From the NCBI GenBank assembly GCA_034722055.1, contig JAYENL010000314.1:1-64000 (forward strand): a stretch of 64,000 bases of DNA, read 5' to 3'. Position numbers and translations under genes: made by a program. Shown one piece after another: positions 1 through 64,000 of the stretch. Under the pieces are notes generated by a model. That model saw only the letters and a list, made by a program, of their open reading frames with translations. It searched no databases and was not told where the DNA came from. Source of the stretch: Armatimonadota bacterium. GTDB taxonomy: Bacteria > Armatimonadota > Zipacnadia > Zipacnadales > UBA5352. Each line of letters opens with the position of its first letter. Position 1 is the stretch's first letter.

Positions 1-41
1 GGTGTGACAGGGACAGCCCGTGAGGGCCTACCTATGTCAAT
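1..41 (+). mobile_element. 3' end (DV tail + domain VI) of a probable group IIC intron; the rest lies outside the window
   Basis: GGTGTG matches the end of class C DV (..CGGTGGTGTG). DVI stem GACAGGG(6-12) pairs with CCT[A]TGTC(31-38), with a bulged A34 eight nt from the AY end (AAT, 39-41). Apical GCCC-GTGA-GGGC GNRA hairpin. Confidence 0.65.
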
Positions 42-310
42 TGCTGTTTGTCGTTGCAGCCCTCCCGGCCCCAGCCGTCGGCTCGGACAACGCCGGGCCG
101 GACAGTAGTCCCGCCCCTGTGCGCCTCGCAGCGCACGTATCCAGTTGGTTGGAGTCCAACCGGAGGTACTCGTGTGATGTGGAAGCCTCCGTAGCAGCGG
201 TCAAGGAAGCGCGGCGACGCGCGACGTGGTCGTTTCCGTAGCTGGTGGCTGGTAGCTCGTCGCTGGACACAAGCCCGCCCCTCCTCAGGCACGTCAAGCG
301 CCGCTGTTCG

Positions 311-402
311 GTGGCACGGACACTCCTGTCCGTGCGGCGCCCGGCGTTGGCTCAACGCCGAACGACGACGACCGGGCCGGGACGGAGACCGGCTCCCTCC
401 AA
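311..402. repeat. REPIN-like pair: GTGG-foot REP hairpin plus inverted GGAG-foot REP
   Basis: GTGGCACGGACACTCCTGTCCGTG (311-334) and GGGCCGGGACGGAGACCGGCTCCCTCCAA (374-402); the same pair recurs at 9061-9213, 9239-9390 and 23161-23251. Confidence 0.75.
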
Positions 403-615
403 ACGGCTGGGCAACGGCCCTACCCGCTTCTCTGCGGGCGGGCGCCCCCGAACGACCGGGCGGGCAAGGAAGCGCGCCGATCCGTCTCTTCAAAACCTGC
501 GGGGCGGGCGCCGTCGCCCGCGCCTCCTGACGACACGACTACCCACGCCGCTCGCGGCGGCGGCACTGGCACAGGGCGTGGGGGTGGCGGGCGTGGCCGG
601 GGCCGGGCGGTGAGG

Positions 616-1401
616 TCAGCGCTGCTCGTCGATGGCGCGGATGACGACCTCCAGGAAGGTCTCGGGGTTGCGGAGCTGTCCGAACTGCAGCCCGGGGAAG
701 CGCCGGCGGAGGGTATCAGCCAGCCGCGAGGCCAGCCGCCTTCGGGCCTGTGGCGCGAGGTCGAAGCGGCGCTCAAGGAAGCGGCGGATGGTCCTCTCCT
801 CCTCCCGGGTGACCGTGCGGGCGCCGGCTCGGACCATGCGCAGCACCTCGCCGCTCACCTCCGGCGGCAGCTCCGGGGCCTCGGGCTCCTCCTCGGGCAG
901 CTCCGTCATGGGCGCCAGGCGCTCCTTGACCACCATGGTGCCCGCCGCCAGGTCGCCCAGGCGCTGGTTGCGTGCCGTGACCAGCAGTGAGATCACCCCC
1001 GCCGCGTAGAAGATCGGCAGCCAGTCCGCGATGCGCAGGATGTTGCGAACCGCCGACTGCTCGGCGCTGATGGGCGCGCCGTCGGTGGAAATCACTCGCA
1101 GGCCAGTGAGGGTCTTGCCGGGAGACTTGCCGCTCCGGGTCAGCTCGAAGAACATGTAATACGCGATGTAGATGAGGATGGCGGCAGAGAGGGCGATGAG
1201 CCCTGCGAACGCCGACACCAGGCCCTGGCCGGTGAGCCTGGCCCGAATGATGAAGACCACGAATGCCAGCAGCAGCGTCCCGACACCCACGATGAAGGTG
1301 TCGATGGCCGCGGCCAGGAACCTGGACCCGAGGCCTGCAAGCTGGTAGGAGACCTCGATCTGTTCCGGGACGTAAAGCTGCACGCGTTCGTCATCAACCA
1401 T
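616..1401 (-). CDS. RDD family membrane protein
   Basis: LAGLGSRFLAAAID, GKSPGK..GLRV, RNILRIAD and QRLGDLAAGT motifs; AGGAG RBS; usual partner of the MoxR/DUF58/SpoIIM cluster. Confidence 0.9.
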   Translation of the reverse strand: MVDDERVQLYVPEQIEVSYQLAGLGSRFLAAAIDTFIVGVGTLLLAFVVFIIRARLTGQGLVSAFAGLIALSAAILIYIAYYMFFELTRSGKSPGKTLTGLRVISTDGAPISAEQSAVRNILRIADWLPIFYAAGVISLLVTARNQRLGDLAAGTMVVKERLAPMTELPEEEPEAPELPPEVSGEVLRMVRAGARTVTREEERTIRRFLERRFDLAPQARRRLASRLADTLRRRFPGLQFGQLRNPETFLEVVIRAIDEQR

Positions 1402-1429
1402 GAGGGCCGCTCCTGAGGGAACGCAGACA

Positions 1430-2491
1430 GTGCGCGACCGGCCCCGCCCCGACGTTGAGGAATCCCGGCGACGCTGGGCGCGTCTCGCCGAGCTGATCGC
1501 GGAGGCGGATCTCCGCGGCCTGCGAGTCCTCGACGCTGAGGAGCTGGACGAGTTCGCACGCCTCTACCGCCAGGCCGTGGCCGACCTGGCGACCGCGCGG
1601 TCGCGAGGTCGGGACCACCGCACCATCGGGTACCTCAACGACCTGGTGGGCCGCGCCGCGGGCCTCATCTACGGCGGGCGAGCCCGACGCCGCATCCGAC
1701 CCGTGAGGTTCTTCTTCGGCGATATCCCGCGCACCTTTCGCAAGACGTGGCACTTTACCGCCGCGGCATTCCTGGCCTCGGTCCTCCCCGCTCTGGCCGT
1801 CTACATGGCGAGTGCTGTCAACCCCGCCTGGGCGGACGCCCTCTTCATGGAGGGCCTGGCCGAGCTGGTTCAGGACTTCCTCTCACGCGACGTCCCGCCG
1901 GGCCAGTACTTCGCGGACGCCCAAAGCCTCATCGGGGCCGACAATCTCTCGGGGGCCATCCTGGTCAACAACGTGAAGGTGTCCCTGGGCGCCTTCGCCC
2001 TGGGCATCACTGCCGGCCTCGGCACCCTTTACATGATGATCTATAACGGCCTGATGCTGGGCGCCTTTACGGGAGTGTTCGCACACCACGGGCGGCTCAT
2101 CGACGGCATCGGCATCATCGCCCCGCACGGGTTCCTGGAGCTGACGGCGATCTTCATGTGCGGGGGCGCCGGCTTCCTGATGGGCTGGGCGCTGATCAGC
2201 CCGGGCGACAGGCTGCGGCTGGACGCGCTGGGGGAGGCCGCACGCACAGCGGTGGTGCTGCTGGCGGGCGCCCTGGTTATGATCGGGGTGGCCGCGGTCA
2301 TCGAGGGGTTCGTCAGCCCTCAGACGACGGGCGTGCTGGCGGCCAACGACACGCGGATCATGGTGGGCCTGGTGGTGTGGCTGGTGGCTGGCGTGTGGCT
2401 GCTGATGGGCGACCGCCTGGTGGCGGGCTACATCGGCCCGCCGGATGAGGATGCGGCTCAGAGCAGGCCCGCGCGCTTCACTGTAAGGTAG
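1430..2491 (+). CDS. Stage II sporulation protein M (DUF95) family membrane protein
   Basis: LYRQAVADLA..R, YLNDLV, ILVNNVKV, YNGLMLG, IAPHGFLEL and AAVIEGFVSP motifs; GTG start at 1430 after GAGGGA (ORF track ATG 1400 is also possible). Confidence 0.88.
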   Translation: MRDRPRPDVEESRRRWARLAELIAEADLRGLRVLDAEELDEFARLYRQAVADLATARSRGRDHRTIGYLNDLVGRAAGLIYGGRARRRIRPVRFFFGDIPRTFRKTWHFTAAAFLASVLPALAVYMASAVNPAWADALFMEGLAELVQDFLSRDVPPGQYFADAQSLIGADNLSGAILVNNVKVSLGAFALGITAGLGTLYMMIYNGLMLGAFTGVFAHHGRLIDGIGIIAPHGFLELTAIFMCGGAGFLMGWALISPGDRLRLDALGEAARTAVVLLAGALVMIGVAAVIEGFVSPQTTGVLAANDTRIMVGLVVWLVAGVWLLMGDRLVAGYIGPPDEDAAQSRPARFTVR

Positions 2492-3768
2492 CGGTTGACC
2501 ACGGCCGCCGCCAGGTCGTCGGGCCTGGCGTCGCAGGCCAGCACCCCCCGGGAACGGAGCCTGGCCAGCGCCAGGGCCCGCTCCGAGAGCGTGCGGGAGG
2601 CCAGCGCCTTCTCGTAGGCTCCGAGGACGTCATCGGGGCTCCCCGCTGCCATGGCCGTGATCTCCTCGTCGGGTACGGTGGCCACCAGCGGCAGGTGCTG
2701 GGGGCGCAGCGAGGAGAGATAGGAGAGGGCCTGGGCGGACACCTCAGGCTCCACGAGGTCGGTGAAGGCGCAGATCATGGCGCGCTTGCGGGCGTGGGAG
2801 CGCAGGAAGCTGATTGCAGCGCGGAAATCCGGCTCCACCAGCTCGGCCTGCAGGGCGTACAGCTCCTCCAGGATGCGCTGCGTCTGTGCCGCCCCGTGCG
2901 ACGGCGTCACGAAGGTCTTCACCCGGTCGGAAAACACTATCAGCCCCACGGTGTCGCCCATCCGCTGTGCCACGTGTGCCAGCATCAGCGCCGCGTTCAC
3001 CGCGCAGTCCACCCGCGTCATATCCCCGCTGCGTGCCGCCATCAGCCGGCCGCTGTCGATCATGATGATCAGCGTCTGGTTGCGCTCGACCTGATACTGG
3101 CGCGTGATGGGCGTGCCGCGTCGGGCAGTGGCCTTCCAGTCGATGTGCCGGAAGCTGTCGTCGGGCACGTACTCCCGCAGGCTCTCGAACTCCGTGCCCT
3201 CACCGCGGGCTCTGGCCGTTCGCAGGCCGATCTCCTCCAGCCGGCCACGACGCGCAAGGGCGTCGAACTCCCGGACCTGCTGCAGGTTGGGGTAGACGCG
3301 CACGCTCTCGGGTGCGGCTATGTCGCGCTGCCACCACACCAGGCGGAGGCGCGACAGGACGCGGATGTGCAGGTCGCCGAAGGCCCAGTCGCCGCGGCTG
3401 TTGGGGGTGGTCTGATAGCTGACGCGCCGATGCTCCCAGGCGTCAAGCTGCAGGCGCCGGGAGCGCTCAGGGGTGTCGAACTGCGGGGGCGGGTCATCGC
3501 GGACCTGCAGGGTCAGCGGCCTGTCGGAGCGGTTCCGGAGCCAGATGACGACGCGATTGGGGACGCCCAGAGAGAGCACCTGCGGGAGGCGGCGCTGCAC
3601 CTCCACAGTGTCGCGGGCGCGGGACAGACGCCCATCGACGATGGCCAGGACCAGCGCCCCCAGCATCACTCCCACGCCTGCGAGGGGGAGCATCGGCTCC
3701 ACGACCCCCAGGGCGAAGAGGGGGATGGCGGCCGCCAGGATTCCGATCAGGGGGCCCGTGGGGATCAT
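2458..3768 (-). CDS. DUF58 domain protein (vWA-like, MoxR-associated)
   Basis: GTEFESLREYVPDDSFRHIDWKATAR and IDSGRLM motifs; N-terminal TM helices; ATG at 3768. Confidence 0.9.
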   Translation of the reverse strand: MIPTGPLIGILAAAIPLFALGVVEPMLPLAGVGVMLGALVLAIVDGRLSRARDTVEVQRRLPQVLSLGVPNRVVIWLRNRSDRPLTLQVRDDPPPQFDTPERSRRLQLDAWEHRRVSYQTTPNSRGDWAFGDLHIRVLSRLRLVWWQRDIAAPESVRVYPNLQQVREFDALARRGRLEEIGLRTARARGEGTEFESLREYVPDDSFRHIDWKATARRGTPITRQYQVERNQTLIIMIDSGRLMAARSGDMTRVDCAVNAALMLAHVAQRMGDTVGLIVFSDRVKTFVTPSHGAAQTQRILEELYALQAELVEPDFRAAISFLRSHARKRAMICAFTDLVEPEVSAQALSYLSSLRPQHLPLVATVPDEEITAMAAGSPDDVLGAYEKALASRTLSERALALARLRSRGVLACDARPDDLAAAVVNRYLTVKRAGLL

Positions 3769-3778
3769 GGTCTCGCGC

Positions 3779-4747
3779 TCAGCGCGGCACCTCCACGGTG
3801 GCAAGCACCCGGGCGATGATGTCGTCGGCGGTCAGGCCCTCGATGTCCGCCTCCGGCCGCAGGACCATGCGGTGGCGGAGGGTGGCCGGCGCCATCTGCT
3901 TGACGTCGTCGGGGATCAGGTACTCGCGGGCGCGCAGGGCGGCCAGGACCTTGGAGGTCTGCAGCAGCATGACCGACGCTCGGGGGCTGCAGCCCAGCAG
4001 GACGCTGGGGTCGTCGCGGGTGGCGCGGGTGATGGCGGAGATGTAGGTAATGACCTCCTCCTCCACCCGCACGGAGGATACCTCCCGGCGGGAGCGAGCG
4101 GTCGCCGTCTCGTCCGCCACCTGGCGGACGCCGGCGGCCTCCAGGTCCATGGAGTCGAAGCCCTGGTGGTGGCGGAGCAGCAGGTCGTCCTCCTCCGCCG
4201 TGGAGGGATAGTCCACGACCACCTTGAGCATGAAGCGGTCGAGCTGGGCCTCGGGGAGCGGATAGGTGCCCTCAAACTCGATGGGGTTCTCGGTGGCGAA
4301 GACCGTGAATTCACGCGACAAGGGGTGCGTCACACCGTCGATGCTCACCTGCCGCTCCTGCATGCCCTCCAGGAGCGCGGCCTGGGTCTTGGCGGGGGCG
4401 CGATTGATCTCATCGGCCAGCAGGAACTCGGTGAAGATGGGCCCGCGGCGGAGGTGGAACTCATTCGTGGCGGTGTCATACACGTAGGTGCCCACGATGT
4501 CGGAGGGCATGAGATCGGGGGTCATCTGCACGCGTCGGAAGTCCCGCCCCAGGCAGAGCGCCAGGGCCCGGACCATGAGGGTCTTGGCGACCCCCGGCAC
4601 GCCCTCCAGGAGGACGTGTCCGTTGGCCAGCACCGCCACCAGCATCTCCTGGATGGGGCGGCGCTGTCCCACGATAGCCCGTCCCATCGTCTCTTCGATG
4701 TGCGCCGCAAGCTCCACCGCCGCGCCCCCCTCGCCAGCGTCAACCAT
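3779..4747 (-). CDS. moxR: MoxR family AAA+ ATPase
   Basis: GHVLLEGVPGVAKT (Walker A), LLADEINRAPAKTQAALLE, ENPIEFEGTYPLPEAQLDRF. Confidence 0.95.
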   Translation of the reverse strand: MVDAGEGGAAVELAAHIEETMGRAIVGQRRPIQEMLVAVLANGHVLLEGVPGVAKTLMVRALALCLGRDFRRVQMTPDLMPSDIVGTYVYDTATNEFHLRRGPIFTEFLLADEINRAPAKTQAALLEGMQERQVSIDGVTHPLSREFTVFATENPIEFEGTYPLPEAQLDRFMLKVVVDYPSTAEEDDLLLRHHQGFDSMDLEAAGVRQVADETATARSRREVSSVRVEEEVITYISAITRATRDDPSVLLGCSPRASVMLLQTSKVLAALRAREYLIPDDVKQMAPATLRHRMVLRPEADIEGLTADDIIARVLATVEVPR

Positions 4748-5951
4748 GACCAACCATCCTCTCGCAGGTCGCGACCTCGCGCGCCAGGGCCAGCAGCTCC
4801 CTCTCTCCGGGCGTCTCAGCCCTGGCGCGCTGCAGCCCTGACAGCAGGTCCGCCACCGTGTCCCGGGGCACGCCAATCCGCGTCAGACCCGCCAACAGGG
4901 CCTCGTCGGGAGCACTGGCCGGCACTCCCGCCGCCCGAGCGAGTCGCCGCCGGAGCCCCTGCAGGAGCATCCCGGCCGCCGCGTCGGAGGCCCGCGCCCG
5001 GGCGTAGACGCGCGCGAAGGCCCGGACGTATTCGGCGGCCGGCCGGCGCGGATCGTCCGGTCCCGCGGCCGGAGCCCCCAGGCGCTTGGCTCGGCCGAGT
5101 GCGTAGACGGCGGCCACGAAGAGCACCGCCACCACGCTGTACCAGAAGGGGCGCTCATCGACCTGGGGGCCGGCGAATACCCCGCGGCTGGCGAAGAAGC
5201 CGTGATGATACTCGTCGAAGTACACGGCATTGGGCGCTCCGCCCGCGAAGGCCAGGTTGGCGGCGAAGACGACGTTGTCGGCCTTCGAGAGCACGGCATT
5301 GCTGAGCATCTCGGCCTCACACAACACGATGGCGTTGCCCTCGCCCACGCGGGTCACAGCGGCGGCAGTCCCGTGGGTATCCGACAGCACGATCTCCGGC
5401 TGGCTCACGTCGGCCTGCGCCAGCAGCGGCGCCAGCTCCAGCCTTCGACCGGTGGGGACCAGCACCGAATGCACATCGGCCGTAAGATCGCCATGACGCG
5501 CCGGTCGCGCCAGCTCCTGCTGAGCGCTGACGCCGCGCCGCTCGCTGAGGCCCAGGGCAAGCAGCAGCTCCTCTATAGCTATCATCGCGGAGCCGCTTCG
5601 CCGGCCTGGCACGCCCCGCTCGCCGGGAGCCAGCACCAGCCGCCCGCCGTCACGCACCCACTGCAGGAGCGCCTCGCGCTCTCCGTCAGTCACCGGGATG
5701 GTGGGATCGAGCACCACCAGCATGTCCACCTCACGGCTCAGCTCCGTGAGCGGGACTCCCCATGTCTCTCCCGGGACGCCCGCCGCCGCCAGCAGCTCAC
5801 GCCAGGCCTTTGTTCCCCACGGGTTGGTGCGCAGGCTGGAGTGGTCGCGGGTGCGGTCGAAGTAGGTGGCACGCCGGGCGAGCACGCCGGCCACCACCAG
5901 CACAACCACGGCGCTGACGACCAGCAGAACGGTGCGAGCCCGATCGCTCAT
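4740..5951 (-). CDS. DUF4350 domain membrane-anchored protein
   Basis: N-terminal TM; NPWGTKAW, LLQWVRDGGRLVL, LSNAVL..ADN, VYFDEYHHG and EYVRAFARVY motifs; conserved position upstream of moxR. Confidence 0.8.
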   Translation of the reverse strand: MSDRARTVLLVVSAVVVLVVAGVLARRATYFDRTRDHSSLRTNPWGTKAWRELLAAAGVPGETWGVPLTELSREVDMLVVLDPTIPVTDGEREALLQWVRDGGRLVLAPGERGVPGRRSGSAMIAIEELLLALGLSERRGVSAQQELARPARHGDLTADVHSVLVPTGRRLELAPLLAQADVSQPEIVLSDTHGTAAAVTRVGEGNAIVLCEAEMLSNAVLSKADNVVFAANLAFAGGAPNAVYFDEYHHGFFASRGVFAGPQVDERPFWYSVVAVLFVAAVYALGRAKRLGAPAAGPDDPRRPAAEYVRAFARVYARARASDAAAGMLLQGLRRRLARAAGVPASAPDEALLAGLTRIGVPRDTVADLLSGLQRARAETPGERELLALAREVATCERMVGHG

Positions 5952-6667
5952 GCCGCGGCAGCCTCCGCATGCCAGAGCACGTCCGCGGAGCCTCGCGCCG
6001 TCTCCCACGTCCGCGCCGTGGCGGTGGTCCCGCCGTAGATGCAGGCGTCCACCACGCCGGTGAGGTCGAACATCGCGGTGTGCAGCGCCGAATCCTCGGC
6101 GCTGAGCGCGTGCAGGTTCTCCCAATTGGTTCGCGAGGGGTCATGGCTGAGCAGTCCCAGGCGGTCGAGGCGAAGAATCGTGGCCAGGTAGAGGAGGCGA
6201 ACGGCCCGATCGTACTCCCCTTCGTGAACGGCCTGTTCGGCCAGCGCCAGCACCTCCGTGGGGTCGCGAGCCTCGGTGGCGCCGGTTGGCCAACGCCGCG
6301 AGCGCCCCTCATCCCCGAGGAGGACGGATCGCATGGTGAGAGCGATGTGCAGCAGGATCCCGGTGATGGCCGCCAGTCCGACTCCGAATATCACCCAGTT
6401 GGCCCACTGCGGAAGCCCGGCCAGTATGCCCCCTCCCTGCGACACCGCGGAGAGACCCTCCCCGATGCGATGCAGTAGCCACTGGATCCAGCGGTTGATC
6501 CGCTCGGTGGGGGGCACCTGCAGTCGGTATCCCGAGCGCAGGATCTCACGGACGGTGCTCCGCAGCTCATCTGGCGACGGCCGCTGGGGAGCCGCCGACG
6601 CCGTCGCGGCGAGCAGCCCCATGGTCGGCAACAGCCACCGGCGAGACACGCTGGACAGTGGACTCAC
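5948..6667 (-). CDS. DUF4129 domain protein
   Basis: GEYDRAVRLLYLATI..L, SRTNWE and CIYGG motifs; TM segment; start codon uncertain. Confidence 0.75.
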   Translation of the reverse strand: MSPLSSVSRRWLLPTMGLLAATASAAPQRPSPDELRSTVREILRSGYRLQVPPTERINRWIQWLLHRIGEGLSAVSQGGGILAGLPQWANWVIFGVGLAAITGILLHIALTMRSVLLGDEGRSRRWPTGATEARDPTEVLALAEQAVHEGEYDRAVRLLYLATILRLDRLGLLSHDPSRTNWENLHALSAEDSALHTAMFDLTGVVDACIYGGTTATARTWETARGSADVLWHAEAAAA

Positions 6668-6735
6668 CTCCGGAGGGTCACTTTCGCCGCGGAGGAGGGT
6701 ATCTCCTCGCCGGGCCTGCGGTCGTACACGAAGAA

Positions 6736-6762
6736 GGCGGGGCCCCTGGCAGGGGCCCCGCC
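6736..6762 (-). terminator. Intrinsic terminator of the SLH/porin gene
   Basis: Perfect 12-bp stem GGCGGGGCCCCT/AGGGGCCCCGCC with a 3-nt loop, followed by TTCTT on the minus strand, 25 nt after the stop. Confidence 0.8.
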
Positions 6763-6787
6763 ATACAGTCATGCGACGGTGCGTCCC

Positions 6788-8560
6788 TTAGAAGGGTACC
6801 TCCACACCGGCCTGGACCAGGTCCAGGTCCTGTGCACCGCTCACGGCGCCCTGGTGCGCGTAGGTCAGCACCACATCGACGGTGTCGGTGACAGGCAGGG
6901 TGGCCGACGCGGAGTAGAGCTGGTCATAGAACAGCCCATTGAGCTGGTAGGGGTTCCGACCAGCATAGTCGTATCCGTTGGGATTGAGGTTGTTCGGATC
7001 CCAGTAGTCGGAATTGTTCTCCAAGTCGTAGTAGGCGACCTGGAAGGGGACGTTGCCCAGCTCGAACATGAGCTGGCCGCCGAGGACCTGAAGGTTCGGC
7101 ATGACCAGCGGTCGGCGCAGCCAGCGCTCCCAGGGGATGTAGGCGCCACTGGGCCCACTGGTCTGGAGGACCTCGTAGTAGGGGTTCACGCTCGAGTAGT
7201 AGATGTCGTACTCGGCGTCCGCATCCGAGTAGAAGCCGGTCAGCGAGAAGCTACCGGTCTTCCACACGTCCACCATCGCCATTATGGCGCTGGGGTTCTC
7301 AGTGCTCGACCTGCCCCGGGCGCCGGGCGTGGTGTGGCGGTTGGCGTGCTCATCGATCTGAGCTGCCTCTACGTAGATGTCCCGACCCCAGATGTTGGCC
7401 CACAGATCGACGCTGTAGGCCTCTTCATCGTTGATGCGATTGGGGTTGCCGGCGTGGGTGCCGGTGAAGGTCCACGCGTTCTGCTGCGAGACACCGCTGA
7501 CCAGCCAGTTCCCGCCGAGCGCCCAGCTCGACGAGGTCAATGCGGCGCGGGCGGCGACGTAGCCATCCGCGTCATTGGGGACGGTGTCCGCATCGGGGGT
7601 CCGCGCGAAGGCGTAGAGGTCGGTGACCTCGTCAGCCTGGCCGGCGAACCACTCCACATCGAGGCCGATGTCCAGGAAGTCGGGCCACTCGCTGCGAACG
7701 CCCTGCAGCGACTGGCGATCGGTGTCCACGATCAGCCCCATGCCGTAGGCCAGGTTCTGTCGGCCGATGGTCCAGGTCACGGGGTTGACGAAGTCGGTGT
7801 TGAACCGCACGTAGGCCTCATCGAGCCACAGGTCGCTGCCGGCATAGCCGTCGTTGGGCGCCATGCCGTCGCGAGTCTGCAGCATGATGGCGCCGTAGAC
7901 ATCGTCGGTGATGTCGCCAGCGATGCCAAGGCGGGCGGTCAGGTTGTCGTACTCGTTGTCGAGGTCAATGTCCTCACCAGCCAGACCCATGCGCCAGTCC
8001 AGCCAGCCGGTGACCTCGGGGCCACCGAGCTGCTGCTCGACCCAGTTGAGGCGATCGGACAGGTCGTAGACGTCATTCTGGAGGAACTCAACATCCTCCT
8101 TGAGATCGGCCAACTCGTCCTTGAACTCGTCAAGGAGGCGGTTGACGATCTCCGCGACCTGGTCCTCATCGATCTCACCGGGAGGCCCCTGGTCGCCCTG
8201 CGGGCCCTGGGGGCCCTGAGGGCCGGCGGGGCCCTGCTCGCCCTGGGGGCCCTGCGGCCCGGCCGGGCCCTGCTCGCCCTGCGGGCCCTGGGGGCCCTGG
8301 GGGCCGCGCTCACCGGCGCCGACCTCGGGCATCTTGTCGAGCAGGCGCGAAATGGCCATCGCGAACTCGTACCGGGTCATGGCCCGATCGCCCTTGAAGG
8401 TCCCATCGGGGTACCCGATGATGATGCCCTCCTCAACGAGCTGCTGGACGGCATCATATGCCCAGTGGTCGAACGGAACGGTGTCCGCTGGACTCGTCTG
8501 GGCGAAGGCAGGCACGGCGATGAGCATCGCCAGTGCCAGAACGGCGACTGTCTTTCTCAT
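6788..8560 (-). CDS. SLH-domain outer-membrane tether/porin (OmpM/SlpA-like) with collagen-like repeat
   Basis: Signal peptide (AFA|Q); SLH motif [34 protein letters not shown]; 16 Gly-X-Y triplets; coiled coil; beta-barrel-like C-terminus ending in F; GAGGAGG RBS. Confidence 0.85.
8171..8314 (-). repeat. Collagen-like (Gly-X-Y)16 coding repeat
   Basis: [48 protein letters not shown]. Confidence 0.95.
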
Positions 8561-8855
8561 GTCTCGTATCCTCCTCAGAAGTTTGAGCCGACTCGTCCGA
8601 CACGCCTCGGTGGCTGTGTCGGCGCGAGTGCAGACCGAGCCTGTCGGCTGCGAGAAGGACCGCGGCATAAGAGTGTCCACTGTTTCCTCTCCGCGCGCGA
8701 TCCCTGGGTATGTGCTGCCCGGCCTGACCTGTCCCGCTGTGCTCCCGCGGCCCCGGCTTGGAGGACCCTCCCTTCTTCGCCCAGATTGGGCCGCCGGCGC
8801 GAGACAAGGCTTTGACGACTGGCCGCTCCCCGAGGGGAGCCGCACAATCGGCGCA

Positions 8856-8884
8856 ACTATATCACACGACCTTAGACCAGTCAA
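8856..8884 (-). promoter_or_regulatory. sigma70-type promoter of the SLH/porin gene
   Basis: TTGACT-N17-TATAGT with extended -10 TG; implies a 5' UTR of about 290 nt. Confidence 0.7.
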
Positions 8885-8899
8885 GCGCGCAGACGTTTC
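8872..8899 (-). promoter_or_regulatory. Candidate ECF-sigma promoter overlapping the sigma70 promoter
   Basis: GAAAC-N17-GTCTAA on the minus strand; the same motif occurs at 9447-9474 (+). Confidence 0.4.
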
Positions 8900-9054
8900 G
8901 CAGACGTGGCACCATAGTGTCAGCGGAACGGGCGTGCGAGGGGCTCGCAGGCCACTCCCACGACCACGACAGGCGCTGTCGTTCCGTGGCAGGGACACTC
9001 AGGCCGCAAGCTGCAGGCCGCAAGCTGCAAGCTGACGGCAACGACAGCCGTTGA

Positions 9055-9410
9055 CGTTCCGTGGCACGGGCACTCCCGCCCGGGCGCCGTTTGTCATTGT
9101 CGGTGAGATCGCTTGCGATCTCCGGAAGCCCGACCTACGCGGGGGCATGGAGCCTACGCGAAGGATGGCGCGCACGACAACGACCGGGCCGGGACGGAGA
9201 CCAGCCCCTCCAAACGGCACGACAACGCCTGCCGTTCCGTGGCACGGGCACTCCTGCCCGTGCGCCGTTTGTCATTGTCGGTGAGATCGCTTGCGATCTC
9301 CGGAAGCCCGACCTACGCGGGGCATGGAGCCTACGCGAATGATGGCGCGCACGACAAGGGCCAGGCCGGGACGGAGACCGGCGCCCGCCAAGCGACACGA
9401 CAAACGGCTG
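9055..9410. repeat. Tandem duplication of a 178-nt REPIN-like unit
   Basis: Near-identical units start with CGTTCCGTGGCACGGGCACTCC at 9055 and 9233; a truncated third start lies at about 8981. Confidence 0.9.
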
Positions 9411-9446
9411 GCGGGTGTGAACAGGGCGGCGCTGGACGGAGGAGAT

Positions 9447-9474
9447 GGAACACCTGGCGGCGAAGTAGGTCTAA
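9447..9474 (+). promoter_or_regulatory. Candidate ECF-sigma (sigmaE-like) promoter
   Basis: GGAAC-N17-GTCTAA, 57 nt upstream of GTG 9532. Confidence 0.45.
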
Positions 9475-9531
9475 GAGAACGTTCACCATCATTGTAGGCC
9501 CCCGTGGCCTGAGTAAGGGTGGAGTGGTACC

Positions 9532-10761
9532 GTGTCGAAGCTTGGAATTGCAGCAGGCATCGCAGCAGCTATCGCAGCAGTCATCGCGGCGACGGGCATG
9601 GCCGTCGCCCAGGACTACGCCAACATCGTGGTGGGTGGTGAGGTAGTCGCTCGTATCAGGACAGGAGGGGCCTACGGCTCCATCTACCAGCGCCAGGCGA
9701 AGATCGACCAGCGGATCACCGAGGCGCTGAGCGCGGAGCTGGAGAGCATCTTCGACCAGGAGGCTGACGGGCCGGACCTCGATGTCAATAGGGTCGATGG
9801 GCGCTGGACGCTGAGCATCGGCAACACCACGCTCATCCAGGCGCTGCCCGAGGACGCGGCGCCGCTGGGCTGCTCGACGAGGGGCCTGGTCTATCAGTGG
9901 AAGGAGAACTTCCACCGGCAGCTCCCCAGGGCCGTCTCGCCGATCAAGGTCCCGGAGTGGTGGAAGGAGCAGCATCCGGACTCGCTGGCTCAGATCGAGA
10001 AGAAGCCCCACGGCCTGCCGGCCCGGGATGCGCCTCTGGTGCGCGAGGTCGTGGCGATCCTGGATGTCGCCCGAGCCTTGCCACAGGAGCAGTTCGAGGA
10101 GATTGAGCCGGAGCTGAAGCGCTCAATTCTCCAGCGCATCTGGACCTACCGCCATCCGCAGTGCGGCTCGGCGCCGGCGGAGGTGCCGCGCCGTGTGGAC
10201 AGCGCTCTGACGCGCGTGCGTGCGACCGGCGAGGAGCGGCATGCGGCCGAGAAGTGGTGGATCGCAGGGCTGACCATCCGGGCGGTGCGCCAGAAGCTGA
10301 AGATGCCGGCCGGCCTTGGTCCTGTGCCGGAGCAGCGCCCGCTCCCGCACTTCGTGGCCGGCTCCACCCACGGGCCTCCGCTGGACACGTCCACCACGGG
10401 CGGGGAGCCCGGGCCTCCGCGGCTGGTGCCGGGAACGTGCATCCACCAGGCCGCCATCGGAATGGAGCTGAATGCGAACAACCAGGTCACGGACCTGGGC
10501 CAGGTCTTCCCTACCAGCGCTCCCCAACTGCTGGTGTTCGTCCACGTCAAGGACGCCGAGCCGAACTCCATCCTGGGCGTCGTCCTCCGGAAGGAGGGCG
10601 ACATTGTGGGCCGGCGGCTGGTGCGTGTGGGCGGCGAGCGCCGGCTGGCGGTGACCTTCTACCCGGCGCAGTCAGAGATGTTCTCGGCGGGCGACTACGA
10701 GTGCCTTCTGCAGGTCAATGGCGAGGATGCCGGGGTAATCCCGTTTCGGATAGGGCCCTGA
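9532..10761 (+). CDS. Hypothetical secreted protein with beta-rich (Ig-like) C-terminus
   Basis: Signal peptide (AVA|Q), GGAG RBS, coding-like GC3 bias; no family recognised. Confidence 0.75.
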   Translation: MSKLGIAAGIAAAIAAVIAATGMAVAQDYANIVVGGEVVARIRTGGAYGSIYQRQAKIDQRITEALSAELESIFDQEADGPDLDVNRVDGRWTLSIGNTTLIQALPEDAAPLGCSTRGLVYQWKENFHRQLPRAVSPIKVPEWWKEQHPDSLAQIEKKPHGLPARDAPLVREVVAILDVARALPQEQFEEIEPELKRSILQRIWTYRHPQCGSAPAEVPRRVDSALTRVRATGEERHAAEKWWIAGLTIRAVRQKLKMPAGLGPVPEQRPLPHFVAGSTHGPPLDTSTTGGEPGPPRLVPGTCIHQAAIGMELNANNQVTDLGQVFPTSAPQLLVFVHVKDAEPNSILGVVLRKEGDIVGRRLVRVGGERRLAVTFYPAQSEMFSAGDYECLLQVNGEDAGVIPFRIGP

Positions 10762-10958
10762 GCGGGCACACTAAGGGTGAGCAGCGACCGCCGCCGGCCG
10801 GTCGGTGCAGCGGGGGAGGGCGCACTGGATCGCGCATCGGTGCGAGACAGTGGTGCGCCCCCCGGTAGTGGTGCACACAGGTCTCAGTAGGCGCCGACAC
10901 CGGCGCTGCAGGCCATGGCGGACCCGCCGGAGGCGGAGGCTGCAAGGAGGTGGGTCCA

Positions 10959-11870
10959 ATGCCAGATAAGCTGGCCGCCCTTCGCGAGCTGCTGGCGGCG
11001 TCCCGCTATGGGGCCACCGATCATCGGGCGAAGATCATCCTCGACCACCTCGACCCTCGCGCCGTCGCCGGCTGGATCTACTGGAGGCTCTCCCAGCGAG
11101 AGCTTGGCGAGATCGAGCCGGGTGATATCCGCCGCATTCAGGTGCTGGTGGACAGCAACGCCTTGCTGGTGACGGGCGAGCCCGCGGCCCTCGACCGCCT
11201 GCAGGTGCTGGTGGAGAGCATCGATGTGCCGCACGCGGCCACCATCTCCCTGTCCTTGGTCTCCGTGGAGACCAGCCAGCCGCAGCGTCTTCTCTGCCAG
11301 CCTCGGGCGCCGAACATCGTGGAGATGCCAGACGGCTCCCACTTCGACCCCGCCGCAGGGGAGCTGGATGTGGGCAAGCTCTGTCCCGTGGCTCCCGACT
11401 ACGCCGACGAGGCCCTGGTGGTTGTCAACCCCTATGTGGACACCGATGAGCTCGACGAGATGCTGGAGGAGGGCGTGGCCGACATGCCATGGGAGCCGCG
11501 CTTTGTCGAGCGCGCGGGGCTGGGCGGCACGGTCACCTTCCAGTGCGAGCACACCACTCCCTCGGGCCGGCCGGGCCTGCGGCTGGCGGCGCTGGTGGGC
11601 GCCAACGGCCTCATCACCTGCCAGGTCAGCCTCCGCTGCAGCGACGAGGGTCCGGGGGCACGCACCTCCGCGACAGTCCAGTACGTGGCCTTCCCGGGGC
11701 AGACCGTGGCGGTGGGAGTGCTGCCGACCCGCGGTCACGTGCGCAAGATGACCGTTCTGCTCATCACCGCCGACACGGTGGACCGCCACGCCCGCCGCCG
11801 AGCTCACGCACGCGCCCACGAGCACACCCGCGGCCTGCGCCAGACGCCGGCGCCGACGCGGGAGGGTTGA
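10959..11870 (+). CDS. Divergent secretin-like protein (NolW-like segment + degenerate secretin C-domain)
   Basis: AGGAGG RBS; SNALLVTGEPAALDRLQVLVESIDVP (NolW/N3-like), then EPRFV, GLITCQV, GQTVAVG and VLLITA echoing secretin core motifs. Confidence 0.55.
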   Translation: MPDKLAALRELLAASRYGATDHRAKIILDHLDPRAVAGWIYWRLSQRELGEIEPGDIRRIQVLVDSNALLVTGEPAALDRLQVLVESIDVPHAATISLSLVSVETSQPQRLLCQPRAPNIVEMPDGSHFDPAAGELDVGKLCPVAPDYADEALVVVNPYVDTDELDEMLEEGVADMPWEPRFVERAGLGGTVTFQCEHTTPSGRPGLRLAALVGANGLITCQVSLRCSDEGPGARTSATVQYVAFPGQTVAVGVLPTRGHVRKMTVLLITADTVDRHARRRAHARAHEHTRGLRQTPAPTREG

Positions 11871-11966
11871 GCACGCCGGACGAGACGACAAGGCCCGACA
11901 GGACCTAGTGCTACGTCGCAGAAGTTCGCGTACCTTCCTACGTCCCGACAAGACGCGTGCCCGCCA

Positions 11967-12218
11967 TGGAGGGGCCGCCGCGAGCGAAGCGAGCGGGGCG
12001 CGATCAGCAGCGGTAGCGACTGACCGCGCAGGTTCCACCCCGGCCCACTTGTTTGAGACCGAAGGTCTCCCGCAGGCGCCCCCGCCTGCGCGCCGTTTGG
12101 CCCCTGGGTAGAGCTATCTACCGGGCCGGGGTGGAACCTGAGACCTATTCGCTGGGAGACTTCTACGAAGTCTCAGTCACAGGCCTCACCGGGCGCTGCG
12201 CGCCCGGCGGCCCCTCCA
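11967..12218. repeat. MITE/REPIN-like nested palindromic element (~250 nt)
   Basis: 14-bp terminal IR TGGAGGGGCCGCCG (11967-80 / 12205-18), 18-bp inner IR (12029-46 / 12123-40) and five internal hairpins. Confidence 0.75.
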
Positions 12219-12361
12219 CCGGACCCGGTGGCTTCTCGAGGCAACCAACCGCTGACTGTCCGTCTCCTCAGGGTACACGGAATTGCCCAAGTGAGCACTG
12301 GCAGCCGCCCGGCGGATGCTCGACGATAGCAGCTCGGCGATGGCAGCGGTTAGGCGCCCGT

Positions 12362-13576
12362 TCACAGCCTCTGCTCCGCGTAGCGGTTGAGGATCAGGGA
12401 GACGATGCCGCAGAGGGCGAAGACCACGGCGAACACCCCGAAGGTGGCTGTGACACTCTCCGCGCGAACCTCCAGTATCTTCCCCGCGACCATGGCGATG
12501 ACCGCCCCCAGGTCCCGCCAGGTGAACATCGCGCCGTAGGTCAGCGGGCGGCGCTTCTGCTCCGCGGAGGTGCCGATGAGCGCGGTGCTGACGACCGGCA
12601 CGGCGCCGTTGAGCAGCCCCATGGTCAGGGCCGTGGCCGCCAGGGCCAGGGGGTGATCCACGAGCAGAGGAATGCCCAGCCCCGCTGCACCGCCGAAGAA
12701 GCCGGCCGCCAGGATGCTGCCATGGCTGAAGCGCTCGCTCAGCAATCCGGAGGTGAAGCTGAGCACGAAGCGGGCAAAGGGGTAGAAGAATATTGCGATC
12801 CATGCCCAGTTGCCACCCGAGACATTCTCCACGTGCTCGGTGAAGCTGCCCAGGAAGAAGCCGAAGGCCAGCGCGGAGGCGAACAGCAGGAAGGCCGCGA
12901 TGCGAGCCTTGGCGCGGGACATGATCTCGACGAGCGAGCCCCAGGTGGGCATCTCCGGCAGCGGCTCGGGCGGTCGGGGCAGGCGGAGCATGATCCCGTG
13001 TCCGATGGCCGCGAAGGCGAAGGCCGCCACGTAGAGCAGCCAGGGGCGGCCGATGGCCCGAGCGGCGCCGAAGATGTTGCCCAGCACGATCACGCCCACC
13101 GCCCAGCCGGCGAGTGTCGCACCGTAGAGCACGCCCATCCCCGTGCCATGCCTCTGCGCCCGGTCGGCCAGGGCCAGGATCTGCATGGTGGTGCCCATCC
13201 ACATGGCCGCTCCGCCCCAGCCCCAGAGGGCGGCGGCCCCGATGGCCAGGGGGTAGCTGGGGAAGAATGATACCAGCAGCACCGCCAGGGGGAAGAGGAC
13301 GTAGGTGGCGCCGCCCACCAGGCTGAACATCCACTGGGGCCAGTTGCGCAGCAGGTAGACGTTGCCGAGGCGGAAGACGGCCATGCTGAAGTAGACGGTG
13401 GCGAGAACGAGGACCCGCTGCAGCTTGCTCCAGTCCGTCAGGTCCTGCAGGTATGGCAGCAGGAAGGCCTGCTGGGCGCCGGTGCCCAGGAAGATGAAGA
13501 AGAAGGTGCTCGAGAGCAGGAGCACGTGGGTGCGCGTGGAGAGGCCGGATTCATTCTCGGTCGGTTGCCGGGCCAC
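12362..13576 (-). CDS. MFS transporter
   Basis: About 12 hydrophobic segments, SGLLSERF motif A-like; GTG start after GAGGAG. Confidence 0.85.
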   Translation of the reverse strand: MARQPTENESGLSTRTHVLLLSSTFFFIFLGTGAQQAFLLPYLQDLTDWSKLQRVLVLATVYFSMAVFRLGNVYLLRNWPQWMFSLVGGATYVLFPLAVLLVSFFPSYPLAIGAAALWGWGGAAMWMGTTMQILALADRAQRHGTGMGVLYGATLAGWAVGVIVLGNIFGAARAIGRPWLLYVAAFAFAAIGHGIMLRLPRPPEPLPEMPTWGSLVEIMSRAKARIAAFLLFASALAFGFFLGSFTEHVENVSGGNWAWIAIFFYPFARFVLSFTSGLLSERFSHGSILAAGFFGGAAGLGIPLLVDHPLALAATALTMGLLNGAVPVVSTALIGTSAEQKRRPLTYGAMFTWRDLGAVIAMVAGKILEVRAESVTATFGVFAVVFALCGIVSLILNRYAEQRL

Positions 13577-13617
13577 GCAAGATGCTCCTCGGCACAGTCG
13601 TTTGCCTTTTCGCGCAA

Positions 13618-13710
13618 TCAAACGACATGGGCCGGGGCGGAACCTGCGCGGTATCAGTCGCTACCGCTCCTGACCGCGCCCCGCGCGCTTCGCTCGCGGC
13701 GGCCCCTCCA
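13618..13710 (-). repeat. Inverted copy of 11967-12056 (extended GGAG-REP)
   Basis: The reverse complement aligns with 11967-12056 with only a few substitutions and a 2-nt indel. Confidence 0.85.
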
Positions 13711-13828
13711 CACAGAAACAGCAGCCGAGACAGTCCGGGCTCGTTATCGCTTCCAGGATGTGACAGAGCATAGGTCCGACCGCGGACCCTCGCCGTACTG
13801 CTCGCAGCCTGTGGCTTGCAGCTTGGGG

Positions 13829-16417
13829 CTACTGCAGGACGACCCACCCCCGGCTCATGGGGTCGGCGTGGGCCTTGATGGACGGGAACCACGACGATAT
13901 CCCGCCGCCCGTGCCCTGCACGTTGCGCACGAAGTTCATCGGCAGCAGCGTTCGCTCGTCAGGATCGATGTGCATCTCCGCCAGCGGCAGGCGCATCTCC
14001 GCCACCCACATCCCCTCGCGGACGGCGGCCTGCCACTGGGCGTCGAAGTCGTAGTCCAGCGCCTCGGCGTAGCTCTGGTCCTCGTGGCGCCACTGGTCGA
14101 AGAACGCTCCGGCGGCGTTGATGATGAACTGGACGTACTCCGGCTCGCCGGCCTCGGGGCTGATGAAGATCTCCACGGAGTCATCCTTCCACGTGGAGCC
14201 GTCGCGCGGCGAGGCGTTGGTGACCAGGTCGGAGGTGTCCTGCTCGCACTCCAGGGCCACGTAGAGGTTGGCGTCATCGTGAAGCAGCCGCACGCGGGTG
14301 GTGTACTCGGCCTGCGCCGCCTGCCCCCACTTGATGAAGTCGGTGAGCACGTCGGCGCGCTCCCAGGCGGCGTCGTCCAGGTCGCCATCCACCGCCGGCG
14401 GCTCCTCGACGCGCGCGGCGGTGCCCACCTTGGTGGCCATGCGGCGGATGTCGGCCACGACCTGCTGGTAGCGCTCCGGGCCGCCGGTGCCGAAGATGTC
14501 GGTGATGGCCTCGCTGATGGCCTGGCGCATGGCCTGAGCATCGACGCGGCCGGCCCCCCGGACCTCTTCGATGACATCCCCGGCGATCTGCGAGGCCACC
14601 CACCGCTTGGCGATGGTGGCCGACCCGGACTTGAGTGGCGCGATCCAGCTCGGCTTGGGGGGATGGAAGGCGACGGGATCATCGCCCACCCTCTCCTCCA
14701 TGTAGGCGTCGATGTCCACGGCGCTCATGCGCTCGGCCATGCGGCGCATGGCGGCCGCCACGTCCTCCAGCGGCGCCCCCTCCTCTATGAGCTCCTCCAC
14801 CTCGCGGGAGGCCCAGTAGTTGCCGGCCAGCAGCACCGTCACGTCCCAGGTCTTGCGGAAGAACGCGATGCGGTCCCTGACGATCTGGCTTTCGGCCATG
14901 TCGGCGGCCTGGTCGAGGTAGGCGGTGCACTGCTCGATGACCTCCGGCGGGAAGATCTCGAACTGGCGGGGGTCGGCGGCCAGCCTGAAGGCCCAGTGGC
15001 CGTGACCCACGTTGTTCTCCCGCCAGGTGCGCTCGCACAGCGCGAAGTACTCGCTCATCGGCTCCGCGGCCTCGCGGAACATCCGCGCGTTCCAGTCCTC
15101 CACGATGGGCTGGATCTCCACGTCCGGGTTCCACAGGATGCGCGACATCACGTAGAGCTTGTGCCCGTCAAGGCCCCAGTTGGGATAGACCTCCGCGTAG
15201 AAGCCCTTCACGCCGTGGTCCACGGCGAACTGGATGGCGTCCTGGAAGAGGTGGTTGAAGATGCGCGGGATGGCGAAGCCCATGCCATAGGCGTAGTCGT
15301 AGATGCCCATCTGGTTGGTTGTGCGCGACCAGCGAGCCAGCATGGTCTGGTCCTGCCGGCGGAAGGCGGGGTCCCAGTAGTCGGCGCGGTTGGATGTGAG
15401 ATAGGGGATGATGTTGCGGTGCAGCTTCATGCCGGTGGGCGGGAGGATCACCGCTGAGTAGGCCAGGCAGCCGAGCATCTTGTCGGGGTGATCGCGCTCC
15501 AGGTTCTCGGCCACGCGGTTGAGCCACGTGTAGTAGAGGATGGACTTGTCGCCCGAGAAGCCGTGCCACTGTGGCAGCGGGCGATCCACCTTCCGGCACT
15601 GCTCGCACTCGCAGTAGCCGTGGCCGTCGTTGATGCCGTAGGAGAAGCTCTCGGCCATGGGGTGCTGGGCGAAGTACTCCCGGGCCGCATCCGCCGCGTG
15701 CGCCACGCCCCCGGGGTCGGTCATGCACGGCTGCCAGGAGTGATCGTCAGGACCCGGTCGGTAGCGGCGGTCGCCGTGCACCGGGAAGTACTCGGGATGC
15801 TCGTCGAACAGCTCGGGCGGGAAGACGCGCAGCAGGTTGTGATGAAAGTGGTAGCGGCCGTGGATGCGCTGGCGCAGGCTCCAGTCGCCGCCGTAATGAG
15901 CGCCGCTCCACAGCCGCGAAAGTATCGCCGGCGAGTAGGTCTCCCGGCCCACAGGCACCGTGATGCTGTCATGCTCGGGCACGTCCTCGCCCAGCGGCCC
16001 GGGAATGAGCCACCGCACGCCCACGTGGTCCTCCAGGAACTGGCAGACCGCCCAGAAGGTTGACCACGGCGCGGCGCCGGCCAGCATCACGGCGTCCTCC
16101 CCCACGATGACCGCGTAAGCGTCGCGGTCCATGCCGTAGCGCTGCATACCCAGCGCCCGCTTCACCGGGCCGCACATCCCCACGTAGATCGGCGGGCCCT
16201 GGCCGGGGTCATACTCCCCCTCCTCCACGACCGTGAACTCCCGGCCGGTGGAGAGCTCCAGGTACTTCGCCAGGTCCTGGTAGGCCTTCACCGTCTCGCC
16301 CTGCGGCTGCCGCTCGTGGACGATGACGGCCTGGGTGTCAGCATCGAGGACCGTGAACTGGGCCGCACAGACGCCGGCGCTCAGGACGATCGTCAGCAAG
16401 ACCGCGGTGATGCGCAT
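13829..16417 (-). CDS. Secreted DUF4838 protein with C-terminal CBM9-like sugar-binding domain
   Basis: Signal peptide; FLEDHVGVRWLIPG, FDEHPEYF, NDG..YCECEQC; C-terminal VDGDLDDAAW, LYVALEC, DDSVEIFI and WVAEMRLP; GGAGG RBS. Confidence 0.8.
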   Translation of the reverse strand: MRITAVLLTIVLSAGVCAAQFTVLDADTQAVIVHERQPQGETVKAYQDLAKYLELSTGREFTVVEEGEYDPGQGPPIYVGMCGPVKRALGMQRYGMDRDAYAVIVGEDAVMLAGAAPWSTFWAVCQFLEDHVGVRWLIPGPLGEDVPEHDSITVPVGRETYSPAILSRLWSGAHYGGDWSLRQRIHGRYHFHHNLLRVFPPELFDEHPEYFPVHGDRRYRPGPDDHSWQPCMTDPGGVAHAADAAREYFAQHPMAESFSYGINDGHGYCECEQCRKVDRPLPQWHGFSGDKSILYYTWLNRVAENLERDHPDKMLGCLAYSAVILPPTGMKLHRNIIPYLTSNRADYWDPAFRRQDQTMLARWSRTTNQMGIYDYAYGMGFAIPRIFNHLFQDAIQFAVDHGVKGFYAEVYPNWGLDGHKLYVMSRILWNPDVEIQPIVEDWNARMFREAAEPMSEYFALCERTWRENNVGHGHWAFRLAADPRQFEIFPPEVIEQCTAYLDQAADMAESQIVRDRIAFFRKTWDVTVLLAGNYWASREVEELIEEGAPLEDVAAAMRRMAERMSAVDIDAYMEERVGDDPVAFHPPKPSWIAPLKSGSATIAKRWVASQIAGDVIEEVRGAGRVDAQAMRQAISEAITDIFGTGGPERYQQVVADIRRMATKVGTAARVEEPPAVDGDLDDAAWERADVLTDFIKWGQAAQAEYTTRVRLLHDDANLYVALECEQDTSDLVTNASPRDGSTWKDDSVEIFISPEAGEPEYVQFIINAAGAFFDQWRHEDQSYAEALDYDFDAQWQAAVREGMWVAEMRLPLAEMHIDPDERTLLPMNFVRNVQGTGGGISSWFPSIKAHADPMSRGWVVLQ

Positions 16418-16547
16418 GTGTTCCACCTCCGAGGCAGACGTGGCTGCGAGAGGACATTCGCCGCCCGCGGATGCGACGCCTCCCACGAGGTGGCGGCGGC
16501 TGCGTCGGGGAACTGCCCTCCCGGACGCCCCAGAGGGAGTGATGCGC

Positions 16548-17366
16548 ATGGCGACGATCGCGGTCGGACAGATGCAGGTGAGGCCGGGCGACGCGGACGC
16601 GAACCTGGCGACCATGCTGGAGCTGATCGAGGAGGGCGCGCGGCAGGATGCCGACCTGGTGCTGCTGCCTGAGATGGCGCTGACCGGGCTGGCGGACGAC
16701 ATCGCGGCGGTGGCCCAGCCCATTCCCGGGCCCGCCGCCGAGCGCCTCGGCGGCGCCGCCCGCAGAGCCGGCGCCTGGGTCGCGGCCGGGATGCCGGAGC
16801 ACAACCCCGAGGGGAGGCCCTTCAACGCGGCGGTGGTCCTCTCCCCTGAGGGCGAGGTCGCGGCGGTCTACCGCAAGGTCTTCCTGTATCTGCAGGAGGC
16901 GGAGGGCTTCGCCCCCGGCCGCGAGGCCTGCCTGCTGGACCTGGGCCTCTGCCGGGCCGGGGTGATGGTCTGCTACGACTATATCTTCCCGGAGTACGTC
17001 CGGCGGCTGGTGCTGGGGGGAGCGCAGTTGATTCTGCACCCCACCGCGTGGGTGGACACCGAGGTCTGTCGGCAGTGGCACTACCCGGCGACGGAGGCCT
17101 ATCGCGCGCAGTGCATGGTGCGAGCCCTGGAGAACGGGGTCTTCCTGGCGTCCGCGAACGTGTCCGGCCCCTACGATGCCGGCGGCCACCTGGAGGGCGT
17201 GGGCCGGTCAGCGATCATCGCCCCGTGGGGCGAAGTGCTTGCAGAGGTCGAGGGTGGCGAGGGCGTGGCGGTCGCGGAGGTCCAGTTCGAGCGCGCCCAG
17301 GGGTGGGCGGAGGAGGCGGCCCCCTACATGCGCGACTTCCGGCAGGTGGACATCCCGGAGCTCTGA
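16548..17366 (+). CDS. Carbon-nitrogen hydrolase (nitrilase superfamily)
   Basis: E-K-C triad in LPEM, YRKVFL and VCYD; RALENG and GRSAIIAPWGEV; start 16542 or 16548. Confidence 0.9.
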   Translation: MATIAVGQMQVRPGDADANLATMLELIEEGARQDADLVLLPEMALTGLADDIAAVAQPIPGPAAERLGGAARRAGAWVAAGMPEHNPEGRPFNAAVVLSPEGEVAAVYRKVFLYLQEAEGFAPGREACLLDLGLCRAGVMVCYDYIFPEYVRRLVLGGAQLILHPTAWVDTEVCRQWHYPATEAYRAQCMVRALENGVFLASANVSGPYDAGGHLEGVGRSAIIAPWGEVLAEVEGGEGVAVAEVQFERAQGWAEEAAPYMRDFRQVDIPEL

Positions 17367-17426
17367 ACTCGCCTCGGCACTCGGGAATCCGGCACGCGCG
17401 CCACGGAGGGGCGCGCCGGCTCCGGG

Positions 17427-18494
17427 TTACCTGCTGAACCGCACCTGGAGGATGTCGCCCTCCTGGACCTCGTAGTCGCGGCCCTCCACACGGACGGCGC
17501 CCACCTCCTTGCAGGCGGCAACGGAGCCGAGCTCGTCCAGGTCCTCGAATGCCACGACCTCCGCGCGAATGAAGCCCTCGTACATGTCGCTGTGGACCTT
17601 GCCGGCGGCCTCGCGGGCGGTGGCGCCGGCCGAGATGGTCCACCCGTGGGCCTCGTTCTCGTTGGCGGTGAAGAACGTGATGACATCCAGCAGGTCGTAG
17701 CAGGCCCGGATGAAGCGCTCCCGGGCCGGGGCCTCCAGATCGTACTCAGCCAGGAACTGTTTCTGCGTCTCCGCGTCGAGCTCCGCCAGCTCCTGCTCCA
17801 GCCCGGCGCAGACCGGGATCCACTCCAGACCCGCCTCCTCCGCTCTCTTGCACGCGCCGGTGCATGTCTCCGCTCGCAGGTCCTCCTCGCTGACATTGAA
17901 GACCACCAGCAGCGGCTTGCTGGTCAGGAGGTTGAAGCCGCGCAGCACCCGCTCCTCCTCCTCGTGCAGGTCCATGTCGCGCACCAGCTCGCCCTCGCCG
18001 AGATGCTCGGAGACGCGCTGGAGCAGATCGTGCTCCGTGTGGGTCTTGTCGCGGGCGGCCTTGAGCTCATCCTCGATACGCTTGATGCGCCGCTCGACGA
18101 CTCCCAGGTCGGTGATGGTCATCTCCAGCAGCAGGCCCTCCAGGTCGGCGCTGGGATGGAGGGGGTTGCCCTGGTAGTCGAGCTCTCCGAAGCACTGGAT
18201 GACGAGCGCGAAGGCGTCGGCGTCGCCGGCGACCCTGGTGAGGCTGTCGTCGCGGGCGGTGTGCTCCTCGCCGCGGTGCAGGGCCATGAGGTCAACGAAG
18301 GTGACCTCGGGCGGGACGCTGCGGTCCGAGCCGTAGATTTCGGCAATGCGGGGCAGACGCGCGTCGGGGACTCTAACCGTGCCTATCCGGGCCTCGGCAC
18401 GACCGATCTCCGCCGGATCGAGGTCCCGGCCGGTGACGAGGTTGAAGAGTGAGGTCTTGCCGCTGGCCGGGAGGCCCAGGAATCCGACCTTCAT
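17427..18494 (-). CDS. ychF: YchF/DUF933 family ATPase (atypical paralog-like)
   Basis: GLPASGKT P-loop, LLTSKP, NVSE, FFTA and AAGKVHSDMYEGFIRAEV..GRDYEVQEGD TGS tail; the G3 motif reads DLMA. Confidence 0.85.
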   Translation of the reverse strand: MKVGFLGLPASGKTSLFNLVTGRDLDPAEIGRAEARIGTVRVPDARLPRIAEIYGSDRSVPPEVTFVDLMALHRGEEHTARDDSLTRVAGDADAFALVIQCFGELDYQGNPLHPSADLEGLLLEMTITDLGVVERRIKRIEDELKAARDKTHTEHDLLQRVSEHLGEGELVRDMDLHEEEERVLRGFNLLTSKPLLVVFNVSEEDLRAETCTGACKRAEEAGLEWIPVCAGLEQELAELDAETQKQFLAEYDLEAPARERFIRACYDLLDVITFFTANENEAHGWTISAGATAREAAGKVHSDMYEGFIRAEVVAFEDLDELGSVAACKEVGAVRVEGRDYEVQEGDILQVRFSR

Positions 18495-18532
18495 GGTGAC
18501 CCACCTCCGCGACGCTGATGGCGGGGCACCGA

Positions 18533-19186
18533 CTACTTCTCGGCCAGGTGGGGCAGCACCTGTCGCAGATCGCTGGCCGAGACAGGTCCCTGCCGGATGA
18601 TGCGGGGGGGAGTGCTGGTCAGGTCCACGACAGTCGAGGCCACGCCGCCCGGACAGCGACCCCCATCGACCACGATGGACACATGCTCCACCAGGGCCGG
18701 CGCCAGCTCTGCGACCTCACAGGCGGGAGCCTCGGTGGTGTAGTTGGCGCTGGTGGTGGCCAGCAGGCCGCCACAGGCGGAGATGATGCCACGGGCGAGA
18801 TCGCTGGCCGGCACGCGCAGGCCGACGGAGCTCCGGCCGGCGGTGAGGGCGTCGGGGAGGTCCTCGACACACGGGACGACGACCGTCAGCACCCCCGGCC
18901 AGAAGCGCTCGAACAGCTCCCTGGCCTCCGCGGACGGCTCCCCCCTGATCAGCCGCATGGCGTCGTGGCCGACGGCCAGCACCGGGATGGCCATGTCACG
19001 CGGCCTCCCTTTGGCCTCATACAGGCGCAAGACCGCGTCCTCGTCGAAGGGGTCCGCGGCGATGCCGTAGACGGTGTCGGTGGGAATGACGATGATCTCG
19101 CCCCGCCTGATGGCTTCCGCACAGGCGGCCCCGGCCTCCTCGCTGGAGGCCGGCGGCGCAGCGATGACACGGGGCCGGTCGCTCAT
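18533..19186 (-). CDS. tsaC: L-threonylcarbamoyladenylate synthase (short Sua5/TsaC)
   Basis: IPTDTVYG, KGRP, FWPG.LT, GLRVP, TSAN and STVVD motifs. Confidence 0.92.
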   Translation of the reverse strand: MSDRPRVIAAPPASSEEAGAACAEAIRRGEIIVIPTDTVYGIAADPFDEDAVLRLYEAKGRPRDMAIPVLAVGHDAMRLIRGEPSAEARELFERFWPGVLTVVVPCVEDLPDALTAGRSSVGLRVPASDLARGIISACGGLLATTSANYTTEAPACEVAELAPALVEHVSIVVDGGRCPGGVASTVVDLTSTPPRIIRQGPVSASDLRQVLPHLAEK

Positions 19187-20055
19187 CGTTCGCCGATTCC
19201 CAGCACGGCGGCCACCACGCGGTCGATCCGCCCGAGGTCCTTGCGGATGATGATCTCGCTGGCGCCAAGCGCCTCGCTCATCAGCTCCGCCACCTCCGCA
19301 GCCTGGCCCTCGCCGACCTCGAAGGCCACGGCTTGCAGCGCCGGAAGCTCCCCGCACTGCTCCACGATGGCCCGGTAGGCGCCCAGGCCGTCGGCCTCGG
19401 AGTCCACCAGCGCCTCCCGCGGCTCGTGGTCGGTGATCTCCGGCATGAGGTCCTCCCAGTCGTCCTCGCGGACGTAGGGCGGATTGCTCACCACCATCTC
19501 CACATTGCTCGCCCAGCCGCTCTCGTGCAGCGGATCCAGCCACGACCCCTGCGCCAGCTCCACGCGGTCCTCGAGCCCGTGTGCCGCCACGTTCTCGGCG
19601 GCCAGGTCCAGCGCGTCCCGGGAGGTGTCGGTGGCCAGCACGTGCGTGTCCTTGAGCTCCAGCGCCAGGGACACGGCAATGATGCCGCAGCCGGTGCCGA
19701 TGTCGGCGATGCGAGTGATGCCGTGCTCCTGAGCGATCTCCAGGGCCACATCAACGAGCGTCTCGGTGTCGGCGCGGGGGATGACAGCGCGGGGGTCGCA
19801 GAGGAACTCGTAGCCGTAGAACTCCGTGCTCTCCAGCAGGTACTGCAGGGGCTCGCGCCTGCAGCGGCAGCCGATGAGCGTCTCGAAGGACGCCAGCTCC
19901 TCGCCTGTGAGCAGGCGGGCCTGGTGCATGGGAATGTGAGCCAGGGGGATGTCCAGCACGTGTGAGGCCAGGGCTCGGGCGTCGAACTCCGCCTCCGGGA
20001 CCTCAGCCTCCGCCAGCCGCTGCTGGGCGTCCTCGAGGGCCTCGCTGAGCTTCAT
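19183..20055 (-). CDS. prmC: Release factor glutamine methyltransferase
   Basis: EPLQY, IPRADTE, DIGTGCG and SNPPY motifs; follows prfA. Confidence 0.95.
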   Translation of the reverse strand: MKLSEALEDAQQRLAEAEVPEAEFDARALASHVLDIPLAHIPMHQARLLTGEELASFETLIGCRCRREPLQYLLESTEFYGYEFLCDPRAVIPRADTETLVDVALEIAQEHGITRIADIGTGCGIIAVSLALELKDTHVLATDTSRDALDLAAENVAAHGLEDRVELAQGSWLDPLHESGWASNVEMVVSNPPYVREDDWEDLMPEITDHEPREALVDSEADGLGAYRAIVEQCGELPALQAVAFEVGEGQAAEVAELMSEALGASEIIIRKDLGRIDRVVAAVLGIGER

Positions 20056-20070
20056 GGCAGTGCGCCTCCC

Positions 20071-21153
20071 TCAGAGGCTCTCGGCCAGCTCCTCCAGCTT
20101 CTGCTGCCGCTCGTGCTCGCCCAGCGCCCCGATGAGGTCGTCGATCTCGCCGGCCATGATCTCGGGGAGGTTGTGCAGGGTGAGGCCGATGCGGTGGTCG
20201 GTGACGCGGTCCTGAGGGAAGTTGTAGGTGCGGACCTTCTCCGAGCGGTCGCCGCTCTTCACGGCCGCCCGGCGCTGGGCGTCGATGGCCTCGTCCAGCT
20301 TGGCCTGCTCGTGCTCGTAGAGCCTGGCGCGCAGCACGGTGAGGGCCTTCTGGCGATTCTGCTTCTGGGAGCGCTCGTCGCGGGAGGCGGCGGTGATGCC
20401 GGTGGGCGTGTGCGTAACGCGCACGGCGGTCTCGTTCTTCTGCATGCTCTGCCCGCCAGGCCCGCCGGCCCGGAAGGTCTCGAACTCCAGCTCGCCCGGG
20501 GCCAGCTCGATGTCAACCTCCTGGGCCTCGGGCAGCACCGCGACGGTCGCCGCGGAGGTGTGGATGCGGCCCTGGGACTCGGTCGCCGGCACGCGCTGCA
20601 CGCGGTGGACGCCGGCCTCGTGCTTGAGGGTCCCGTAGGCCCCGGAGCCCCGGACGTTGGCGATGATCTCCTTGTACCCGCCCATGGGGCCGGCGTTTGC
20701 GGACATGATCTCCATGTCCCAGCCCCGGCCGGTGACGTAGCTGTTGTACATCTCGAACAGGTCCCCGGCGAACAGCGCCGCCTCGTCGCCACCCGTCCCG
20801 GCGCGGATCTCCATGATGGCGTTGCGGTCGCGCATGGGGTCGGGGGGGATGAGGAGCAGAAGCAGATCGTCCTCCATGTCGTCGATCGCCTGCTGCGCCT
20901 CCGCCAGCTCCGCCTGCAGGAACTGTCGCATCTCCTCGTCCTCGGCCGTCTCCAGCATGGAGGCGGCCTCATCGCGGGTGCGCAGGTGCTCCCGGTACTC
21001 CGCCAGCTTCTCCATGGCCGGCTCCAGCTCGGAGTGCCGCACCGAGAGCTCGCGCAGGCGTACAGGGTCGCTCAGCACCTCCCGAGTGGTGAGCTGCTGC
21101 TGCACGTCCTCGAATTCGTCCTCCAGGCGCTCAAGCGCCGATAGCAGGTCCAT
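20071..21153 (-). CDS. prfA: Peptide chain release factor 1
   Basis: EIRAGTGGDEAALF, RVQRVPATESQGRIHTS (PxT anticodon), GGPGGQ and RTYNFPQDRVTDHR. Confidence 0.97.
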   Translation of the reverse strand: MDLLSALERLEDEFEDVQQQLTTREVLSDPVRLRELSVRHSELEPAMEKLAEYREHLRTRDEAASMLETAEDEEMRQFLQAELAEAQQAIDDMEDDLLLLLIPPDPMRDRNAIMEIRAGTGGDEAALFAGDLFEMYNSYVTGRGWDMEIMSANAGPMGGYKEIIANVRGSGAYGTLKHEAGVHRVQRVPATESQGRIHTSAATVAVLPEAQEVDIELAPGELEFETFRAGGPGGQSMQKNETAVRVTHTPTGITAASRDERSQKQNRQKALTVLRARLYEHEQAKLDEAIDAQRRAAVKSGDRSEKVRTYNFPQDRVTDHRIGLTLHNLPEIMAGEIDDLIGALGEHERQQKLEELAESL

Positions 21154-21228
21154 TGTGTTGGCTCCAAGCGGCACGGTGCGAGCAAGCGACGGATGATAAG
21201 AGGCCTGGACGCAGCCGCCGCAATCGCG

Positions 21229-22359
21229 CTACCCTGCCCCCGCAGACCGCGCCTCCCGCTCTTCGTGCTCCCGCTGCAGCTCTCCGGGCTCAGGCGGCTC
21301 CTGGTCGCGGACGATCTGGCCGCCGCGGCCGATCGTGACCCGCTCCGGCTCCTCGAAGCCGGGAGGCAGGTCCACCTCCGGCGCCACCGTGGCCAGCGCG
21401 TAGATGGCGACCTCAACCTGATCCGGCTCCGGGCGGCGGGTGGTCAGCTTCTGCATGAGCAGCCCGGGCCCGGCCAGTATCAGCTCCAGGGCGCCTCCCC
21501 GATGCCGGCCGGCCCAGTGGATCACCTCATAGGCGATGCCCGCGATAGGCGGCAGCACCGCCAGACGCAACAGCAGCCGCAGCCACAGCGTGGGCCACCC
21601 CAGGAAGCAGTTGACCACGATCTTAACAGCGACCACCACCAGCAGGAAGGCCGTGCCACAGCGAGGATGCAGGGGGGAGTGTTCGACCGCCTCCTGCACG
21701 CTCACTCGCCCGGTGTCCTCAAAGGCGTTGATGGTGGCGTGCTCGGCGCCGTGGAACTCAAAGACCCGGCGCACGTAGGGGATCAGGGAGATGCCCTCGA
21801 TGTAGGCCACGATCACCAGCAGGCGGATGCCGCCCTCCACCAGGTTGCGGACGAAGACCTCGCCGAAGGCCGCGGTGACGGTGACCTCACGCCCGCCCAT
21901 GAACCAGTCCACCGCCCACGCCGGCAGGAGCACGAACAGGCCGATGCCGATGGCCATGGCCGGCAACACCGTCAGCCACAGGGCCTTCTCGCCGAGGCTC
22001 TGGGCCTGGTTGCCCTGCGCCTGTGCCTCTGCCGCCGCCACCTGGCGCGCCTGCCGCTCGCCCGCGGTCAGGTCATGGTCAGCCGCGCGCTGCTGGGCCT
22101 CATCCTCAAGCGCCACGTTCCCCGAGAAGTTCAGGGACTCCAGGCCCATGGTCAGCGAGTCCACCAGGGCCACATTGCCCCGCACCAGCGGCCACCTCGC
22201 CCACCGGTAGCGCTGGGTGAGGGTGTTGAGGGCGCGAGTGCCGACGACGATGGAGCCGTCCACGCGCCGCACGGCGGTGGCGTAGGCGGCCTTGGAGCGC
22301 ATCATGACGCCCTCCAGCACCGCCTGACCGCCGTAGAAATGCTCGCGATCTTCACTCAT
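21229..22359 (-). CDS. DUF1385 domain membrane protein
   Basis: GGQAVLEGVMMR, RRVFEFHGAEH, HPRCGTAF and QKLTTRRP motifs; conserved between rpmE and prfA. Confidence 0.92.
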   Translation of the reverse strand: MSEDREHFYGGQAVLEGVMMRSKAAYATAVRRVDGSIVVGTRALNTLTQRYRWARWPLVRGNVALVDSLTMGLESLNFSGNVALEDEAQQRAADHDLTAGERQARQVAAAEAQAQGNQAQSLGEKALWLTVLPAMAIGIGLFVLLPAWAVDWFMGGREVTVTAAFGEVFVRNLVEGGIRLLVIVAYIEGISLIPYVRRVFEFHGAEHATINAFEDTGRVSVQEAVEHSPLHPRCGTAFLLVVVAVKIVVNCFLGWPTLWLRLLLRLAVLPPIAGIAYEVIHWAGRHRGGALELILAGPGLLMQKLTTRRPEPDQVEVAIYALATVAPEVDLPPGFEEPERVTIGRGGQIVRDQEPPEPGELQREHEEREARSAGAG

Positions 22360-22425
22360 GGCGCAAGAAGTACGGGGGCCTCAGCCGCGCAGGCTGAGGC
22401 CGGGATGAGAGGCCGGGAAGAGATG

Positions 22426-22668
22426 CTACTGCTCGGCGGGGCTCTCCTCTTCCTCGTCCTTGTACTGATCCTCCAGGCCGTAGCGGCGGATGAACTTCTC
22501 CACGCGGCCCTCTGTGTCCACTATCTTCTGCTTGCCGGTGAAGAACGGGTGGCACTTGCTGCACACCTCGACCCGGATCTCGGGCTTAGTGGAGCGCGTG
22601 GTGAAGGTCTCACCGCAGGCGCACGTGACTGTGGCCTCAACGTATTCAGGATGGATGTCGGCCTTCAT
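22426..22668 (-). CDS. rpmE: 50S ribosomal protein L31 (Zn-binding type)
   Basis: [37 protein letters not shown]; acidic tail. Confidence 0.97.
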
Positions 22669-22745
22669 GGTATATCCCTCCGACCGCATGGCGGCCGTCT
22701 GTGCAGACAACAGCCACGACCCGCATGTGGGGCCGTGGCATCATC

Positions 22746-22775
22746 AGTATAGCACATTCGAAGTCCATGGCGCAA
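22746..22775 (-). promoter_or_regulatory. sigma70-type promoter of the rpmE operon
   Basis: TTGCGC-N18-TATACT with extended -10 TG. Confidence 0.55.
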
Positions 22776-22827
22776 CCGCTTCGAGGGCTGCGGCTGCGCA
22801 TCCGTAGCCTCGGCAGGAGGCGCGCAC

Positions 22828-22960
22828 GCCCGAAGGCGCTTGGGTGCCTCTCCCCGTGGCCACAGCCCCGCCCGGAGGCTCTCGGGCGGCTCTCCCCGCG
22901 GCCATAGCCCTGCCCGGAGGCGCTGGCGCGCCTTTCCTCGCGGCCACAGCCGCGCCCGGG
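22828..22960. repeat. Degenerate 42-nt tandem repeat, about 3 copies
   Basis: Units start GCCCG(G/A)AGGC at 22828, 22870 and 22912, each containing CG(T/C)GGCCA(C/T)AGCC. Confidence 0.8.
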
Positions 22961-22985
22961 CCGCAGCAAGGGCAATATCTCATTC

Positions 22986-23251
22986 TGGGAAGCCGGCGCC
23001 CTCGCCGGCTTGTGGCGCGAAGCGCCACTCGACCGTTGGGCCGGCTCACTCTAACATCGCGCGGGCGCGGGCGCCCGCGCCTCAGAGAGATACGTGGACC
23101 CGGCTTTCAGCCAGCCATCCTGCGGCGCTGGGGGAGACCGTGAGAGACGGCCGCCGTCCCGTGGCACGCACGCTCCTGTGCGTGTGCGGTTCTCGGCGTG
23201 CTCAGCGCGGAGCGGTAACGGCTGGGCGCGAACGGAGGCGCGCCCCTCCAA
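22986..23251. repeat. REP cluster (GGGAAGCCGG class plus GTGG/GGAG REPIN)
   Basis: GGGAAGCCGGCGCCCTCGCCGGC followed by a GTGGCGC-GAA-GCGCCAC hairpin; GTGGCACGCACGCTCCTGTGCGTG at 23161; GCCCCTCCAA end at about 23251. Confidence 0.75.
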
Positions 23252-23399
23252 ACTGCACGACAAACGCCAACGCCGGGCGGGTCCAAGCACGCCGCTGCTG
23301 CGGACGAGGACGGCAGCGGGCACCCCTACCCGCAACCGAGAGTCTGAGGAGACAGGCCGACCGGCCACATCAGGCGGCCTTTCGCCGCCTGGCGGTTTG

Positions 23400-23408
23400 T
23401 GCTATAAT
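23400..23408 (+). promoter_or_regulatory. Extended -10 promoter of ftsK
   Basis: TGCTATAAT about 90 nt upstream of GTG 23501. Confidence 0.6.
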
Positions 23409-23500
23409 CACGACATCACAGGGTCTCCGGTGCGTCGTGACCGCACTGGACGAAGTATGTTTGCAGCCTGAACGCAGAATACCGATCGGAGGAACGCCCT

Positions 23501-25867
23501 GTGGCCAGAGGAGCCGACGACGTCCAGAAGCTGCGGCGGGAGATCGCCGCCATCGGCCTCGTGACAGCGGCGGCGCTCACCTTTGCGGGCCTTCTCTACG
23601 GCACCCAGGAGGGCGTCTCCCAGGCCGGCTATCTGACCGGGATCATCGCGCGCAGCCTCACCCTCGCCCTTGGCGTGGGTGCCTACGCGGTCCCCATCGT
23701 GCTCCTGGTCGTCGGCGTCCTCTTCGCCCTCGAACGCCCTCAGGTGGCATCCCCGCGAGCGCTGGCCGGCGCCGGGCTGATGCTGGCCGTCCTCCTCACC
23801 CTCACCGCCATGCCGGTGCCCGAGCAGTCCCGATTCGATCCCGAGTGGGTGGCGGTCAACGGCGGCTATCTCGGTGCGGGCCTCGCCGAGGCATCGCTGA
23901 GCGTGCTGGGTCGCCCCGGCTCCTACATCGTGCTGGTGGGGCTGGCGTTCATCGCCCTGGTGCTGCTGACGCAGACCTCCGTGAAGCGGCTTGTGCAGGG
24001 AAGCGGACGGCTGATCGGGAGCCTGTTCGCGTCTGCATTGCGGGTGGTAACGGACGGCGTGGCCGAGCTGAGGTCGGGTCTGCGGCGAACGCCAAGGCCG
24101 GCCGCAGGGCGCAAGCGCCCTCAGCGGCCCGTCAGACCCGACCGCGGACCCGTCGTGGAGCTGGACCTGGACTCCGACGAACGGCCGGAGGATCCGCCAT
24201 CGGGGGAGCCGGACTGCGCCGAGTGCCCATCAACGCCCACGATCGAGCGCAGCGGGTCGGCGCCGGAGGCTGACGGGGAGCAGACCGTCCTGCTGGACAG
24301 CGATGATCTCTACCAGCCGCCACCGCTGTCGCTCCTCAGCGAGCTCGAGGACGAGGACATGGGGCAGGCCGCCGCTGAGGAGGCCACCGAGAACATCATC
24401 AAGCTGGAGGACACCCTGGAGAGCTTCGGGGTGGAGGCCAAGGTGGTGGACTACGAGCAGGGGCCGGTGATCACGCGCTACGAGGTGGAGCCGGCGCCGG
24501 GGATCCGGGTGGGGAAGATCGTGAACCTCTCCGATGACCTGGCCATGGCGCTGGCGGCGGTGGACGTGCGAGTGGAGGCGCCGATTCCGGGCAAGTCCGC
24601 GGTGGGCATCGAGGTGCCGCATCAGAACCGGGCTGTGGTGAGCCTCCGGCGGATGCTGGAGGAGGAGGAGTTCCAGCGCAACGGCTCGCCGGTGGCGGTG
24701 GCGCTGGGGCGGGACATCGCCGGCCACCCGGTGATCGGGGATCTGTCGCACATGCCCCATCTGCTGGTGGCCGGGGCCACCAACGCCGGCAAGAGCGTGT
24801 GCCTGCACAGCATTATCAGCTCCATCTGCATGCGGGTGCGGCCCAGCGAGGTGAAGTTCATCCTCATCGACCCCAAGCGCGTGGAGCTGCGGCTGTACGA
24901 GGGCCTCCCGCACCTGATGTCTCCGGTGATCTACAGCCCCAAGGAGGCCGCCGACGCGCTGCGCAAGGTCATCCGGGAGATGGACAAGCGCTACGACCAG
25001 TTCGCCATGAAGGGCGTCGTGGACATCGACGAGTATAACGCGCTGGCCGCCGAGCCAAAGGAGCACACCGATCAGGAGTTCGAGCCCATGCCGCGCGTGG
25101 TCATCATCATCGACGAGCTGGCGGACCTGATGATGCAATCGCGGGCGGAGTTCGAGTTCTCCATCTGCCGGCTGGCGCAGCTCGCCCGGGCCACCGGCAT
25201 CCACCTGGTGCTGGCCACCCAGCGGCCGTCGGTGAACGTCATCACCGGCACCATCAAGGCCAACATCCCCTCCCGCATCGCCCTGGCGGTGACCTCCCAG
25301 CACGACTCGCGCACGATCCTCGACGGGCAGGGCGCGGAGCGGCTGATCGGCCGCGGCGACATGCTCTACTGTCCGATCGACGCCAACCAGCCCCGGCGGC
25401 TGCAGGGCGCATTCATCCCCCGGTCCGACCTGCAGCGGCTGGTGGACTACCTCTGCGAGCAGGGCGAGCCGGACTTCGGGATCATTCCCCAGGTGCCCGA
25501 TGATGACGAGGAGGATTTCGCGGCCGACATCGAGGTCTCCGACAAGCTCTACGCGGCGGCGGTGGAGTTCGTGGTGGGCGAGGGGGAGGCATCGGTCTCC
25601 GGGCTGCAGCGGCGCTTCAAGATCGGCTACGCTCGCGCGGGCCGCCTCATCGACGCCATGGAGCAGCGGGGCGTGGTCGGGCCCCACGAGGGCCCCAAGG
25701 CGCGCCAGGTGCTGCTGCATCCATCGGCGATGCAACAGCACCTGTCGGGTGGCGAGTACCCCCATCCTGAGGAGATCGACGAGGACGCCGAGGAGGACGT
25801 GGCGGAGGTGCCCGAGCGTGAGGAGGACCTCTCCGACGATGACCAGCCGGCGGCCGAGAGCGCCTGA
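23501..25867 (+). CDS. ftsK: DNA translocase FtsK/SpoIIIE
   Basis: 4TM N-terminus; MPHLLVAGATNAGKS, IIIDELADLM, LATQRPSVNVITG, GAERLIGRGDML; gamma domain LQRRFKIGYARAGRLID. Confidence 0.97.
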   Translation: MARGADDVQKLRREIAAIGLVTAAALTFAGLLYGTQEGVSQAGYLTGIIARSLTLALGVGAYAVPIVLLVVGVLFALERPQVASPRALAGAGLMLAVLLTLTAMPVPEQSRFDPEWVAVNGGYLGAGLAEASLSVLGRPGSYIVLVGLAFIALVLLTQTSVKRLVQGSGRLIGSLFASALRVVTDGVAELRSGLRRTPRPAAGRKRPQRPVRPDRGPVVELDLDSDERPEDPPSGEPDCAECPSTPTIERSGSAPEADGEQTVLLDSDDLYQPPPLSLLSELEDEDMGQAAAEEATENIIKLEDTLESFGVEAKVVDYEQGPVITRYEVEPAPGIRVGKIVNLSDDLAMALAAVDVRVEAPIPGKSAVGIEVPHQNRAVVSLRRMLEEEEFQRNGSPVAVALGRDIAGHPVIGDLSHMPHLLVAGATNAGKSVCLHSIISSICMRVRPSEVKFILIDPKRVELRLYEGLPHLMSPVIYSPKEAADALRKVIREMDKRYDQFAMKGVVDIDEYNALAAEPKEHTDQEFEPMPRVVIIIDELADLMMQSRAEFEFSICRLAQLARATGIHLVLATQRPSVNVITGTIKANIPSRIALAVTSQHDSRTILDGQGAERLIGRGDMLYCPIDANQPRRLQGAFIPRSDLQRLVDYLCEQGEPDFGIIPQVPDDDEEDFAADIEVSDKLYAAAVEFVVGEGEASVSGLQRRFKIGYARAGRLIDAMEQRGVVGPHEGPKARQVLLHPSAMQQHLSGGEYPHPEEIDEDAEEDVAEVPEREEDLSDDDQPAAESA

Positions 25868-25915
25868 GCGGCGCGCGGGCAGGAATCGCGGGCCCTGCGC
25901 CGAAATACATACCCC

Positions 25916-26848
25916 ATGAGCATGCAGACCTCTCTTCCCCTCGACGATGATGGCCCGGACCGTGAACCACAGGAGCGGAAGCAGCCGGGACGCCGGGCCC
26001 GCCGAAATACGCTGAACGACCTCACCGGCCGGGAATGGATCAAGGCCACCAAGTCCTGGCTGGTGTGTGATTCCCGGCGCTATCACCAGAACCGGGACAC
26101 CGAGCTGCATCCGGCCCGCTACCCCGAGGAGCTGGTGGCACAGTTCCTGCGCTTCTTCACCAAGCGCGGGGGGTGGGTCCTCGACCCCCTCTGTGGCAGC
26201 GGCGCCACGCTGGTGGCCGCGCTGGAGGAGGGCCGGAACGCCGTGGGCGTGGAGATCAGCCCCCGCTACGTGGAGATGACGCGACAGCGGCTGGCGGGGA
26301 CTCCCGGTGACGGGGTGGATGCGCGGGTCATTGAGGCCGACGCTCGAGGGCTGGCTCGCGACGAGACCTGGGCCGGCGAGGACGGCCTCCCATGGGGCGA
26401 GGAGGGCCTCCCGCAGTTTGACTTTATCATGACCTCGCCACCCTACTGGAAGATGCTGCGGACCAGCCGCGGGGGCGTGCACTCCACGCACAAGCAGCGC
26501 GCCGACGAGGGCCTGGACACCGACTACGGCGACGTTGAGGGCAATCTGGGGCTGATCGAGGACTACGAGCGCTTCGTTGATGAGGTGGGAGGCGTCTTCG
26601 ACGCCTGTGCGAAGCTGCTCAGGCCCGGGAAGTACCTGGTGGTGGTGGCCCAGAACGTTCGGGTGCCCGACGGCTACGTCCGGCCGCTGGCGTGGGACCT
26701 GGCGCGGCGCATCAGCCGCTCGCTGAGCTTTCAGGGCGAGCGCATCTGGTGCCAGGACAGCAAGCAGCTCGGGATCTGGGGCTACCCCACCACCTTCGTG
26801 CCCAACTACCACCATCACTACTGCCTCATCTTCCGGCGCCAGGACTGA
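25916..26848 (+). CDS. Orphan N4/N6 DNA methyltransferase (permuted beta-like)
   Basis: HPARYPEEL and VLDPLCGSGATL (motif I) precede TSPPYW (motif IV) and LLRPGK; no nuclease adjacent. Confidence 0.85.
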   Translation: MSMQTSLPLDDDGPDREPQERKQPGRRARRNTLNDLTGREWIKATKSWLVCDSRRYHQNRDTELHPARYPEELVAQFLRFFTKRGGWVLDPLCGSGATLVAALEEGRNAVGVEISPRYVEMTRQRLAGTPGDGVDARVIEADARGLARDETWAGEDGLPWGEEGLPQFDFIMTSPPYWKMLRTSRGGVHSTHKQRADEGLDTDYGDVEGNLGLIEDYERFVDEVGGVFDACAKLLRPGKYLVVVAQNVRVPDGYVRPLAWDLARRISRSLSFQGERIWCQDSKQLGIWGYPTTFVPNYHHHYCLIFRRQD

Positions 26849-26855
26849 GCCGGTG

Positions 26856-28190
26856 ATGGGACACGCGGTGGCGGTGGTGTCGCTGGGGTGCGCCAAGAAC
26901 CTCGTGGACTCCGAGGTGATGCTGGGGCTCCTGGAGCAGGCGGGGCACGAGCTGGTGGAGGACGTCGAGGATGCCGAGATCATCATCGTCAATACCTGCG
27001 CCTTCATCGAGCCAGCGGTGGAGGAGGCGGTGGAGGCGCTGCTGGACCTGGCGGAGCTGAAGGCCGACGGGGCCCAGTGCCTCATCTGCGCCGGCTGCCT
27101 CACCTCCCGCTATGGCGAGGAGCTGCTGAGGGAGCTGCCGGAGGTGGACGCCCTCGTGGGGCCGGGCTCGGTGGACCGCATCGCCGAGGTCGTCCAGTGC
27201 TGCCTGGCCGGCGAGCGAGTGATGGAGGCCGGGTCGCCGCCCTGCCTCTGCTCGGCGGACACGCCGAGGGTGCGCACCGGCCCACAGTGGCTGGCGCATC
27301 TCAAGATCGCCGACGGCTGCAGCCATCACTGCACCTACTGCCTGATCCCGCAGCTCCGCGGGCCCTATCGCAGCCGGCCGCCCGGCGACATCCGGGCTGA
27401 GGTGGCGGGCCTCATCGGCGAGGGCGTCCGCGAGATATGCGTGATCGCCCAGGACACCTCTGCGTGGGGCCGCGACCTGACGGGAGAGCACTCCCTGGCG
27501 GGCCTGCTGGAGAGTCTGGAGCTGGGCGGCTGGGACGGATGGCTGCGGCTGCAGTATCTGCACCCCACGGGTATCAGCGACGAGCTGCTTGAGGTGGTGG
27601 CGGGCACCGAGCAGATCGTGCCCTACTTCGACATCCCGCTGCAGCACGCCGACGAGGCCGTGCTGCGGCGCATGGGACGGGGGGGCGATGCCCAGCGGCA
27701 CCTGGCGCTGCTGGAGCGGGTGAGGGCCGCGGTCCCGGATGGGGCCCTGCGGACCACGTTCATCGTGGGGCATCCGGGCGAGACGCGCCAGCGCTTCGAG
27801 CGGCTGTTGGCGTTCGTCCGGGAGGCGCGCTTCGACCGCCTCTCGGCCTTCGTCTACTGGGACGAGCCCGGAACGCGCTCGGAGTGCGTGGGGGAGAAGG
27901 TGCCCCGCGAACAGGCCCGCGATCGCCTGGACGAGCTGATGCACCTGCAGCAGGAGATCTCGCGGGAGATCAACCAGGGCCTGGTGGGTGAGAGGCTGCG
28001 AGTGCTGGTGGAGGAGCCGGGCGATGATCCCGCGACGGTGGTGGGACGAACCTATCGCGATGCGCCCGGCATCGACGGCAACGCCATCATCCGGCGCGGC
28101 CCGCAGGTGCCGCCCGCCGGGCACTTCGTGGACGTGCTGGTGACCGAGGCGCTGGAGCACGACCTGCGGGGGCGTGCAACTCAACAGTGA
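26856..28190 (+). CDS. rimO: Ribosomal protein S12 methylthiotransferase
   Basis: SLGCAKNLVDSE, NTCAFI, CSHHCTYC radical-SAM motif, AQDT, LQH and C-terminal TRAM (DAPGIDG). Confidence 0.93.
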   Translation: MGHAVAVVSLGCAKNLVDSEVMLGLLEQAGHELVEDVEDAEIIIVNTCAFIEPAVEEAVEALLDLAELKADGAQCLICAGCLTSRYGEELLRELPEVDALVGPGSVDRIAEVVQCCLAGERVMEAGSPPCLCSADTPRVRTGPQWLAHLKIADGCSHHCTYCLIPQLRGPYRSRPPGDIRAEVAGLIGEGVREICVIAQDTSAWGRDLTGEHSLAGLLESLELGGWDGWLRLQYLHPTGISDELLEVVAGTEQIVPYFDIPLQHADEAVLRRMGRGGDAQRHLALLERVRAAVPDGALRTTFIVGHPGETRQRFERLLAFVREARFDRLSAFVYWDEPGTRSECVGEKVPREQARDRLDELMHLQQEISREINQGLVGERLRVLVEEPGDDPATVVGRTYRDAPGIDGNAIIRRGPQVPPAGHFVDVLVTEALEHDLRGRATQQ

Positions 28191-28220
28191 GCAGTGCGCT
28201 ACACGGGAGGACCTGACACG

Positions 28221-30089
28221 GTGGAGATCAGCGACGACCTTGCACTGAGATACCTTGGCGATCGGCTCTACGGGGCGATCCTGGGCCAGGCCGGGGCGGC
28301 GCGGCCGGCCAACCTGGTCCGCTCACTGCCGCAGGGCCTGCGCATCGGAGTCCCGCTCATTCGGCAGGTGCTGCAGGAGGACGGGCGGTTCGCGGAGGTG
28401 GCGGGACGCTTCGATCTCGCGGAGCGGGACTCGCTGGCCAGGCGGCCCTTCGGCGGCGTGGTGCTGGAGCTGCTGGCGCAGTATGGCCGGCCCATGCCCA
28501 TTGCGCTGATGATCACCGGCCTGGCCAGCCTGCGCCGCGGCTCCCCGGAGTACTTCCAGGAGCTGCTGGACGAGTACGAGGAGAGCCGCGACGCCGTCGC
28601 CTACATCGAGGAGCAGGTGGTGGACACCGACTGGCTCCTGGTGATGGAGGGCGACGATGAGGAGGCCGTGCTCTTCTACAACGACCTCCGGGATGACGAC
28701 GAGCTGCGGGAGCTGTGGCAGGAGTGCGAGGAGCGGGATCTGCGCAAGCGAGACCCAGGGCTGACCGCCGCCAACATCCTGGAGGCCTTCGACCGGCCAC
28801 TGGGACCGCGGCAGCTCGCCTTCCTGACGTGGCTGCACCATCCGCAGATCTTCGACCCAACGGAGTTCATTGCGCAGACGCTGCAGCGCGATGACGTCAT
28901 CCCGGCCGCGGGCCTGTGGATGAGCCGCGAGCAGCTCGACGCGCTGCACGAGCGGCTGCGGGAGCTGTCTGACCAGCTCTCGGCTGAGGGCGAGGAGCCC
29001 GTTCACGTGGACATCGGGGAGGTGCTGGCCAAGGAGCCCCCTGCCACGCCCTACACACTCGATGATGAGGATCGGGCCAACATCCTGTCAGTGGTCGGCG
29101 AGGCCCAGGTGCCGATCGGTCTCGACGAGCTGATCGTCGATCTGCTCGAGATCAGCCCCGACCAGAGGAAGTTCGTGGCCGCGGCTCACCGCCTGCAGGA
29201 GATGCTGCAGGGAGAACCGGGGCTGCTACAGGTCTCCCTGGGCCGCTACCTGTCGCGGGAATCCATCCCCGACTGGGTTCGGGAGGTCCCCCAGCCGCTC
29301 GTTCCGGTGCGCACGGAGTTCGAGGAGGACGTCCTGGTGGAGCCGGAGATCCTCCCCGATGAGCTGCTGGAGGAGGTGCGGGACCCCGTCTACGAGGACG
29401 TGGCCTGCGGGGTGGAGATCGAGCCCGACGAGGACCTCATGGCGGAGGACAGCGCGGACTGCCCGCTGCTGCACCACCACTACGTCATGGGCACGGTGCC
29501 GGTGCGGGGCATCGACCGGCCGCTGTTCGACTTCGACGTCCCGATGACGTTGCTGATACTGCGCGACGCCGAACGGGGCCTCTATCCGGCCTGGCTCAAC
29601 CTGGACCTGGGTCTGATGTTCGGGCTGTCGCGCTGGTACCAGCGGTACCTGCCGCCCAGCGGAGCGATCTTCACCATCGCCCGGACCGACGATCCGGTGG
29701 CCTACACGCTGGCGTACGATGGCGACACGGACGAGGAGCTGACGCCGGCCGAGGAGCGCATGGCCGTGCTGGAGCGGAAGCGCGAGCGGGTCAGCCATCG
29801 GCCCATCTCGGTCTTCGACCTCATGGTGGAGCTGCTGGGCGAGCACGAGGATGGCCTGAGCTTCAACGCGCTGTGGGCGGAGATGAATGTCGTGCGCCGC
29901 ACCTCGCGATGGCAGATCGCGTCGCTGCTGGCCTACTACCCGTGCTTTGAGGCCGCCGACGGCAAGTGGTCGCTGGACCGGGAGCTGATCCGCGAGCCGG
30001 GGTCGGAGGAGCTTGAGGACTTCCTCATCCGAGACGAGGCCGAGGAGGCGGAGGAGACCGAAGAGGGCAACGAGGCGCCGGAGGAGTAG
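28221..30089 (+). CDS. Acidic hypothetical protein with repeated winged-helix-like segments and a B3/pseudobarrel-like region
   Basis: GGAGG RBS before GTG 28221; strong coding bias; fold calls are by-eye inference. Confidence 0.75.
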   Translation: MEISDDLALRYLGDRLYGAILGQAGAARPANLVRSLPQGLRIGVPLIRQVLQEDGRFAEVAGRFDLAERDSLARRPFGGVVLELLAQYGRPMPIALMITGLASLRRGSPEYFQELLDEYEESRDAVAYIEEQVVDTDWLLVMEGDDEEAVLFYNDLRDDDELRELWQECEERDLRKRDPGLTAANILEAFDRPLGPRQLAFLTWLHHPQIFDPTEFIAQTLQRDDVIPAAGLWMSREQLDALHERLRELSDQLSAEGEEPVHVDIGEVLAKEPPATPYTLDDEDRANILSVVGEAQVPIGLDELIVDLLEISPDQRKFVAAAHRLQEMLQGEPGLLQVSLGRYLSRESIPDWVREVPQPLVPVRTEFEEDVLVEPEILPDELLEEVRDPVYEDVACGVEIEPDEDLMAEDSADCPLLHHHYVMGTVPVRGIDRPLFDFDVPMTLLILRDAERGLYPAWLNLDLGLMFGLSRWYQRYLPPSGAIFTIARTDDPVAYTLAYDGDTDEELTPAEERMAVLERKRERVSHRPISVFDLMVELLGEHEDGLSFNALWAEMNVVRRTSRWQIASLLAYYPCFEAADGKWSLDRELIREPGSEELEDFLIRDEAEEAEETEEGNEAPEE

Positions 30090-30129
30090 GGCGCGTTCTC
30101 AAGTGTCGGTTCGGCGGGGGGACCGCGCA

Positions 30130-30830
30130 GCTATCAGCTACCGGCTATCAGCTAACGGAAACGGCCGACGGCCAGGCTGGGGAGGCACCGCCAGGTGTCC
30201 GCGCTTGCGCTGCGTTCGACCAAGTGGTCGAAGCATTGAGTGGCGCTTCGGGCCACAAGCCGGCGGGGGCGCCGGCTTCCCAGGATGGGGAGGCAGCGGG
30301 GGTGCCGGCTTCCGAGGATGGGGAGGCAGCGTGGGCGCGGCTTCTCAGGATGGCATATCTACCCTTTCTGGGGCGCGGGCGCCCTCGCCCGCGGGCCGTG
30401 TCGTGCGGAGGTCGGGCGTGCCTACGCCCGACGCGGGCCGAAGCCCCGCAGCCGTTGCCGTTGGAGGGGCCGCACGACGACGGGTGCGACGCACCCGGAG
30501 GAGGTCGGCCCAACATCGCGTGCCGTTTGAGGGCCCGCTCGAATGACAGTCGCGCTTCGCGCGACGGCTGGCCTGGGCAGGCCAGGCCTCCGTACGACAC
30601 TGAGCCGCAGCGCCGCAACTCCCCGAGCCCATCCGTGTGGAACTCGGGGGCGCCGGCTTCCCAGCATCGCATACCCATTGGTGCTGGGTTGCAGGCGCCC
30701 TCGCCCGCAACGGACAATCTGGGGCCGCATCCTGGGGCCGGTTGCGCGCGCGGCGGAGGACGGGTATGATGAGGACACTGCCCGCGGGCGTCCGCCCCGG
30801 GCAGTTCGCTCGCCGGGCAGCGCCGGCGGG
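30130..30830. repeat. Large REP-rich intergenic region (heptamer repeats, 33-nt tandem REP array, GGGGCGCGGGCGCCCTCGCCCGC)
   Basis: GCTATCA-type heptamers at about 30130; GCCGGCTTCC.AGGATGGGGAGGCAGCG with a period of 33 at about 30270-30352; reverse copy of the 22986-23029 element. Confidence 0.75.
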
Positions 30831-30865
30831 CAGCGTCTCGAGCATGCTGGAAAGGTGACCACAGG

Positions 30866-32365
30866 ATGTCAGAGGTACGCACGCGCTTCGCGCCCGCACC
30901 CACAGGGAACCTGCACGTGGGCGGCGCGCATACCGCGCTCTTCGCCTGGCTCTTCGCCCGCTACGAGGGCGGGGAGTTCGTCCTGCGCATCGAGGACACC
31001 GACGAGCTGCGCTCCACCGAGCAGTCCCTGCGCGCCATCTACGACGGCCTGCGCTGGCTGGGTATCGACTGGGATGAGGGCCCCGATGTCGGGGGGCCCT
31101 ACGCGCCCTACATCCAGTCGGAGCGGCTGGAGGTCTATGAGGAGCACATCGACCGGCTGCTCGACGCCGGCAGGGCCTACAGGTGCTTCTGCACGCCCGA
31201 GGAGCTGGAGGAGCGGCGCGAGATCATGCGCGCGCGAGGGGAGCCCCCTCGCTACGACGGGAAATGCCTGGAGCTGGGAGAGGAGCAGCGGCAGACGCTC
31301 CTGGCCGAGGGGAAGCCCTACTGCGTGCGCTTCCACGTCAAGGAGTCCGGGACCACGGTGGTGGAGGACCTGGTGCGCGGGGAGGTGTCCTTCGACAACT
31401 CGCTGATGGGCGACTTCGTCATCCGCAAGACCTCCGGCTACCCGACATATCACCTGGCGGTGGTGGTGGACGACCACCTTATGGAGGTCAGTCACGTCAT
31501 CCGCGCCGAGGAGCACCTCTCCAACACCCCCTCGCACGTGCAGCTCATGGAGGCGCTGGGCTTTGAGCGCCCGCAGTTCGCGCACCTGCCCCTGATCATG
31601 GGCACCGATCGCACGAAGCTGAGCAAGCGCCATGGAGCGGTGAACCTGCTGGACTACAGGGAGCAGGGCTTCCTGCCGGAGGCGATGCGCAACTTCCTGG
31701 CGCTCATCGGCTGGTCGCCGGGGACCGATGAGGAGATCCTCGACCTCCAGGAGCTGATCGACACCTTCACCCTCGAGGGCGTCAGCAAGTCGCCGGGGGT
31801 CTTTGACCTCGAGAAGGCCACCTGGCTGAACGGTGAGTATCTCAAGCAGGCCGATCCGGAGTACTTGGCCGACCTCCTGGAGCCGATCCTGCGGGAGGAG
31901 GGCCTGATCGAGGAGGACCTCAGCGCCGAGCGGCGGGAGTGGCTGGTGGCGGTGGTGGACCTGATGAAGGAGCGCACCCGCCTGCTCCGGGACTTCGTGA
32001 CCTGGGGCCGCTACTACTTCACCAACGACTTCCCCTACGACAACCGGGCCCGCAAGAAGTGGCTGCGGCGGGAGGAGGTCCCCGAGCGCCTGGACATGCT
32101 GGCTGACAGGCTGGAGACGCTGGAGAGCTGGGACGTGGACGGCATCGAGCGGGTCATCAGGGGCCTGGCCGACGACCTCGGCGTGAGCGCCGCGAAGGTC
32201 ATCCACCCCTGCCGGGCGGCCGTGACGGGACAGACCATCGGGCCCAGCCTGTTCCACCTCATGGAGCTCGTCCCGCAGCGGGATGTGGTGGCGCGGCTGC
32301 GCCGGGCCGCGGAGCTGGGACGGGCGGGGAAGATGGAGCCGATCCCCGAGCAGGACGAGCAGTAG
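30866..32365 (+). CDS. gltX: Glutamate--tRNA ligase
   Basis: RFAPAPTGNLHVGG (HIGH), RIEDTD, PTYHLAVVVDDHLM and KLSKRHG (KMSKS). Confidence 0.97.
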   Translation: MSEVRTRFAPAPTGNLHVGGAHTALFAWLFARYEGGEFVLRIEDTDELRSTEQSLRAIYDGLRWLGIDWDEGPDVGGPYAPYIQSERLEVYEEHIDRLLDAGRAYRCFCTPEELEERREIMRARGEPPRYDGKCLELGEEQRQTLLAEGKPYCVRFHVKESGTTVVEDLVRGEVSFDNSLMGDFVIRKTSGYPTYHLAVVVDDHLMEVSHVIRAEEHLSNTPSHVQLMEALGFERPQFAHLPLIMGTDRTKLSKRHGAVNLLDYREQGFLPEAMRNFLALIGWSPGTDEEILDLQELIDTFTLEGVSKSPGVFDLEKATWLNGEYLKQADPEYLADLLEPILREEGLIEEDLSAERREWLVAVVDLMKERTRLLRDFVTWGRYYFTNDFPYDNRARKKWLRREEVPERLDMLADRLETLESWDVDGIERVIRGLADDLGVSAAKVIHPCRAAVTGQTIGPSLFHLMELVPQRDVVARLRRAAELGRAGKMEPIPEQDEQ

Positions 32366-32559
32366 CCCGCCGGCAGCATGGGCACGGCCTGCGGGCCGAT
32401 GCAGACGCCGGGAAGTCGGCCTCGCCACCCCTTCCGGGCCCCAGAGCAGGAGCCGCGGCAGCATCCCACTAACCTCGCTGGCATGGTGAACATTGGGCTC
32501 ATCGGCTGCGTCTATTCTGACTGAAGACACAAGAGATGTGCCGGCCACCGAAGGTTTGG

Positions 32560-32601
32560 TGGGGGATGCGGGTGCTGTCCCCGCCAGCACCCAAATCCCC
32601 C
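32560..32601. other. Long hairpin downstream of gltX (possible terminator or REP-like)
   Basis: GGGGAT..GGGTGCTG / CAGCACCC..ATCCCC; no clear U-tract. Confidence 0.45.
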
Positions 32602-32748
32602 GCCGTTGATTCCCCCCCGATGCGGTGTGAATTCCAAGTATCGGGAGAACGCGCGGGCGAGGGCGCCCGCGCCCCAATACTTACCTGGGTTGCGGGCGAG
32701 CTACCTCCACCCGACAATCTGACGCCGTACCCCCCTCGACGCCTCCAT

Positions 32749-32777
32749 TTGACAGGCCCCGCGTGCTGTGCTAAGGT
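32749..32777 (+). promoter_or_regulatory. sigma70 promoter of the cysK-homocysteine operon
   Basis: TTGACA-N17-TAAGGT with extended -10 TG; gives a leader of about 240 nt. Confidence 0.65.
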
Positions 32778-32841
32778 CTCTGGCGGTCAGTTGACAGAGT
32801 TGAGCTGATAGCCGCGCGGCCTTGCCCAGGCGGACACGCAG

Positions 32842-32928
32842 ATGGCAGCGATCACCCGGCGCTCAGCACGGATCGAGGTGACGGGACCGAGGGTCGGCCG
32901 CGTGCGACCGCTGGGTATGATGTCGTAG
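32842..32928 (+). CDS. Putative 28-aa leader peptide ending Met-Met-Ser
   Basis: MAAITRRSARIEVTGPRVGRVRPLGMMS*, weak SD AGGCGG, lying between the promoter and the attenuator-like hairpin. Confidence 0.45.
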   Translation: MAAITRRSARIEVTGPRVGRVRPLGMMS

Positions 32929-32932
32929 CTTC

Positions 32933-32988
32933 ACAGGGCCCCCGCCCGGCCGGGATGTGCGGCCGCTCCGGGCATCGGGGCCTGTTTG
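32933..32988 (+). terminator. Attenuator/terminator-like hairpin in the cysK leader
   Basis: ACAGG/CCTGT, CCCC/GGGG and GCCCGG/CCGGGC stems with a short T-rich end (GTTTG); starts 5 nt after the leader stop. Confidence 0.5.
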
Positions 32989-33024
32989 CATGTACGGGCG
33001 GACGGGCAGGGACGCGGGGAGGCG

Positions 33025-33957
33025 ATGGGCGTGAGGATCTTCGAGGACATCACCCAGACCATCGGCAACACGCCCCTGGTCCGGCTGGCGAGGCTGGACT
33101 CGGGTCTGCCCGGGCGGGTGGTGGGGAAGCTGGAGGCGTTCAATCCCGCCGGGTGCGTGAAGGAGCGCATCGGCTGGGAGATGATCGTCACCGCGGAGCG
33201 GGAGGGGCGGATCGAGCCCGACCGCACCACGATCATCGAGCCCACCAGCGGCAACACCGGGGTGGGGCTGGCGATGGTGGGGGCGGCGCGCGGCTACCGG
33301 GTGGTGCTGTGCATGCCCGAGAGCATGAGCCTGGAGCGGCGCAAGCTCCTGGCCGCCTTCGGCGCGGAGCTGGAGCTGACTCCGGCCTCCGGCGGGATGG
33401 CCTCGGCCATTGAGCGGGCGAGGGAGCTGGCGGGGGAGCTTGAGGACGCCTGGATCCCGATGCAGTTCGAGAATCCTGCCAACCCGGCGGCCCACCAGCG
33501 GACTACGGCTGAGGAGATCTGGGCGGACACGGAGGGAGCCGTGGACGCCGTGGTGGCGGGCATCGGCACCGGTGGGACGGTCACCGGGATCGCGCGCGCC
33601 CTCAAGCCCCGCAAGCAGGAGCTGCGCATCATTGGGGTGGAGCCCGCCGAGTCCGCGGTCATCTCAGGCGAGGAGCCGGGGCCGCACGGCATTCAGGGCA
33701 TCGGGGCGGGCTTCATCCCGGACGTGCTGGAGGTGGCCCTGCTGGATGAGGTGGTGCAGGTGACCACCGAGGACGCAAAGGTCATGGGTCGGCGGCTGGC
33801 GGCGGAGGAGGGCATCCTGGCGGGGATCTCCTCGGGCGCCGCCGTCCACGCGGCGCTGGCGGTGGCCGCGCGGGACGAGATGCGGGAGCGGCTGATCGTG
33901 GTTATCCTGCCGGACACCGGCGAGCGCTACCTCTCGACGGACCTGTTCGAGCGGTAA
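33025..33957 (+). CDS. cysK: Cysteine synthase A
   Basis: [18 protein letters not shown] (PLP Lys), [33 protein letters not shown] and [18 protein letters not shown]. Confidence 0.96.
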
Positions 33958-33997
33958 GAGCTGACGCGGCTGGGTCCGGGCGGAAGGAGGTTCGGCG

Positions 33998-34150
33998 ATG
34001 CTGGGACGGATACAGCCGGAGGCCGAGGTGATGATCCGTATGGCGATGCCCCGGCGCCCCTGGCCGGGGCGCATGCTGAGCCGTGGCGGGCGACGCATCG
34101 TGCAGATGACCCGCGTCCGGCATGGCCGATCCGAGCGGGCGCGGCTGTGA
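33998..34150 (+). CDS. Putative 50-aa Met-rich leader/small protein
   Basis: Strong SD AAGGAGGT; MLGRIQPEAEVMIRMAMPRRPWPGRMLSRGGRRIVQMTRVRHGRSERARL* has 6 Met; it stops 13 nt before the DUF39 start. Confidence 0.55.
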   Translation: MLGRIQPEAEVMIRMAMPRRPWPGRMLSRGGRRIVQMTRVRHGRSERARL

Positions 34151-34163
34151 GAGAGTGATACCG

Positions 34164-35381
34164 GTGGCGAAGACGTACGACGAGATCAACGAGAGGATCC
34201 GGCGGGGAGAGGTCGTGGTGGTCACGGCCGAGCAGATGGTTGACGTCGTCGATGAGCTGGGGGCGAGTGGGGCTGCGGAGAAGGTGGACGTGGTGACGAC
34301 AGGCACCTTCGGCCCCATGTGCTCCTCGGGCGCCTTCCTCAACTTCGGCCACTCCACCCCGCGGATCAAGGTCTCGAAGGCGTGGCTGAACGAGGTGCCG
34401 GCCTACGCCGGCCTGGCTGCGGTGGACCTCTACATCGGCGCGGCGGAGGTGGCGGAGGGCGACCCCCTCAACCGGACGCATCCAGGGAGCTTCAACTACG
34501 GCGGCGGGCACGTTATCGAGGACCTTGTGGCGGGCCGGGACGTGCGCCTGCGGGCGCGGGCCTACGGCACCGACTGCTATCCGCGGCGAGAGCTGGACAC
34601 GTGGCTGAACATCGAGGACCTCAACGAGGCCTTCATGTGCAACCCGCGCAACGCCTACCAGAACTACAACGTGGCGGTCAATACCTCTGCCGACCGCGAC
34701 ATCTACACCTACATGGGCGTGGTCAAGAGGGACCTGGGGAGCGCCAACTACTGCTCCGCCGGCCAGCTCAGCCCCCTCCTGAACGACCCGCACTACAGAA
34801 CCATCGGGGTCGGGACGCCGGTCTTCATTGGCGGCGCCCGGGGGCGCGTGTTCTGGCAGGGCACCCAGCACGACCCCACCACCCCCCGCAACGAGAGGGG
34901 CGTGCCCACCGGCGGCGGGGGCACGCTGGCCACGGTGGGGGACCTCAAGCAGATGGACCCCCGCTTCGTGGTGGGGGTGAGCATGCTCGGCTACGGCGTG
35001 TCGCTGGCGCTGGGCATCGGGACGGCGATCCCGATTCTGGATGAGGAGATGGCGGCCTTCACCGGCGTCAGCGACGCCGACATAGTGGCCCCGATCGTGG
35101 ACTACTCCCGCGATTACGGGCACAATGAGGGGGAGCCGCTGGGCCATGTGTCCTACGTGGAGCTCAAGCGCGGCCAAGTCCGGATTGAGGGCAAGGCGGT
35201 CCCTACGGCGTCGCTGTCCAGCTACGTGCGGGCGCGGGAGATCGCGGAGACGCTCAAGTCCTGGGTCGAGGCCGGCGAGTTCCTGCTCAACGAGCCCGTG
35301 CAGGCGCTGCCCTCCGCCGAGGAGAGCGAGGGCTTTAGGATGCTCAACTACCGGCCCGCGGCGCCGGAAGGGGATGAGTGA
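34164..35381 (+). CDS. Homocysteine biosynthesis enzyme (L-aspartate semialdehyde sulfurtransferase, DUF39/MA1821-like)
   Basis: KTYDEINERI, VDVVTTGTFGPMCSSGA, YGGGHVIEDL, GTDCYP, NPRNAYQNY, SAGQLSPLLNDP and GTQH motifs; no CBS domains. Confidence 0.9.
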   Translation: MAKTYDEINERIRRGEVVVVTAEQMVDVVDELGASGAAEKVDVVTTGTFGPMCSSGAFLNFGHSTPRIKVSKAWLNEVPAYAGLAAVDLYIGAAEVAEGDPLNRTHPGSFNYGGGHVIEDLVAGRDVRLRARAYGTDCYPRRELDTWLNIEDLNEAFMCNPRNAYQNYNVAVNTSADRDIYTYMGVVKRDLGSANYCSAGQLSPLLNDPHYRTIGVGTPVFIGGARGRVFWQGTQHDPTTPRNERGVPTGGGGTLATVGDLKQMDPRFVVGVSMLGYGVSLALGIGTAIPILDEEMAAFTGVSDADIVAPIVDYSRDYGHNEGEPLGHVSYVELKRGQVRIEGKAVPTASLSSYVRAREIAETLKSWVEAGEFLLNEPVQALPSAEESEGFRMLNYRPAAPEGDE

Positions 35382-35383
35382 GG

Positions 35384-35791
35384 ATGGCGGAGAGCAGAGT
35401 CGTGCTGCACTTCCCGAAGCACCTCCTCGACCAGCCGGTGACCTCCACGACCGTGGAGCGCTTCAACCTGCACTTCAACATCCTGCGCGCCGACATCACC
35501 CAGGACCAGGAGGGCCTGATGGTCCTGGGCCTGGTTGGCGAGCCCGAGAACATCGAGGGCGCCATCGAGTTCATGCGCGAGCAGGGCGTGCGCGTCCAGC
35601 CGCTGGAGCAGGATGTGGTTCGCGACGATGACCGATGCACCCACTGCGGCGCCTGCGTCGTGGTATGCCCCACCGATGCTCTGGCCATGGACCCCGACAG
35701 CCGCCAGGTCAGCTTCGATGCCGACAAGTGCGTGGCGTGCGGGATATGCGTGCCGGTCTGCCCGCCGCGGGCGATGTCGATACACTTCTGA
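35384..35791 (+). CDS. NIL-domain 2x[4Fe-4S] ferredoxin (MA1822-like)
   Basis: FNILRA (NIL) plus CTHCGACVVVCP and CVACGICVPVCP. Confidence 0.9.
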   Translation: MAESRVVLHFPKHLLDQPVTSTTVERFNLHFNILRADITQDQEGLMVLGLVGEPENIEGAIEFMREQGVRVQPLEQDVVRDDDRCTHCGACVVVCPTDALAMDPDSRQVSFDADKCVACGICVPVCPPRAMSIHF

Positions 35792-35967
35792 GGGCACCTG
35801 CGAGAGATGCCTCGGCGAACGGCGGCGGGCTGGAAGCCTGCCTCACGAGGCGAGGGCAGAGAAGCAGATAAGCGGAGGACCACGAGAAACGGGGGACGAG
35901 TCTGAAGCCGCGTCCCTCCGAACGGCATCGCGGCTCCGCAGAGAGTAGGTCGGCGAGCAGTGGTCGT

Positions 35968-36384
<417 letters not shown>

Positions 36385-36457
36385 GTACAGCCGCTCCCTC
36401 CTGCGCCCGTGACACACTGCGGGTGCCCCGGGCTTAGGGGACATCCGGTGTGCGCCG

Positions 36458-36486
36458 ATTATATCAGAGCCCCCCTGTCGTGTCAA
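36458..36486 (-). promoter_or_regulatory. Consensus sigma70 promoter of the response regulator
   Basis: Perfect TTGACA-N17-TATAAT plus extended -10 TG. Confidence 0.85.
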
Positions 36487-36544
36487 ACTGCTCGGATTGG
36501 CGCTCGGCCCCGCTCAGGGCCTCCAGGACCGCCGCGAGGCAGTC

Positions 36545-38092
36545 CTAGGTGTCCCCCTCCGCGCCCTCCACGAGTCTGGCCGCCTCGTCGTAGCTGGACT
36601 CCACCTGCCGGTAGAGCTGCTGGTACAGCCGATGGTATCCGCGGTAGAGCTGGTGGCTGCGCTCATCCACGCGCGGGGCGTCAACGGTGCGGATGGTGGC
36701 CTCGCAGGCCTCCTCCACAGATGCGTAGAGCCCGGCGCCCACCGCAGCCAGCAGAGCCACGCCGTAGGCCGGGCCCTCATCGACGTTGATGAGGCAGTGC
36801 GGGTAGCCGGTGACGTCGGTCTGAATCTGCCGCCACAGCCGACTGCGCGCGCCGCCGCCGGAGGCCCGAACCTCGCTGATCTGCACGCCCATCTCCTCGA
36901 TGATCTCAAAGGAGTCCCTCAGCCCGTAAGCCACGCCCTCCAGCACCGCGCGGATGAGGTGGGGCTTGCCGTGGCGGAGGCTGAGGCCGAAGAACATCCC
37001 GCGGGCGTTGGGGTTGGGATAGGGCGTCCGCTCGCCGGTGAGGTAAGGGAGGAAGACCAGCCCCTCGCTGCCCACCGGTGCCTGCGCGGCCTGCTCGGTC
37101 ATCAGCTCGTAGGCGTCGATGCCCATGTTGCGGGCGATCTCCACCTCCGCGTCACAGAGGGTATCACGGACCCAGCGCAGGGAGCCGCCGGCGGAGAGCA
37201 TCACGCCCATGACGTGCCATCTGCCGGGCACCGCGTGGCAGAAGGTGTGAGTCCGGAGCTTCTCATCCACCCTCGGCTCGTCGAGGTGTGCGAAGACCAC
37301 GCCGGAGGTGCCGGTGCTCACCGACACGACCCCCGAGCGGACGATGCCGTTGCCCACGGCGCCGGCGGCCTGGTCGCCGCCACCGCCCACCACCGGCGTG
37401 CCCTCGGCCAGCCCCGTCAGACCGGCGGCCTCGGCGGTGACGTGCCCGCTTACCTCGGGGGACTCGTAGACCTCCGGCAGCCAGTCGCGGGGCAGCTCCA
37501 GGCGGTCGAGGATCAGCTCCGACCAGCGCCGCCGGGGGACGTTGAGCAGTGAGGTCCCGGACGCATCCGAGACCTCCGTGGCGTACTGGCCGGTGAGCTT
37601 CAGCCGCACGTAGTCCTTGGGCAGCAGCACCTTGCGGACGCGGGCGTAGGCCTCCGGCTCCTCGTCCCGCAGCCAGATGATCTTGGGGGCCGTGAAGCCC
37701 GTGAGCACGGGGTTGAGGGTCTCGGAGACGACCTCCTCGGCGCCCACGGCCTCGGTGATCTCGTCGCACTGGCGGGCGGTGCGCTGATCGCACCACAGTA
37801 TCGCCGGCCGGATGACCTGGTCGCTCTCGTCGAGGAATACGGACCCGTGCATCTGGCCCGAGAGGCCCACGCCGGCGATGTGCCCGGCGCGCACGCCGGA
37901 CTGCTCGATGAGCGCCGTAACGCTGGCGATGGTGGCGGTCCACCAGTCGGACGGGTCCTGCTCGGCCCAGTTCGGCCTGGGGGTGGAGAGGGGGTACTCG
38001 GTGGCATCACTGGCCACCGTGGCACCATCCTCGTCGATCAGCAGCGCCCGGGTGCTGGTGGTGCCCACATCGATGCCCAGCAAGTAACTCAT
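36545..38092 (-). CDS. xylB: Xylulokinase-like FGGY kinase
   Basis: GIDVGTT, SGQMHG, ILWCDQR, PKDY, SDASGT, GGGDQAAGAVG, GTSG, PYLTGERTP and GGGARS motifs. Confidence 0.9.
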   Translation of the reverse strand: MSYLLGIDVGTTSTRALLIDEDGATVASDATEYPLSTPRPNWAEQDPSDWWTATIASVTALIEQSGVRAGHIAGVGLSGQMHGSVFLDESDQVIRPAILWCDQRTARQCDEITEAVGAEEVVSETLNPVLTGFTAPKIIWLRDEEPEAYARVRKVLLPKDYVRLKLTGQYATEVSDASGTSLLNVPRRRWSELILDRLELPRDWLPEVYESPEVSGHVTAEAAGLTGLAEGTPVVGGGGDQAAGAVGNGIVRSGVVSVSTGTSGVVFAHLDEPRVDEKLRTHTFCHAVPGRWHVMGVMLSAGGSLRWVRDTLCDAEVEIARNMGIDAYELMTEQAAQAPVGSEGLVFLPYLTGERTPYPNPNARGMFFGLSLRHGKPHLIRAVLEGVAYGLRDSFEIIEEMGVQISEVRASGGGARSRLWRQIQTDVTGYPHCLINVDEGPAYGVALLAAVGAGLYASVEEACEATIRTVDAPRVDERSHQLYRGYHRLYQQLYRQVESSYDEAARLVEGAEGDT

Positions 38093-38131
38093 GGCCGGCC
38101 TCCTTTGCGCGAACGGTCGGGTCCAGCGAGG

Positions 38132-38503
38132 TCAGGCCCTCTCGATGACCACCGTGGCCCCGGACGGGACCTGCTTGAGCGGCTCCAGGTCCCCGGTCAT
38201 CTTGCCGATGACCGTCACCCCGCTGGCGGGCCGGATCTCCTCCTCCGTGCTCTCCGGCGTCATGCCGAAGAACATGCAGAACGCTGAACCCGGTGGCCAG
38301 TAGGCCAGGTCGCCGAGATCCACGACCTGCTGCAGGTCCTCGCCGGGGCAGTCAACGTCGATGCTGAAGTAGATCTCCTCGCCCCAGGTCCCGGCCGTGC
38401 CCTCGATGGGCAGCGCCTCGGCGATCATCTGCGCGCAGTCGGTGTCATTCAGCTCCGCCTCGATCTCGACGTCCCCAGCCGTGATCGTGATGGGTGTGGG
38501 CAT
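38132..38503 (-). CDS. Cyclophilin-like fold protein (DUF369-type)
   Basis: ALPI, WGEEIYF, GDLAYWPPG.AFCMFFG.TP and RPAS.V motifs. Confidence 0.85.
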   Translation of the reverse strand: MPTPITITAGDVEIEAELNDTDCAQMIAEALPIEGTAGTWGEEIYFSIDVDCPGEDLQQVVDLGDLAYWPPGSAFCMFFGMTPESTEEEIRPASGVTVIGKMTGDLEPLKQVPSGATVVIERA

Positions 38504-38564
38504 GCGGTCGTCCTCCTCCTGTCCAACTGCGGATGGCAGGATGCTTTCGCTGCAATCGAGCGCC

Positions 38565-39410
38565 TCAGGCGAAGATGCGGAGGTAGTTGAGCCCCTTCAC
38601 GAAGCCCTCCTCGCGCCCCAGCGCCCTGTCCTCATGCTCGATGCTCAGCACGCCGTTGTAGCCGTTGTCGCGCAGCCGCGCGATGTACACGCCCCAGTCG
38701 ATGTCCCCGTAGCCGGGGATGCAGTAGCGCCACCAGCCGCGCCCCGCCTGGTTGCCCAGCCACGCCAGCTTGTGCTGCACGACCTCTGTGTCCTTGGCGT
38801 GGCTGTGGAAGATGCGGTCGGCGAAGGCCTCCATGGCGTGCAGGTAGTCGATCCCCTGCCAGTAGAGGTGTGAGGGGTCGAAGTTCAGGCCGAAGTTCTC
38901 GGCCGGCACGGTCTCGAATACCTGCTCCCAGTGACCCAGGTGCATGATGTTGGTGGCGAACCAGTTCTCCATCGCCAGCCGTACACCGCGGTCGGCCGCG
39001 ATAGGGCAGAACTCGTTGTAGAAGGGCCCCGCGATCTGCTCGATAGTCTCCTCCCTGGACATGCCCTCCGGCGGGCGGCCCGCCAGGCAGCCCACCACCT
39101 CGATCTCGTTGGCGGAGGCCATCTCGACCGCGCGGGAGAGCGCGTCCTGGTACTGCTGGCGCTGGCCCTCGTCGGCGTCGCTTATGTCGAGGTAGCAGGC
39201 CAGCATGCTGACCTCCAGGCCGGCGTCGCGAACGCGGCTGATGACGTCGGCGGCCTGGCCCTCATCGAAGTCCACGTTGAGGTGCTTGCAGCCGGGCCTG
39301 ACGTCGATCTCGAGGGCGTCGAAGCCGGCCTCGGTGGCGAACTTCACGATGGTGTCGATGGACTCGTTGCGGAACGGCGCGGTGAGCAGTCCTACCTGCA
39401 TCTCAGTCAT
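38565..39410 (-). CDS. Sugar phosphate isomerase/epimerase (AP_endonuc_2 TIM barrel)
   Basis: LAMENW, FGLNFDPSHL, HSHAKD, PGYGDIDW and SIEHED motifs. Confidence 0.88.
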   Translation of the reverse strand: MTEMQVGLLTAPFRNESIDTIVKFATEAGFDALEIDVRPGCKHLNVDFDEGQAADVISRVRDAGLEVSMLACYLDISDADEGQRQQYQDALSRAVEMASANEIEVVGCLAGRPPEGMSREETIEQIAGPFYNEFCPIAADRGVRLAMENWFATNIMHLGHWEQVFETVPAENFGLNFDPSHLYWQGIDYLHAMEAFADRIFHSHAKDTEVVQHKLAWLGNQAGRGWWRYCIPGYGDIDWGVYIARLRDNGYNGVLSIEHEDRALGREEGFVKGLNYLRIFA

Positions 39411-40575
39411 CTCCTGTGGAGTGCGGCTGGGCGGCCCCGCGTGCGGCCAGGAAGCACCGGACCATCTGCTGGGCCGTGAATGCGATCATCTCTGTGGCGA
39501 CTTCGGGCCGCATGGCCTCGCTCAGCGCCATGGGCCTGTTGAGGATACACGCCAGGGCCTCGAAGCCCCGCTCATGGAGGCTGACGGCGTCCAGGGCGAC
39601 CCCGCCGCCGATGGCGATGACCGGCGCCCCCTCGCGCTCGGCCACGGAGGTGACGCCCGCGGGAGTCTTGCCGAAGGCCGTCTGGCTGTCGATGGCCCCC
39701 TCCCCGGTGATGCACAGGTCGGCGCCGCGCATCCGTCCCGGCAGGTCCACGGCGTCGATGACGATCTCCACGCCCGGCTCCAGCGTGGCTCCGCAGAACG
39801 CCACCAGCCCCGCGCCGAGGCCGCCGGCCGCACCGGCACCCGGGATGTCCCGCACATCCAGGCCCAGGTCGCGCTGCACCACGTCCGCGAACAGTCGCAG
39901 ATTCTCGTCGAGCAGCTCGACGTCCTCGAGCGAGGCGCCCTTCTGGGGGCTATAGACGTGAGCCGCGCCGCGCTCCCCGTAGAGAGGGTTGTCCACGTCG
40001 CAGGCCACGCGCACCTCGGTCTCATTCAGGCGGGGGTCGGCGCCGGCCATCTCGATGGCGGCCAGCCGGCCCAGCTCCGCGCCGCCGAAGCCGATCTCCT
40101 CGCCGTCCTCGTCCAGCAGCCGCACCCCCAGAGCCTGGGCCATGCCGGCGCCGGCGTCGGTGGTGGCGCTCCCGCCGATGCCCACGATGAGCTTGCGGCG
40201 GCCCCGGTCGAGGGCAGCGCGCATCAGCTCGCCGGTCCCGTAGGTGGTGGTCGTGAGGGGATCGCGCCGGTCCTGGGGCACCAGCGGGAGGCCGGAGGCG
40301 GCGGCCATCTCGATGACCGCCGTCTCCCCGTCGCCCAGCAGCCCGTAGGTGGCCTCCACCGGCTCGCCCAGCGGGCCGGTGACACGCTCGGTGATGAGCT
40401 GGCCGTCGGTGGCATCGACCAGCGACTGCACGGTTCCCTCACCGCCGTCGGCCATGGGCACCTGTACCAGCTCGAACTCATCGTCGATGGCCGAGATCCC
40501 CTCGGCGGCGGCCTGGCAGACCTCCAGGGCGGTGAGGCAGCCCTTGAAGGAGTCCGGCGCGATGACGATCCTCAA
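39403..40575 (-). CDS. glxK: Glycerate kinase (GlxK/GarK family)
   Basis: IAPDSFKG, PMADGGEGT, EMAAASGL, GIGGSAT, DVDNPL.G, PQKGA, GAGAAGGLG and TGEG motifs; TTG start. Confidence 0.93.
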   Translation of the reverse strand: MRIVIAPDSFKGCLTALEVCQAAAEGISAIDDEFELVQVPMADGGEGTVQSLVDATDGQLITERVTGPLGEPVEATYGLLGDGETAVIEMAAASGLPLVPQDRRDPLTTTTYGTGELMRAALDRGRRKLIVGIGGSATTDAGAGMAQALGVRLLDEDGEEIGFGGAELGRLAAIEMAGADPRLNETEVRVACDVDNPLYGERGAAHVYSPQKGASLEDVELLDENLRLFADVVQRDLGLDVRDIPGAGAAGGLGAGLVAFCGATLEPGVEIVIDAVDLPGRMRGADLCITGEGAIDSQTAFGKTPAGVTSVAEREGAPVIAIGGGVALDAVSLHERGFEALACILNRPMALSEAMRPEVATEMIAFTAQQMVRCFLAARGAAQPHSTGDD

Positions 40576-40646
40576 ACTCTACGCACTCCCTACAGGGCGG
40601 CCGCAGCCGCACCCGCGGCTGGCGCGGAACCGGACACTCCCGCCGC

Positions 40647-41594
40647 CTACAGCATCGACCAGGCTGCATGGAAGGCGCGCTTGGTGCCAGCGACAACCAG
40701 ATCCGGGTCCTCGTCGGCGATGGTGGAGACCTCGAAGGTCACCACCGGCTTGTCGGTGGGCAGATCGTCCCTGTCGAAGTAGCCCACATAGATCAGCGTC
40801 TCCAGGAAGCGTGCCAGCTCCGGAACGTCGTTCTCGCTGCCCGGATAGCCGAAGCCGGGGTGCTTGTCCCCGTAGCCCTCCATGGACTCGTCGGCCATGA
40901 TGGCGTTGCCCACGTGCACGTGGATGAGGTGGTCGATGGTGGGACTGAGCATCTCCTGCGGCGTCTCGCCCAGCAGCGGCATGTGCGACAGGTCCTGAGT
41001 CAGGCCGAAGTTGTCCACCTGCTCCTTGACCCGCTCGGCCAGCTCCGCCGCTCGCTCGCTGGGACCGATGAGGCACTTCTTGTCGATGGTGTCGTCGAAC
41101 TGCTCCAGTGACAGCCACACCGGCTGGCCGTCGCCGGCCTTGCTGGTGGAGTACTCGCACAGCTCGACGCACGAGTCCACGAGCGCGGACATGGCGTCCT
41201 CGCGCCTGCTGTCCTCAACGTCCGGACCGCTGAGGAAGGCGCAGATGCGGCAGTCGAGCTCGTAGGCGGCGTCGATGGACTTCTTCACGTCGTCCACGGC
41301 CCTCTGCCGCTCTGCGTCGTCCAGAGAGTTCACGTCCAGCCCGCCCAGCAGCAGCGGCGGCTGGGCGCCCAGTCCGAGGCTGAGGTGAGCGGTCGTCGCC
41401 ATCTGCTTCAGCCCGTCCATGACTTCCTGGTGCTGGCTGCGGCGCACCTCCAACACATCGAAGAAGTCGTCCTCAGCGATCCTCTGCGCCGTCTCCAGGA
41501 TCATCTGAGGATCGTCGTCTTGGATGATGGGGTAGGCCATGAAGTGCACTATGCCCAGATCCATCATGTCCCGCCAGTGCCTGTCCGCGTACAT
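40647..41594 (-). CDS. Sugar phosphate isomerase/epimerase family protein
   Basis: GIVHFMAYP, LEQFD, DLSHMPL, HVHVGN, GDKHP and VTFEV TIM-barrel metal ligands; GGGAGGAG RBS. Confidence 0.82.
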   Translation of the reverse strand: MYADRHWRDMMDLGIVHFMAYPIIQDDDPQMILETAQRIAEDDFFDVLEVRRSQHQEVMDGLKQMATTAHLSLGLGAQPPLLLGGLDVNSLDDAERQRAVDDVKKSIDAAYELDCRICAFLSGPDVEDSRREDAMSALVDSCVELCEYSTSKAGDGQPVWLSLEQFDDTIDKKCLIGPSERAAELAERVKEQVDNFGLTQDLSHMPLLGETPQEMLSPTIDHLIHVHVGNAIMADESMEGYGDKHPGFGYPGSENDVPELARFLETLIYVGYFDRDDLPTDKPVVTFEVSTIADEDPDLVVAGTKRAFHAAWSML

Positions 41595-41849
41595 GTTGGC
41601 TCCTCCCGTCGAGCCGCCTCCAGGGCGGCCAGAACTCGTACTGTGGCAGTAGCACACGTCCCGGCGCGGAGGCCGACACGTGCTCTGCGCATGCTTTCCG
41701 TAGACTATACTTCCCGCCCCGAGAGAGGGATTCCTTCAGTGCGGCACATTTGGCTCGCAAACCGGCGGGGCTCGATGTCCGCGGGGCCGGCTTGGCGCGC
41801 CTGGCAGCCCTCCTCAGGAGAGCTACTCCGGCGGCGTGTGCCGGGCCGT

Positions 41850-42453
41850 TTGGAGGGGCGCGACTACGCCCGCGCCCGGTCGTCGTGCCGTATGGAGGGG
41901 CCGGACCACTGTCCGGCCCGGCCTTCTCTCTGGCTCTGGATTACCCACAACTTCCGGAGGAAGGCCTGCGATGGAGTTGAGCAAGAGCTCAACCGTGTCG
42001 TCGTTCGGAGAGGCCGCCCGAACGGAGCGAGGGTGCCGCCCGGCCTGCCCGTTAGGTAGTCGAGGCCCCCCGCCTTCACGCCGTTCAGGCCTCTCCAGAG
42101 AGAGGTGTCCTGGGCCGGGGTGGAACCTTCGGCCTGTTCGCTGCGCTCACTGGCCTCACCGGGCGCTACGCGCCCGGCGGCCCCTCCATCACGGCAACCG
42201 GCTTTGCCGCGCAGCGTGGGCACGGGCCCTCCACGAGCGCGGCAGATGTGGGTAATGCATAGCTCTCTCTGGAGGGCCCGCGCCCCAGCGAAGGTGTTCC
42301 ATCCTGGCAGGCCGGCGGCCCCCTGGCCCACTGCATCTTCGGGAAGCCGGCGCCCCCGCCGGCCCACTCCATCCTTGGGAAGCCGGCGCCCCGGCCGGCC
42401 CACTCCATGTTTGGGAAGCCGGCGCCCCCGCCGGCTTGTGGCGCACAGCGCCA
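41850..42453. repeat. REP-rich region including a 36-nt tandem REP array
   Basis: TGGAGGGG REPs at 41851 and 41893; a copy of the 12122-12218 half-element at 42111-42188; GGGAAGCCGGCGCCC at 42341, 42377 and 42413. Confidence 0.85.
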
Positions 42454-42562
42454 CTGTGGTGATGGCGGGCAGGTGATGCCGAAGCGGCGGGGAATAGCGG
42501 TACGGCCTCCATCTGCGGTCCCGTCGCCGACCGAGGCGGGGCTGGCATGGGAGGGAGCGACC

Positions 42563-43870
42563 GTGAGGCGGACTGCAGTGGCCATCGCAGCGGCACTGAT
42601 GCTCATCCCGGCGGCGCGTGCGCAGGAGGCGGGCGAACAGCCCGACCAGCCTGCCGAGCGGATTCTGGCTACCGTTGACGGCGAGGAGATCACCGACCGC
42701 GAGCTGTGGTGGTACATGGAGCAGACCGCGGGCGGGAAGCTTCTCGACGAGCTCATCCTGCGCCACCTGCTGGCCGCCGAGGCAGAGGGGCAGGGCGTGA
42801 AGGTGGGCACTCCGGAGGTGGATGAGGCTGTCGCCGCGCTGAGGGCCGAGCACGGCTCCGAGGATACCTTCGAGGCCTGGCTGCGCGAGACGGGGCAGAC
42901 CATGAAGGGCCTGCGCATGCAACTGCAGCAGGAGCTGCTCATCGACAAGCTCCTGGAGCAGCGCATGGGGCTGACTGAGGAGGGCATCCGGGAGTATTAC
43001 GAGGCCCATCGGGAGGAGTTCACCGAGCCATCGCGGGTGCATCTGATGGACATCGTGACCCTGTCGCTGGTGGAGGCCTTTGAGGCCCGGGAGCGACTGG
43101 CCGCGGGCGAGCAGTTCGCCGCGGTGGCGCGGGAGATGTCACACGATCCCACCGCCGAGCAGGGCGGGGACCGCGGCTGGATCACGCCCGACGACGTCCT
43201 CAATGAGCACGTGGCGGACGTGGTCTTCGCCATGGCTGAGGGGGAGATCTCCGACCCAGTGGACTGCGAGGACCACTGGCACGTGTTCTGGGTGAAGGAG
43301 GTCGAACGAGGCCGGGCTCTGTCCCTGGAGGAGGCTCGGCCACAGGTGGAGGAGCGCATCATTAAGCTGCGAGGCATCTCCCGGGAGCTGTTTCTGACGC
43401 TGCTGCGCCGGCGGGCGGAGATCGACGTGCGGTGGGAGGCGCACGACTACCTGAAGCAGGTCTACGCCGACCTGCGTATGATCAAGGTCGTTGTTGACGG
43501 CCAGCGCCTGGAGCTGCCGACGGCGCCGGTGATGGTGGCGGGGTCACGCCTGCTCGTCCCGGCCAAGGACCTGCTGGAGGCTCTGGGCGCCGAGGTGAGC
43601 TGGAACGCGGAGGCCGGGGTCCTGGAGGCAACCAGAGACGGCACGAGGGTCACGCTGGTGAGGGGCCTGCCGGTGATGGGCGTCGGCGACGAGGAGATCG
43701 AGATGAAGGAGCCGCCGCAGATCCGCGAGGGGGTGCTGATGATCGCGCCGCGGGCGCCGGTGCAGGCGCTGGGGGGCAGCCTCCTGTGGAACCGGACGGA
43801 GAACACGTTGTATGTAGAGTCCCACCCCGAGGCGGAACAGGCCCCGGAGGGCGCCGAGACTGCCGGGTAG
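42563..43870 (+). CDS. PrsA/SurA-like foldase (PpiC) fused to a stalk (copper amine oxidase N-terminal) domain
   Basis: Signal peptide; LATVDGEEIT; FAAVAREMSHD..GGDRGW; C-terminal LLVP.KDLLEALGAEVSWN and PVQALGGSLLWN. Confidence 0.85.
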   Translation: MRRTAVAIAAALMLIPAARAQEAGEQPDQPAERILATVDGEEITDRELWWYMEQTAGGKLLDELILRHLLAAEAEGQGVKVGTPEVDEAVAALRAEHGSEDTFEAWLRETGQTMKGLRMQLQQELLIDKLLEQRMGLTEEGIREYYEAHREEFTEPSRVHLMDIVTLSLVEAFEARERLAAGEQFAAVAREMSHDPTAEQGGDRGWITPDDVLNEHVADVVFAMAEGEISDPVDCEDHWHVFWVKEVERGRALSLEEARPQVEERIIKLRGISRELFLTLLRRRAEIDVRWEAHDYLKQVYADLRMIKVVVDGQRLELPTAPVMVAGSRLLVPAKDLLEALGAEVSWNAEAGVLEATRDGTRVTLVRGLPVMGVGDEEIEMKEPPQIREGVLMIAPRAPVQALGGSLLWNRTENTLYVESHPEAEQAPEGAETAG

Positions 43871-43899
43871 GTGTGCGCGAAGAGCTCACCACGCTGTGA

Positions 43900-45423
43900 A
43901 TGACGGGGTGGCCGCCCTTGCGGCGGCTGCCCCCTCTGTTTCGACGTGCGGGCCGACAGGCGAGGAGAGCAGTGCCCCAGAGGAGCCAGCCCGAGAGCGA
44001 GGTCCCGGTTCTGCGCATCCTCCACGAGCGCCCGGAGGAGTGCGCTTTCCAGACCCTCACCAGGGGGCAGAGAGTGGCCGGTCTGGGCCTGCTGGCCGCG
44101 CTGGTGGGGGCCCTCATCCTCCGGCCGCTGCCCACGCTGATCGCGGTCAACGGGGCGCTGATCGTCTTCTACGTGGTGCACTCGGCCTACAAGTTCTACC
44201 TGGTGTGGGCGTCGCTGGAGCGGCCGGTGCTGCTGTCGGCGACCGAGGACGAGATGCGCCAGGTCGATGACGCGTCTCTGCCCACCTACACCGTGCTCAT
44301 CCCCCTGTATCGGGAGGCGGCGGTGCTGGGGCGGCTGGTGGAGGGCCTGCAGCGGCTGGACTACCCGCCCGAGAAGCTGGACGTGATGCTGCTGCTGGAG
44401 GAGGACGACGCGCAGACCATCGCGGCGGCCCAGCGGATGGACCTGCCGGCGCACATCCGCCCGGTCATCGTCCCCGACAGCCGGCCTAAGACCAAGCCCA
44501 AGGCCTGCAACTGGGGCCTGTTCACCTGTGATTCGGACCTCCTGGTCATCTTCGACGCCGAGGATAGACCTGAGCCCGATCAGCTCAGGAAGGCCGCTAT
44601 CGCCTTCCGGAAGATCCCGGACAACGTGGTCTGCCTGCAGGCGCGGCTGAACTACTACAACCAGCGCCAGAACCTGCTCACGCGGTGGTTCACAGCGGAG
44701 TACTCCGTATGGTTCGATCTCTTCCTGCCGGGGCTGACGGCCACCGGCGCGCCGATTCCGCTGGGCGGCACCAGCAATCACTTCCGGGTGGAGCCGCTCA
44801 AGGAGCTGGGCGGCTGGGACCCCTTCAACGTGACGGAGGACTGCGACCTGGGCGTGCGGCTGCACAAGCACGGCTGGAGCACGGCCATGCTGGCCTCCAC
44901 CACGTGGGAGGAGGCCAACGGGGCATTCTTCTCGTGGTTCCGCCAGCGCTCCCGGTGGGTGAAGGGCTACCTGCAGACCTGGCTGGTGCATATGCGCCGG
45001 CCGGTGAGGCTGGTCGGGGAGCTGGGCCCGGGGGGCTGGTTCTCGTTCCAGATGACCATCGGCGGCACGCTGCTGTGCTTTTTGATCAACCCCATCTACT
45101 GGCTGATGACGCTGGTCTGGCTGCTCACGCAGGCCACCGCCATAGCGGCGCTGTTCCCGGCCGGCATCTACCTGCTGGGCAGCTTCTGTCTCTTCGGCGC
45201 CAACTTCGTCTTCGTCTACATGGCGGTGGCCGGCTGCATGCACCGCGGCTACTGGGACCTGGTGAAGTACGCCGTGCTGACGCCCATCTACTGGCTGATG
45301 ATGAGCATCGGGGCCTACAAGGCCATCGCCCAGATCGCGGTGCGCCCGCACTACTGGGAGAAGACCGATCACGGCATCTTCGACCTGGAGGGCGCGGTCA
45401 GCGACGCCGGTGAAACGCCGTGA
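43900..45423 (+). CDS. Processive GT2 glycosyltransferase (polysaccharide synthase-like)
   Basis: PLYRE, TKPKACN, IFDAED, LGGTSNHF, VTEDCDLG and QRSRW motifs; multiple TMs; WEKTDHG. Confidence 0.9.
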   Translation: MTGWPPLRRLPPLFRRAGRQARRAVPQRSQPESEVPVLRILHERPEECAFQTLTRGQRVAGLGLLAALVGALILRPLPTLIAVNGALIVFYVVHSAYKFYLVWASLERPVLLSATEDEMRQVDDASLPTYTVLIPLYREAAVLGRLVEGLQRLDYPPEKLDVMLLLEEDDAQTIAAAQRMDLPAHIRPVIVPDSRPKTKPKACNWGLFTCDSDLLVIFDAEDRPEPDQLRKAAIAFRKIPDNVVCLQARLNYYNQRQNLLTRWFTAEYSVWFDLFLPGLTATGAPIPLGGTSNHFRVEPLKELGGWDPFNVTEDCDLGVRLHKHGWSTAMLASTTWEEANGAFFSWFRQRSRWVKGYLQTWLVHMRRPVRLVGELGPGGWFSFQMTIGGTLLCFLINPIYWLMTLVWLLTQATAIAALFPAGIYLLGSFCLFGANFVFVYMAVAGCMHRGYWDLVKYAVLTPIYWLMMSIGAYKAIAQIAVRPHYWEKTDHGIFDLEGAVSDAGETP

Positions 45424-46940
45424 GCCCGCGTGCGGGTCGCGCTGAGGTCTGGGTGGTCTTCGGCCTGGTGACGCTGCTGACGCTGGGCATCGGCCTGCGA
45501 GGGCGGCTTGCCGAGCAGCGGGTCAACTGGGATGGGCTGGCGGCGGTGGCGCACGCCAATGACGTCTTCCGAGCTGAGCGGGGGGCGAACCTGGCGATGA
45601 TCGGCTTCGTGCAGCCGCCGCTGCCGGCGCTGCTGCAGCTTCCCGTGGTGCTCCTCGTGCCGTCCCTGGCGACCGGCGGGATGGCGGCGAACCTGCTGGG
45701 GGCGGTGGTGGCCGGGGTGGCGGCGGCGCTGCTGCTGGGCATGTGCGTGGAGGTGGGGCTGCCGGCGGCCTGGCGCTGGCCGCTGGTGGCGCTGTTCGCC
45801 CTGCACCCGATGATCCTGGGACCGGCCGCCTGCGGAGCGCCCATGGCGCTGCTGACGGCGCTGTTGCTGGGCGCGGCCTGGGCCCTGCTGCGGTGGTCGC
45901 AGGCGGAGGGCCTGCGGGAGCTGATCACCGCCAGCGTGCTGCTGGCCGCGGCCCTGATCACCCGCTACGAGGCGGTCTTCATCGTAGCGGGCGCGCTGAT
46001 CTACCTGGCGTGGCGCACGCTGCGCGGCGACGGCTCGTGGAGCAAGCTGGAGGGCACGCTGATCACCTTCGGCCTGCCCATCGCCTACGTCGCCGGCGTG
46101 TGGGTCATCGCCAACTGGGCCATCATGGGCGATCCCTGGCACTTTTTGCGGGAGACATTCGCCTCCCGGGGCCGCGCGGACGCCGCGGAGATGCTCTCGT
46201 TGTCCCTGCGCCTGACCATGGTGTGGTTTTTCCCCGCCCTGGCCCTCGTGTATAATCAGATGCGAGGTGTGGGCAGGCGGCCGGCGGCGGCCCGACCGGT
46301 GGCATGGCTGGTGCTGGCCGCGGTCGTGGCCCCCGCGCTCTTCCCGGGTGTCTTCGCCTCGTTAGGGCCGGCCGGGGACTGGAGCCGCCTGGCGACGGTC
46401 CTGTCTATGGTCCTGGCCGGGGGCTACGCCATGGTAGCGGTGCTGGCGGGTGAGCGCGTCCGTGGCGAGGCGAACGGCGGCCCCATGCACGGCACGGTGG
46501 TCATCGCCGCCGCGAGTCTGGGCGTGGCGCTGTGGCTGGTTGGCTCGGAGGGCCTCCTGGCGAGCGCCGGGGCGCCCTATCTGGGCGGCGGCCTGCTGAC
46601 GGACTCCGCCCGCGCGGAGCTCTCCGCGGCCGAGCTGCTCCGCGACACGGAGCTGCCCGCAGGCCGGAGGCACATGATCGTGGGCTGGCCGGGATTCGCG
46701 GTGGTGCTCTTCTCGGGTCGAACCGGGGAGATGGCCGTGCTCCGGACGGAGGACCTGCCTGACCACTGGGAGGACCTGTGGATCGGCAGCCGGATCGTGC
46801 TGCTGGTGGGCGAGGAGCATGGCGGGGTGCCGGCCACAGTGGTGCAGGACGACCTGGGGCTGGGGCCGCGCCTGCACCTGGACCCGAAGTGGGGGGCCGG
46901 GCCCTGGGAGTGCTACGCGGTCGGCAGCGGCTCGGACTGA
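45420..46940 (+). CDS. Polytopic membrane protein, GT-C/PMT-like glycosyltransferase family
   Basis: IGFVQPPLPALL, LITRYEA and NWAIMGDP motifs; many TMs; overlaps the GT2 stop (GTGA). Confidence 0.65.
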   Translation: MSPRAGRAEVWVVFGLVTLLTLGIGLRGRLAEQRVNWDGLAAVAHANDVFRAERGANLAMIGFVQPPLPALLQLPVVLLVPSLATGGMAANLLGAVVAGVAAALLLGMCVEVGLPAAWRWPLVALFALHPMILGPAACGAPMALLTALLLGAAWALLRWSQAEGLRELITASVLLAAALITRYEAVFIVAGALIYLAWRTLRGDGSWSKLEGTLITFGLPIAYVAGVWVIANWAIMGDPWHFLRETFASRGRADAAEMLSLSLRLTMVWFFPALALVYNQMRGVGRRPAAARPVAWLVLAAVVAPALFPGVFASLGPAGDWSRLATVLSMVLAGGYAMVAVLAGERVRGEANGGPMHGTVVIAAASLGVALWLVGSEGLLASAGAPYLGGGLLTDSARAELSAAELLRDTELPAGRRHMIVGWPGFAVVLFSGRTGEMAVLRTEDLPDHWEDLWIGSRIVLLVGEEHGGVPATVVQDDLGLGPRLHLDPKWGAGPWECYAVGSGSD

Positions 46941-46995
46941 TGTCGTGACAGCAATATCGACGGGCTTGCGGGGCGCCTCACATCAGGAGGACGCC

Positions 46996-49902
46996 ATGGT
47001 GCGCCGGATCGTCATCGCTGTGATGGCTCTGAGCATGGTCGCGTTGTGCGTGGCGCGGGACGAGGAGTACCGCGCCGTGCGCGCCGAGCTGGAGGGGGCC
47101 ACCTCGCTGTGGACCGTGGACACGCCCGTTCTGGAGACCACCGAGGATGCCAAGTACCAGACCGAGCGCTACGGTGAGGACTTCACCTACGTCCTGCACG
47201 GCCTGCCGCCCGGCCCGGCGCGGCTGAAGCTGGGCCTGTGCGAGAATCGCTGGACTGAGCCGGGGGAGCGCGTCTTCGACGTCCAGGTGAACGGGCGCAC
47301 GGTGATTGACGACTATGACATCCTCGAGCACACCGCGATGAACGAGGCGGTGACCGTAAGCGCGGACATCACCATTCCCGAGGGCGAGCCGCTGCGCGTC
47401 CGGTTCGTGGCCGAGACGGATAACGCCAAGGTCAACGTCATCCGCATCTACACCGCCGAGTGGGTGCTGGAGACCACGCCCCGGGACGAGAAGAGCGCCG
47501 CGCTGCAGCCCGAGCAGCGCGACCTGCCAGCCTCCGAGGACGTCTGGGAGACGCAGCTTGGGAGGCTGGGCAGCCGCGTGGCCATCAATCCTCGGCCCCA
47601 GCGGGGCGTCTGGTGGCAGAGCCCTTTGGGCCATGCCGAGTATCGCAGCGCGTACTTCGACCCCGAGACCGTGGACTTCGCGCAGCAGCCCGCCCGGTAC
47701 ATCTTCGGGGTGAAGGTAGGGGACCTGGCGATCTCGATGCCCTTCGATGACCGCCTGCCCCACTTCTCGAAGATCGACCAGAGCGAGACCATGACGCGCC
47801 TGAGCTACGAGTGCAGCTCCCCGGAGCTGCCTGTTGACGTGCGCTTCACCTGGGGGGCACCATTCTATCCGCAGGACGTGAAGCTCTCGGTGGCTCCCTA
47901 TCTGACGCTGGAGGTGGCGGTGACCGGCAACGACCCGCAGGAGCAGTCCGGACAGGTGCTCATCGGCCGCTCCCTGCCCATCGGCGATCCCATGATGGCC
48001 TTCTCCCACGAGGGAATCACCGGGCTGCGCCGCACTCCGGAGGTCTTCGAGATCCCCACAGAGGAGCGGTGGGTGGTTGACGAGACGGAGGGCGTGCACC
48101 TGCACACCACCGGCCTGCCCCTGGGCGAGGGGCTGCCCGAGGACTCCGGCGCCACGGAGAAGGACAGTGACGGGCGGGTCATCCTGCCGCTGATGTGGGA
48201 CCAGCCCTACGGCGGCCTGGCATGGGACTTCACGGTGCAGCCGGGGGAGACGAGGCGCTGCCGCATCGTCTACATCGGCTGGGTCGATGGCACCGTGCAG
48301 ACGATCAATGACGTGGAGCACCGCTTCAAGTACCACGAGCTGTTTGACAGCCCCGATGTCCTCGCACGCTACGCCTTCGACAACTGGGATGAGATCCAGC
48401 GGCGCTGCGCGGTGTTCGAGCGCACGGTCTCGGAGGCCACCATCCCCGAGGCATTGCGCCAGTTCCTGGCGTTCGCAACGCACAGCTACCTGGTCAACAC
48501 CTGGTGGACCATCTCCCCCGAGGGGCGGGACTGGTTCACCGTCTGGGAGGGCTGCTGCCAGCTCCAGTCCACCGTCGATGTGGAGTACAACGTCGCGCCG
48601 CTGTACTTCCACATGTGGCCGGAGCTGCTGCGCATGGAGCTTGACGAGTGGGTGGGGCATATCTGGGACGGCGTGCTGGCCCACGACATGGGGGTCGGCC
48701 TGCAGGTGGATCAGATGGCCTACTGGCACCCCATGGAGATCGAGGAGAACACCAACTTCGTGCTGCTGTTGCACCAGTACTGGGCCTGGACCGGCGACGA
48801 GGAGGCGGTGCGGCGGCACTTCGAGTCCGTCCGGGAGCTGCTGAAGTGGGTGACCGACGCGGACACGGACGGCGACGGCTTCCCGGAGCAGGGCCTCTAC
48901 AACACCATCGACCAGGGCTCGGCGGCCATCCAGTACGCCTCGGATCAGGTCTACCTGGCGGTCAGATCGATGGCCGCCTACGCCGCCGGGGCGCGCATGG
49001 CCGAGCTGGTGGGCCGGCCGGAGGACGCCACCCGCTGGACGCAGCGGGTGCGGCTTACGGCCCGCACGCTGGCCCAGGAGGGGTGGCTGGACGACCACTA
49101 CGTAGTGGCGCTGAACCAGACGCGCGATGTCGAGCCGGCGGCGGCCCCGGCCGGGCCGCCGGTCGAGGACTATGGCATGGGCGGGGACTTCGGCATGATG
49201 GATGGCGGGGCCGGGGAGTACGCCGGCTACGACCCGGTGAGCATGACGGAGACGGCCCAGCCGATCAGCGGCTGGGACAGCTACTCCATCTACACCACCA
49301 ACGGGCTGCTGTATCCGATGCGCTCGGGGATGGAGGTTGGCGGCCTGGACCTGGAGCGCCTCCGCCGCGACCTCCGGCGCGCCGCCGGGGAGACCATGCA
49401 GGGTTACGGCTCCCCGCACACCAGCCACGAGGAGAACATGTGGGTGTCGCAGAACATCTGGCGGGACATGGCGGCGGCCTACCTGGGCATCGACTACGTG
49501 GACAACATCGAGCGCTACTGGGACCTGCAGCGGTACATCAACACCCGCAAGTTCGGGGCCTTCACCGATGTCTACGTCTATGGCAGGGATTCCACCTCGC
49601 TGGACTACTACCCCCGTGGCGTGGCGGCGTACGGGCTCTATGCGGCGCTGGCGGGTCTGCAGTTTGATCGCACTCGCGGGGTGCTCTCGCTCTCGCCCCT
49701 GCGCACGCCGCTGCGCCTGCCCCTGACCATGTTCGCGGACTGGGAGGCGGAGCGCATCCCGTGGCTGATCGTGGAGGGCGACCCCTCGGAGCCGGCAGTT
49801 CGGATCGAGGGCGGCGAGCTGCCAGAGGGGATGCAGGTGCGACTGCGCCCGCGCGGGCAGCCCTTCGCTGATGGTGAGCGCATCCAGCTCGGTGGCGAGT
49901 AG
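46996..49902 (+). CDS. Secreted malectin-domain + DUF4965/glutaminase-A-like six-hairpin glycoside hydrolase
   Basis: Signal peptide; malectin-like YQTERYG and GERVFDVQVNG; STVDVEY, AHDMG and MEIEENTN motifs; AGGAGG RBS. Confidence 0.75.
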   Translation: MVRRIVIAVMALSMVALCVARDEEYRAVRAELEGATSLWTVDTPVLETTEDAKYQTERYGEDFTYVLHGLPPGPARLKLGLCENRWTEPGERVFDVQVNGRTVIDDYDILEHTAMNEAVTVSADITIPEGEPLRVRFVAETDNAKVNVIRIYTAEWVLETTPRDEKSAALQPEQRDLPASEDVWETQLGRLGSRVAINPRPQRGVWWQSPLGHAEYRSAYFDPETVDFAQQPARYIFGVKVGDLAISMPFDDRLPHFSKIDQSETMTRLSYECSSPELPVDVRFTWGAPFYPQDVKLSVAPYLTLEVAVTGNDPQEQSGQVLIGRSLPIGDPMMAFSHEGITGLRRTPEVFEIPTEERWVVDETEGVHLHTTGLPLGEGLPEDSGATEKDSDGRVILPLMWDQPYGGLAWDFTVQPGETRRCRIVYIGWVDGTVQTINDVEHRFKYHELFDSPDVLARYAFDNWDEIQRRCAVFERTVSEATIPEALRQFLAFATHSYLVNTWWTISPEGRDWFTVWEGCCQLQSTVDVEYNVAPLYFHMWPELLRMELDEWVGHIWDGVLAHDMGVGLQVDQMAYWHPMEIEENTNFVLLLHQYWAWTGDEEAVRRHFESVRELLKWVTDADTDGDGFPEQGLYNTIDQGSAAIQYASDQVYLAVRSMAAYAAGARMAELVGRPEDATRWTQRVRLTARTLAQEGWLDDHYVVALNQTRDVEPAAAPAGPPVEDYGMGGDFGMMDGGAGEYAGYDPVSMTETAQPISGWDSYSIYTTNGLLYPMRSGMEVGGLDLERLRRDLRRAAGETMQGYGSPHTSHEENMWVSQNIWRDMAAAYLGIDYVDNIERYWDLQRYINTRKFGAFTDVYVYGRDSTSLDYYPRGVAAYGLYAALAGLQFDRTRGVLSLSPLRTPLRLPLTMFADWEAERIPWLIVEGDPSEPAVRIEGGELPEGMQVRLRPRGQPFADGERIQLGGE

Positions 49903-49917
49903 CCGGAGGTGCCGACA

Positions 49918-52152
49918 GTGGCGGAGTGCATGCGCGAGCGAACCACCGACAGCTACGACATCTGCGTGGTGGGCGGGGGGTTGGCAGGCATCTGCGCCGC
50001 GCTGGCCGCGGCCCGCCACGGCGCGCGCACGGCGCTGGTGGATGACCGCCCGGTGCTGGGAGGCTGCTCCAGCACGGAGCTGCGCGTGCCGGCCTGCGGG
50101 GCGGGCTATCACAACCCCTGGGGCACCGAGACGGGGATCATCCACGAGCTGATTCTGGAGGACCGCGCCCGCAACCACGCCGAGGTCGGCTACGGGCAGG
50201 CGAACGCCATCTGGGAGATGGTGCTCTATGACGCCTGCCGCCGGGAGCCGAGCCTGGAGATGCATCTCAACACCTGCATCGACGAGGTGCAGATGGCCGA
50301 CGCCCGCGCCATCGGGCTGGTCAGCGGCCCCCAGTCGCACAGCGGCACCAGGCTGCGCATCCCCGCGCGGCTGTTCATCGACTGCTCCGGCGACGGCTGC
50401 GTGGGTGTGGGCGCCGGAGTGCCCTTTCGCGTCGGCCCGGAGGCGCGCGGGGAGTACGGTGAGAGCTTCGCGCCCGAGGAGCCGGACGATTTCGTGATGG
50501 GCTCCAGCCTCATCTTCCGGGCGGTGGACACCGGCCGGGAGGTGCCCTTCGAGCCGCCGGAGTGGGCGGAGAGGTATGACTTCCCCGACGGCATCCCGTA
50601 TCGCTCCACGCGCGACTTCACCGGCGGCTACTGGTGGATCGAGATCGGCTGGCCGCTGGATACCCTCCACGATGACCCGCAGATCCGCGACGAGCTGCTG
50701 AGCCACCTCTTCGGCGTCTGGGATCACATCAAGAACCGCGGCCGCGAGCGCGAGGAGGCGCGCACCTGGGCACTCGACTGGGTGGGCTTTCTGCCCGCAC
50801 GGCGGGAGAGCCGGCGCTTCGTCGGCGCACACGTGCTGACCCAGCAGGAGATCCAGGGCGCGGAGCGCTTCCCCGACACCGTCGCGGTCGGTGGCTGGTC
50901 GATCGACGATCACACGCGGGGCGGGATCACCGCGCTGGACAAGCGCCCCTCCTTCGACCGCGTGCGGGTGGCGGACTACCTGGTGACGCCCTACCCGGTG
51001 CCGCTGCGCAGCCTCTACGCCGAGGAGGTCGAGAACCTGCTCTTCGCCGGGCGGGTGCTCAGCGCCAGCCGGGTGGCCTTCTGCTCTCTGCGCGTGCAGC
51101 AGACGCTGGCGACCACGGGCCAGGCGGCGGGCACGGCCGCCGCCTGGTGCATCGAGCGCGACTGCCGGCCGCACGAGATCGATGACCCCCGGCCCATCCA
51201 GCAGCGCCTTCTGCGGGATGACGCCTGGCTGCCGGGAGTGCAGGAGGACAATCTGGCGCGGGACGTGCGCGGCGCGCGGGCCTCGGCCTCGAGCGAGGCC
51301 GCCCTGCGCCCGGAGGCGGCGCAGGACGGCGCCGACCTGGCGGCCCAGCCTGCGGGGCTGATGCCGGTCTCCGAGGACCGCATTGAGCGCGTGGCCCTGT
51401 TCCTCGACAACCAGGAGGGCGAGGCGGAGATCACGCTGCGCATCTATCGGGCGTCGAACGTGTGGGACCTGGATGCGCTTGAACGCGAGCCGCTCGCGTC
51501 GGCGACCGCCGCGGTCCCCTACGGCAGCGGGTGGGTGGATGTGAGCATTGACATGGACGCCGAGCCCGGGGCCCTGTACTGGTTCCGCGCTGAGGGCCCC
51601 GACGAGATCATGTGGCGGTTCGCCGAGGAGATGGCGCCGGGGACGGCCGCGTGCCACCTGCGGCCGGATGGCACCCGCTGGTTCGCCGGTGGTGGTCGGG
51701 GAGGCTGGCGATCCATGGCGCTGCGCGTCGCCCCGGAGAGCCGGCCCTTCGGACCTGACCAGGCCATCAACGGCTGCGCCCGGCCCGACCGGGCCGCGAA
51801 CCTGTGGATCTCCGATCCTCACCAGCCGCTGCCGCAGTGGCTGGAGGTTGAGCTGGCTGAGCCCACCGAGATCGACGCTGCTGCCATCATCTTCGATACG
51901 AACCTGTCGCGTACCAACGGCGCCATGCCGGGACTGATGCGCGCGCCCGAGTGCGTTCGCGACTACCGGCTGGAGGCTGAGGCGGACGGCGGCTGGGAGG
52001 AGCTGGCGCGAGTGACGGGCAACTACCACAGGCGCCGGGAGCACCGCTTCGAGCCGGTGATCGTCCGACGCGTGCGCCTGACCGTCGAGGCCACCAACGG
52101 CGATCCCTCGGCGCGCGTCTGCGCTTTGAGACTCTACCGTGACGGGCGATGA
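49918..52152 (+). CDS. FAD-dependent oxidoreductase (FAD_oxidored family) with C-terminal discoidin/F5-8-like domain
   Basis: VVGGGLAGICAA, LGGCSSTE, IDCSGDG, RRESRR and ENLLFAGR motifs; start uncertain (49909, 49918 or 49930). Confidence 0.85.
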   Translation: MAECMRERTTDSYDICVVGGGLAGICAALAAARHGARTALVDDRPVLGGCSSTELRVPACGAGYHNPWGTETGIIHELILEDRARNHAEVGYGQANAIWEMVLYDACRREPSLEMHLNTCIDEVQMADARAIGLVSGPQSHSGTRLRIPARLFIDCSGDGCVGVGAGVPFRVGPEARGEYGESFAPEEPDDFVMGSSLIFRAVDTGREVPFEPPEWAERYDFPDGIPYRSTRDFTGGYWWIEIGWPLDTLHDDPQIRDELLSHLFGVWDHIKNRGREREEARTWALDWVGFLPARRESRRFVGAHVLTQQEIQGAERFPDTVAVGGWSIDDHTRGGITALDKRPSFDRVRVADYLVTPYPVPLRSLYAEEVENLLFAGRVLSASRVAFCSLRVQQTLATTGQAAGTAAAWCIERDCRPHEIDDPRPIQQRLLRDDAWLPGVQEDNLARDVRGARASASSEAALRPEAAQDGADLAAQPAGLMPVSEDRIERVALFLDNQEGEAEITLRIYRASNVWDLDALEREPLASATAAVPYGSGWVDVSIDMDAEPGALYWFRAEGPDEIMWRFAEEMAPGTAACHLRPDGTRWFAGGGRGGWRSMALRVAPESRPFGPDQAINGCARPDRAANLWISDPHQPLPQWLEVELAEPTEIDAAAIIFDTNLSRTNGAMPGLMRAPECVRDYRLEAEADGGWEELARVTGNYHRRREHRFEPVIVRRVRLTVEATNGDPSARVCALRLYRDGR

Positions 52153-52172
52153 CGCACCGGGAGGCGACCTTC

Positions 52173-53567
52173 ATGTCTGACCTGCGGGCGGGAGTCGCGA
52201 CCATCGACATCACGCCACCCATCGGGCTGACCATGGCGGGCTATGGCGCGCGCACGCGGCCCTCCGACGGCATCGAGGACCCGCTGCTGGCCTACGCCCT
52301 GGCGCTGGAGCAGGGCGACGAGGCCTCCGCGATGGTGGTGGGCGACCTCATCGGCGTCCCCGAAGAGCTGTGCGGCAGAATCCGCGAGCGGGTGGAGGAG
52401 CTGTGCGACCTCGACGGCGATCGGGTCCTTGTATGTGGCACTCACACGCACTGGGGGCCGGTGCTGCAGGCGACCGGGTACCTTCCAGAGGACCTGCGCG
52501 AGGCGGTCTCCGAGGACTACACGGCGACGGTCGTCCGGCAGATGGCCGGCGCGGTGGCGGAGGCGTGGCGTCTGCGGGAGCCGGCCACGGCGCTGGCGGG
52601 GACCGGCCATGCCGACCTGGTGAAGTTCAACCGGCGGCCCGTGAACGCCGGGGGAAAGACGGAGATGAACCTGCGGCTGCCTCTGGAGCAGGCGCTGACG
52701 GCATCCCGTGTGGGGGCGGAGCTGGCGGAGACCTGGGAGCCAGGCGGCGGGCCGGGCGAGCGCCTCAGCGAGCCCCTGGATGAACTGGACGGGCTCCGCG
52801 TGGGGCCGGCCAACACCGACCTGCCGGTGCTGAAGCTGATGCGACCGGACGGCTCGCCGCTGGCGGCCGTCATGGTCTTCGGCTGCCATCCCGTCTGCGG
52901 CGCTGACCCGGACACCACGTTCTACCGCTACTCGGCAGACTGGCCGCGCTACGCCCGGCGCGTGGTGGAGCTGACGCTGGGCTGCCCGGCGATGCTGCTG
53001 CTGGGCTGCGCCGGGGATCAGGTGCCCGTGCGCCGGGGCGGCGAGTCCCGGCAGCGCACCGGGCACTCCGTGGGCGCGGAGGCCGTTCGCGTCTGGGAGC
53101 TCATCGAGGGGGAGTCAATCGGGCCGCTGCGGATCGCCAGCCGGACGGTGGAGCTGCCTCTGCGGGACCTGCCCAGCGTCGAGGAGGCGCGGGCGGCGCT
53201 GGAGGCCACCGACGATCCCGAGGGCAAAGGCGCCATGCGCGAGCGCCACACCCTCTCGCAGGCCGAGCGCTTCGAGGGGATGGAGGCCGTGCCTGTGCAG
53301 GCCTGGGGCATGTCGCTGGGCGAGCAGTGGGGACTCGTGGGGCTGCCGGGCGAGGTGCTGTGCGAGTTCGAGCTGCAGATTCGCCAGCGGACGCCCTTCG
53401 CGAACACGGCGGTGGTGGAGCTGGCGCTGGGGAGCCCCGGGTACCTGCCGACCGACCCGTCCATCGACGAGGGCGGCTACGAGCCGGGCTGGTCGCCCTT
53501 CGGCAAGGGCACGGAGGCGGCGGCCGTGGAGGGGGCTGTCGCGACACTCGAGGAGTGCGCGGGCTGA
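52173..53567 (+). CDS. Neutral/alkaline ceramidase-like metallohydrolase
   Basis: DITPP.G..MAGY, DPL.A.AL, GTHTHWGP, NRR, CHP, SADWP, GCAGD, LPGE and GYLP..GGYE motifs. Confidence 0.8.
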   Translation: MSDLRAGVATIDITPPIGLTMAGYGARTRPSDGIEDPLLAYALALEQGDEASAMVVGDLIGVPEELCGRIRERVEELCDLDGDRVLVCGTHTHWGPVLQATGYLPEDLREAVSEDYTATVVRQMAGAVAEAWRLREPATALAGTGHADLVKFNRRPVNAGGKTEMNLRLPLEQALTASRVGAELAETWEPGGGPGERLSEPLDELDGLRVGPANTDLPVLKLMRPDGSPLAAVMVFGCHPVCGADPDTTFYRYSADWPRYARRVVELTLGCPAMLLLGCAGDQVPVRRGGESRQRTGHSVGAEAVRVWELIEGESIGPLRIASRTVELPLRDLPSVEEARAALEATDDPEGKGAMRERHTLSQAERFEGMEAVPVQAWGMSLGEQWGLVGLPGEVLCEFELQIRQRTPFANTAVVELALGSPGYLPTDPSIDEGGYEPGWSPFGKGTEAAAVEGAVATLEECAG

Positions 53568-53585
53568 GCGTGGAGGAGGCACGGC

Positions 53586-54140
53586 GTGAGCATGTCGGAG
53601 CGGATCGGCCGCCACGCTGAGATGGAGTGCGTCTCCCGCCTGGCGACCGAGGAGGACCTGCCGGTGCTGGCCATCTTCGAGCGGGAGCTGGCCCGGCTGT
53701 CGTTCCCCGAGGACCCCATCCTGGACCTGGAGTATCACACCGAGAAGCTGCAGCGGGCCATAGAGCGGGAGCCGGAGGGCATGATCGTGCAGACGGTGAC
53801 CTCCGAGGAGTCGGTCGCCGGTGATGAGATCGCCGCCTGGATGTGGCTGATGACGAAGAGGACGCTGGCGACCGGCGAGCCCTACGGCGTGCTGCGCAGC
53901 CTCTACGTGCGGCGGCGGTACCGGCGGCACGGGCTGGCGCTGAGCCTGGCGGAGTATGCCCTGCGCTACTTCGCCCGGCGCGACGTGAAGAAGATCATGG
54001 CCAAGGTCCACACTGAGAACAAGCCGGCGGTGCAGGTGCTGCGGCGCGTGGGCTTCGAGCCCCTGCACACCACGCTGCAGTACCGCCTGCAGCCCGGCGA
54101 GCCCTACTTCTTCGACGAGGAGGACGAGGAGGAGCTCTGA
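53586..54140 (+). CDS. GNAT family N-acetyltransferase
   Basis: LYVRRRYRRHGLA (motif A) and ENKPA...GF; GGAGGAGG RBS. Confidence 0.85.
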   Translation: MSMSERIGRHAEMECVSRLATEEDLPVLAIFERELARLSFPEDPILDLEYHTEKLQRAIEREPEGMIVQTVTSEESVAGDEIAAWMWLMTKRTLATGEPYGVLRSLYVRRRYRRHGLALSLAEYALRYFARRDVKKIMAKVHTENKPAVQVLRRVGFEPLHTTLQYRLQPGEPYFFDEEDEEEL

Positions 54141-54144
54141 CGGC

Positions 54145-56763
54145 TCAGCCCTCCGCCGTCCGCAGCAGCGTGTCGGCGATATGGAAGCGGCAGGGTCTGG
54201 GGATGCCCCAGCCGGGGTAGTACATCATCTTGATGAGCTCCCCGCGTATCTCCATCCCCGGCTCGTCTCGGGAGTAGATCATCGAGCCGGTCTCCCTGGC
54301 CTCCACGCGGTCGATGATGAAGGCCTGCGTCAGCGTCCCGCCCAGGTCCACCACCAGGCACCGTCCCTCCAGCCCCTCCGGCAGCTCCGCGTCGGTCTCG
54401 AAGGCGTCGAACTCGTCGCCGGCCTCGACTCGATGCGTGGCGATGACCTCACCCTGGTGCCAGCCGGGCCCGGAGAGGTCGATGTCCCCTGCGGCCAGGC
54501 GCGTGGCGTCAACCCCGTAGGCGTGCACGGGCCGGTCGCCGTCGAAGCGCAGGTGGGCGAAGCGGCCCGCGAAGGTCACGCCGCCGGCGGTGGCGTGTTC
54601 GGCGAAGGGGCCGTCATCGGCGGAGCTGAGGATCAGGTCGGTGCGGCCGTCGGCCAGCGTCACCCGCAGGCCGACGTCCATCGGCCCGCCCCACTGGACG
54701 GGCTCGATGGACTGCACGTTCGGCCGCCCCTGGAAGGCATCGTGGACCGCCACGAAGACCGACTCCCCGCTGGTGCGGCGCACGTCGATGAAGTCCGCGT
54801 ATCCCTCGTGGCGCATGGCCGGGCCGCGCGCGACGATCACTCGCGTCCCCGGCGCCCCCAGCACGTGCGTCCGGAGGCTGGAGCCGGCCTGGTAGTCGAA
54901 CTGCGCGGTCCACCCCTCTCCCGTGTCCGCGGCCCGCAGCATGTCCAGGTACTGGTGCAGCACGCCCTCCATGGGCGTGAGGTCCAGCGAGGTCGTCAGC
55001 GTGTAGGGGTCCTGCAGGCAGCCGTGCAGCATCCAGTCATGCGTCTCCCCGCCGCGGACGCGGAAGATGTCCACCGCGTAGACCTGGCTGCCGTCTATGC
55101 GCACCAGGGCCACCGTGCGGCGGTAGATCTCCGGCTCCGGATACCACGCGCGCTCGCCCTCGGCCTCCGCCACCTGCACGGTATCCCAGTCGGGGCAGAA
55201 GCAGCGCAGCTTGGGGTCATTGAGTGCGTTCCCGTGGCCGCCGTCCCGGTAGCGCCAGTTGGGGATGTCGATGGTCATGCCGGCGTGCTGCGAGATGCCC
55301 TCCATGGCGTCGGCCTCGGTAATCGGCCGCCGGTGGCTCTCGTGCGGGAAGCGCCCCTGCTGGTTCTGCTCGTCGATGACCACCGTGTTGTGCCCCGCGG
55401 TCATGGTCTGCCACTCGCGGGTGGAGGGCCAGTCGTCTGGGGCGCGGTACTTGGTCTCCGAGAGGTGCTCGCGGCCCCCGGCGAAGAGGATGATGCTCAG
55501 GGCGTCGTAGTGCTCGTGGCCGTGGGTGCCGGAGTAGTGGAGGTGAAGCTGCGCCTGGTCGTCGCCCTCGCCAGTCCCCAGGATGGCGTGCCCCATGCAG
55601 CCAAGGATGCGCGGGTAGGAGCGCTGGGGCTTGCTGTCCCACCAGGCGCCGTGGGGGAATGAGGCGTCGTGGAGCTTGGCGTAGTCCTTGTTCGGGAAGG
55701 TCAGCTTCTTGAGGGCGTCCCACATGCGCTGGTGCTGGCGGGCGTACTCCGCCGCCAGGTCCAGGTGGTCGTATCGCGGCAGGTCGATCTCGCAGGTGTA
55801 GCCGGGCGGGTCGGAGTAGCCCTCTACCGCCGCCGGCGCCCTCCGGGTCAGGCCCACAGTAATGTCTTTATGGTAGCTCGGCGAGCCCTCATGCCAGAAT
55901 CCGTCGGCGTAGTACATGGCGTTGATGATATAGCGATAGCGCTGCACGGCGATGTGCACGTAGTGGGGCTCGGGGATGGCCATGCCATACAGCGGCAGCG
56001 AGCGGAGCATGTAGTGCGTGAGGTTCCCCAGGCCCAGCGGCCGCTCCAGGTAATGCTCGGGGATGTGGCGGATCAGGTCTCGCTCGATCTGCTCCACCGC
56101 GCCCAACTGCTGCATGGCGCCCGAGGCGTGGATCATGTCAAAGGCCCGGACCACGGGCAGTCCGAACTCGATGTCGGAGACGAACCACACGCCCCACAGG
56201 CCGTTGGCGTCCCACGCCCGGCGGTAGGCCTCATCGTCCTGGTCGCGCAGCTGCCCCTCGCGCGTGACCAGCGGCCACTGCGGCATGACCTGTGCGTAGC
56301 GCTGCAGGATCAGCGCGCAGCGGCGGGCGGCGTTGGCGTCGCCGGTCAGCCGCCACAGGCGGGCCAGGTCCCAGGCCACCAGCCGCATGGCGATGTTGCT
56401 GTCATCCAGCGCACCGCGCTCGGTGATCTGCGCCCGCAGCTCATCCTCGGAGACCTCCAGCCAGGGAGCCGTCAGCGCCGCCAGGATTCGCGCCGCCCGC
56501 TCCCCGGGGTCCGCCTCTCCAGTGGTCTGGTGTAGCCGGAAGAGCAGGTCGGCCGCCGCGCGGGGCGGCGCGTTCTCCTCCGCGAGCGGCTGGCGCGGCT
56601 TCACGCTCGCCAGCAGCTCATCGTCGCTCTGCGGGAAGCGATCCTCGAGCCGCTCCCGCGTCGCTTCAGGATCGCACTCGTAGCTGAGGAACGGCCGCTG
56701 CGCCACGGCCTGTATCGTCGAGCTGACCAGGAGCACGACTGCCACCAGCAGCATTGCACGCAT
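54145..56763 (-). CDS. Secreted heparinase II/III-like polysaccharide lyase
   Basis: Signal peptide MRAMLL..; DGFWHEGSPSYH, GHEHYDALS and HNTVVID motifs; real start inside the longer track ORF. Confidence 0.8.
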   Translation of the reverse strand: MRAMLLVAVVLLVSSTIQAVAQRPFLSYECDPEATRERLEDRFPQSDDELLASVKPRQPLAEENAPPRAAADLLFRLHQTTGEADPGERAARILAALTAPWLEVSEDELRAQITERGALDDSNIAMRLVAWDLARLWRLTGDANAARRCALILQRYAQVMPQWPLVTREGQLRDQDDEAYRRAWDANGLWGVWFVSDIEFGLPVVRAFDMIHASGAMQQLGAVEQIERDLIRHIPEHYLERPLGLGNLTHYMLRSLPLYGMAIPEPHYVHIAVQRYRYIINAMYYADGFWHEGSPSYHKDITVGLTRRAPAAVEGYSDPPGYTCEIDLPRYDHLDLAAEYARQHQRMWDALKKLTFPNKDYAKLHDASFPHGAWWDSKPQRSYPRILGCMGHAILGTGEGDDQAQLHLHYSGTHGHEHYDALSIILFAGGREHLSETKYRAPDDWPSTREWQTMTAGHNTVVIDEQNQQGRFPHESHRRPITEADAMEGISQHAGMTIDIPNWRYRDGGHGNALNDPKLRCFCPDWDTVQVAEAEGERAWYPEPEIYRRTVALVRIDGSQVYAVDIFRVRGGETHDWMLHGCLQDPYTLTTSLDLTPMEGVLHQYLDMLRAADTGEGWTAQFDYQAGSSLRTHVLGAPGTRVIVARGPAMRHEGYADFIDVRRTSGESVFVAVHDAFQGRPNVQSIEPVQWGGPMDVGLRVTLADGRTDLILSSADDGPFAEHATAGGVTFAGRFAHLRFDGDRPVHAYGVDATRLAAGDIDLSGPGWHQGEVIATHRVEAGDEFDAFETDAELPEGLEGRCLVVDLGGTLTQAFIIDRVEARETGSMIYSRDEPGMEIRGELIKMMYYPGWGIPRPCRFHIADTLLRTAEG

Positions 56764-56792
56764 TGTCGCACGCTCCCGTCCCGTTTCCGCGG

Positions 56793-58784
56793 TCACTCCA
56801 CCACCAGCGAGGGTGCCGGGAAGAAGTAGTGCACCACGATCCAGAACGTCAGGATGACGCTCACGCCCAGGATGAGGCCGAATGCCAGCGGTCGAAGGCG
56901 ATTGAAGGCCCGGAAGCCGCCGAACTTGACCACGGTGACCTTCCACAGCCAGCCGATGAAGATCGACATCCAGTAGCGGCTGATAGGCCAGCCCAGCCAG
57001 GCCACGTATCCCAGCGGATGCAGCGGCCACCACACGAACCGCCGGCGCAGGGCCACCAGGCTCCAGGTGAGGCCCGCACCCAGCGCCAGGCCGATCCAGT
57101 CCGCCAGGCCCATCGCCGAGGGCGTCTGCAGATACCGGGCCAGGCGGGTGGTGGTGTTCAGACCCGAGCCGCTGGGCCACCAGCCCAGCTTGGGCACACT
57201 CCAGTTGTAGATAACATACAGCGACGTCACATGGCTGCAGAGAATGGCCACAATGACCGCCAGCATGGCCACCAGGACGATCTGGGCGCGATGGGCCTTC
57301 ATCTCCGCGCCGACCTTCAGCCCCTGCGCCACCGCCGCCATGTTCATGGTGGCAGTGGAGCGGATCTGCGTCCAGCTCGTGGCGGTCATCAGCGCGATGT
57401 TGTGTGCTCCCACGCGCTCGGTGCCGGCGATCTCGAAGATGGCCTCGTTGAGCCGGAAGGGGCTGGAGTAGATGAACATGCCGGCCTCGCAGACCACGCG
57501 CGCCACGACCATCCCCACCAGCGGGAAGGCGGCATACTGCACGATGGCCCACAGCGTGTCCATGCCGACGTATGAGCACCACCACACGATGAAGGCGAAG
57601 GCGCCCAAGAACCCCAGCACGGAGAGCCGGTAGGGCTCATCCGCGTCAGCCGCCTCCGGCCTGCGGCGGACCGTGCCGAAGGCGACGCCCACGGCCTTGC
57701 GGAGGTGGTCGCGGGCCGACCACAGCAGGGCCCCGGCCAGAACCGCATAGCCCCCGATGGTCTGGAACTCGAAGAACTGGTAGTGGCCCACATCCACGCC
57801 CACAGCGATGCGCACGAACTGCTGGATTCGCTGGAACCACCAGAAGAACCACAGCGAGAAGCCCACCTCGGCGGTGAGAAGGTAGGCGATGCCGACCATC
57901 TCGGGGTAGAGGTGCCTGGGGATGTTGTTGAAGGCCGACCACGGGCCGCCGAGGGTGGTGCGGATGGTTTCCTGCAACTGGATGTCGGGGATGGCCGGCC
58001 AGTAGGCGTGCAGGCCCTTGATGGAGTAGAGGATGCACGCGGAGGCGAAGGCGATCCACATCAGGGGGCTGTGCATCAGCTCCGCGGCGCCGCTCGGCTC
58101 CCCCTCCACCACCTCCACCGGCACCTGCACCAGCGGGTACAGCAGACGCTCCTCCCGCTCCCACCGATGCGCCAGGGCGGTCATGAAGCACAGGACCATC
58201 CAGTAGATGGCGAAGAAGAACGGCGTCCACACCAGCAGCGGGGTCACCCAGGCCCGCCAGGGGACGCTCCGGCCCGGCGGAAGGCCCTCGTAGGCCCAGC
58301 GGACGGCCGCGGCCTCCGGGGCGGTGTCAGGCACGAGCATGGGGTTGAGGTCCTCGAGATACAGCTCCGGCGGCGCGATGTCGGGCGTGGCGTAGTACAC
58401 GATGCCCAGCAGGTTCAGGTAGACGTGCTGGGCGAACTCCTGGCCGGCGATGGCTCCCACCACCAGGAGCATCAGGAAGACCAGCAGCAACTCCCGAGCA
58501 TTGAGCCGCAGTCGCCTCGTGACGCGGCCGATCAGCCGCATGGCGGCGTTGGCGCCGATCAGGGCGAGGAGGATGCACACGGCGCCGCGCGGGAGGTAGC
58601 CGGTGCCGATGATCTCGTAGCGGAGGAAGACCCCGAAGCAGCCCACCACGGTGAAGAAGACCACCATGATGAGGCCCACGATGACGGCGCGGGCGGTGAC
58701 CCCGGAGAGCCCCGCCCGCTCCTCGGCCTCCGCAACCACCTGCTCATCGGTGCTGGAGGGGGTATCCAACGCCAGCGCGCTCAC
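56793..58784 (-). CDS. Polytopic membrane protein, DUF6785/DUF6784-type (putative transporter)
   Basis: VTARAVIVG, ELLLVF, W..EERLLYPLVQ, SLWFF, ARVVCEAG and WWPLHPLGY motifs; many TMs. Confidence 0.7.
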   Translation of the reverse strand: MSALALDTPSSTDEQVVAEAEERAGLSGVTARAVIVGLIMVVFFTVVGCFGVFLRYEIIGTGYLPRGAVCILLALIGANAAMRLIGRVTRRLRLNARELLLVFLMLLVVGAIAGQEFAQHVYLNLLGIVYYATPDIAPPELYLEDLNPMLVPDTAPEAAAVRWAYEGLPPGRSVPWRAWVTPLLVWTPFFFAIYWMVLCFMTALAHRWEREERLLYPLVQVPVEVVEGEPSGAAELMHSPLMWIAFASACILYSIKGLHAYWPAIPDIQLQETIRTTLGGPWSAFNNIPRHLYPEMVGIAYLLTAEVGFSLWFFWWFQRIQQFVRIAVGVDVGHYQFFEFQTIGGYAVLAGALLWSARDHLRKAVGVAFGTVRRRPEAADADEPYRLSVLGFLGAFAFIVWWCSYVGMDTLWAIVQYAAFPLVGMVVARVVCEAGMFIYSSPFRLNEAIFEIAGTERVGAHNIALMTATSWTQIRSTATMNMAAVAQGLKVGAEMKAHRAQIVLVAMLAVIVAILCSHVTSLYVIYNWSVPKLGWWPSGSGLNTTTRLARYLQTPSAMGLADWIGLALGAGLTWSLVALRRRFVWWPLHPLGYVAWLGWPISRYWMSIFIGWLWKVTVVKFGGFRAFNRLRPLAFGLILGVSVILTFWIVVHYFFPAPSLVVE

Positions 58785-58940
58785 TCCCCATTCGGATCTC
58801 TCGGGTCCATGCCCAGGGGCGGGAGCCCTATCATTCCGTCCTCACCGGCCGCACACCTGCCGGCACCGAAGGGGGGAGCGGCGGCGGCGGCGAATACTTC
58901 ACTGTCGGCATCACTGGGATTTCGCGGAGAAGCGACTCTC

Positions 58941-61817
58941 ATGGGGCGTCTGCTCGACCGCAGTGTGCCGGAGCGCCTTGGCCTGGCCGTAGGGCTGAGC
59001 CTCTTCCTGCTCGTGCTGCTGTTGGATGGCCTGGGGCGACTTCAGGGCCTGGAGAACACGCTCCTGGGCGTGCGCTACGAGCTCCGTGGCCCCCGCGATC
59101 CCGCCGCGGAGGTCGTGCTGATCCCGTTTGAGGAGGGCAGCATTTTCGCCGGGGAGGGCGCTCTGCCATGGTCGCGGCAGGGCCTGGCGGGAGTGGTGGC
59201 GCGGCTGGATCAGGCCGGCGCTGCCGTCATCGGCCTGGACCTGCCGGCGCTGGCCGGGGGGGTCATCCCCCCGCTGAGACCGGGCGAGGATCGGATGCTG
59301 GCGGCGGCGATGAAGGCGCATGGGGGGGTGGTGCTGCCCATGGTCATCCGGGAGACGGCCTCCGCGGCGCCGCCATCAGACGCCGCGAACCGCTTCGCGC
59401 TGGGGCCGGGGAGGCTACCCAGGCCCGCGCACCTCCGGCCGGGCCATCTGGCGGTGCCCTCCAGGACTCTGTGCGAGGCGGCCGCGGGGCTGGGCACCAC
59501 GAACATCTACCCCGACCTCGACGGCTCCACCATCGAGGCGCCTCTGGCGGCCTCCTGGGGGAGCACCATCTACCCGTCATTCTGGCTGGAGCTGGTGCGG
59601 GTGCTGGAGGGGCTCCCACCCGGCGCCGCCGAGATGGCCGAGGGCGAGGTTCGCGTGGGCCCCCGGAGCTACGCCGTCGATCCCCAGGCGGAGATCCTGA
59701 TCAACTACGTGGGCAAGTACCGTCAGTTCCCGCGCCTTCCCTACCACTCCGCGACCGAGATGCCTCTGGCGAACCTTCGCAGCGTTGTCGAGGGGAGGAT
59801 CGTGCTGGTAGGCAACGACCTGGCGGGCGTGACATCCATGCTGCGCACGCCGACCTCGCCGCTGATGCCGGGCGTTGAGATCGCCGCCACCGTGACGGAG
59901 AATCTGGCGGCGGCCACCATGCTCCGGCGGGCGCCGGCCTGGCTGGTGTGGGTGGCCACGCTGGTGCTGGTGCTGTGCGCGGGATGGATGACGGCCCGGG
60001 CGTCGCCGCTGGGCGGGGTGTTCATGACCCTGATACTGCTGGGCGTTACGGCGGTCGCGGGTCTAGCGCTGTTCATGGTGGGCGTCTACGTGGCGGTCGT
60101 CCCGGCCTTGCTGGCCGTGGCCCTGACGGGCGGGACTCTCACGGTCACTTCTGCCGCGGAGGCCGAGCGCCACCGGACAGAGGCGGAGGGGCGGCTGCAG
60201 TCGCGGCTGCAGGCCATCGCCGGCATCGGCCGCCTGGTGAACTCCAGCCTGGACGACGAGCAGCTTCTCGTGGAGATCCTCCGCTGGGCGGAGAGCGAGA
60301 TCAACGCCGAGGCCTGCTCGCTGCTTCTCATGGAGCCGGACGGTGAGACGCTGCGGTTTGAGGTGGCGCTGGGCGAGAAGGGGCACATGCTCAAGGACAT
60401 CCGCCTCCGCGTTGGCGAGGGCCTGGCCGGGACGGCAGCAGCTACCCGCGAGCCCATCGTGGCCGACGACGTGACAGGCGATGAGCGCTGGAGCCGGGAT
60501 GTGGCCTACGCCATCGACTACGAGACCGAGTCCATCGCCTGCGTGCCCATGGTGCTGCGGGACGAGGTCCTGGGCGTGATCGAGGTCATCAACAAGCGGG
60601 GCGGGAGGTTCGGCGACTACGACATCCAGCTTCTGCAGGTGATCGCCCACCAGTCGGCGCTGTTCCTGGAGAACGCGCGTCTGTATCGGGCGCTGTCGGA
60701 GAAGGTGGACCTGGCCAACGAGGAGCTGCGGCAGGCCAACGAGCGCCTGCAGTTCGAGATGGCGCGCATCGCCACTCTGGTGGACGAGATGGGTGATGCG
60801 GTGGTGGCCACCGACGAGGCCGACCAAGTGGTGATCTTCAACAACGCTGCGGAGCGCATCTTCGGCATCAAGGAGAGCGAGGCTCGCGGTCGGCAGGCGG
60901 TCACCGTCTTCGATCATCCTGAGCTGGCCAGGCTCTTCGGCATGCCCCTGTCGCCGCACGGTGGCTCCTACGAGACGGAGATCACCCTCGACGGGGCTCA
61001 GCCGCTGGTGGTGCGGGCCCAGATCGCGCTTATCGAGCAGCCCGGTCAGGCGGAGGTGGGCAAGTGCGCGGTGTTCAGCGACATCACGCACCTCAAAGAG
61101 CTGGACCGCATGAAGACCGACCTCATCTCGTTCGTCTCCCACGAGCTGAAGAACCCCATCTCGTCGCTGCAGGGGGCTTGCCGCCTGCTGCACGACCGCC
61201 TGGACGTGGAGGACCCCCGCACCGGAAGGCTGCTGGAGATCGCCTCCCGACAGGGGCGCCGGATGCAGCACCTGGTGCAGGGCTTCCTGGACCTGTCCCG
61301 GATCGAGGCCGGGCACCCGCTGGAGCTCAACTGGGAAGAGGTGACTGACCTTCGGGGGCTGATCGGGGAGGTGATGTCCTTGATCCGCGGCATGGGCTCG
61401 GAGCACCACCTGCACGCTGAGGTGGATGAGGACCTGCCGGCCTTCTGGGCCGACCGTGAGAAGCTGGAGGCAGTCCTCATCAACCTCATTGACAACGCGG
61501 TCAAATACTCACCGGACGGCGGCGATGTCACGGTCCGGGCCCTGCTGCGCGATGAGCGGGTGATGATTGAGGTGGAGGACGAGGGAGTGGGGATCCGGGA
61601 GGAGGACCTTCCCAAGCTCTTCAAGAGCTTCCAGCGGATCCACGACTCCACCTACGGGCGGGTGAGCGGCACCGGCGTGGGACTCTACATCTGCAAGCAC
61701 ATCATTGAGGCGCATGGGGGAGACATCACGGTGGAGAGCACCTGGGGGGAGGGATCCATCTTCCGCCTGCACATCCCCCTGCGCGAGGCGCCGCCGGAGG
61801 GCGCGGCGGACCGATGA
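58941..61817 (+). CDS. Sensor histidine kinase CHASE2-3TM-GAF-PAS-HisKA-HATPase
   Basis: LPWSR, GAAVIGLD and MPGVEI (CHASE2); GEGLAG and GVIEVINK (GAF); FNNAAERIFG (PAS); SHELKNP, NLIDNAVKYS, DEGVG and GTGVGL boxes. Confidence 0.92.
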   Translation: MGRLLDRSVPERLGLAVGLSLFLLVLLLDGLGRLQGLENTLLGVRYELRGPRDPAAEVVLIPFEEGSIFAGEGALPWSRQGLAGVVARLDQAGAAVIGLDLPALAGGVIPPLRPGEDRMLAAAMKAHGGVVLPMVIRETASAAPPSDAANRFALGPGRLPRPAHLRPGHLAVPSRTLCEAAAGLGTTNIYPDLDGSTIEAPLAASWGSTIYPSFWLELVRVLEGLPPGAAEMAEGEVRVGPRSYAVDPQAEILINYVGKYRQFPRLPYHSATEMPLANLRSVVEGRIVLVGNDLAGVTSMLRTPTSPLMPGVEIAATVTENLAAATMLRRAPAWLVWVATLVLVLCAGWMTARASPLGGVFMTLILLGVTAVAGLALFMVGVYVAVVPALLAVALTGGTLTVTSAAEAERHRTEAEGRLQSRLQAIAGIGRLVNSSLDDEQLLVEILRWAESEINAEACSLLLMEPDGETLRFEVALGEKGHMLKDIRLRVGEGLAGTAAATREPIVADDVTGDERWSRDVAYAIDYETESIACVPMVLRDEVLGVIEVINKRGGRFGDYDIQLLQVIAHQSALFLENARLYRALSEKVDLANEELRQANERLQFEMARIATLVDEMGDAVVATDEADQVVIFNNAAERIFGIKESEARGRQAVTVFDHPELARLFGMPLSPHGGSYETEITLDGAQPLVVRAQIALIEQPGQAEVGKCAVFSDITHLKELDRMKTDLISFVSHELKNPISSLQGACRLLHDRLDVEDPRTGRLLEIASRQGRRMQHLVQGFLDLSRIEAGHPLELNWEEVTDLRGLIGEVMSLIRGMGSEHHLHAEVDEDLPAFWADREKLEAVLINLIDNAVKYSPDGGDVTVRALLRDERVMIEVEDEGVGIREEDLPKLFKSFQRIHDSTYGRVSGTGVGLYICKHIIEAHGGDITVESTWGEGSIFRLHIPLREAPPEGAADR

Positions 61818-62023
61818 GAGATCACCGGCTGCGGGAGGGGGACGTGGTGCGCCTGAAGAAGCCCCATCCCTGTGGGGCCAATGCCTGGGAGGTCATGCGG
61901 CTGGGCATGGACATCAAGCTCCGGTGCACCGGCTGCGGACACATCATACGCATGGCGCGGTCGCGCCTGGAACGTCGCATTCGGGGGTACGTGGAAGACG
62001 ACGGGGACGGTGGGGAGGCGTGA
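61814..62023 (+). CDS. DUF951 family protein
   Basis: GDVVRLKKPHPCG..WEVMRLGMDIKLRCTGCG. Confidence 0.9.
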   Translation: MRDHRLREGDVVRLKKPHPCGANAWEVMRLGMDIKLRCTGCGHIIRMARSRLERRIRGYVEDDGDGGEA

Positions 62024-62493
62024 AGGAGGCGCAGTTCTTGCGCCAGACCTTCGCCAGGCTGCCCACGGCCGATTGTGAGGGCTGCCACGGCTGCGCCTCG
62101 CGCTGTGTGGGCAATCTTCGCATCACGCGGACCGAGTTCGAGGCCATTGGCGACTACCTCGGTGGCGGGATGTACTTCCCCGCCGCTCGGACCAACGCGC
62201 AGATGGTGGTGCCGTGCGAGTTCAGCGAGCCGGATGGGCCGCACTGTGTCATCTACCCGGTGCGACCGCTGATCTGTCGCCTCTTCGGGATAGTGCCGTG
62301 GCTGCCGTGCCCGCTCGGGCGGGCCCTGCCGACGGTCCCCGACGCGGCGGAGATCATGCAGCAGTATCAGCAGTTCGAGCGCCACAGCTTCCGGCAGTGG
62401 CTGCGCTGCGGCCCATCGCGCGGGACCGTCCTGGCGCCGGATGCAGCGACACGCACAGGAAGGATGCAGACATCGAGACATGGCAACAGTTGA
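62020..62493 (+). CDS. YkgJ/CxxCxxCC family Fe-S or Zn cluster protein
   Basis: CEGCHGCASRC, CEF and CVIYPVRPLICRLFG; GTG start overlaps the DUF951 stop. Confidence 0.82.
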   Translation: MKEAQFLRQTFARLPTADCEGCHGCASRCVGNLRITRTEFEAIGDYLGGGMYFPAARTNAQMVVPCEFSEPDGPHCVIYPVRPLICRLFGIVPWLPCPLGRALPTVPDAAEIMQQYQQFERHSFRQWLRCGPSRGTVLAPDAATRTGRMQTSRHGNS

Positions 62494-62923
62494 GAGCATG
62501 GTGCAGATCGACGCTTCCGTTGACCGCGTGTATGAGATCGCCCGCGACATCGAGGCCTTCCCGGAGTTCATGGATGACGTGGTTGAGGTGGAGATCCTGG
62601 AGCAGACCCCGGAGCGGCAGGTGAGCCGCTGGGTGGGGCTGATCAAGGAGTTCAATCGCACCATCGAGTGGACCGAGGAGGACCTCTGGGACGCCGAGGA
62701 GCGGAGCTGTCGCTTCTGCATGCTGGAGGGCGACTTCACCGCCTACAGCGGCATCTGGCTCTTCGAGGAGGTTGACGGCGGGACGGTGGCGAACCTCACC
62801 GTGGAATACGAGTACGATGTCCCGCTGATCGGTCCGCTGATCAAGAAGCTCCTGCACCGCAAGGTTCAGGAGAACTGTGATAACATGCTCGAGGCCATCA
62901 AGGACAGGGCCGAGAGCGAGTGA
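62480..62923 (+). CDS. SRPBCC/START-domain polyketide cyclase-like protein
   Basis: VYEIARDIEAFPEFM, WTEED, EGDF..YSGIW and LEAIKDRAE motifs. Confidence 0.88.
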   Translation: MATVESMVQIDASVDRVYEIARDIEAFPEFMDDVVEVEILEQTPERQVSRWVGLIKEFNRTIEWTEEDLWDAEERSCRFCMLEGDFTAYSGIWLFEEVDGGTVANLTVEYEYDVPLIGPLIKKLLHRKVQENCDNMLEAIKDRAESE

Positions 62924-62985
62924 GTCGTGGACTGCTCCCGGCCGGAGCATCGTGATCGCCGGCGCAGTGTTGTGTCGGCCGCAGC

Positions 62986-63014
62986 TTGAGCGCGGGGTGC
63001 GGTTGTGATATACT
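62986..63014 (+). promoter_or_regulatory. sigma70-type promoter
   Basis: TTGAGC-N17-TATACT with extended -10 TG. Confidence 0.55.
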
Positions 63015-63067
63015 GCGCCGGAGGCTGCATCGGATCCGGCCGGGCGCATCGAAAGGTGAGGTGCGAG

Positions 63068-63973
63068 ATGCAGATTCACCGCAACTATCGCACTGGGTTT
63101 GCAGTCATCGTCTCCGTGCTGTGCTGTCTTCTGGTGGTGGGCGTTGCGGACGCGCGCGAGGTGCAGCTTGCGGGCATCCGTCTCGGCCAGCACGCCGTGA
63201 ACCTGCTGGACATCTACGGGCAGCCCATGGGCATCGCCACCGGCCAGGGCCAGGCCTTCGCCGGTGGGGGGGCCGGCGCCGGCATGGGCGCCGGAATGGG
63301 CATGGGCGCTGAGATGCCTGGAGCGGCCATGGGCGCTGAGATGCCAGGGATGGGCCCCGGGATGGGCCCCGGCATGGGTATGGAGCCGGGTATGGGCGCG
63401 ATGCCGGCCGGACCTGAGGCCGGCATGGCCCCGGAGGCCGGGATGATGGGGCCCGGCGAGTTCCCGGGAGCCGAGATGGGCGCGCCCGGTGCCGGGCCGG
63501 CGGTCGGCGCTGCAGCCGCGGGCGCCGGGGTCCAGCGCGGCGCCTACCCCACGTGGGCCCTCCCGGTGTGGGTGGACCTGGGCTCGAACGAGATCCAGTG
63601 GCTGTATCGCGTGCGAGGCGTGGTGCTGGGCTTCGTGCTGGATCGCGACGGCTACATCAACTCCATTGCCATTGCCGGCGAGGAGTGTGACTTCGCCCGC
63701 ACCAGCCTGTGGCAGCCACATCAGTACGTGAAGCTCGGCGACACCTACAAGCATGTGATCTACCGTTACGGCTGGCCGGACGAGACCCTGACCTACTTCT
63801 CGCAGGGGCAGGGCGAAGTGGGGACGGGCGGCGGGCCGGTCAGCGTTACGTTCGGCGGCACGGTGCGCGAGTTCTCCCGCGACTCCATCCTGCGCTACAC
63901 CGAGCACAATAACGTGGAGTTCACCTTCCACGATATGAAGTGTGTCCGCATCCACATCTGGACCCACGAGTGA
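63068..63973 (+). CDS. Hypothetical secreted protein with Gly/Met/Pro/Ala low-complexity insertion
   Basis: Signal peptide (ADA|R); two ..LG....YG.P repeats flank a GMGPGM-rich tract of about 95 aa; AGGTGAGG RBS. Confidence 0.8.
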   Translation: MQIHRNYRTGFAVIVSVLCCLLVVGVADAREVQLAGIRLGQHAVNLLDIYGQPMGIATGQGQAFAGGGAGAGMGAGMGMGAEMPGAAMGAEMPGMGPGMGPGMGMEPGMGAMPAGPEAGMAPEAGMMGPGEFPGAEMGAPGAGPAVGAAAAGAGVQRGAYPTWALPVWVDLGSNEIQWLYRVRGVVLGFVLDRDGYINSIAIAGEECDFARTSLWQPHQYVKLGDTYKHVIYRYGWPDETLTYFSQGQGEVGTGGGPVSVTFGGTVREFSRDSILRYTEHNNVEFTFHDMKCVRIHIWTHE

Positions 63974-64000
63974 GCGGCGCAGCACGTAGACCGAACAGGC

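Follow-up and report, generated by a model that had tools for sequence, protein, structure and literature searches.

The first 41 nucleotides of the window (the whole stretch of 64,000 nucleotides analysed here, from an Armatimonadota bacterium) form the 3′ end of a class C (IIC) group II intron with many copies, called intron A below, and a second intron fragment, intron B, starts 77 bases beyond the end of intron A, at the foot of a partner REP. The explanation that fits best, and that we consider quite probable, is that intron A follows the IIC insertion rule with a CGT site paired to an ACG guide, that its window copy came to lie passively at a GGAG-type REP, and that the partner REP was taken separately by intron B. 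Overall, intron A belongs to the ordinary class C introns, apart from its unusual guide; modestly new at this locus are intron B, the more unusual part, and the presence of two introns at one REP pair.

The contig on which the window lies (C314) starts at window base 1, and the genome (G000) consists of 330 contigs with 68% G+C. The features are collected in Table 1. The repeat array and introns A and B lie downstream of the RDD-family gene, which is on the opposite strand, so that the two introns share one strand and are antisense to this gene.

Table 1. Features of the window discussed in the text, with their coordinates
Feature	Position	Strand	Remarks
Intron A, 3′ end (class C group II)	1..41	+	Last bases of DV and linker 1–4, DVI 5–39, bulged A34, AY end; 14 identical copies at contig ends
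3′ exon of intron A; spacer within inverted REP pair	42..94	+	IBS3 = T42; 42–118 is 75/77 identical to G000:C240:24371-24447
Inverted GGAG-type REP	95..118	-	Arms 95–103 and 108–116; intact in C240; 5′ exon of intron B if read on the + strand (IBS1 CCCCT, 114–118)
Intron B, first 76 nt (ORF-less group II, truncated)	119..194	+	Matches the C293 copy from its 5′ end, 100% identity
Mosaic REP array, GGAG- and GTGG-type hairpins	195..600	.	One hairpin at 311–335; ~196–480 homologous to the array upstream of the C293 intron B
RDD-family gene	616..1401	-	Pfam PF06271, E 4.9e-21
GTGG-type REP and tail	9239..9277	+	Real REP; not a model for the window insertion site

A preliminary description, made from the letters of the window, had read positions 1–41 as a DVI with a bulged A at −8 and an AY end. 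This was borne out: the fold spans 5–39, the unpaired A34 is at −8 and the end is AAT, the fold being weak if taken alone (z −1.86, with 6 of 200 shuffles equally good). The accompanying assignment to the 3′ end of a group IIC intron was also upheld by a CGC-type DV, a match to RF02001 and a GsI-IIC-like RT in a relative. Rfam returned nothing at gathering score on the window alone, because the contig begins at base 1 and DV lies off it. The sequence of 1–41 occurs 14 times in the genome, in identical form, always at a contig end and each time with a different 3′ exon, and the copy number of intron A is at least 14. Inspection of the other copies with intron models, as had been suggested, found a DV upstream in 13 of the 14 tails, scoring 40 bits against RF00029, which is exactly its cut-off. 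In these 13 copies the DV is 32 nt long with a CGC triad, and the upstream-extended tails end a reading frame. As regards the other end of the element, ten 5′ ends were found, all at contig ends and all starting with GTGTG, with five sequence variants among the nine long enough to compare; the AGGAA motif of domain I is present in all three long 5′ ends, and on RF02001 the 5′ end scores 129 bits, against a cut-off of 32. A shortened DV of the CGC type and the AGGAA motif are among the class C features given in the accessible part of PMC1702495.

The remainder of the intron A body was not in the assembly when its own genome was searched, as expected for a collapsed repeat. The contig carrying the intron tail was ~29 times deeper than single-copy contigs in runs X2 and X4, a depth that is no copy number and was left uncounted. 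Contig ends with the 5′ and 3′ parts of intron A could be paired directly for C20 and C65 and probably for C17 and C7, with no other pairs. At C20 and C65, an unoccupied second copy of the target, repeated in tandem and identical over 123 nt, lies next to the intron A copy. The identity of the 3′ ends suggests that intron A has been active recently.

Relatives of the intron were taken from a metagenome scan (121 loci). Two of them, L049 and L052, are complete at 1895 nt and are 94–95% identical to intron A at both ends; the ORF of L052 is an RT/maturase of 465 aa, with the GsI-IIC RT as its best PDB match (514 bits, vs 139 for LtrA). In this genome intron A retains the last 16 IEP codons, 13 of which are identical to the L052 ORF, and these codons together with the 94% relative suggest that an intact IEP of intron A would exist. 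The RT ORF that the preliminary description had proposed to look for was thus found in L052, and in the own genome just as those 16 codons; profile searches of the own genome with GIIM and RVT_1 returned no intron IEP (assembly 93% complete). Two own-genome RT matches, on C318 and C185, were rejected as intron IEPs, since they are only 28–40% identical to intron IEPs. The former (L015, G000:C318:14051-17635) is a stand-alone RT of 411 aa placed, by eye, directly upstream of cas1-/cas2-like ORFs and downstream of a RAMP-like ORF; the latter (L016, G000:C185:4191-7616) is an RT domain within an open frame of 1006 aa, ~30% identical to intron IEPs. L017, the one exact 36-nt match among GTDB contigs, had no RT among the listed ORFs and was left out. 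For four class C relatives (L031, L056, L088 and L129), the upstream hairpin is the DVI of another class C intron, whose 3′ end they adjoin directly.

The window copy of intron A very likely sits behind a GGAG-type REP hairpin, ~4 nt after the stem, as judged from a paralogue and from sequencing contigs. In the intron-free paralogue on C240 (Table 1), a GGAG-type REP hairpin and TCGT directly precede the matching stretch, and in a 78-nt contig of run X1, which may itself derive from the C240 locus, window 41 is preceded by this REP tail too. The preliminary description had instead likened the 3′ exon to the tail of the GTGG-type REP at 9239 and had named a GTGG-type hairpin as the target. The likeness is real, with 12 of 15 letters shared between 42–56 and 9263–9277, but the tail motif follows both GTGG- and GGAG-type hairpins; within two mismatches it has 37 matches in the genome, some of them beside no hairpin. 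We give hardly any credence to the reading in which intron A inserts flush behind a GTGG-type hairpin (CACGGGC...GCCCGTG) and has such REPs as its main target, which is largely refuted already. Beyond the shared tail, this reading can point to the intron A copy on C238, which does follow a GTGG-type REP, but there the intron is 12 nt behind the stem, after CGT, and not flush; moreover, the 75/77-identical paralogue is of the GGAG type, and an intron inserted flush would have GTG at the end of its 5′ exon, which was seen in none of ten 5′ exons and is mismatched to EBS1 ACG. Nor do the 5′ exons share that hairpin, as had been expected: tagged REPs of any type precede three of ten (two GGAG, one GTGG), and seven are not tagged REPs.

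What the insertion sites have in common points instead to a strong hairpin followed by a CGT site. The 5′ exons end in CGT in eight cases out of ten, in TGT in one and in CGC in one, and the first base of the 3′ exon is C or T in 12 of 14 cases, in agreement with an EBS1 ACG and, by eye, an EBS3 G. A hairpin of −10 kcal/mol or lower is present in 8/10 5′ exons, compared with 4.5% of 29,793 sampled CGT/Y sites (p 6.5e-10), the two without one being those on C104 and C323. Hairpins and REPs were called by folding energy and tagged 16-mers, with the same rule for sites and background; an earlier rule was dropped since it missed two obvious REPs, one with a bulge and one with an extended stem. At the left end of C323, the intron A copy appears to interrupt a multi-copy gene in antisense, with paralogues on C134, C78 and C152. 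By eye, we take the interrupted gene to be a tyrosine recombinase. Across 19 related introns, EBS1 and IBS1 form Watson-Crick pairs at 50 of 57 positions, where shuffling gives a mean of 26.5 and 0 of 10,000 shuffles as high; this set comprises introns with readable EBS1 and exon, tandem intron-after-intron cases being excluded, and the figure overstates the effect since the introns are related. Intron A thus likely obeys the usual IIC rule, in which a strong DNA hairpin is followed within about 4–12 nt by a short guide-paired site, here CGT pairing with EBS1 ACG. From what is known of the class, as given in the accessible parts of PMC4424553 and PMC8919778, the intron-IEP ribonucleoprotein would insert by reverse splicing into single-stranded DNA, choosing the hairpin and its three- to four-base site, and copying would use a primer from the replication fork.

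REPs take about their expected share of the intron A insertions, with no preference shown. Among all CGT/Y sites the REP share is 1.5%, against which three of ten 5′ exons are an enrichment (p 4e-4); among strong-hairpin sites it rises to 15%, vs 3/8 observed (p 0.11; energy-matched expectation 1.2 vs 3 observed), and among the 1,524 CGT/Y sites that are both non-coding and behind a strong hairpin it reaches 42%, vs 2/7 observed (p 0.87). The mask for coding sequence is rough (89% counted as coding) and removed the C238 copy, which is at a REP, and 3/8 is perhaps the fairer count, which is still below 42%. Of the 14 3′ exons, four start in repeats by an automatic rule, where 39% are expected (p 0.87), and six have REP-preceded paralogues as judged by eye. 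Dedicated REP targeting was therefore not seen for intron A, its REP use (2/7 or 3/8, vs 42%) not being above availability, with the reservation that n is small and that copies in REP arrays may drop out of a fragmented assembly, which would hide enrichment. The proposal that the abundant REPs serve as intron landing pads survives in a passive sense, three of ten 5′ exons being REPs against an availability of 42%; the window copy would lie 4 nt behind a GGAG-type REP simply since REPs supply many non-coding sites. A IIC intron found at a REP is, by itself, no proof of REP targeting, as about 40% of the non-coding hairpin sites that it could use in this genome are REPs.

A more active part for the REPs would be that intron A has adapted to them, selection for the CGT-rich tails of numerous, harmless host REPs having turned its guide from GAA into ACG. 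In favour of this, the three closest complete relatives have an EBS1 of GAA or GAG and exons ending in TTC, both 5′ exons found in a genome of the same genus (G001) also end in TTC, and ACG occurs in 1/19 introns, intron A itself; furthermore, CGT is the top trinucleotide behind strong REP hairpins (592 sites, TTC being at rank 20 with 101 sites), and there are the REP-preceded paralogues noted above. Yet CGT exceeds TTC behind non-REP hairpins too (1,253 vs 545), so that high G+C alone favours CGT, the change is a single one that was ranked post hoc, REP use stays within availability and most of the 5′ exons are without a REP tag. We consider such selection unlikely: guide adaptation to REP tails is possible, and high G+C accounts equally for the guide. 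It is of interest that, in introns 94% identical to each other, EBS1 has switched naturally, a three-base change that redirects a IIC intron off U-tailed terminators.

The abundance of REPs, already noted in the preliminary description, was confirmed: the repeats are RAYT-type REPs, and inverted copies flank RAYT-like genes. A loose rule called 1,846 tagged, repeated hairpins on both strands, with 16-mers in up to 164 copies, and their tags are mostly GGAG or GTGG and not the canonical GTAG. A GTGG tag is in print for one REP family, and GGAG was not found in the accessible parts of PMC3733652 or PMC8266576. Six Y1 transposase genes are present in the genome (on C61, C193, C100, C256, C30 and C324). 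Inverted hairpins, clear by eye, flank the RAYT-like genes on C30 and C256 (GGAG-tagged) and on C324 (GTGG-like), the latter being an inverted pair closely similar to the hairpin at window 9239, and the two of the six Y1 genes that were scanned with the RAYT model NF047646 score 94 and 76 bits (cut-off 80). The REP label is justified for these repeats despite their non-GTAG tags. The six RAYT-like genes adjoin different hairpin families, mostly GGAG-tagged, and form an unusually varied REP/RAYT set.

The partner REP had been described as a degenerate GGAG-REP at about 94–118. The hairpin is indeed there, at 95–116, but it is cut by intron B at 119 and not decayed: the last two letters of the GGAG tag are absent from 95–118 because intron B, which had escaped the preliminary description, begins at 119. 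A complete intron B of 387 nt, ORF-less, lies on the minus strand at G000:C293:11174-11560 (L001) and scores 43.7 bits on RF00029, with a fold z of −5.0; on RF02001 it reaches 25.5 bits, below the cut-off. Both copies in this genome are inserted inside the GGAG tag of an opposite-strand REP, after CCCCT, where the intact C240 unit continues with CC, and the EBS1 of intron B, AGGGG, is complementary to this CCCCT at the foot of the inverted REP. Guide and exon end also agree, by eye, in relatives of intron B (5/5 positions in G023:C36, 4/5 in G297 and 5/5 in G111). Among B-type 5′ junctions, 15 of 21 from eight genomes follow a hairpin of −8 kcal/mol or lower, a raw count with no own-genome background. 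For the three junction types tested, the host itself has 79, 98 and 20 occurrences of the motif, as against 0–8 in the other four genomes; thus, relatives of intron B sit at repeats of their own hosts in the three genomes tested, the junctions of G001, G037, G038 and G049 and the other G023 junctions having been left out. In the present genome, 529 of 1,725 sites with a hairpin and CCCCT (31%) are REP feet, and the presence of intron B at two of two is weak alone. L152 (G023:C566), a class C relative, has a 5′ exon ending at the reverse-strand foot of the host repeat used by the G023 B-type introns.

Intron B is not of class C, as argued by its AGC-type DV and by the IEPs of two distant relatives (L217 and L219), which fall outside the 38-row clade of the relatives of intron A in a quick tree (branch 1.46, SH-aLRT 99). 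Both L221 and L061 have long branches in this tree, and L221 was excluded from the relatives of intron B. L217 scores 208–225 bits against its four closest PDB RTs, compared with the 514 bits of L052 against GsI-IIC. No B-type IEP was found in the assembly, which is 93% complete and is also without the IEP of intron A, and a plasmid collection held no relative of intron B. An isolated DV-DVI remnant of a B-like intron is found just after a gene end at G000:C121:3777-3844 (L207), with 26.8 bits on RF00029, below the cut-off. The partner REP would have been entered separately by ORF-less intron B, a member of a lineage other than class C, which would later have been truncated.

In run X4, a 269-nt contig contains window 41–194 exactly, with 115 letters ahead of it that are not on an intron A end. 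This one contig fits an allele with intron B and without intron A, a hint that intron B came first and intron A later. From 195 onwards the sequence continues with a REP unit similar to that upstream of intron B on C293, and intron B was therefore shortened by deletion or rearrangement. A contig end with dense repeats, made up of a mosaic of C240-like and C293-like units, could also be an assembly chimera of collapsed repeats, in which case the neighbourhood of intron A, REP pair and intron B would not be real; in fact, among the contigs listed, none bridges 41/42 with intron A at the left. We consider a chimera very improbable, as the 14 copies have all different 3′ exons and a consistent first base, contigs of runs X1 and X2 bridge 118/119 (63–176, no differences), and contigs of these two runs extend over 165–336 at approximately single-copy depth (43.5 vs 46.4 and 20 vs 16.7), one letter short of the bridging rule at 194/195. 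At 68% G+C, stop-free frames told nothing about the gene context and were discarded.

As far as the accessible parts of PMC1702495, PMC4424553 and PMC8919778 go, intron A resembles the class C introns B.h.I1 and GsI-IIC in its short CGC-type DV, AGGAA motif, EBS1-IBS1 pairing of 3–4 bp and EBS3, and likewise in having a hairpin where IBS2 would be, many copies and, in its closest relative, an En-minus RT of ~465 aa. It differs from them in that its guide is ACG and not A-rich, its sites are without U tracts and about one third of its hairpins are RAYT-type REPs. Insertion behind terminators "or other inverted repeats" is reported for IIC introns in the part of PMC1702495 seen, and U-tailed hairpins were not preferred over U-less ones in that of PMC8919778. 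The association of a minority of group II intron copies with REPs is already in print: a table of PMC1525189, a source seen in part, places 2/9 copies of a Pseudomonas putida KT2440 group II intron at REPs. As in intron A, it is a minority of a multicopy group II intron that is found at REPs (22% vs 30%), but the KT2440 passage comes without class, register or control, whereas for intron A the EBS1 and the availability of sites explain the share. ISPpu9, ISPpu10 and ISPa11, in the same partly available source, are also mobile elements with REPs as intergenic targets; they are, however, DNA transposons found at REPs in 100% of cases (7/7, 7/7 and 6/6), vs 3/10 for intron A. For intron B the nearest frame is provided by the IEP types g6, U1 and U2, adjacent to class C and found after terminators according to the accessible part of PMC8919778. 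They share with intron B a hairpin-adjacent insertion, a position near but outside class C and an IIC-like domain I (RF02001); intron B differs in its AGC-type DV, its EBS1 of 4–5 bp and, in the three genomes tested, the use of host REP feet. Likened by description alone, intron B could be one of g6, U1 and U2. A literature search, with subscription papers mostly outside reach, returned nothing on an adaptation of group II introns to REPs.

Taken together, these data also admit a wider reading, which we regard as tentative and rather doubtful, namely that two intron lineages, class C intron A with its move to EBS1 ACG and lineage B with a hairpin and a five-base guide that fits, host by host, the foot of the inverted REP of that host, have retuned their guides to RAYT-spread repeats. 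If true, hairpin-seeking group II introns would track REP families, a third class of target beside terminators and attC. Should the host-by-host match of intron B to REP feet hold, it would be a compact retroelement programmed by a hairpin plus five bases, and the spread of a group II intron would be tied to REP/RAYT dynamics.

Other repeats were observed in the window and in the genome. Positions 8178–8306 of the window are an array of 9-nt units (minus-strand Gly-Pro-Gln-like repeats), probably collagen-like coding sequence, and tandem repeats of three copies each, of 42 nt and 36 nt, are located at 22828–22959 and 42325–42435, respectively. Further repeated ends, in groups of 3–8, are present among the contig ends of G000 and resemble collapsed insertion sequences.
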